28,900 nt of DNA from Candidatus Aenigmatarchaeota archaeon (GCA_049969275.1 JBMFPE010000002.1:1-28900); one strand, 5' to 3'; counted from the stretch's first letter, positions 1-28,900 are shown. Program-made: numbers and translations. The notes: generated by a model from the letters alone, not told the origin.

Positions 1-238
1 CTTGAACTTCAAATTTTTCAGGAATTTTTACCAAAAATATTTTATTCCCTTTTTTATTCACCCAGTTTTTTTCCATCGCCCATTTTAAACCTACTGGAAA
101 ATTTTTTATTTTTTTGCTCGCTTCCTTGATTTCTACCGATTTTTCTCTTGTCAAGCTTAAAAGTTCGACAAGCCTTTTTTCTGGTGTTCCTTCCTTTAAA
201 TACTCTTTCCCCTCTTCTGTTAGCTCATACTTTGCCAT
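1..238 (-). CDS. pheS: Phenylalanyl-tRNA synthetase alpha subunit, N-terminal part (runs off the left edge; absent from the ORF track)
   Basis: Manual translation from ATG at 238 gives MAKYELTEEGKEYLKEGTPEKRLVELL...FPVGLKWAMEKNWVNKKG..., open to the window edge. It resembles the archaeal/eukaryotic PheRS-alpha N-terminal winged-helix region (WELTxEGxExxxEGSxE...VGFSKAMxNKW). The catalytic domain is outside the window. Confidence 0.7.
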   Translation of the reverse strand, partial: MAKYELTEEGKEYLKEGTPEKRLVELLSLTREKSVEIKEASKKIKNFPVGLKWAMEKNWVNKKGNKIFLVKIPEKFEVQ

Positions 239-275
239 AATTTTAAAATATTGTTTTAAACAGTTAAAAATTAAA

Positions 276-989
276 TTATCTTATTGGTTTATACTTGTTG
301 TAGCCGATACTTTTTCCCCTCAAAAGGTAGCTTAAATAAGTTGAAACATACCTTCCTGCTGCCTTTGTTCTTCCCCATGCTTCTATTCTTCTAGGAGAGG
401 TTAAAGCCATAGTGCTTTCTATAAAGACAATTTTTCCAAACTTTGAAATTCTTTTTGATAGGTCAACGTCCTCGTAAACTTTTAATTTTTCGTTAAAACC
501 CCCGACTTTCTCAAAAGCGTCCTTTCTGTAGGCGCAACACATCCCAGCTATATGAGGGTTTCTTGTTTTTATGGATGCTTTGGCAAGTTGGTCGTATATC
601 CAGTAAATTAAAAAATCACTTACCTTTGAGCTTAAAGGAATTACTGGACAGGAAACCCCAACAACATTTCTCGCCTTAAAAGCTTTGCTTATTTCACTCA
701 AAACGTTAAAACAAAGAATAGTGTCAGCATCAACAAACAAAAGAATTTCTCCTTTTGCAACTTTTGCCCCAGCATTTCTTCCTACTGCTATGCCTCTTTT
801 TTCTGCTACAACTATTTTATCAGCGTACTTTTTTGCGATTTCAACAGTCCTATCTTTGCTTTTCCCGTCTGCTACTATTATCTCATACTTTCCTTCATAA
901 TCTTGATTTTTTACCGATTTCAAACAGTTTTCTACCAACTTTTCCTCGTTTAACGTGGGAATTATGACTGAAACGAAAGGTAGTCTCAT
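276..989 (-). CDS. Family 2 glycosyltransferase (GT-A fold)
   Basis: VSVIIPTLNEE start, IIVADGKSKDRT, GRNAGA, LLFVDADT (DxD), GGFNE, EDVDL and TSPRR motifs. Confidence 0.9.
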   Translation of the reverse strand: MRLPFVSVIIPTLNEEKLVENCLKSVKNQDYEGKYEIIVADGKSKDRTVEIAKKYADKIVVAEKRGIAVGRNAGAKVAKGEILLFVDADTILCFNVLSEISKAFKARNVVGVSCPVIPLSSKVSDFLIYWIYDQLAKASIKTRNPHIAGMCCAYRKDAFEKVGGFNEKLKVYEDVDLSKRISKFGKIVFIESTMALTSPRRIEAWGRTKAAGRYVSTYLSYLLRGKSIGYNKYKPIR

Positions 990-1061
990 GCTCTTGATTT
1001 TTTCTTCAAAGAATAAAAATTTTTAAATTACTTTTTAAATGAAATTACTTTAAGGTGGTAT

Positions 1062-2177
1062 CTAGTCCCTTAACATAAATTCTTCTATTTTTTCTTTTGC
1101 TTTTTCTCTTTTTTCTTGATGCTCTTTTAAAAACTTGTTTATTACCTCTATAGTAATTTGTTTAAGTTCACCGGTTAGCATCTTCCCGGATTTATAATCC
1201 TCATAAATCTGCTTAAGTTTTTTTGTATCTTCTAGATAAAAGGTCAGGTACTGGTAGGAAATGTCTATTTCCGGAATTCCGCCTTTTTTCCTGTGTTCTT
1301 CCACAGTCTCCCTTCCTCCAGAAAAGGCATACTTTATTATTTTTGTCTCAACTTTTTCTGGAGTGTCTGTGGTAAAGATTGCAGTGTTTTCAACAGAGGT
1401 TGACATTTTCCCCCCTTCTGTTAAACTTGGCAAAAATTTACAAAGTATTGTGGCAGGTTTTGGAAAACCAAGCTTTACTGCTATGTCACGGGTAAGTCTG
1501 AAATGAACGTCTTGGTCAACAGCACAAGGAATTAAACAATTTGTCGGTTTTTTCTCCCATACACTAGGCAAAAAAGCAGGAACAGACTGCATACAAGTGT
1601 AGAAAATTTCTCCTAGATTGTTAGAATCTTTAAAACCGAACAAAGCCTTAGCGGTAGAAAAGGTTACTTTTTTTGCTACCATGCAAGCATATTTGTACAA
1701 ATGGCCTGCATACTCTGTGTCTAAAAATATTTTTGTCTTCTTAGGGTCAAAGCCAACTGCTATTATGTCTAAAATATTATCGTAAGCCCATCTTTTTGTA
1801 TCTTCTAAGGTTAGCTCATCCTTGAAGAAAAATTTTTCCTCGTCAGGGATTTGAAATATAAGGGTTGCGTTAAACTTTTCTTGAAGCCATTTAGCAAAAA
1901 TCCATGGAACTAAATGACCAAGATGGACAGGACCAGAAGGGGCCCTTCCTGTGTAAAGGTAAAATTTATTCCCTTTTTCATATTCTTTCAAAATTAAGTC
2001 AAAGTATTTGTGAGCAAAGAAAATTTTTCTTTCAAGAAAATAATGAAGCTCATGAGTATGCTTTTTAAGCTGATTTAAAGTTTTTTCGTCTAAAACCTCA
2101 ACTCCAAAATTTTTAACTAACTTTTCATAATCTATTTTTCCCTTGACTTCCCATGGAGTTACTACAAATTCTTTCAT
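1062..2177 (-). CDS. trpS: Tryptophanyl-tRNA synthetase (archaeal/eukaryotic type); start re-set to ATG 2177
   Basis: VTPWEV N-terminus, YTGRAPSGPVHLGH (HIGH), CLIPCAVDQD, KMSTS (KMSKS), AFSGGR and GKMLTGELK. The track start at 2279 overlaps rps6e and crosses the AT-rich promoter region. Confidence 0.97.
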   Translation of the reverse strand: MKEFVVTPWEVKGKIDYEKLVKNFGVEVLDEKTLNQLKKHTHELHYFLERKIFFAHKYFDLILKEYEKGNKFYLYTGRAPSGPVHLGHLVPWIFAKWLQEKFNATLIFQIPDEEKFFFKDELTLEDTKRWAYDNILDIIAVGFDPKKTKIFLDTEYAGHLYKYACMVAKKVTFSTAKALFGFKDSNNLGEIFYTCMQSVPAFLPSVWEKKPTNCLIPCAVDQDVHFRLTRDIAVKLGFPKPATILCKFLPSLTEGGKMSTSVENTAIFTTDTPEKVETKIIKYAFSGGRETVEEHRKKGGIPEIDISYQYLTFYLEDTKKLKQIYEDYKSGKMLTGELKQITIEVINKFLKEHQEKREKAKEKIEEFMLRD

Positions 2178-2239
2178 ATAATAAATATTTGAAAGCTTTT
2201 TAAGAATAAATATACATTTATTTTCAATTAAGTGAGAGT

Positions 2240-2692
2240 ATGGCAGTATGGAAGTTTGTAATCGCAGACCCAGAAACAAGAAAGACTTACCAGTTGGAAG
2301 TAGACCAAGCTAAAGCTTTAGGTTTGATAGGGAAGAAAATTGGTGATGAATTTAACGGCGATATTATAGGTTTGCCAGGATATGGTTTAAAGATTACTGG
2401 TGGAACTGATAAAGACGGTTTTCCTATGCATCCAAAAGTTAAAGGTATGGGAAGAGAAAGAGTTTTACTTTCTTCTCCTCCCTGTTTCCATCCTGTGAAA
2501 GAAGGAGAAAGAAGGAGAAAAACTGTGAGAGGGAATACGATAAGCGAGGATATAGCCCAAATTAACTGCAAAATAGTTAAAAAAGGAGAAAAACCCATAG
2601 AAGAATTAGTTCCTGTCAAGCAAAAGGAAAAGAAGGAAAGTAAAGAACAAACCGAAGCTAAGAAGGAAGGGGGTGGAGAAAGTAAAGGATGA
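2240..2692 (+). CDS. rps6e: Small-subunit ribosomal protein S6e
   Basis: FVIADPETRKTYQ, LIGKKIGDE, LKITGGTDKDGFPM and GERRRKTVRGN, followed by a K/E-rich tail. Confidence 0.97.
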   Translation: MAVWKFVIADPETRKTYQLEVDQAKALGLIGKKIGDEFNGDIIGLPGYGLKITGGTDKDGFPMHPKVKGMGRERVLLSSPPCFHPVKEGERRRKTVRGNTISEDIAQINCKIVKKGEKPIEELVPVKQKEKKESKEQTEAKKEGGGESKG

Positions 2693-3893
2693 AAAACTAA
2701 TTCCAGAAGTTAACGTAGGAATGGTCGGTCATGTTGGTCATGGAAAAACAGCTTTGACCGAAGCTTTAACTGGAAAGCTAACTTTAACTCATTCTGAGGA
2801 ACTTAAAAGAGGAATTACAATTAGGTTGGGCTATGCCGATGCAACTTTTTATAAATGTACAAAATGTGGAAGATACTGTACAAGCGAGAAATGTCCTTAC
2901 TGTTTTTCTGACTGTGAGATTTTAAGGACTGTTAGTTTTATAGACGCTCCTGGTCATGAAACCCTGATGGCTACAGTTCTAACAGCAACTTCTCTCATGG
3001 ACGGGGCTTTATTGGTGATAGCAGCAAACGAAAAATGCCCACAACCTCAAACAAGAGAACATCTAGCTGCTTTGGAAGTAGCGGGAATAAAAAACGTTGT
3101 TATAATTCAGAATAAAATTGATTTAGTTTCAAAAGAAAGAGCCATAGAAAGTTATCATGAAATTAAAAATTTTGTAAAAGGGACGATTTTAGAAGATGCT
3201 CCAATAATTCCTACCTCTGCCCAACAAAGAACAAACATAGACCTGGTAATTCAAGCAATAGAAGAAAAAATTCCAACCCCAAAAAGAGAAGATGGGGACT
3301 TGAAGATGCTTGTTGCTAGAAGTTTTGACGTTAACAGGCCTGGGACTGAAATAGAAAAACTGGTAGGAGGAGTTTTAGGTGGTTCTATAATTCAAGGTAA
3401 GTTAAAATTGGATGATGAGATAGAAATAAAACCAGGAATTAAACTAGGAGGGAAGTATAAAAGCTTGGTTACAAAGGTAGAAGGTTTACAAAAGGCAAAA
3501 AGAAACTTGAAAGAAGCAGGGCCAGGAGGTTTAGTTGGAATATTGACAACTCTTGACCCTTCTTTAACAAAATCTGATTCTTTGGTTGGAAATGTTGTTG
3601 GTTTGCCAGGAAAACTTGAAGAATCAAAAGATAGCTTAGAAATTCAGGTAAAACTTTTTGAAAGATTAGTTGGTGCAAAGGAACTTAAGGAGGTTGCTCC
3701 GATTAAACTTAAAGAGGACCTTTTGATTAACGTGGGGACTGCAAGAACTCTAGGAACTGTTAATTCGATAAAAAAGGATTTGGTTGAATTAAAGCTTAAG
3801 ATCCCTGTTTACGCAGAAAAAAATGAAAGAGTAGTTATTTCAAGACAGTTCTCAGGAAGGTGGAGATTAATCGGTTATGGGAGTGTTGTTTAA
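2673..3893 (+). CDS. eif2g: Translation initiation factor aIF2 gamma subunit (atypical P-loop GHVGHGKT)
   Basis: PEVNVGMVGHVGHGKT, EELKRGITIRLGYA, Zn knuckle CTKC..CPYC, DAPGHE, NKID, RSFDVNRPG and RWRLIGYG. GTG start follows purine-rich AAGGAAGGG and overlaps the rps6e end by 20 nt. Confidence 0.96.
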   Translation: MEKVKDEKLIPEVNVGMVGHVGHGKTALTEALTGKLTLTHSEELKRGITIRLGYADATFYKCTKCGRYCTSEKCPYCFSDCEILRTVSFIDAPGHETLMATVLTATSLMDGALLVIAANEKCPQPQTREHLAALEVAGIKNVVIIQNKIDLVSKERAIESYHEIKNFVKGTILEDAPIIPTSAQQRTNIDLVIQAIEEKIPTPKREDGDLKMLVARSFDVNRPGTEIEKLVGGVLGGSIIQGKLKLDDEIEIKPGIKLGGKYKSLVTKVEGLQKAKRNLKEAGPGGLVGILTTLDPSLTKSDSLVGNVVGLPGKLEESKDSLEIQVKLFERLVGAKELKEVAPIKLKEDLLINVGTARTLGTVNSIKKDLVELKLKIPVYAEKNERVVISRQFSGRWRLIGYGSVV

Positions 3894-4300
3894 AGACAAG
3901 GAACTTGAACTGTTATAGGGAAACCGCCCATTTTTGGTTCAAACCTATAAACACAGTATCTTGAAGTTCCTGATTGAGTGCAAGTGTCTTGAAAAGTAAA
4001 AGTTTGTCCTGGTTCTACTGAAAATGGAACCGTGGTTCCATCGATGGTATTGTCCGCTGAAGGTGCTAGTTGAGTTACTTCTACAGTTTGGTTTGCGTTG
4101 CCAAAATTTCTTATGTAAATTATTACTTTATCCTGTCCACCTGTTCCTTGACCTTCTTGGCATATACCTTCTCCAACTTGCTCTATTCCTTGGCTTGCTC
4201 TTCCCCACCATCCAAATATAAACCCTGCAGCCATCCCTACTAATGCTAAAGTTATCATCAGTAAAAGAATCGTTGCAAGCACAGTAGAGATTCCTTTCAT
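3890..4300 (-). CDS. Archaeal type IV pilin-like protein (class III signal peptide)
   Basis: MKG|ISTVLATILLLMITLALVG matches the archaeal prepilin [KR]G-hydrophobic cleavage pattern with a long hydrophobic helix. The body is polar and beta-rich with IYIRNFG and four Cys. Confidence 0.85.
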   Translation of the reverse strand: MKGISTVLATILLLMITLALVGMAAGFIFGWWGRASQGIEQVGEGICQEGQGTGGQDKVIIYIRNFGNANQTVEVTQLAPSADNTIDGTTVPFSVEPGQTFTFQDTCTQSGTSRYCVYRFEPKMGGFPITVQVPCL

Positions 4301-4328
4301 GCTCTCTTATACACTTTTAGAAATCTTT

Positions 4329-4336
4329 ATTTAAAT
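4329..4336. promoter_or_regulatory. Palindromic TATA-like box ATTTAAAT between the divergent pilin and PIN genes
   Basis: Lies in the 55-nt gap, about 32 nt from the pilin ATG and about 23 nt from the PIN GTG. Confidence 0.5.
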
Positions 4337-4355
4337 GTTTTACTTCTAAAAGAAT

Positions 4356-4730
4356 GTGAAGAAAATAATTTTCGACACAAACTTTTTGATAGACTGCTTT
4401 AGGTTTAGAGTAGACTTTTTAAAAGAAATAGAGGAAAAAATTGAAAAACCTTTTAAGTTTTTAGTTATTGACTTGAGTTTAAAAGAAATCGGAGCTATAG
4501 CAAAAACAAGAAAAAAGGAGGCTAAGTATGCAAGACTTGCTTTGGAATTTGCTAAAAAAAAGTGTGAAATCGTTGAGTTAAAGGCTAAGAATGCTGACGA
4601 AGCAATTTTAATTTTCTCTGATAAGGATACTTTTGTTGCAACTAACGACAAAAAATTAAGAAAAAGTTTAAAAGCATTAAATGTAAAAAATATTTATTTA
4701 AAATCTAAGAAAAAAGTAGCAATAGGTTAG
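4356..4730 (+). CDS. PIN-domain nuclease (Fcf1/Utp24-like, conserved next to eif2g)
   Basis: IIFDTNFL, ADEAIL and VATNDKKLR acidic PIN motifs; position downstream of eif2g. Confidence 0.9.
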   Translation: MKKIIFDTNFLIDCFRFRVDFLKEIEEKIEKPFKFLVIDLSLKEIGAIAKTRKKEAKYARLALEFAKKKCEIVELKAKNADEAILIFSDKDTFVATNDKKLRKSLKALNVKNIYLKSKKKVAIG

Positions 4731-4733
4731 AAA

Positions 4734-6770
4734 ATGGAGATAACAATCTCAGCGACCGCAGGGGCTCTTTCAATTCTTGTAGCAGTTTTCCTTTACTTCT
4801 ACGTGAAAAAGCAGGATGAAGGAAGCCCAAAGATGAAAGAAATAGCATCAGCAATAAGAGAAGGTGCTAACGCTTACCTTAAAAGGCAAAATATGAGTTT
4901 AGCTGCTTTTGTTATAGTCATGGCTTTTATTCTTGGTCTTCTGCTTGGTTTTCCTGTTGCTTTAGCTTATCTTCTTGGTTCTTTCTGCACCACTCTAGCA
5001 AGCTATTTCGGGATGAGTGCAGCAGTTAAAACTAACGTAAGAGTTGCTAACGCTGCAAGAAAAGGCTTGAACAAGGCCTTTCCAATAGCTTTCTACGGCG
5101 GAGCGATAATGGGTTTCTGTATAGTTGGTATGGCTTTGCTTGGGATAAGTGTTGTTTATTATTCTTTCAGTAAAGTTTATAGCCCAGAAATTGCTTTGAA
5201 CGCAATTCTTGGCTTTAGTTTTGGTGCAAGCTCTTTAGCACTTTTTGCAAAAGCAGGAGGAGGAATCTACACAAAAACTGCAGATATAGGAGCTGACTTG
5301 GTAGGAAAGGTTGAGCTAGGAATCCCAGAAGACGACCCAAGAAACCCTGCGGTTATTGCTGATAACGTAGGAGATAATGTTGGGGACGTTGCAGGAATGG
5401 GTGCTGATTTAATAGACTCTTATATCGCAAGCATAGTTGCAGCTATGGTTATAGGAGCAACGATAAGCTTGAACTTTGCTCTTTTGCCTTTGCTGATAGG
5501 AGCTGCAGGAATTTTTGCTTCTCTAGTAGGAATTCTTTTTGTAAAAGTGGGAGAAAAGGAAAGTCCTGGTAAAGGTTTAAACAGAGGAACCCTTTCCACT
5601 TGTATAATATTTGCAATTTTAACTTTTGCAATTCTTTACTTCCTTAAGCTTGGAGAAAAGGCTTATGGAATTTTCTTCCCAACTTTAGCAGGTTTGTTAG
5701 CAGGAGCGATAATGGGAATCACTACTGACTATTACACTTCAATAGACAGAAAACCTGTTCAAAAAACTGCAGAATCAGCAAAGACAGGAGCAGCAACCAC
5801 AATTCTTTCAGGTTTTTCTTACGGGATAATAAGTATAGTTCCTTCGATAGTTGGAATAGCTGCAGCAACAATAGCTGCTTGGTATCTTTCAGCTTACTAT
5901 GGGGTTAACAGCTTTTATGGAATTTCAGTAGCAGCAGTTGGTATGCTTTCAATAGTTGGAATGATAATCTCTGCAGATGCTTACGGTCCGATAGTTGACA
6001 ACTCAAGAGGTATAGCTGAGCAGTCAAAGCTTGGAGAAAAAGTTTTAAAAATTACTGATAAGCTTGATGCAGCAGGAAACACGGCAAAAGCAATAACAAA
6101 GGGTTTTGCTATAGGGGCTGCTGCTCTAACTGTCTTAGCTTTGTTTGGAACTTATGCTGAAGTTGTCGGAATAGAAAAGAGTGCTAACGGAATGTATGTA
6201 ATCAACCTTGTAGACCCAAAAGTTATCGCTGGCTTGTTCATAGGAGCGATGATGCCTCCTTTGCTCTCTGCTTTATTGATTCTTGCAGTTGGCAAAAATG
6301 CTTTCAGGATGATAGAAGAAATAAGAAGGCAGTTTAAAGAAATCCCAGGCTTGATAAAAGGAAAAGCTAAGCCAGATTATGCTAAGTGTGTGGATATAGC
6401 AGCAAAAGGTGCTTTAAAAGAGCTTTTATTGCCTTGCTCCTTAGCGATAATAGTTCCTTTGATAGTCGGTTTTGCCTTGGGCAAAGAGTCTTTGGCAGGA
6501 TTTCTAGCAGGAAGCATAGTAACAGGAATAATATTTGCTCTTTTCATGGCAAACTCAGGAGGAGCTTGGGATAACGCTAAAAAGTTTATAGAGGAAGGAA
6601 AGTTTGGTGGAAAGGGTTCAGAAGCTCATAAGGCTGCTGTTGTTGGTGACACAGTAGGAGATCCTTTTAAGGATACTGCTGGTCCCTCTTTAAACACTAT
6701 GATAACTGTTATGTCTTTGGTCTCTTCAGTATTTGCTCCCCTTATAGTCTCCTACGCTTTAGTTTTCTGA
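4734..6770 (+). CDS. hppA: Membrane-bound proton-translocating pyrophosphatase, K+-independent type
   Basis: [69 protein letters not shown] and [15 protein letters not shown]; many TM helices. Confidence 0.97.
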
Positions 6771-7294
6771 AACCTTTTCTTATAGAAATCGTTAGCGTAA
6801 ACTACAATTTTTTGAGCATCTTTTGAATTCTTCCATTCCTTGAACTTAACCCATTTGTGAGGCTCTAGCCTTTTGTAAGTTTCAAAAAATTCTCGGATTT
6901 CCTTTAGCTTGTGAGGATGGACATCTTTTATATCTTTTATTCCTTCAAACCTTGCGTCGTTTACCGGAACACAAAGGATTTTTGGGTCTTCTCCCCTTTC
7001 ATCCTCTATTATCAAAGCACCTATAACTCTTGCTTTCAAAACACAGCCAACTTCTAGAGGTTCGTAGCTTAAAATCAAAGCATCTAACGGATCCTCATCG
7101 TCGAACCAGGTTTGAGGGATAAACCCATATTCTACAGGGAAAACAACAGAAGAGGGTATAATTCTGTCAAGAACAAACTCGTCCCACTCTAAATTATATT
7201 CATACTTATCTCTTGACCCGCTTATACACTCTACGATAGCGTTAACTATTTCTGGAGGTTTTTCTCCTAAAGGAATTTTATGCAAAATGCTCAT
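6752..7294 (-). CDS. ppa: Soluble family I inorganic pyrophosphatase
   Basis: KYE, LDR, YGFIPQT, DEDPLD, EDERGEDPKI and FFETYK active-site motifs. Confidence 0.95.
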   Translation of the reverse strand: MSILHKIPLGEKPPEIVNAIVECISGSRDKYEYNLEWDEFVLDRIIPSSVVFPVEYGFIPQTWFDDEDPLDALILSYEPLEVGCVLKARVIGALIIEDERGEDPKILCVPVNDARFEGIKDIKDVHPHKLKEIREFFETYKRLEPHKWVKFKEWKNSKDAQKIVVYANDFYKKRFQKTKA

Positions 7295-7396
7295 AGCTAT
7301 TTAATTTCTTCCCATACCTTTAAATTTTTTTGCTTTTCTAGAAAACTTAAATTTTTTATACTAATTAGATAAGAATATAGTTTATTAAGTGTTAGC

Positions 7397-10141
7397 ATGG
7401 AAGAAGAGAAGTGGCATGCTCTTGAGCCAAAAGAAGCGATGGAAAAACTTAAAACAAGCGAGAAAGGGTTGAGCGAGGAAGAAGCTAAGAAAAGGTTGCA
7501 AGAATACGGGTACAATGAGTTAAAAGAAACAAAAAGAATTTCAGCACTTGAAATTTTTCTAAACCAGTTCAAAGACATATTTGTCATAATGCTTTTAATA
7601 GCAGTTGTAATTTCTGTAGGAATTGGTTATTATGAGATAAAAGAAAAGCCTGAAACAAGTTTTCTTGAAGCTTATGCCGATGCAATAACAATAGGAGGAA
7701 TAGTTGTACTCAACGCAATAGTTGGCTTTACTCAAGAGTATCGTTCTGAAAAGGCTTTAGAGGCTATGAAAAAACTAACCGCACCAAAGGCTAGAGTTAT
7801 TAGAGATGGAAAAGAAGTTTTGATAGATGCGAAGGAAGTTGTGCCTGGAGATATTCTTGTTTTGGAAGCAGGAGACAGGATAGCGGCTGACGGCTTACTT
7901 TTAGAAAGTGTGGAGCTTGAAGTTAACGAAGCAGTGTTAACAGGAGAATCTGTTCCTGTAAGAAAAAAAGTGGGAAAAATTAGGGAAGACGTGGGAATAG
8001 GTGAAAGGAAGAATTGTGTTTTTATGGCAACTCATGTAACCTACGGAAGAGGGAAGGCTTTAGTTACTTCAACAGGAATGAGAACTGAATTTGGGAAAAT
8101 TGCAGAAAAAGTTCAAGAAATAGAGGAAGAGGAAACTCCTTTGAAAAGAAAGTTGAACGATTTTGCAAAAAAGCTTGGAAAACTTATAGTTGTCATCTGT
8201 ATAATAATTTTTGCTCTAGAACTTTACGAAGTCTTGTTTGTTTTAAAAGTTAGACAATTTGGTGAAATAATAAACAACACTGTAGATGCTTTCATGACTT
8301 CTGTTGCTTTAGCAGTTTCCGCAGTTCCTGAAGGTTTGCCTGCAGTAGTTACTGTTACTTTAGCTTTAGGTGCCAGAGAACTAGCAAAAAGAAATGCAGT
8401 AATAAGAAAACTTTCTTCTGCAGAAACCTTAGGAGCAGTTACTGTAATTTGTTCTGATAAAACAGGGACGTTAACAAAAGGAGAGATGACTGTTAGAAAA
8501 ATTTATGCTAACGATAAGATTGTTGACGTTACTGGTATTGGGTATGAAGGAAAAGGAGAATTTTTGTTAGAAGGAAAAACTTTTGACCCTGAAAAAATAG
8601 AGCTTTTGCTCAGGATTGGCTGCTTGTGCAATAATGCGAGCTATGATGGACAAACGATAAAAGGAGACCCAACAGAAGGGGCTTTAATAGTAGTAGCAGC
8701 AAAAGCTGGGATGAAAAAGGAAGAATTAGAAGAGAAGTTTAAAAGAATTCATGAAATTCCCTTCAGCTCTGAAAGAAAAAGGATGACTACAGTACATGAA
8801 ATTGATAAGAAAAAGTTTGCTTATGCTAAAGGTGCTCCTGAAATTGTACTTGAGAGATGTGATTATATTCTAAAAGACGGAAAAGTTGAAAAATTGGAGA
8901 AAAAAGAGAAAGAAAAAATTTTGAAAGTTAACGAAGAAATGGCTTCCCAGGCCTTAAGAGTTTTGGGTTTTGCTTACAAAGAGCTGCCAGAAAAGTTTGA
9001 CGATGAAACTGCGGAGAAAGGTTTAGTTTTTGTTGGTTTAATGGGGATGATAGACCCAGCGAGAGAGGAGGCAAGGGAAGCTAATAAAAAATGTCAAGAA
9101 GCAGGAATAAAAACTGTTATGATAACTGGTGACCATAAGCTTACTGCAGTAGCGATAGCAAAAGAGATTGGGATGTTTGAGGATAGCAAAGATGCAAAAG
9201 TTTTAACTGGAGAAGAACTTGATAAGCTAAGTGATGAAGAATTTGAAAAAATAGTTGAGGAAGTAAGGGTTTATGCAAGAGTTTCTCCTGAGCATAAGCT
9301 TAAGATAGTTAAGGCGTTGAAGAAAAAAGGGCATATAGTTGCGATGACTGGTGATGGAGTAAACGATGCTCCTGCCTTAAAGCAAGCAGACATAGGAATT
9401 GCTATGGGAATAACAGGAACAGACGTAACAAAAGAAGCTTCTGATATGGTTTTGGCTGACGATAATTTTGCAACTATAGTTAAAGCAGTAGAAGGAGGAA
9501 GAGGAATTTATGATAACATAAGAAAGTTTGTTTTCTTTTTACTGAGATGTAATTTTGATGAGTTGGGAATAATAGGAATTTTTGCTTTGCTAGGTTTACC
9601 CTTGCCATTAAACGCAGCGATGATTCTCTGGATAAATTTGGTAACAGACGGGGCTCCAGCAATAGCTCTGAGCATGGACCCGCCAGAAGAAGATTTGATG
9701 AAAAGAAAGCCTAGGGATCCAAAACAAGGAATTTTGCACGGAAGGTTTGCTCAGGTTTTAGCATCTTTTATAACCCAATTCTTTGGAACAGCCTTCATTT
9801 TCTGCATCTCTTATTATGTTTGGAAGGAACCTTTACAAGAAGCTATGACGATGGCTTTCATGCAAGCAACATTCCAAGAATTGTTCACGGTTTGGAATTG
9901 TAGGTCAGAGAAAAGGTCAGTTTTCAGGTATTCTCCCTTAACAAACAAGTATCTGGTAGTAGCAGTAGTTTCTTCCTTTGCTCTTACTATCATGCTTTGT
10001 TACATTCCAGTATTTCAAGTGATGTTTGGTACTGTTCCTTTAACCCTTCAAGATTTAGCTTTAGTTGGGATAATAGGCTCGCTTGGTCTTTTCATACTGC
10101 CAGAAATATTTTACGGAAAGAAGGTTTGGAGATGGGTATAG
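7397..10141 (+). CDS. P-type ATPase, P2A (Ca2+-transporting, SERCA-like)
   Basis: TGES, AVPEGLP (M4), DKTGTLT (phosphorylated Asp, D354), KGAPE, TGD, GDGVNDAPALK and LWINLVTDG (M6). Confidence 0.95.
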   Translation: MEEEKWHALEPKEAMEKLKTSEKGLSEEEAKKRLQEYGYNELKETKRISALEIFLNQFKDIFVIMLLIAVVISVGIGYYEIKEKPETSFLEAYADAITIGGIVVLNAIVGFTQEYRSEKALEAMKKLTAPKARVIRDGKEVLIDAKEVVPGDILVLEAGDRIAADGLLLESVELEVNEAVLTGESVPVRKKVGKIREDVGIGERKNCVFMATHVTYGRGKALVTSTGMRTEFGKIAEKVQEIEEEETPLKRKLNDFAKKLGKLIVVICIIIFALELYEVLFVLKVRQFGEIINNTVDAFMTSVALAVSAVPEGLPAVVTVTLALGARELAKRNAVIRKLSSAETLGAVTVICSDKTGTLTKGEMTVRKIYANDKIVDVTGIGYEGKGEFLLEGKTFDPEKIELLLRIGCLCNNASYDGQTIKGDPTEGALIVVAAKAGMKKEELEEKFKRIHEIPFSSERKRMTTVHEIDKKKFAYAKGAPEIVLERCDYILKDGKVEKLEKKEKEKILKVNEEMASQALRVLGFAYKELPEKFDDETAEKGLVFVGLMGMIDPAREEAREANKKCQEAGIKTVMITGDHKLTAVAIAKEIGMFEDSKDAKVLTGEELDKLSDEEFEKIVEEVRVYARVSPEHKLKIVKALKKKGHIVAMTGDGVNDAPALKQADIGIAMGITGTDVTKEASDMVLADDNFATIVKAVEGGRGIYDNIRKFVFFLLRCNFDELGIIGIFALLGLPLPLNAAMILWINLVTDGAPAIALSMDPPEEDLMKRKPRDPKQGILHGRFAQVLASFITQFFGTAFIFCISYYVWKEPLQEAMTMAFMQATFQELFTVWNCRSEKRSVFRYSPLTNKYLVVAVVSSFALTIMLCYIPVFQVMFGTVPLTLQDLALVGIIGSLGLFILPEIFYGKKVWRWV

Positions 10142-10183
10142 AAAAAGAATTTAATTGTTTGAGAGTATCATAATAGTGAGAAC

Positions 10184-10735
10184 ATGTACAAAATTTTTAC
10201 TGTTGAAGAAAGGATAAGAGTTCCTCCAACAAAATTGAGCATGAAAGTTAAGAATGCTGTGAGAGAAGCTGTAGCAGAGCAGCTAGAAGGAAGTTTTGAC
10301 CCAAGGTTAGGGATAATTCTTTCTGTGATTTCTGTTGAAGAGGTTGGGGAGGGAAAAATAGTTCCAGGAGACCCAGGAGTTCACTACGACGCGAAGTTTA
10401 AGCTTTTAACTTTTAAACCAGAGAATAACGAGTTGGTTTTTGGTGAAGTTATAGACAACACAGAGTTTGGTTCTTTTGTTAGAATCGGTCCTTTAGACGG
10501 CTTGGTTCATATTTCCCAGCTTATGGACGATTTTGTTAGTTATGACTCAAAGAATGCAGTATTTCTTGGAAAAGAGACAAAAAGAACTTTGAAAGAAGGG
10601 GATAAGGTAAGGGCAAGAATAATTTCTGTTAGTTTTGGTGTTGAGAATAAAATTGGTTTAACTATGCGTCAGCCTGGGCTGGGAAACTTGATTTGGCTGG
10701 AAGAAGAGAAGAAGAAAAAGAAGAAGGGAAAGTAA
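10184..10735 (+). CDS. rpoE1: RNA polymerase subunit E' (Rpo7)
   Basis: RIRVPP, S1-like GSFVRIGPLDGLVHISQ and KIGLTMRQPGLG. Confidence 0.97.
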   Translation: MYKIFTVEERIRVPPTKLSMKVKNAVREAVAEQLEGSFDPRLGIILSVISVEEVGEGKIVPGDPGVHYDAKFKLLTFKPENNELVFGEVIDNTEFGSFVRIGPLDGLVHISQLMDDFVSYDSKNAVFLGKETKRTLKEGDKVRARIISVSFGVENKIGLTMRQPGLGNLIWLEEEKKKKKKGK

Positions 10736-10924
10736 ATGGCAAAAAGGTTGCAAGTTTGCAGAAATTGTAGAAGGTTTACAACAGAGCAGGCTTGTCCTTA
10801 CTGCAAGTCAACAAACTTGTCAACAAGTTGGAAAGGCCTAGTCATAATTTTAAACCCAGAGAGTGAAGTTGCAAAAATTTTAAGAGTAAGCGAAGCAGGA
10901 AATTATGCTTTGTACGTTGGTTAA
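10736..10924 (+). CDS. spt4: Transcription elongation factor Spt4 (RpoE'')
   Basis: CRNC...CPYC Zn ribbon, SWKGLVIILNPESEVAK and YALYV; abuts rpoE1. Confidence 0.95.
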   Translation: MAKRLQVCRNCRRFTTEQACPYCKSTNLSTSWKGLVIILNPESEVAKILRVSEAGNYALYVG

Positions 10925-11868
10925 AAGTACTTTCCGTTCAAGAATTCTTTTTTACTTTTCAAGTACTCATAAGCAGACAGAGCAGCTTTTGCCCCTTCCC
11001 CTGCTGCAATTATTATTTGCTTCCAAGTGCAATCGGTAACGTCGCCAGCAGCAAAAATTCCAGGAAAAGAAGTTTTGCAATCTTTATCAACCACTATTTC
11101 TTTTTTCTCGTTTAGCTTTACAGGTAAGTCTATGTCTGTTCCTGGCCTTAAACCGATCAAAACAAAAACTCCCCTGACGTTAAGCTTAAACTTATCCTTA
11201 GTTTTTATGTTTTCTACTTCCACGCTTTCAACAAAATCTTTTCCTTCAATTCTTATTATCCTGCAATTGTTGAAAACCTTAACATAAGGAAGTTTTTTTA
11301 CCTTCTCTCTTGTTGCTTCATCTCCCCCCAAATTCTCGGTTATGTTTACCAAGTATATTTGTTTTGTGAATTTTGATAACTGTAAAACTGCGTCTAAGGC
11401 TGAATTTCCTCCTCCTACAACAACCACTGGTAAGTCTTTGAAGACTGGAGCGTCGCAAATAGCGCAATAGCTTACCCCTCTTCCTATAAACTCCTCTTCC
11501 CCTGGAACGTTTAGATGCAAAGGAATTTTTCCTGCTGCGATTATAACAGCATTAGCCAAATAATTATTTCTATTGGTCTCGACAAGGAATATATCATCCT
11601 TTGGTTTTACTCCCCTTACCTCTTCATACTTAACTTCTATGTTAAAAGCTTTAACATGTTCTTCAAACTTTTTTACAAATTCTGGCCCAGTTATTAATCT
11701 ATAGCCAAGGTAATTTTCTATCGAAGATGAAAGAGCTGCTTGCCCACCCAAATCTTTTGAAATAACTAGAATGTCAAGCTTTTTTCTCGCTAAATAAATG
11801 CTTGCAGTTATTCCTGCAGGTCCAGCTCCTACTATTATAACATCATAAGGTGTAATAGATGTTATCAT
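10921..11868 (-). CDS. trxB: Thioredoxin reductase-like FAD disulfide oxidoreductase
   Basis: DVIIVGAGPAG, GRGVSYCAICD (CxxC), VVGGGNSA and GIFAAGDVT. Confidence 0.9.
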   Translation of the reverse strand: MITSITPYDVIIVGAGPAGITASIYLARKKLDILVISKDLGGQAALSSSIENYLGYRLITGPEFVKKFEEHVKAFNIEVKYEEVRGVKPKDDIFLVETNRNNYLANAVIIAAGKIPLHLNVPGEEEFIGRGVSYCAICDAPVFKDLPVVVVGGGNSALDAVLQLSKFTKQIYLVNITENLGGDEATREKVKKLPYVKVFNNCRIIRIEGKDFVESVEVENIKTKDKFKLNVRGVFVLIGLRPGTDIDLPVKLNEKKEIVVDKDCKTSFPGIFAAGDVTDCTWKQIIIAAGEGAKAALSAYEYLKSKKEFLNGKYF

Positions 11869-11902
11869 AAATTAAATTTTCTTAAGTTAGATAATAAATC
11901 TT

Positions 11903-12391
11903 ATGAAATCTTTGTTCATCTTAAGAGCTCAACCTTTGCACAAAGGCCATTTGCATGCTATAAAAAAGGCTGAAAAGAAGTTTGAGCTTATAATAGGAAT
12001 AGGAAGCTCTAACATAAAAAACACTCCTGAAAACCCTTTTTCTTTTAGGGAAAGAAAAGAAATGCTTAGGTTAGTTGGAGTAAAATGTAAAATAGTTCCT
12101 ATTCCTGATTTTTATAATTGTGAGAAATGGACAGACTATGTTTTAAATAAAATCGATTTTGATTTGGTAATTTCTGGAAACGATTGGGTGAAAGAATGTT
12201 TTAAAAGAAAGAAAAAAGTTATAAACCCAGATTTCTTCAAACCAGAAAAGTATAAAGCAAGCTTGATTAGGGAAAAGATAGCAAAAGGAGAAAAATGGGA
12301 GCATTTAGTTCCAAGAAAAGTTGCCGATTACATCAAGAAGATAGATGGAGAGGAAAGAATTAGAAAGATTTTTGAAAAAATTAATACTTAA
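11903..12391 (+). CDS. nadM: Nicotinamide-nucleotide adenylyltransferase
   Basis: RAQPLHKGH (HxGH), IGIGSS, ENPFSFRER, SGNDWV and WEHLVP. Confidence 0.88.
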   Translation: MKSLFILRAQPLHKGHLHAIKKAEKKFELIIGIGSSNIKNTPENPFSFRERKEMLRLVGVKCKIVPIPDFYNCEKWTDYVLNKIDFDLVISGNDWVKECFKRKKKVINPDFFKPEKYKASLIREKIAKGEKWEHLVPRKVADYIKKIDGEERIRKIFEKINT

Positions 12392-13238
12392 TTACTTGCT
12401 TTACCACATTAGGTATTTCTTCTATAAGGTTGCTTGCAGTTAAAGATTCAGAGTATTTCCTTGCAGCCAATTCTCCAGCTTTTCCGTTCAAGTAAGCAGC
12501 AGCACAAGCTGAAGTAAAAGCATCATTCCCTCTTGCTAAGTATGCTCCCAAAATTCCTGCTAAAGTATCCCCTAAACCACCTTTAGTTAAGGCTGGTGAG
12601 CCTGTGCTATTTAAAGCGACTTCTTTTCCGTTTGAAATAACATCTACATGTCCTTTCAAAAGAATCGTTGTTTTTAGCTTTTCTGCAGTTTCCTTCACAA
12701 CTTTAATCCTTTGTTTTAAATCATTTCCAACTTGAACTCCAGACAGGACCAAAAGCTCATGAACATGTGGAGTCAGGACAAAATTTTTGTTTTTCAAAAT
12801 TTCTTTTTTTGTTGCCACAGCATGAATTGCGTCAGCATCTATTACTGCAGGAATTTCAATTTTTTCCAAGTATTCAACAACAGCTTCCAAAACTTCTTTT
12901 TCTCTTGTTAGTCCACCACCGATAACAACTGCGTTTTTATTATGAGTAAATTTTATCAGTTCATTCAAATGCTCCTTGCAAAGATAATCTCCCTTTAAAG
13001 GATAGGCTATCAAGTCTGGGGCAAAAGAAGCAATAATATTTGCAGCTCTTTCAGGAGCTAGAACTGTTACCAAATCAACTCCTGCTCTTAAGGCAGCTAA
13101 AGCATTAAAAGCTGGAGAACCAGAATAGTGTTTGCTCCCACCTATTACTAACAAGTGGCCAAAGTTATACTTGTGACTCCAAGGCTCCCTTTTCCTGTAA
13201 ATTTTCTTTAGGATGCTTGCTTTTACTTCAACCTCCAT
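12381..13238 (-). CDS. nnrD: NAD(P)H-hydrate dehydratase (stand-alone, no epimerase domain)
   Basis: HKYNFGHLLVIGGS..YSGSP, ALAALRAGVDLVTV, VIDADA, LTPH, LLKG and GGLGDTLAG. Confidence 0.93.
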   Translation of the reverse strand: MEVEVKASILKKIYRKREPWSHKYNFGHLLVIGGSKHYSGSPAFNALAALRAGVDLVTVLAPERAANIIASFAPDLIAYPLKGDYLCKEHLNELIKFTHNKNAVVIGGGLTREKEVLEAVVEYLEKIEIPAVIDADAIHAVATKKEILKNKNFVLTPHVHELLVLSGVQVGNDLKQRIKVVKETAEKLKTTILLKGHVDVISNGKEVALNSTGSPALTKGGLGDTLAGILGAYLARGNDAFTSACAAAYLNGKAGELAARKYSESLTASNLIEEIPNVVKQVIKY

Positions 13239-13256
13239 AAAAAATATTATCTAGCC

Positions 13257-13264
13257 TTTATAAA
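13257..13264. promoter_or_regulatory. Palindromic TATA-like box TTTATAAA centred between nnrD and the FNT gene
   Basis: Sits at the centre of the 43-nt gap, about 22 nt from the nnrD ATG and 22-25 nt from the FNT ATG-ATG. Confidence 0.5.
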
Positions 13265-13281
13265 ATAAATTTCAAGAGAAT

Positions 13282-14082
13282 ATGATGAAAAGTGCTAGAG
13301 ATGTGGCTGAAGAAGCAGTAGAAGTCTTTACTTCAAAAGCTACACAAAGCGCTAAAAAGATGTTTATTCTTTCATTTCTTGCAGGAGTTTTTATAGCTTT
13401 TGGTGCAGAGCTCTCAACAATAGTTTCTTTTGACTTAAGAAATTTTAGTATCGGCTTTTCAAGGTTTTTGGCAGGAAGTGTTTTTTCTTTTGGTTTAATG
13501 CTGGTCGTCCTTACAAATGCAGAGCTTTTTACTGGCAATACTTTGATGGTAATTCCTTTGCTCAAAGGTGAAATAACAAGAAAACAGTTTTTGAAAAGCT
13601 GGGGGATAGTATACACGGGAAATTTTATCGGTTCTTTATTCTTCTCTTTCCTAATTTTTTTCTCAGGAGTTTATGATACTCAGGTAGCAACCTATGCTGT
13701 TGAGATCGCTGCAAACAAAACAAACCTAAGCTTTTTAGAGGCTTTCTTAAGAGGAATAGCTTGCAACTGGTTGGTTGCTTTGGCAATATGGCTTGCTCTA
13801 ACAGGAACCAACATGCTAGAGAAAATGATTGGAATTTATTTTCCAATAATGGCTTTTGTTGCCTCTGGCTTTGAGCATAGCATAGCAAACATGTTTTTCA
13901 TTCCTGTTGGAATTCTTTTAAAAGATTTTGTTACTGTTCAAGTAAACATAACAAACCTCACGATTCCTGGTTTTTTCGTCAAAAATTTAATTCCAGTAAC
14001 AATAGGGAATATTATAGGGGGAGCAATTTTTGTTGGTTTAATCTACTGGTATGTTTATCTTAAAGAAGAAATAATTTTATAG
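13282..14082 (+). CDS. Formate/nitrite transporter (FNT) family channel
   Basis: LAGVFIAFG, ELFTGN, GNFIG, RGIACNWLV, FVASGFEHSIANMF (central His) and GNIIGG. Confidence 0.95.
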   Translation: MMKSARDVAEEAVEVFTSKATQSAKKMFILSFLAGVFIAFGAELSTIVSFDLRNFSIGFSRFLAGSVFSFGLMLVVLTNAELFTGNTLMVIPLLKGEITRKQFLKSWGIVYTGNFIGSLFFSFLIFFSGVYDTQVATYAVEIAANKTNLSFLEAFLRGIACNWLVALAIWLALTGTNMLEKMIGIYFPIMAFVASGFEHSIANMFFIPVGILLKDFVTVQVNITNLTIPGFFVKNLIPVTIGNIIGGAIFVGLIYWYVYLKEEIIL

Positions 14083-14086
14083 TATA

Positions 14087-14092
14087 GAGGTG
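14087..14092 (+). promoter_or_regulatory. Shine-Dalgarno GAGGTG before the gap TTG start
   Basis: GAGGTG 5 nt upstream of TTG 14098. Confidence 0.75.
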
Positions 14093-14097
14093 GTAGC

Positions 14098-15135
14098 TTG
14101 ACTATAAAAGTTGCTGTTAATGGTATAGGAACTATAGGTAAAAGAGTTGCGCATGCTATAAAACTTCAAGACGACATGAAGCTAGTAGCGATAGCAGACG
14201 TGGCAGCAACTTCTTGGCTTAGAACAGTTTTAGAGCCAGAAGGTCCTTTGTACAAAACTGACTTGTACGCCTCAAACAAAGAAGGCTTAGAAGCTATGAG
14301 AAATTCAGGAATGTTTGTTAACGGCTTGCTAGAGGACTTGCTTGCTTCAAAAAAAGTTGACGTTGTTGTTGATTGTACGCCTGCAGGAATAGGTGCAAAG
14401 AATAAGCCGATGTACGAAAAATATGGGGTTAAAGCAGTTTATCAAGGGGGAGAAGAAGCTAGTGTAGCTGAAGTTAGCTTTGTTGCTGTAGCAAATTACG
14501 AAAAGGCTTTGAACGCTAAGTCAGTAAGAGTTGTTAGTTGTAACACAACTTCCTTAGCAAGGACTTTACACGCTTTAGATTCAAGCTTTGGGGTAGAAGA
14601 AGTTCTAGCAGTTTTAGTTAGGAGAGCAACTGACCCTTGGGACGAAAAGCCAGGACCGATAAACGCTGTTGTACCAGAAGTCCACATCCCTTCGCATCAA
14701 GGTCCAGACTTGCAAACAGTTATTCCCCATATAAACATAACAACAATGGCTTGCAAAGTTCCTTCAACCCTAGCCCACACACATTTTGTTAGCGGAACGC
14801 TAAAGAAAAAAGCTTCCTTGGATGAAATAAAAAATGCTTTAGAAAAAGCAGGAAGAATAGTTCTTCTAAAAGCTTCTCATGGCTATACAGCAACGTCAAG
14901 GATAATTGAAAGGTATAGAGACTTGTGCAGGCCAAGGTACGATATGTACGAAGTAGCTGTTTGGGACGAGTCGATAACTGTAAAGGATAAGAAATTCTAC
15001 TGGATTCATGCAGTCCATTCAGAAGCTATAGTAATCCCAGAAAATATAGACGCGATAAGGGCGATAACAGGAATAGAAAAAGACAAGTTCAAAAGCATGG
15101 AGAAGACTAACAAATCGCTTGGAATAAAGTGTTAA
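14098..15135 (+). CDS. gap: Glyceraldehyde-3-phosphate dehydrogenase, archaeal type II (phosphorylating)
   Basis: VAVNGIGTIGKRVA, RVVSCNTT (catalytic Cys), RRATDP, SHQGPD, HTH and HSEAIVIPENIDAIRA. Confidence 0.96.
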   Translation: MTIKVAVNGIGTIGKRVAHAIKLQDDMKLVAIADVAATSWLRTVLEPEGPLYKTDLYASNKEGLEAMRNSGMFVNGLLEDLLASKKVDVVVDCTPAGIGAKNKPMYEKYGVKAVYQGGEEASVAEVSFVAVANYEKALNAKSVRVVSCNTTSLARTLHALDSSFGVEEVLAVLVRRATDPWDEKPGPINAVVPEVHIPSHQGPDLQTVIPHINITTMACKVPSTLAHTHFVSGTLKKKASLDEIKNALEKAGRIVLLKASHGYTATSRIIERYRDLCRPRYDMYEVAVWDESITVKDKKFYWIHAVHSEAIVIPENIDAIRAITGIEKDKFKSMEKTNKSLGIKC

Positions 15136-15136
15136 G

Positions 15137-16378
15137 ATGAAATTTTTAACTTTAGATGAGGCTAAGGTAGCCAATAAAACGGTTTTATTAAGAGTAGACA
15201 TTAACGTTCCTTACGATGAGCAGAAAAAACAAATACAGGATTCAGAAAGAATAAGAGAACATGCAAAGACAATAAAAGAATTAGCAGAAAAAAACGCAAA
15301 AGTAATAGTTCTTGCACATCAAGGAAGAAAGGGGGACCCTGACTTTATTCACCTAGACCAGCATGCAATTCTTTTATCAAAATACACAGGAAAAGAGGTT
15401 CAGTTTGTCGATGATATAATAGGAGAAAAGGCTATAAAGAAAATAAAAGCACTAAAGCCAGGGGAAATTCTTCTTTTGGATAACGTGAGATTTTTGGACG
15501 AGGAGACAGAGGAAAAAAGTTCAAAAGAACATGCAAAAAGTAGGATTGTTAAAACACTTAGCAAGTTTGCAGACATTTTTGTTAACGATGCTTTTTCTGC
15601 TTCTCACAGAAGCCATGCTTCTATCGTTGGCTTTACAGAAGTTTTGCCAAGCTATGCAGGAAGAGTAATGGAAAAAGAATTGAAATCTGAAGAGAGGGCT
15701 CTAGACCCTTTAGGGATAAACATTTTTGTTCTAGGAGGAGCAAAGCCTGACGATTGCTTGAATATAATTGAGTATATGTTTAAAAACAAGCCCGGCTCTA
15801 TAGAAAAAGTTTTGACTTGTGGCACAGTAGGAGAAATTTTTTTAGCGGCAAAAGGTTATGATTTGGGAAAAGAAACAAAGGAATTTTTTGCTAAAAAAGG
15901 TTTTGATAAATTGATATGCCAAGCTAAGAAATTGATCGAAAGATATGAGCTCGAGATAGAATTGCCAGTAGACGTTGCTTTTGAGGAAAACGGAAAAAGG
16001 AAAGAAATTCCTGTGAAAGATTTGCCTGTAGAAAAAATTTTGCAGGATATAGGGAGTGAGACTGCCAAGAAGTATGGAGAAATAATAAAAAGTGCAAGGA
16101 CTGTTGTGGTTAAGGGACCAGCAGGAGTTTACGAAAAGCAAGGGTTTGAACTGGGAACAAAGCTTATTCTTGAAGCAATAGCAAACTCAAAAGCTTTTTC
16201 TTTAATAGGTGGAGGGGACACTTTGGTTGCTATGGAAAAGCTTGGGTTGGATAAAAGTAAATTCTCTTACATAAGCTTGGGTGGAGGAGCTCTAATAACT
16301 TCTCTTTCTGGGAAGGAAATGCCAGGTGTGGAGGCTCTTTTAAAAGCAGCTAAAAAAATTAAGAAGAAAAGAAAGTAA
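15137..16378 (+). CDS. pgk: Phosphoglycerate kinase
   Basis: LLRVDINVP, AHQGR, LLDNVRF, FVNDAFSASHR, LGGAK, KGPAGVYE, GGGDT and ISLGGGA. Confidence 0.97.
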   Translation: MKFLTLDEAKVANKTVLLRVDINVPYDEQKKQIQDSERIREHAKTIKELAEKNAKVIVLAHQGRKGDPDFIHLDQHAILLSKYTGKEVQFVDDIIGEKAIKKIKALKPGEILLLDNVRFLDEETEEKSSKEHAKSRIVKTLSKFADIFVNDAFSASHRSHASIVGFTEVLPSYAGRVMEKELKSEERALDPLGINIFVLGGAKPDDCLNIIEYMFKNKPGSIEKVLTCGTVGEIFLAAKGYDLGKETKEFFAKKGFDKLICQAKKLIERYELEIELPVDVAFEENGKRKEIPVKDLPVEKILQDIGSETAKKYGEIIKSARTVVVKGPAGVYEKQGFELGTKLILEAIANSKAFSLIGGGDTLVAMEKLGLDKSKFSYISLGGGALITSLSGKEMPGVEALLKAAKKIKKKRK

Positions 16379-16399
16379 AAAAGAAGATACTTTATGGTT

Positions 16400-16415
16400 T
16401 GTCGCATATGCGACA
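16400..16415. repeat. Perfect 16-bp palindrome TGTCGCATATGCGACA (candidate operator)
   Basis: Reads identically on both strands, is 50% GC in an otherwise very AT-rich gap, and directly abuts ATTTAAAT. Confidence 0.85.
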
Positions 16416-16422
16416 TTTAAAT
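16415..16422 (+). promoter_or_regulatory. TATA box ATTTAAAT of the Cas2-like gene
   Basis: Centre is about 26 nt upstream of ATG 16445, the canonical archaeal spacing for a leaderless transcript. Confidence 0.6.
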
Positions 16423-16444
16423 GCACACAAACCAATAATAATTT

Positions 16445-16657
16445 ATGAAGAAAAATTTCATCATAATTTTTGATATACCAAACTCTAAAAAATCTCTTGC
16501 TAGAAAAATTCAAAGAGAATTAAACACCATCGGAGCGTGTATGTTACAAAAATCTGTTTGGAAATCTAGCAATTTAGGTGGTTTAAAAAAATTAGCTCAA
16601 AGTATCAAAAAAAACGATGGGAATGCGTTTATTTTAGAAGAAAAAGTGATTTTATGA
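16445..16657 (+). CDS. Stand-alone Cas2/VapD/PaaX-central-domain-like ferredoxin-fold protein
   Basis: IIIFDIP (compare Cas2 YDI) and LQKSVW (compare Cas2 VQxSVF and PaaX-like LQKSVW) with Cas2-like spacing. Own TATA box; ATGA overlap with acyP. Confidence 0.7.
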   Translation: MKKNFIIIFDIPNSKKSLARKIQRELNTIGACMLQKSVWKSSNLGGLKKLAQSIKKNDGNAFILEEKVIL

Positions 16658-16932
16658 AAAACGTTAGAATTCATGCTTTTGTCTCTGGTCTAGTCCAAGG
16701 AGTTAACTTTAGGTACTATACAAAGAAGTTTGCAGAAGGTTTGGGAATAGGTGGCTGGGTTAGAAATTTAAAAGACGGAAGAGTGGAAGTTCTAGCAGAA
16801 GGAAGCGAGGTAAGAATAAAACATTTCCTTGATTTTTTGAAAAAGGGACCTCCTGGTTCTAAAGTGATAAACGTTGAAGTAAACGAAGAAGAGTATAAGG
16901 GTGAGTTTAAGTTCTTCGATATTTTGTATTAA
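16654..16932 (+). CDS. acyP: Acylphosphatase
   Basis: VSGLVQGVNFR (catalytic Arg) and GWVRNLKDGRVEVLAEG (catalytic Asn). Confidence 0.95.
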   Translation: MKNVRIHAFVSGLVQGVNFRYYTKKFAEGLGIGGWVRNLKDGRVEVLAEGSEVRIKHFLDFLKKGPPGSKVINVEVNEEEYKGEFKFFDILY

Positions 16933-17219
16933 ATTTTCTTGAGAAGTTCCAACATTATCTTGTTTCTCAACTCAGAATCTCTTAGCGCTTCTTCTATAAG
17001 TTTTTCCTTGAAACTCTTTATGTCTAAAGAAGAAAAGATAATTTCTGCGATTTTTTTAGTTACTTCTTCGTTATTCCTTGCAGCCTCTACGAGCGAAGCC
17101 AATGTTTTTTCACTTATATCATTGGTTTTAACCTCTTCTTTCTTCTCTTGAGTTTCTTCAAAAGTTATTTTGACTTTTGCCGGAACTTCTTCCTTTCTTG
17201 GGATTTTTATCTCTGGCAT
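16929..17219 (-). CDS. Hypothetical charged alpha-helical protein (96 aa)
   Basis: ATG start, K/E-rich like neighbouring genes, TATA about 25 nt upstream, TTAA stop overlap with acyP. Confidence 0.7.
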   Translation of the reverse strand: MPEIKIPRKEEVPAKVKITFEETQEKKEEVKTNDISEKTLASLVEAARNNEEVTKKIAEIIFSSLDIKSFKEKLIEEALRDSELRNKIMLELLKKI

Positions 17220-17240
17220 AACAAAAAAATAAACAATTAA

Positions 17241-17248
17241 ATTTAAAT
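17241..17248. promoter_or_regulatory. Palindromic TATA box ATTTAAAT symmetrically placed between two divergent hypothetical genes
   Basis: Centre 17244.5 is 25.5 nt from ATG 17219 (minus) and 27.5 nt from ATG 17272 (plus). Confidence 0.6.
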
Positions 17249-17271
17249 CCTTATCTATTTTTCTATTGCTT

Positions 17272-17496
17272 ATGGAAGATTATTCGCTAGATAACGTGAT
17301 AGACCTTTTGAACAAAATGAATCTTTTAGACCCTTTTGTAAAAGAATTAGTTTTGAAAGTGAAGAAAGATGAAAGATTTTTTAACGAATTTATAGGTTTT
17401 TTGAAAAGGTCTGGGAAAAGAGAAATAATCCTAAGAATAGTGAAGAAAAACCTTTTAGATTCTTGCAAGGATTTGAAGTTTAGCGAACAGCTTTAG
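17272..17496 (+). CDS. Hypothetical helical protein (74 aa; start re-set from TTG 17266 to ATG 17272)
   Basis: Fills the gap, has a TATA at canonical distance, amphipathic helical composition. Confidence 0.6.
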   Translation: MEDYSLDNVIDLLNKMNLLDPFVKELVLKVKKDERFFNEFIGFLKRSGKREIILRIVKKNLLDSCKDLKFSEQL

Positions 17497-18148
17497 CAAA
17501 TTCCTCTAAAGCCTTTCTTGGGTTTTTTGCCTTCACTATTCCTGAAGCAACCAAAACTCCTTCTGTCCCTAACTCCAAAGCTTTTTTCACATCTTCCCCA
17601 CTAGTTATTCCTGCTCCACAAAGAATTTTTATTTCTCTGTCGATCTTGTAGATTTCTTCTACAAATTCTTTAACACTATCAGGCTTTACTTTTGAGATAG
17701 CATTCCCACTTCCTATTAGTACAGGGTCTTCGTAAGCTATAAAATCTGGTTTAAAGTTTGCTATCGCTTTCCCTTTTTCAAGACTGTCAGCACAAACTAC
17801 TGAAATTAGCTTGTACTTTCTGAGTAGTTCCACACATTTTTCTATTTCCTCTAACCTAAGCTTTCTTTCTGAATGATTTATCAAGCTCCCTTTTACTCCA
17901 GCCTCCTTTAAAGCAAGCGGAGAAACATGGCCTGTATAAGCTCCGTGTTCTATAAAATCCACATGCTGAGCAAAAACTGGTATGTTAACTTTTCTTGCAA
18001 GGTAAAGGTCGGTAAATTGTGGGGAAATAGCTATGTTAATTTTATAGCTACTTGCAACTTTCTCGCAAATTTTTGCTAGTCTCAAAGCATTTTTTCCTGT
18101 AGCTTCTTTGTAGCACTTAAAGTTGACAAGTACTAATGGAAGTTTCAT
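17480..18148 (-). CDS. tpiA: Triosephosphate isomerase, archaeal type
   Basis: LVNFKCY, AQHVD, GAYTGH, LINHSER, AYEDPVLIGSG, LCGAGI and GVLVASG. Confidence 0.96.
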   Translation of the reverse strand: MKLPLVLVNFKCYKEATGKNALRLAKICEKVASSYKINIAISPQFTDLYLARKVNIPVFAQHVDFIEHGAYTGHVSPLALKEAGVKGSLINHSERKLRLEEIEKCVELLRKYKLISVVCADSLEKGKAIANFKPDFIAYEDPVLIGSGNAISKVKPDSVKEFVEEIYKIDREIKILCGAGITSGEDVKKALELGTEGVLVASGIVKAKNPRKALEEFAKAVR

Positions 18149-18198
18149 TCTCTCTTATTATTAATTGGGATTTTGTTAAAAAATGTTTAGCAAAAATT

Positions 18199-18206
18199 TT
18201 TAAATA
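18199..18206 (+). promoter_or_regulatory. TATA box TTTAAATA (A-rich BRE-like run upstream) for fbp
   Basis: AAAAATTTTTAAATA; centre about 25 nt upstream of ATG 18227. Confidence 0.55.
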
Positions 18207-18226
18207 AGGAAATGAAAGTAAAAAAT

Positions 18227-19321
18227 ATGATTACTATAAGCTTGATTAAAGCCGATGTTGGAAGTCTAGTCGGTCACGGAAGGGTTCACCCTGACTTAAT
18301 TGAAACAGCAAAGGAGTGCTTACAAAAAGCTAAGGACGAAAATCTGTTAATAGATTTTTTTGTAACTAATTGTGGAGATGATTTGGAATTGATAATGACT
18401 CATCAAAAGTTTATAGAAAACCCAGAGGTTCACAAGCTCGCTTTTGATACCTTCATGAAATGTGCAGAAGTTGCTAAATCTCTAAAGCTTTACGGGGCAG
18501 GTCAAGATTTATTAAAAACAGCTTTTTCTGGCAACATAAAAGGTATGGGCCCAGGAGTTTGTGAAATGGCTTTTGAAGAGAGAAAGAGCGAACCAATAGT
18601 TTGTTTTATGGCAGATAAAACTGAGCCAGGAGCCTGGAATATGCCGTTGTATAAAATTTTTGCTGACCCTTTCAACACCCCAGGTCTAGTTATAGACCCT
18701 AGCATGCACTCAGGTTTTTCGTTTGAAGTCCATGATTTATTCGAGCATAAGAAAATAAGGTTTGTTGCTCCTGCTGAAATATACGACTTGCTTGTTTTTA
18801 TAGGAGCTCCTGCAAGATATTGCATAAAATCTGTTTTTAGAAATTCTGATAACGAAATAGCAGCAGTTTCTTCTACTGATAGATTAAGTCTAATAGCAGG
18901 TCATTACGTTGGAAAAGATGACCCTGCGCTAATTGTAAGGGCTCAGTCAGGTTTCCCAGCAATAGGAGAAATTTTGGAGCCTTTCGCATTTCCTTATTTA
19001 GTGGCTGGGGGGATGCGTGGTTCACATAACGTTCCGTTCATGCCTGTTAGTCTTAAAGATGCTCATCCCACTCGCTTTGATGCGCCTGCAAGAGTTATAG
19101 CCTTAGGCTTTCAGCTTAACAACGGAAAGCTGGAAGGACCTGTTGATTTGTTTGACGACCCTGCCTTTGATTTAGCAAGGCAAAAATGTAATGAAATTAT
19201 GGACTATATAAGAAAGCATGGAACTTTTGAGCCTCATCGTTTGCCTCTAGACGAGATGGAATATACAACCCTTCCTGAAGTTAGGAAAAAATTAGAAGCC
19301 AGGTTTGAAAAATTGGTTTAA
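18227..19321 (+). CDS. fbp: Bifunctional fructose-1,6-bisphosphate aldolase/phosphatase (FBPase class V); ATG 18227 preferred, ATG 18212 possible
   Basis: TISLIKADVG, GH..VHP, GDD, YGAGQDLL, GPG, ADKTEPGA, YVGKDDP (Schiff-base Lys), GGMRGSH and EMEYT. Confidence 0.96.
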   Translation: MITISLIKADVGSLVGHGRVHPDLIETAKECLQKAKDENLLIDFFVTNCGDDLELIMTHQKFIENPEVHKLAFDTFMKCAEVAKSLKLYGAGQDLLKTAFSGNIKGMGPGVCEMAFEERKSEPIVCFMADKTEPGAWNMPLYKIFADPFNTPGLVIDPSMHSGFSFEVHDLFEHKKIRFVAPAEIYDLLVFIGAPARYCIKSVFRNSDNEIAAVSSTDRLSLIAGHYVGKDDPALIVRAQSGFPAIGEILEPFAFPYLVAGGMRGSHNVPFMPVSLKDAHPTRFDAPARVIALGFQLNNGKLEGPVDLFDDPAFDLARQKCNEIMDYIRKHGTFEPHRLPLDEMEYTTLPEVRKKLEARFEKLV

Positions 19322-20565
19322 TGTTTCTTAAGAAGATCAGTTAAAACTCTTGCCTTAAAATCTGAGATTATGCTCATGAAATTTACAAACCCATCCTGAG
19401 GAGTTGGGAAGCAGGAGAAGTACTTATGTACATCCCCATCTCCCCACCATTTTGTGCAGCAATAATACAGATGGTCGCTAATTTGCAAAAGTCTCCAGAT
19501 TCTTGTCAGCTCAGGGTTGTTAACTCTTTTTATCGCCTTTTCAAGGTTTTTTAATTCCTCAAAACAAACCTGTTGCATCCTATTGCCAAGCCAGGCAGAA
19601 GTGTCTCTTTCCATGTCAGCCCAGGAAATTGTGTTAAACTCAAAAACATCTATCTCTCCTACTGGCTCATACTTTTCAACTATTTCACTAGGGGTACAAA
19701 ACTCTAGGCTTTCGTACTTTAAAACTTCGTAAGGTAAGGATTTCAAAAACCAAAAAATTCCAGATTCAGGCCATTGATGCTCACCAAAAGTCTCGTAATC
19801 CATAAAAAGGTTTATGCACTGACCAGGAGTTGCAGCAAGCCAAGCAGCGTACTTATCAGCAGTTAAAGGCCACTGATCCCAATTTTTTGAGGAAAACCTA
19901 TAGCCAACATCATCACTAAGTCTGTAATTCCTTAGCAAAACTTTTATCCTGTTTTCTGGTCTTGGGTCGTTCGGGAAGGAATATTTCCTTGCATAAACAT
20001 AATTTGGGCTTCTCCACCCCAAAATTTTCTCTGTTCCTTCTGTGAAAATCCCTTTAAAACCTAAATCTTCAACTATTTTTGCTATCAAGTTGTTGTAAAT
20101 CATCTCTGTGTTCACAAAAACTTTTGGTTTAAAGTTTAACAAATCCTTAATAGTTTGAGAATGCATTTTAACTTGCTCTATAAATTCATCCTTTTGTTCA
20201 AAAAGACTTGCTAGAGAATGGTAATAAGTTTCTCCTAAAAATTCAACACATTTTGTTTCTGCCAACTGTTTAAAACTATCGATCAAATCTTTCTGGAACA
20301 TCTCGCACAATTCAAGAAAAACTCCTGTTATAGAAAAGGCTACCTTAAACTTCTTCTTTTCATTTTTTAAGTTATCTATAAGCTCCAGTAAAATTTTGTT
20401 TGTTGGATAGTAGCACCTGGCAGCAACTCTATCAAAAACATACTTGTCTAAACCATGGTTGAAATAGTTTGAGAAAGCCTCACTGTTGTTTACTATTCCG
20501 TTTGACTGGAAGTTTGTAAGCCTAAAGGGCTGGTGAACCTGAAAACACAAACTTATCGAAGTCAT
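19318..20565 (-). CDS. GH57 alpha-amylase-like glycoside hydrolase
   Basis: FQVHQP, GETYYHSL, NTEMIYN (nucleophile Glu), LRNYRLSDD, FMDYETFGEHQW (acid/base Asp), SWAD and SDHLYY. Confidence 0.93.
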   Translation of the reverse strand: MTSISLCFQVHQPFRLTNFQSNGIVNNSEAFSNYFNHGLDKYVFDRVAARCYYPTNKILLELIDNLKNEKKKFKVAFSITGVFLELCEMFQKDLIDSFKQLAETKCVEFLGETYYHSLASLFEQKDEFIEQVKMHSQTIKDLLNFKPKVFVNTEMIYNNLIAKIVEDLGFKGIFTEGTEKILGWRSPNYVYARKYSFPNDPRPENRIKVLLRNYRLSDDVGYRFSSKNWDQWPLTADKYAAWLAATPGQCINLFMDYETFGEHQWPESGIFWFLKSLPYEVLKYESLEFCTPSEIVEKYEPVGEIDVFEFNTISWADMERDTSAWLGNRMQQVCFEELKNLEKAIKRVNNPELTRIWRLLQISDHLYYCCTKWWGDGDVHKYFSCFPTPQDGFVNFMSIISDFKARVLTDLLKKH

Positions 20566-20628
20566 GTATATTATTAATAAAGCTTTTATAAATAAAGTTA
20601 ATGTTTTAAGAAAAAGAGAAAATTATAT

Positions 20629-22620
20629 ATGAGCTTTTTAATCGCAAAAGACCTCTTTAAAAATTCTTACATACTGGCTGGAAAAAAACTATTCTTCCAC
20701 AGATATTGTGACACAGGGTTTAAAACAAAATGGACTGGCCTATGGCAAAACTCAAGAAAATTTTTAGACTATTTTAGTTTTAAAATAAACGGGACATGGC
20801 TTTCCCCAGAAAACTGTAAAAGTTTTGAAATGGGTGAAATAGACGCAACCCATTTTTTCAAGTTGGACGGAATAGAAGTAAAAGAATTTCTACAAGTTCC
20901 AGAAAACTTAAATTCTTTCGTCTGTTTGCTAACCGTTCAAAACAAATCTAAAAAAGAGGAAAAAGTAAAACTTGAGGCTGAGCTTGCTGTTAACATAAGA
21001 GATATGGAAGAGAATTGGCATAACAGAGTTTATTTAGCAAAGTTTCAAGACAATAAAATAATAGTTGAGTCTGAGAAAGGCTGTTTGATTTTTGGAAGTT
21101 CTCCGGCCGGAAGCTTTACCTCCAACCCAAACTATAAAGAACATTATCCTTCTGGTGAAAAGCAGAGATGCTTTATACCAGGAAATTATTTTTTAGAGTT
21201 TAGCCTTGCCCCAGAATCTTCAAAAGAAATTTTTTTCATTTTTTCTTTAGGAAACGAAGAAGTTGAAGCTTTAGCAGAATATGAAAAGACCAAAACTTCT
21301 TTATTTTCCTTATTTTTCGAAAAGGAGAAAAAATATCAAGAGATCTTTAGCATGGCAAGATTTTATTCCGGCTTGGAGGAATTGGACGAACTGTTCAAGT
21401 GGAGTACAATTAACCTTGAAAAGCTTGCTTTTAACTCTAAGCTTGGTTTTGGCTACTTTGCTGGTTATCCTTGGTTCACCCAATTTTGGGGAAGGGATTC
21501 TGGTTGGATAATTCCTGCTGTTATAGATTTAGGAAAATTTGAAGAAGCAAAAGAAGCGTTAAAAACTCTTTCAAACTTTCAGTCAGATGAAGGGAAAATC
21601 CCAAACACAATCTATACAAACGGAAAAGTTGATTACAACTCAGCAGATTCAACCCTCCTTTGGATAATTGCCTTAAACCATTATTTAAAGAATTCTGGTG
21701 ATCTAGCTTTTATCAAAAGTTTGAAGAAAAACTTTTTCAAGGCTTTAGAGTGGATTAGGTCAAAGGAAGATAAGAATGGTTTTTTGGAACATGGGGAAAA
21801 GGAAACTTGGATGGACACTTTAGAAAGAAAAAAAGCAGTAGAAATTCAAGCTATGCTAATAGCTTCTTTAAAGGCTGCTTCAGAAATTTCCAAAATTTTC
21901 TGGAAGGATGATAAAGAACTCTGGCAAAAAGCTGTTAAAATCGAGAAAAATTTTGAAAAAGTTTTTTGGGACGAAAAAGAAGGGTTTTACCTGGATTTTA
22001 TTAAAGAAAGAAAGGTAAGAAGTATAAATTCAATTTTTCCATTATTTTTTGGTATATCAAAAAACCCGAAAAAAGTTTTGAAAGTTATAGAAAGTGAAGA
22101 ATTTACTTCGAGCTATGGGGTAAGAACCATCTCAAAAAATGATGTCGATTATAATCCGGCAGGTTACCATAACGGAAGTTCTTGGGGTTGGGTCGTTGGT
22201 TTGGTTGCTTGTTCAGAATTTAAAAATAAAAACTATAAAAAAGGTTTAGAATACCTAAAAATTTTATCCAATAATTTGAACCAAGCCTGTGTTAAAAGTT
22301 TAGGCGAGGCTTGGAATTCTGATAATAATGATGTAAACCTTTGGAAGGTTAGTTTTTCTGAACCTGGAGCATGCTTGCAAGGTTGGAGCTCTGCTTTAGT
22401 TGTTAGGTGTGTAGATGAATTTTTGCTTGGGATGAAATTTGATGCTAAAGAAAGGACAGTATTTTTATCGCCCTCTCTTTGGCCTGGAGCAAAAATTTTA
22501 AGGAGGAAAAGAATAGGGAACGATTTTGTCGATTTTACTATAAAAAGAATAAGAAATAAAGTAGAAGTTAGCTATAAAAGTGAGAATAACTTGAAGTATA
22601 AGATAATTCTTCATCCCTAA
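20629..22620 (+). CDS. Amylo-alpha-1,6-glucosidase (glycogen debranching enzyme, GH133-like)
   Basis: AGYPWF..FWGRD, GKIPN, YNSADSTL, TWMDT, VEIQA, YHNG..WGW and QGWS. Confidence 0.9.
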   Translation: MSFLIAKDLFKNSYILAGKKLFFHRYCDTGFKTKWTGLWQNSRKFLDYFSFKINGTWLSPENCKSFEMGEIDATHFFKLDGIEVKEFLQVPENLNSFVCLLTVQNKSKKEEKVKLEAELAVNIRDMEENWHNRVYLAKFQDNKIIVESEKGCLIFGSSPAGSFTSNPNYKEHYPSGEKQRCFIPGNYFLEFSLAPESSKEIFFIFSLGNEEVEALAEYEKTKTSLFSLFFEKEKKYQEIFSMARFYSGLEELDELFKWSTINLEKLAFNSKLGFGYFAGYPWFTQFWGRDSGWIIPAVIDLGKFEEAKEALKTLSNFQSDEGKIPNTIYTNGKVDYNSADSTLLWIIALNHYLKNSGDLAFIKSLKKNFFKALEWIRSKEDKNGFLEHGEKETWMDTLERKKAVEIQAMLIASLKAASEISKIFWKDDKELWQKAVKIEKNFEKVFWDEKEGFYLDFIKERKVRSINSIFPLFFGISKNPKKVLKVIESEEFTSSYGVRTISKNDVDYNPAGYHNGSSWGWVVGLVACSEFKNKNYKKGLEYLKILSNNLNQACVKSLGEAWNSDNNDVNLWKVSFSEPGACLQGWSSALVVRCVDEFLLGMKFDAKERTVFLSPSLWPGAKILRRKRIGNDFVDFTIKRIRNKVEVSYKSENNLKYKIILHP

Positions 22621-22820
22621 ACAAGCTTGTAGAGTGTCCCTTTTTTATCGCTGATTATTTCTATTTTCCCCTCTCTTCCAAGCCATCCTAATGCCCCGTA
22701 AACCTCGTTTATTTTGAGCTTGGCTTCTTTTGCTATCGCGTTTGCTGTTAAAGGTCCTTTTGCTTTCAAAACTCCCCAAACTTTCCCTGCATTAACACCA
22801 AAAACTTCTTCTGGTTTCAT
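22617..22820 (-). CDS. Small winged helix-turn-helix protein, DUF2582-like
   Basis: GVNAGKVWGVL and ALGWLGREGKI match the G.NAG.VW..L / A.GWL.RE.KI pattern of this family. Confidence 0.8.
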   Translation of the reverse strand: MKPEEVFGVNAGKVWGVLKAKGPLTANAIAKEAKLKINEVYGALGWLGREGKIEIISDKKGTLYKLV

Positions 22821-22825
22821 AAATA

Positions 22826-23587
22826 TTAGGTTTGATTTCCTATAAAATAAATTTTTTCATTTTTGAAAGGGTCGAGAAGGATTTCTTTTAACTTTTCTGG
22901 GTCTTTTTCAAGTAGCTTTAAAAGGTTAGTCTTTCTTTTTATTTTTTCGACTAGAGTATACTTACAACCCTTAAAATTTGGGTTTTCTTTGATTTTTAAT
23001 TCATCTTTTTCAAGGAAAAGGTGAAAGGGAAAACCTTTATTTTTGATAGAAGCATAATCATGGCCTGCAGCTTCAGGATAAAAAGTTGCAAAAAGGACGT
23101 CTTTCTTCCAACAAACAGTCCTATGATAGAATTTTGGATGAATAAAAACTGAATCTTTTTCCTTAAGTTTTATTATAAAAGTTTTGAAAGTCTGTTTTTC
23201 TGTTAGAATAAGAAAACAATTGTTTTTTAAAACATAGTAAGCCTCTCCACAATAGGTTTCATGAGCATGCCCATAAGTTGAGAAAAGCTCACCTTCACTA
23301 GAATCAGAGTAAACACCGAATTTAAGTAAAGTTAGGTCAGAAGCGATTCTTGTTTTCTCAAAAATATCCTTAAAATTTTCTAAACTTTTCCAAAGGTTGT
23401 ACTGTTCATAAACTACCAAATCACCTTTAGCTTCTACCATTTTTTCTGCATTTTTTAAGTCAAGGATGACTCTATCTCGAATCAGTTGGGAAGCAAACCT
23501 TTTCCACCCTTCAACACTTTGCTTAAAAGTTAGGCTTAAAGTTTTATCCTTTTCCCTTAAGCTATAGCCAAAATTCAACTTAACCAT
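22826..23587 (-). CDS. pgi: Cupin-type glucose-6-phosphate isomerase
   Basis: TYGHAH..E.YYVL and P..YHRT metal-binding cupin motifs (His, His, Glu, His), YASIKNKG; sugar-cluster context. Confidence 0.78.
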   Translation of the reverse strand: MVKLNFGYSLREKDKTLSLTFKQSVEGWKRFASQLIRDRVILDLKNAEKMVEAKGDLVVYEQYNLWKSLENFKDIFEKTRIASDLTLLKFGVYSDSSEGELFSTYGHAHETYCGEAYYVLKNNCFLILTEKQTFKTFIIKLKEKDSVFIHPKFYHRTVCWKKDVLFATFYPEAAGHDYASIKNKGFPFHLFLEKDELKIKENPNFKGCKYTLVEKIKRKTNLLKLLEKDPEKLKEILLDPFKNEKIYFIGNQT

Positions 23588-23620
23588 ATTTTAAAATTAT
23601 CAAGAATTAAAATAAATCAT
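23588..23620. promoter_or_regulatory. 33-nt interlocked divergent promoter (pgi / second GH57)
   Basis: TTTTAAAA at 23589-23596 is about 28 nt from ATG 23621. The opposite-strand TTTATTTTAA near 23608-23617 is about 25 nt from ATG 23587. Confidence 0.5.
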
Positions 23621-24889
23621 ATGCAGGCAGTCTACGTTCCTTGGCTCCACATGCACCAGCCTCTAGTTTGGTTTAAAGCTGACGGAGAAGAAAGACTTAT
23701 GAGCAACTTGGAGAAGATGCTTCTTTCAAAAGATTCTAGGGAGAGCTGGGACGCAAAACTTATAGCAAGAGCTTATAAAAATCCTGCAAAATACTTTAAG
23801 CAGTTAAAAGAAGAAGGGTATGACCCAAGAATAATCCTGGATTTTTCTGGAATTCTGCTTGAAAGTTTAGAAGAACTAGGGAAGAGAGGAGTCTTAGATA
23901 AAATAGAAGTCGAGGGTGAGAAAGTAGGAAATATAATAGAGTTTTATAAAGATGTCTTAAAACTTGATGGAATAGAGATAGCAGGTTCATCCTATTCTCA
24001 CTGCTATTTTCCTGCAACTCCTGAACAAGACTGGAACTTACAAGTGGAAGAATGGAAAAAAACTTTTGGAAGAATTTTTGGCAAAAAGTACTTAGAAAAA
24101 GTAAAAGGCTTCTGGCTTCCTGAGTTAGGGTTGCCAGCTTTTGAAGACAGGGTTTATGAGCTGATAAAAGTTTTAGAGGAGAACGATTATGAATGGATGA
24201 TTTTACCTTTGCAGGCAGTCGAAAATTATGAAAATTTAAGTTATGAAGAAAGAATCAAGGTCGCTTGTCAGCCTCATTTGCTTAAAATGAAAGATTTATC
24301 TCTCAAAGTAATTTTTAGGTTCCCAAGCTACATAATAGACCAGCAAGCAGGTTGTAACGCAGAAGAAGTTTATAAAAGGGCTTTGCAAGCTGCAAAAATA
24401 TTTAGAGAAAAAAACAAGAAACCTGCCCTGATAGTTCCTGCAAGTGATGGAGAAAACGGGAACGTGATGATGAACGAATTCTTTCCAAAAACTTTTGTCC
24501 CAATTTTTAAAGAAAAAATTAACGAACAAATTTCTTCGTTAACAGTTTCTGAATTTCTAGAAGAGTTTTACAAGGAAGTAAAAAGTGAGATAAAAGTAAA
24601 AACTTTAGGTGCTTCATGGATTAATGGACACAGGCTTTGGCTCGAAGGAAGCAAAAAACTAGAAATGGCAAATAAAATTGCAGACTTGAGCAAGAAGTTC
24701 CATAACTTAAAAGAAAAAACTGATGAAAAAAGTTTAGAAGAAGTTAAAAGATTTTTGTTAATAGCAGAAACTTCTTGCTACGTTTATTGGGGAACTGATT
24801 TTTGGTACGAGCAAGGAGAAAGAGCTTTAAAAATTGTAGAAGAGAAGATAAAAAATCTTGAAAAAATTTATAAGGCAAGGAAAGTTTAA
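23621..24889 (+). CDS. GH57 glycoside hydrolase, second and distinct subfamily
   Basis: LHMHQP, YSHCYFP, GFWLPELG (nucleophile Glu), ASDGENGNVMMNEFFP (acid/base Asp), GASW and AETSCYVYWG. Confidence 0.88.
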   Translation: MQAVYVPWLHMHQPLVWFKADGEERLMSNLEKMLLSKDSRESWDAKLIARAYKNPAKYFKQLKEEGYDPRIILDFSGILLESLEELGKRGVLDKIEVEGEKVGNIIEFYKDVLKLDGIEIAGSSYSHCYFPATPEQDWNLQVEEWKKTFGRIFGKKYLEKVKGFWLPELGLPAFEDRVYELIKVLEENDYEWMILPLQAVENYENLSYEERIKVACQPHLLKMKDLSLKVIFRFPSYIIDQQAGCNAEEVYKRALQAAKIFREKNKKPALIVPASDGENGNVMMNEFFPKTFVPIFKEKINEQISSLTVSEFLEEFYKEVKSEIKVKTLGASWINGHRLWLEGSKKLEMANKIADLSKKFHNLKEKTDEKSLEEVKRFLLIAETSCYVYWGTDFWYEQGERALKIVEEKIKNLEKIYKARKV

Positions 24890-24901
24890 TATTATTATGT
24901 T

Positions 24902-24906
24902 GAGGT
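24902..24906 (+). promoter_or_regulatory. Shine-Dalgarno GAGGT before the GT4 gene
   Basis: GAGGT 6 nt upstream of ATG 24913. Confidence 0.7.
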
Positions 24907-24912
24907 AAAATA

Positions 24913-26082
24913 ATGAGAATTGCGTTCTTTTCTTGGGAATCGCTTCACTCAATACCTGTCGGAGGAATAGCTGTTCATGTTACTGAGCTTGCAGCAGCTC
25001 TTCAGAGAAAGGGGCATGAAGTTCATGTTTTTACGAGAATAGGGCCAAATCAAAAAATTTATGAGTGTATAGATGGTGTTCACTACCATCGCTGTCCTTT
25101 CAACTTTCACTCTGATTTTATCCAAGAAATGAACAACATGAGCAAATCTATGGCTCATTATTTCTTTGAAACAGAAAATTTTGTTGGAAGTTTTGACGTT
25201 ATTCATGGTCATGACTGGCATGTAGTTAATGCTTTAGATGAAATAAAAAAAGCAAGGAATAAGAAAGTAGTTTGGACTTTACATTCTACCCAGTTTGGAA
25301 GAGACGGCAATTATTTCCATGACGGCAAGGCTAACGATATTAAGAATATAGAATGGTACGGCACTTATATTGCTGATAGGCTAATAGTTTGTTCTCAAAC
25401 CATGAAAAATGAGGCTCAATGGGTTCACAGAGTTCCTGAATGGAAGATTAGAGTAATACACAACGGAATTTCTGCCCATAGGTTTAACGGTTTTATAGAC
25501 CCTTGGAATGATGTAAAGAAAAGGTACGGAATCGGGCCTTTAGACCCTGTTGCTACTTTTGTTGGAAGAATAACCTATCAAAAAGGTCCAGACCTTTTGA
25601 TAGAAGCTATTCCCGATATTTTAAATTCTTATCCAAACGCAAAGTTCTTTTTTGTTGGTGATGGCGACATGAAGGCTCATCTGGAAAACAGAGCTAGACA
25701 GCTTAACATCTCCCATGCCATAAGGTTTACTGGCTACGTTTCTGAAGACGAAAAGATAAAGATATTAAAAGCATCCGATTGCCTTGTTGTTCCTAGCAGA
25801 AACGAGCCTTTTGGAATAGTGGTTTTAGAAGGCTGGAGTGCAGGAAAACCTGTAATAGCAACTCATGGCACAGGAGCAGGAGAAATAGTTTGGCATGAAG
25901 TTACAGGCTTAAGAGTTTACCAGGCTCCGAACTCGATTGCTTGGGGAGTAAAGTATATATTCTCGAACTTCGAAAAAGCAAGATGGATGGGAGCTAACGG
26001 AAGAAAGGCTGCAGAAGAAGCCTTTAACTGGGATAGGATAGCTGACTATACTCTACAAGTTTATAAGGAGTTGGTTGGGTGA
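24913..26082 (+). CDS. GT4 glycosyltransferase (GT-B), possible alpha-glucan synthase
   Basis: SWE....VGGIAVHV, HGHDW, TLHST, FVGRITYQKG, GDGD and VPSRNEPFGIVVLE (EX7E). Confidence 0.92.
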   Translation: MRIAFFSWESLHSIPVGGIAVHVTELAAALQRKGHEVHVFTRIGPNQKIYECIDGVHYHRCPFNFHSDFIQEMNNMSKSMAHYFFETENFVGSFDVIHGHDWHVVNALDEIKKARNKKVVWTLHSTQFGRDGNYFHDGKANDIKNIEWYGTYIADRLIVCSQTMKNEAQWVHRVPEWKIRVIHNGISAHRFNGFIDPWNDVKKRYGIGPLDPVATFVGRITYQKGPDLLIEAIPDILNSYPNAKFFFVGDGDMKAHLENRARQLNISHAIRFTGYVSEDEKIKILKASDCLVVPSRNEPFGIVVLEGWSAGKPVIATHGTGAGEIVWHEVTGLRVYQAPNSIAWGVKYIFSNFEKARWMGANGRKAAEEAFNWDRIADYTLQVYKELVG

Positions 26083-26300
26083 AATGCTGGTTTTGTGAAA
26101 AAGAAGCCAGAGGAGTATGCATAGTTTGTGGAAGAGCAGTTTGTCATGAACATGCTGACAAGCTAGACCAGTTTACTCATGCAAAAAGCGATACTTGTTC
26201 CGGCTTTGCAAGTTATGAAAAGGGTTTTAATGTTCTGAAATGTAGAGAATGCAGACTTGAATGGGAAAGCTGGGAGCAAGGAAAAAGAATAATTAAGTAA
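26079..26300 (+). CDS. Small Zn-finger protein, DUF2180/B-box-like
   Basis: MKCWFC...GVCIVCGRAVCHEH plus a C-terminal CREC. GTG start overlaps the GT4 stop (GTGA), with SD AAGGAG at 26065-26070. Confidence 0.8.
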   Translation: MKCWFCEKEARGVCIVCGRAVCHEHADKLDQFTHAKSDTCSGFASYEKGFNVLKCRECRLEWESWEQGKRIIK

Positions 26301-26305
26301 GGTTT

Positions 26306-27352
26306 TTAAAACAAATTCAAAAATTTCCCTGCAATTATAAACATAGCATGACTCCAAGCCAAAGGAATTATCGAAGCAGGCTTACCATTTTTTATTTGTT
26401 CTGGTAATTTTTCTTCCACTCTTTCTAGAACCCAGTTAAAATATTCAAAAGCTTCTTTTCTGTTTCCAGCTAAACAAAAATAAACAGAAAGCCAAAAGTT
26501 TAAAACAGGCCAAGCTCCACCTTCTTTTCTTCTCAAGTAGCCAGCATACCTATCCCCTTTATATCTCATGATTCCTTTCCCTTCTGTAGAGTTTTCTTTT
26601 ACTATTTTTTCAACAGTTGAAACAATTCTTTCATCATTTGCACTAAAAACTTCGGAAGGCCAAACCAAGCCTAGCAGAGAAGAATCTACAGTTTTATCTT
26701 TTTCTGAGTTAAACTTTCTAACAAAGCATTTGCTCTCTTCATCATAACTCTTTTCTATAACAATTCTCATTTGCTTTAAACACTCTTCCCATTTCTTGTT
26801 CGGCCCAACTAGCTTTAAAGCACAACCCAAACCTTTAATGCACATAGCTAAAGAATAAGTGAAATTTTCTCCCTTCTTAGGTGAGGCTACCCTTTCTTCC
26901 CACAAATCATAATGTCTTTTAAAACAATTTCCATTCCAAGAATTGCAAAGCCCATCAGCTATTTTTCTAGCCAAATCGTTAAACTTGTCAGTTTCAAAAA
27001 TTTCAGAATGATTATAAACAGCCCAAAGCAAACTTCCTAGTTGGTCTGGCTGAAATTGTCTTCCGTACATTTTTCCGCTAGGATAATACCTCATGTAGAA
27101 AATTCCTTCATCTTTAAACCTTTCAGCCTCCGAGCACCACTCAAAAAACTTTTCAGGAATCCTCTTTATTTTTAACAAATCGCAAGCATAACAAACAAAG
27201 CTTGCATCCCTTGGCCAGACATAGAAATAGTTTTTCACCCCTTTTGGATAATCTGGGTCATAGATATTAGAGGCTACTATTGCTCCGTTTCTCAAAGAAC
27301 ATTCTTTAAAAACTTCTATACTTCTTTTAAAAACCCTTTCAATTTTATCCAT
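26306..27352 (-). CDS. GH15 glucoamylase-like hydrolase (catalytic domain only)
   Basis: GAIVAS, YFYVWPRD, Q.DQ.G, YDLWEER (acid Glu), VDSSLLGL, RY.GD.Y, LPEQ (base Glu) and PLAWSHAM. Confidence 0.9.
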   Translation of the reverse strand: MDKIERVFKRSIEVFKECSLRNGAIVASNIYDPDYPKGVKNYFYVWPRDASFVCYACDLLKIKRIPEKFFEWCSEAERFKDEGIFYMRYYPSGKMYGRQFQPDQLGSLLWAVYNHSEIFETDKFNDLARKIADGLCNSWNGNCFKRHYDLWEERVASPKKGENFTYSLAMCIKGLGCALKLVGPNKKWEECLKQMRIVIEKSYDEESKCFVRKFNSEKDKTVDSSLLGLVWPSEVFSANDERIVSTVEKIVKENSTEGKGIMRYKGDRYAGYLRRKEGGAWPVLNFWLSVYFCLAGNRKEAFEYFNWVLERVEEKLPEQIKNGKPASIIPLAWSHAMFIIAGKFLNLF

Positions 27353-28268
27353 ATTCCTTCCTTACAATTCTTTCCAAGTCTTTTCTTTTAGGAAACCTTT
27401 CTTCTCCAAACCTTGAAATAGCGAAAGAAGCTAAGGCACTCCCATAAGTTCCTGCCTTTTCTATCCTCTTATGTTTTAAATAACCAAAAATAAATCCTGC
27501 GTTGAAAAAATCTCCTGCTCCTGTTGGGTTTATTGCTTTTGTTTTTATCGCTCCTATTCTAAAAATTTTTTCTTTATCGGCAACTATGCAACCTCTTTCC
27601 CCCAATTTCAGGGCAACATTTTTACAACCAAGTTCCAAAATTTTTTCAGCAATTTTTTCCTCGTCTTTTTCTTTGGTTAGAATTTTTCCTTCTTCAAAAT
27701 CTGGGAAGAAAAAATCAACCAGTTTTAAGTTATTTTTCAACCCTTCTAAATCACAGTTTACCCCACTTTTCAGGTCAGGCTCTAGGCATGTTATCATTCT
27801 TTTTTCCCTGGCATACTTCAAAACTTTTTTCACATCCTTTTGAAACTTTTTTTGCAGGTTATAGCCTCCTATATACAAGACTTTACCTTTTACTTCTTCA
27901 AGCTTGAAATCCTTTAAAGAAAATAAAAGGTTTGTTCCCCTAAAAGTAAGTAAAGACCTCAAACCATCTTTAAAATGTATTCCTATGCTAATTCCTGTCT
28001 CCTTTTCTGTTCTTTTAACTTTAGTTTCGATCTTAAAATCCTTCAGTTTTTCAAGGACAAAATTTCCAAAAAAATCATTTCCGAGCAAACCAATAAACCT
28101 TGTTTTTATCCCAAGCTTAGCAATAGCCATAGCAAAATGGGCAGCTCCACCTCCAACCTCAAGCTTTGCAGAATCTATAAAAATCTGAGAATCTTTTTTC
28201 GGATAATTTTCTATGGGAGAAGTTAGAATATCAACGTTTGCATCACCAATAACAGTTATCTCAGTCAT
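27345..28268 (-). CDS. PfkB/ribokinase-family carbohydrate kinase
   Basis: VIGDANVD, GGGAAH, GLLGNDFFG, TG, VALKLGERG and NPTGAGDFFNAGF (catalytic Asp). Confidence 0.92.
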   Translation of the reverse strand: MTEITVIGDANVDILTSPIENYPKKDSQIFIDSAKLEVGGGAAHFAMAIAKLGIKTRFIGLLGNDFFGNFVLEKLKDFKIETKVKRTEKETGISIGIHFKDGLRSLLTFRGTNLLFSLKDFKLEEVKGKVLYIGGYNLQKKFQKDVKKVLKYAREKRMITCLEPDLKSGVNCDLEGLKNNLKLVDFFFPDFEEGKILTKEKDEEKIAEKILELGCKNVALKLGERGCIVADKEKIFRIGAIKTKAINPTGAGDFFNAGFIFGYLKHKRIEKAGTYGSALASFAISRFGEERFPKRKDLERIVRKEYG

Positions 28269-28900
28269 TTACTTCCCTTATCTTTTCCTTTATAATATTC
28301 GAATACTTTTCAACAAGTTCTTTTAGTCTTTTTTCATTTTTTGCCTCGATACACAAATTAATTTCTGGCATGGTTTGGCTTGATCTAATAAGAACCCATT
28401 CTTCTTCGTCCAACTCTATTTTAATACCATCCATAAGGTTCAAGCTATTCTGAAATTCTAACTTAAGCCTTTCTATTACTTTTATTTTTTTCTCGTCATT
28501 TTCTGCGTTTATGTACAATTTTTCTGTTGGGTTTAACTTAATTCTGTCAACAAAATGAGAAAGCTTCTTCTTGCTTTTATTCAATATTTTTGCCATCAGT
28601 AAAGTGGCAAGTATTCCGTCAGAAAATGGATAGAATTCGTTAAAGTAAAAGTGAGAGCTTTGCTCTCCTGCAAAAATGGCTTTTTCTTCCACACACTTTC
28701 TTTCTACAAAGCCATGGCCAACCCTCCACCATATCAATTCTCCTCCCAACCTTTCAGCTATTTTCTTCAACTTACTTGAGCAATCAGCAGTAGCGATCAC
28801 TTTCCCTTTTTTCTTCTTAAGAAAACTTTCTATGAAAATAGCGCTTACCATACTTCCGTTCAATTCCCTTCCTTTATCATCGACAAAAATGCTTCTGTCA
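28261..28900 (-). CDS. Phosphomannomutase/phosphoglucomutase, C-terminal part (runs off the right edge)
   Basis: The frame stays open past the track start to the edge, reading DRSIFVDDKG (end of the DxDxDR metal loop). Also VGHG, AGEQSSHFYF, SDGI, DGIK and IRSSQTMP, which resembles the AlgC-type RASNTTP. Confidence 0.9.
   Translation of the reverse strand, partial: DRSIFVDDKGRELNGSMVSAIFIESFLKKKKGKVIATADCSSKLKKIAERLGGELIWWRVGHGFVERKCVEEKAIFAGEQSSHFYFNEFYPFSDGILATLLMAKILNKSKKKLSHFVDRIKLNPTEKLYINAENDEKKIKVIERLKLEFQNSLNLMDGIKIELDEEEWVLIRSSQTMPEINLCIEAKNEKRLKELVEKYSNIIKEKIREVND

Follow-up and report, generated by a model that had tools for sequence, protein, structure and literature searches.

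The window, a stretch of 28,900 nucleotides from the genome of a Candidatus Aenigmatarchaeota archaeon, contains a gene encoding a stand-alone Cas2-fold protein, which is predicted to be a sequence-specific DNA-binding autoregulator, namely the reader of the palindromic operator in its own promoter. The probability of this reading was estimated at about 60%. The assembly comprises 0.70 Mb (697 kb) with a GC content of 34.5% and is 84% complete, and the close relatives of this genome are hot-spring MAGs labelled as Candidatus Aenigmatarchaeota. A preliminary description of the window had considered the gene to be a tightly repressed minimal nuclease or regulatory module; this interpretation was partly supported.

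The ORF is located on the forward strand (16445–16657) and encodes a basic protein of 70 aa (pI 10.2) with the motifs FDIP at residues 9–12 and LQKSVW at residues 34–39, as had been described. The pgk gene ends upstream at position 16378, the region between it and the ORF occupies positions 16379–16444, and the acylphosphatase gene acyP follows on the same strand (16654–16932; Pfam Acylphosphatase, E = 9.5e-26), its ATG overlapping the stop codon of the ORF (ATGA). The upstream region contains a perfect 16-nt palindrome at positions 16400–16415 with the half-site TGTCGCAT, which is a candidate operator and the proposed site for a dimer of the adjacent protein. No second copy of it was found in the 697-kb genome with up to two mismatches allowed. 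Two elements on the forward strand could serve as the TATA box. The sequence TTTAAAT (16416–16422) directly abuts the palindrome, and its centre lies 26 nt before the ATG, in agreement with the preliminary description; as a TATA box, it would make the mRNA leaderless, and the operator would cover the BRE. The TATA-like box CTTTATGG (16390–16397), in which TTTA[TA] starts 17 nt upstream of the dyad centre, is the likely TATA box of the Cas2-fold gene if the locus follows the geometry of its family. The proposed overlap of the palindrome with the BRE is possible, but the family geometry points to CTTTATGG and to an operator between the TATA box and the transcription start. The palindrome could not be accepted as a transcription terminator of pgk, since it has neither a loop nor a T-run and the whole unit is absent from congeneric genomes. 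A solitary CRISPR-like 36-nt repeat (16395–16434) was also rejected: the outer 8-nt inverted repeat around the palindrome (16395–16402 and 16427–16434) is real, but it has no counterpart at other loci.

Modeling of the protein with AlphaFold2, using an alignment of 45 sequences, led to a model with high confidence (pLDDT 95.7) and the order of elements b1 (5–10), a1 (16–28), b2 (32–35), b3 (38–41), a2 (44–56) and b4 (60–65). Cas2 chains ranked first in the Foldseek search (TMq 0.6–0.73). They were also first in a VIA-align comparison with 48,000 chains (Z 7.9 and 7.8), where residues 107–175 of PaaX followed at Z 6.8 and many generic ferredoxin-like domains scored close to Cas2. The Cas2 fold proposed earlier was thereby confirmed. 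Among profiles, the window protein passes the cut-offs of PaaX_M (PF20803; 25.7 bits, cut-off 24) and TIGR01573 cas2 (26.1 against 24.5), and it fails those of Pfam CRISPR_Cas2 (PF09827; 19.3 against 23.8) and ChrB_N (12.2 bits, cut-off 23). No further Pfam domain and no classical DNA-binding motif or HTH were found in it. A PDB sequence search with the single protein gave no match; in a comparison of the family profile with the archaeal Cas2 proteins SSO1404 and SSO8090, FDI aligns with YDI and Q.SVW with Q.SVF. The aspartate D10, retained in at least 90% of the family, aligns with D10, the catalytic Asp of Cas2 SSO1404, so that the conservation of the first-strand Asp was borne out. A search of the 84%-complete genome revealed no Cas1 above the cut-off (best score 12.7 bits), and a crude repeat scan based on 20-mer spacing revealed no CRISPR-like array. 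The lack of cas1, an array and an HTH domain noted from the window alone therefore holds, and a CRISPR remnant was rejected because cas1 and an array are missing. A decayed PaaX was rejected as well, because the relatives are all stand-alone proteins of ~68 aa. The window protein is derived from Cas2, yet it is not a CRISPR Cas2. The homodimer prediction score of 0.30 fell short of the mark of 0.42 and was not weighed in either direction.

A full HMMER scan of 1.8 billion representatives revealed 51 family clusters at 50% identity, nearly all of 67–75 aa, with the consensus L.FDIP..R...NR.L....A...Q.SVW.S..L..IA..IK..GG.A.ILEEK (~68 aa); the window protein matches the family profile with E = 1.5e-30. 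The family was found in 64 of the 118 genomes of the order to which the window belongs, with 1–19 copies in each, and in only 2 genomes outside this order in a phylum-wide sample. Its ~68-aa proteins are thus practically limited to a single order of Aenigmatarchaeota, with hardly any occurrence elsewhere in the sampled phylum. Five close paralogs are located in the window genome (contigs C2, C33, C14, C1 and C6), together with a distant 97-aa Cas2-like gene on C5. The closest relative of the window protein, P0002, shows 56% identity; among the representative genomes of the order, the nearest one shows 51%. The median pI of the family is 9.9. Where public names are present, members are called "CRISPR/Cas system-associated endoribonuclease Cas2" or "hypothetical". 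Longer or fused forms were not found among 8000 candidates, which is weak evidence. A word-indexed protein search returned the query alone, two single-protein queries of viral contigs (a search of low sensitivity, since exact 8-residue words are required) gave no relatives, and a literature search gave no paper on the family or on a stand-alone Cas2-fold DNA reader.

Perfect palindromes of at least 16 nt are not rare in this genome (48 in 697 kb against roughly 20 expected by estimate), so that the significance of the window palindrome depends on its family context. Over 113 loci in more than 40 genomes, a perfect 16-nt palindrome was found within 80 nt upstream of the family gene at 79 loci, and a palindrome with one mismatch at 13 more. 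Shuffled upstream regions contained a perfect one in 1 case of 2260. The earlier suggestion of a palindromic operator on the promoter is supported by these loci. The half-site consensus is aTGTnAnAC, in which positions -5 and -3 are free to vary and -6, -4 and -1 vary less. The operator class can be described as TGT-N10-ACA beside the core promoter; the window site belongs to it and fits the half-site consensus up to the dyad. At most loci a T/A-rich BRE/TATA-like element ends just 5' of the palindrome with a gap of 0–6 nt, and TTTA[TA] starts 12–18 nt upstream of the dyad centre at 54 of 78 non-redundant loci. Several loci have two operators that flank the TATA box. The distance from the dyad to the ATG has peaks at 10–16 nt and 24–28 nt; the first class would lead to leaderless mRNA, and the second often has a GGTGA-like leader. 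With the TATA-to-start spacing usual in archaea and a TATA box just before the palindrome, the family operator would usually lie between the TATA box and the transcription start, where archaeal repressors classically bind.

These distances also bear on another explanation, according to which the palindrome acts as a hairpin of RNA or single-stranded DNA (in a 5' leader or as a cruciform) bound by an RRM-like Cas2 fold, with autoregulation of translation or RNA stability. Ferredoxin/RRM-like folds, Cas2 included, bind or cut RNA, and the window palindrome could sit in a 5' leader if an upstream promoter is used. However, with the TATA element so close to the palindrome at most loci, the predicted transcription start falls near the 3' edge of the palindrome, and the 10–16 nt class would be leaderless. 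In addition, complementarity extends to the central -1/+1 pair in 91 of 96 non-redundant sites, where all four combinations (CG, TA, GC and AT) occur. Since a hairpin does not allow neighbouring bases to pair with each other, the constraint on this pair reflects the two-fold symmetry of a duplex site. The hairpin explanation was considered very improbable.

If the protein reads the duplex, the letters of its palindrome should be related to its own residues. The mutual information shared by protein columns and half-site positions lies mainly in columns 13, 16, 19, 20, 23 and 36. Columns 16, 19, 20 and 23 form the i, i+3, i+4, i+7 face of helix 1, column 13 belongs to the preceding b1–a1 loop and column 36 to the b2–b3 turn. 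R20 occurs with C at -5 in 20 of 20 cases, L20 with A at -6 in 11 of 11, R/K13 with C at -1 in 64 of 64 and K19 with C at -3 in 26 of 27; T13 and R36 pair with T at -1, and W/F23 with a purine at -5. Residues at the beginning of the loop and helix vary with the centre of the site and those farther along with its outer positions, as would be expected of a helix running outward from the dyad. The distance between operators correlates with the distance in the six recognition columns (r = 0.67). In partial Mantel tests, the correlation of DNA with the recognition columns given the rest of the protein was 0.65 (p = 0.001), and that with the rest given the recognition columns was 0.05 (not significant); random sets of six equally variable columns gave r of at most 0.21. 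The six columns were chosen on the same data. A test by structural segments, which avoids the picking of columns, gave r = 0.52 for residues 11–24 and 0.03–0.15 for every other segment. A tree-based count of independent co-changes found 1–2 pairs on supported branches; since the tree of 55 columns is poorly supported, this test is without power, and part of the covariation could be due to shared ancestry.

The window protein carries the signature N13 K16 S17 A19 R20 Q23 K36, in which N13, K16, A19, R20, Q23 and K36 are the proposed DNA-reading residues, judged by covariation with operators. In agreement with the code, its R20 is accompanied by C at -5 of the window half-site. Outside the recognition columns, its nearest relatives (51–53% identity) carry quite different operators, and the proteins with TGTCGCA-type operators rank 41, 42 and 66 of 89. 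When the seven recognition columns were compared, the five best matches were exactly the proteins with operators beginning TGTCG, which come from three other genera. This match is the strongest single argument that the window copy reads its own palindrome.

The preliminary description had assigned the palindrome to a separate repressor acting in trans, so that it would be the operator of another, unlinked protein and the Cas2-fold protein would be the cargo (a toxin, an RNase or a PaaX-like partner). The absence of a classical DNA-binding motif from the protein fits this view, as do the operators without a cognate paralog that are described below. The same holds for the nuclease activity of Cas2 and VapD relatives (PMC3351183, PMC10491678). 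On the other hand, each paralog has its own palindrome: in the window genome, the copies on C33, C14, C1 and C5 each have a different perfect palindrome just upstream, and genomes with more paralogs have correspondingly more palindrome types. What predicts the letters of a palindrome is the residues of the protein encoded next to it, whereas the overall relatedness of that protein does not. As these letters covary with its own residues, the adjacent protein is the likely reader, and the proposal of a separate repressor was not sustained. A toxin or RNase role found no support either: no recurrent small partner gene or antitoxin-like neighbour was present at 30 loci, about half of the family loci are single-gene units (such units being followed elsewhere by a convergent gene, 30 loci), and operators reach 17 per genome without a protection system. 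The lack of PaaX-length relatives among those found is weak evidence against this view. The explanation by an unlinked repressor was regarded as very improbable.

The autoregulator would act as follows. A homodimer with a Cas2-type two-fold axis would sit on the 16-bp palindrome 16400–16415, with residue 13 in the b1–a1 loop and residue 36 in the b2–b3 turn directed at the base pairs in the centre. From there, the N-terminal half of helix 1, with residues 16, 19, 20 and 23, would extend outward over each half-site, and the family-invariant R24 and N/Q23 would meet the conserved outer TGT. Since the operator adjoins the core promoter or lies inside it, an occupied site would block the recruitment of TFB/TBP or polymerase, and the gene would limit its own expression. 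The very basic character of the protein was counted in favour of this reading. Several points were counted against it. D10 is so widely kept in the family, and a pure regulator has no obvious need for it; PaaX binds DNA by a winged helix, which is absent here; the window operator lies 29 nt before the ATG, farther than at most family loci. In addition, there are orphan operators, including those of one array considered below, and the window genome contains no other target of the window operator.

Comparison with congeneric genomes showed how the gene came to its present place. At four pgk–acyP loci of three congeneric genomes, alignment revealed a spacer of ~40 nt and no Cas2-fold gene. The window contains about 260 nt between pgk and acyP, comprising the promoter, the operator and the ORF. 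The inserted cassette, with nearly the entire ORF, extends on the forward strand from about 16379 to 16641 (approximate ends). About 12 nt ahead of the acyP ATG the sequence becomes homologous to the congeners again, which means that the last codons and the stop of the ORF are taken from the old spacer. Judging by this alignment, the Cas2-fold unit is a recent insertion in the species of the window. The nearest relative among the representative genomes of the order being only 51% identical and the operator type otherwise occurring in other genera, acquisition from outside the genus is suggested. The ancestral upstream spacer of acyP was displaced by the insertion, and acyP is probably co-transcribed from the operator-controlled promoter and would be under the same control as the Cas2-fold gene. 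The cassette thus probably rewired the expression of acyP. The position in a glycolysis cluster that had been pointed out is true, but a functional tie is unsupported: the cassette is absent from the congeners, and hence the link with glycolysis is incidental.

Operators of the family also occur away from its genes. The 16-mer of the window operator was also found in 9 genomes from three other genera, with about 0.04 expected by chance (estimate), and no further copy was found in its own genome or genus. The operator of the C14 paralog is present in 13–14 copies in the window genome, all of them intergenic. Operators of this type precede a TFB gene, the C14 paralog itself, a rubrerythrin gene and a gene of class I Tyr/Trp-tRNA synthetase; a further one lies at a diphthamide synthase gene divergent with a HEPN gene, and other copies are near genes of an M50 peptidase and a HerA-like protein. 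Three of five congeners have 11–17 copies and two less complete ones have 1 and 4, and about 100 further genomes of the order lack the type. The site-rich genomes encode close orthologs of the C14 protein (76–85% identity), with exceptions in incomplete assemblies. These congeners are kin, so their sites are not independent evidence. The dispersed copies may be sites that act in trans. No conserved regulon of the TGTGATAC-type operator was found across five genomes, in which the neighbouring genes differ.

Arrays of 2–4 different family-type operators, spaced 20–45 nt apart and without a family gene, were found in several genomes, some of them between convergent housekeeping genes. Many perfect operators lack a cognate paralog in the genome that carries them; in near-complete G057, one array contains four operator types, none of which corresponds to a paralog resident there. 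Operators of the window type are common in such arrays, and in two genomes belonging to one genus they are also found ahead of 156-aa genes that are orthologous to each other. Orphan operators, D10, and the gain and loss of cassettes keep alive a different reading, in which the protein serves in mobility or in another DNA transaction.

According to that reading, the protein would be a site-specific nuclease or nickase, or a DNA-handling protein of a mobile cassette, which cuts or recombines DNA at the palindrome by means of the same residues and a Cas2-type Asp pair, comparable with REP/RAYT and homing elements. The alignment of the conserved D10 with the catalytic Asp of Cas2 agrees with it, and the covariation of columns 13 and 36 with position -1 suggests that the two Asp residues of a Cas2-type dimer would be placed above the centre of the dyad. 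The recent insertion at the window locus, the copy number of 0 to 19 among related genomes, the gene-less arrays of differing operators, some of them between convergent genes, and the presence of its palindrome on both sides of the C14 paralog can be understood in the same way. However, the empty site of the congeners has no palindrome, which means that the insertion was not site-targeted, and the site beside the gene is intact, unlike the targets of homing elements. The 13–17 perfect copies of one operator are accompanied by no methylase partner and show no avoidance, and the sequences flanking the dispersed copies have mostly nothing in common, so that no larger element was copied with them. 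Finally, the position between the TATA box and the start codon is fixed within a few nucleotides at most loci, which fits promoter control. A nuclease or mobility function was considered unlikely, and regulation of its own promoter by the Cas2-fold protein is the preferred reading.

Both aspects could be combined in a bolder proposal, which we regard as speculative and unlikely. The family would be made up of self-contained, insertable units of "operator plus reader", based on the Cas2 fold, in which about six residues form a simple transferable code for the DNA site. Such cassettes would land intergenically and capture the downstream gene, as with acyP; gene-less arrays would be shared docking or landing platforms, the chemistry of D10 would possibly take part in the spread, and the family would represent a novel type of mobile regulatory element, not an ordinary family of transcription factors.

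Should the protein indeed be a reader of duplex DNA, its Cas2 fold would provide a minimal sequence-specific DNA-binding domain of 68 residues. Its recognition code would be unusually legible, with about one residue per base on one helical face. This would correct the database label "CRISPR-associated endoribonuclease Cas2" and reveal a major lineage-specific regulator family for Aenigmatarchaeota, tiny archaea with few recognisable regulators. It would also bear on the origin of Cas2 via a DNA-reading or nuclease ancestor and make a very small scaffold available for the engineering of DNA recognition.

A comparison with known systems indicated that the window protein shares the b1-a1-b2-b3-a2-b4 fold with Cas2 (SSO1404, 2ivy; SSO8090, 3exc; Streptococcus pyogenes, 5zyf), including [FY]DI at the end of b1 and Q.SV[WF] in b2–b3. 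Both proteins are small, basic and probably dimeric. Mutagenesis of Cas2 indicates that basic residues of helix 1 face the nucleic acid; helix-1 positions at which Cas2 is invariant vary in the window family and are matched to the site. Cas2 proteins have about 90–100 aa against 68–70 aa in the window family, and the window gene has pgk and acyP as neighbours in place of cas1 and an array. A further difference from Cas2 is that every family copy is coupled to a palindrome of its own in the promoter that precedes it. PaaX of E. coli (PDB 8a39) is a dimeric repressor of palindromic operators with a Cas2-like central domain, PaaX_M; the window protein could be superposed on residues 107–175 of 8a39. 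In PaaX the winged helix reads DNA and the Cas2-like part is a dimerisation/ligand module; the N-terminal winged helix and the C-terminal PaaX_C are both absent from the 70-aa window protein, which consists of one fold throughout. The toxin VapD (6zi0) was a low-ranking Foldseek match (TMq 0.49), and with no adjacent small antitoxin gene at its locus, the window gene is not organised like a VapD toxin gene.

Papillomavirus E2 and EBNA1 are dimers of ferredoxin-like b-a-b-b-a-b units whose first helices read the halves of a palindrome. The working model resembles them in the reading of a palindrome with the first helices, by analogy only. E2 and EBNA1 form a dimeric barrel and not a Cas2-type dimer, are viral proteins of eukaryotes, were not among the listed fold matches (Foldseek, VIA-align) and have no detectable sequence relation to the window protein. 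Small repressors of the RHH, Lrp and ArsR types follow the same logic as the proposed autoregulator, with a dimer, a dyad site near the TATA box or start, self-repression and small regulons. The window family differs from them in its fold, in the many paralogs with private sites, in the insertable cassettes and in the mixed arrays without a gene.

The closest structural neighbour outside the family is the N-terminal domain of ChrB (TM 0.87–0.90 over residues 1–70, ESM Atlas), and ChrB_N (PF20229) matches 4 of 45 family members. ChrB is bacterial, has about 300 aa with a C-terminal sensor domain and occurs as a single copy; the window protein has no C-terminal domain and its likeness to ChrB is structural only. 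The mode of DNA binding by ChrB is not solved. ChrB of Ochrobactrum tritici is a dimeric autoregulator acting on an inverted repeat in its own promoter, and its substitutions R18A and R23A lead to the loss of repression and constitutive expression (PMC3817168). Placed by residue number only, R18 and R23 of ChrB would belong to helix 1, as do R20 and R24 of the window protein. ChrB is the closest functional precedent, and the window protein, if it reads its operator as proposed, would give a hint at how ChrB-type regulators bind DNA.

The C14 paralog, one of the additional copies of the window's stand-alone Cas2-fold gene in the same genome (G000), has as its operator a palindrome of 16 nt with the half-site TGTTAGAC. 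This genome contains 13–14 copies of the palindrome, all of which are intergenic. They are located on contig C14 (positions 6998–8295; loci L005/L121) and at 10 more sites on contigs C4, C12, C22, C37, C40, C41 and C93. The C14 paralog is flanked by two TFB genes, and the palindrome was found upstream of one of them, as well as upstream of the genes for rubrerythrin, Tyr/Trp-tRNA synthetase and diphthamide synthase, the last being divergent with a HEPN gene. Further copies are located near an M50 peptidase gene and a HerA-like gene. A search of other genomes revealed 11–17 copies in three of the five congeners and none in roughly 100 further genomes belonging to this order. Among the nine genomes of the genus of G084, only G084 itself carries this operator type, and all four copies, together with an ortholog of 85% identity, are located on its contig C56. 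The G084 assembly has a size of 1.7 Mb and 4% contamination; therefore, this contig represents either a transfer or mis-binning.

The operator of the window type was also found upstream of other genes. In two genomes of the genus g16, it precedes orthologous genes encoding proteins of 156 aa (L160, 1632–2102, plus strand; L162, 916–1386, minus strand), which are possibly a conserved target of this operator.

A perfect orphan operator with the half-site TGTCATAC, a type belonging to paralogs in other genomes, was found on contig C7 of G000 (16,068–16,083; L128). It stands after a TATA-like box, and a tRNA gene on the other strand directly adjoins it; no family gene follows it in this locus. About 40 nt upstream of it there is an element, CTTAAAATCACC.GAAGTGAA, which also occurs upstream of the C1 paralog of G000; a similar sequence precedes both family copies of the genome G039 (L066 and L067). 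In addition, arrays of two to four differing family-type operators adjoining one another, with no family gene, were found in L153 (1447–1537), L156 (1501–1569), L157 (668–703), L159 (1445–1516), L160 (1501–1535), L161 (1501–1638) and L166 (1501–1536). Part of these arrays lies between convergent housekeeping genes (HerA-like/EF-1alpha; HIT/unknown). None of the four operator types of the array in the genome G057 matches any resident paralog.

In the window, a perfect inverted repeat of 8 nt, TGGTTTGT / ACAAACCA (16,395–16,402 and 16,427–16,434), encloses the operator and the TTTAAAT box. No counterpart was seen at other family loci, so this repeat may be due to chance.

The paralogs on contigs C1 (27,174–27,356) and C6 (8757–8933, minus strand) of G000 end early, sharing a premature ...SAKY-stop at an A-run; a frame shifted one base later would run on into the family ILEE motif. 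These stops could be explained by a frameshift common to both copies, by pseudogenization or by an assembly error in the homopolymer. No clear palindrome was found at the C6 paralog. The C33 paralog (169–375; L004) lies with its operator directly ahead of secY, at a distance of 34 nt, and downstream of the apparent end of a ribosomal protein gene. It is a further instance of the cassette at the head of an essential gene, and the congener G089 has the same protein and operator type. Finally, a more distant Cas2-like gene (97 aa) is located on contig C5 of G000 (20,185–20,502; L008, 1468–1785). A perfect palindrome of 22 nt with a TGT-N8-ACA core lies 2 nt before its ATG, and this gene looks like a member of a second family that shares this architecture.
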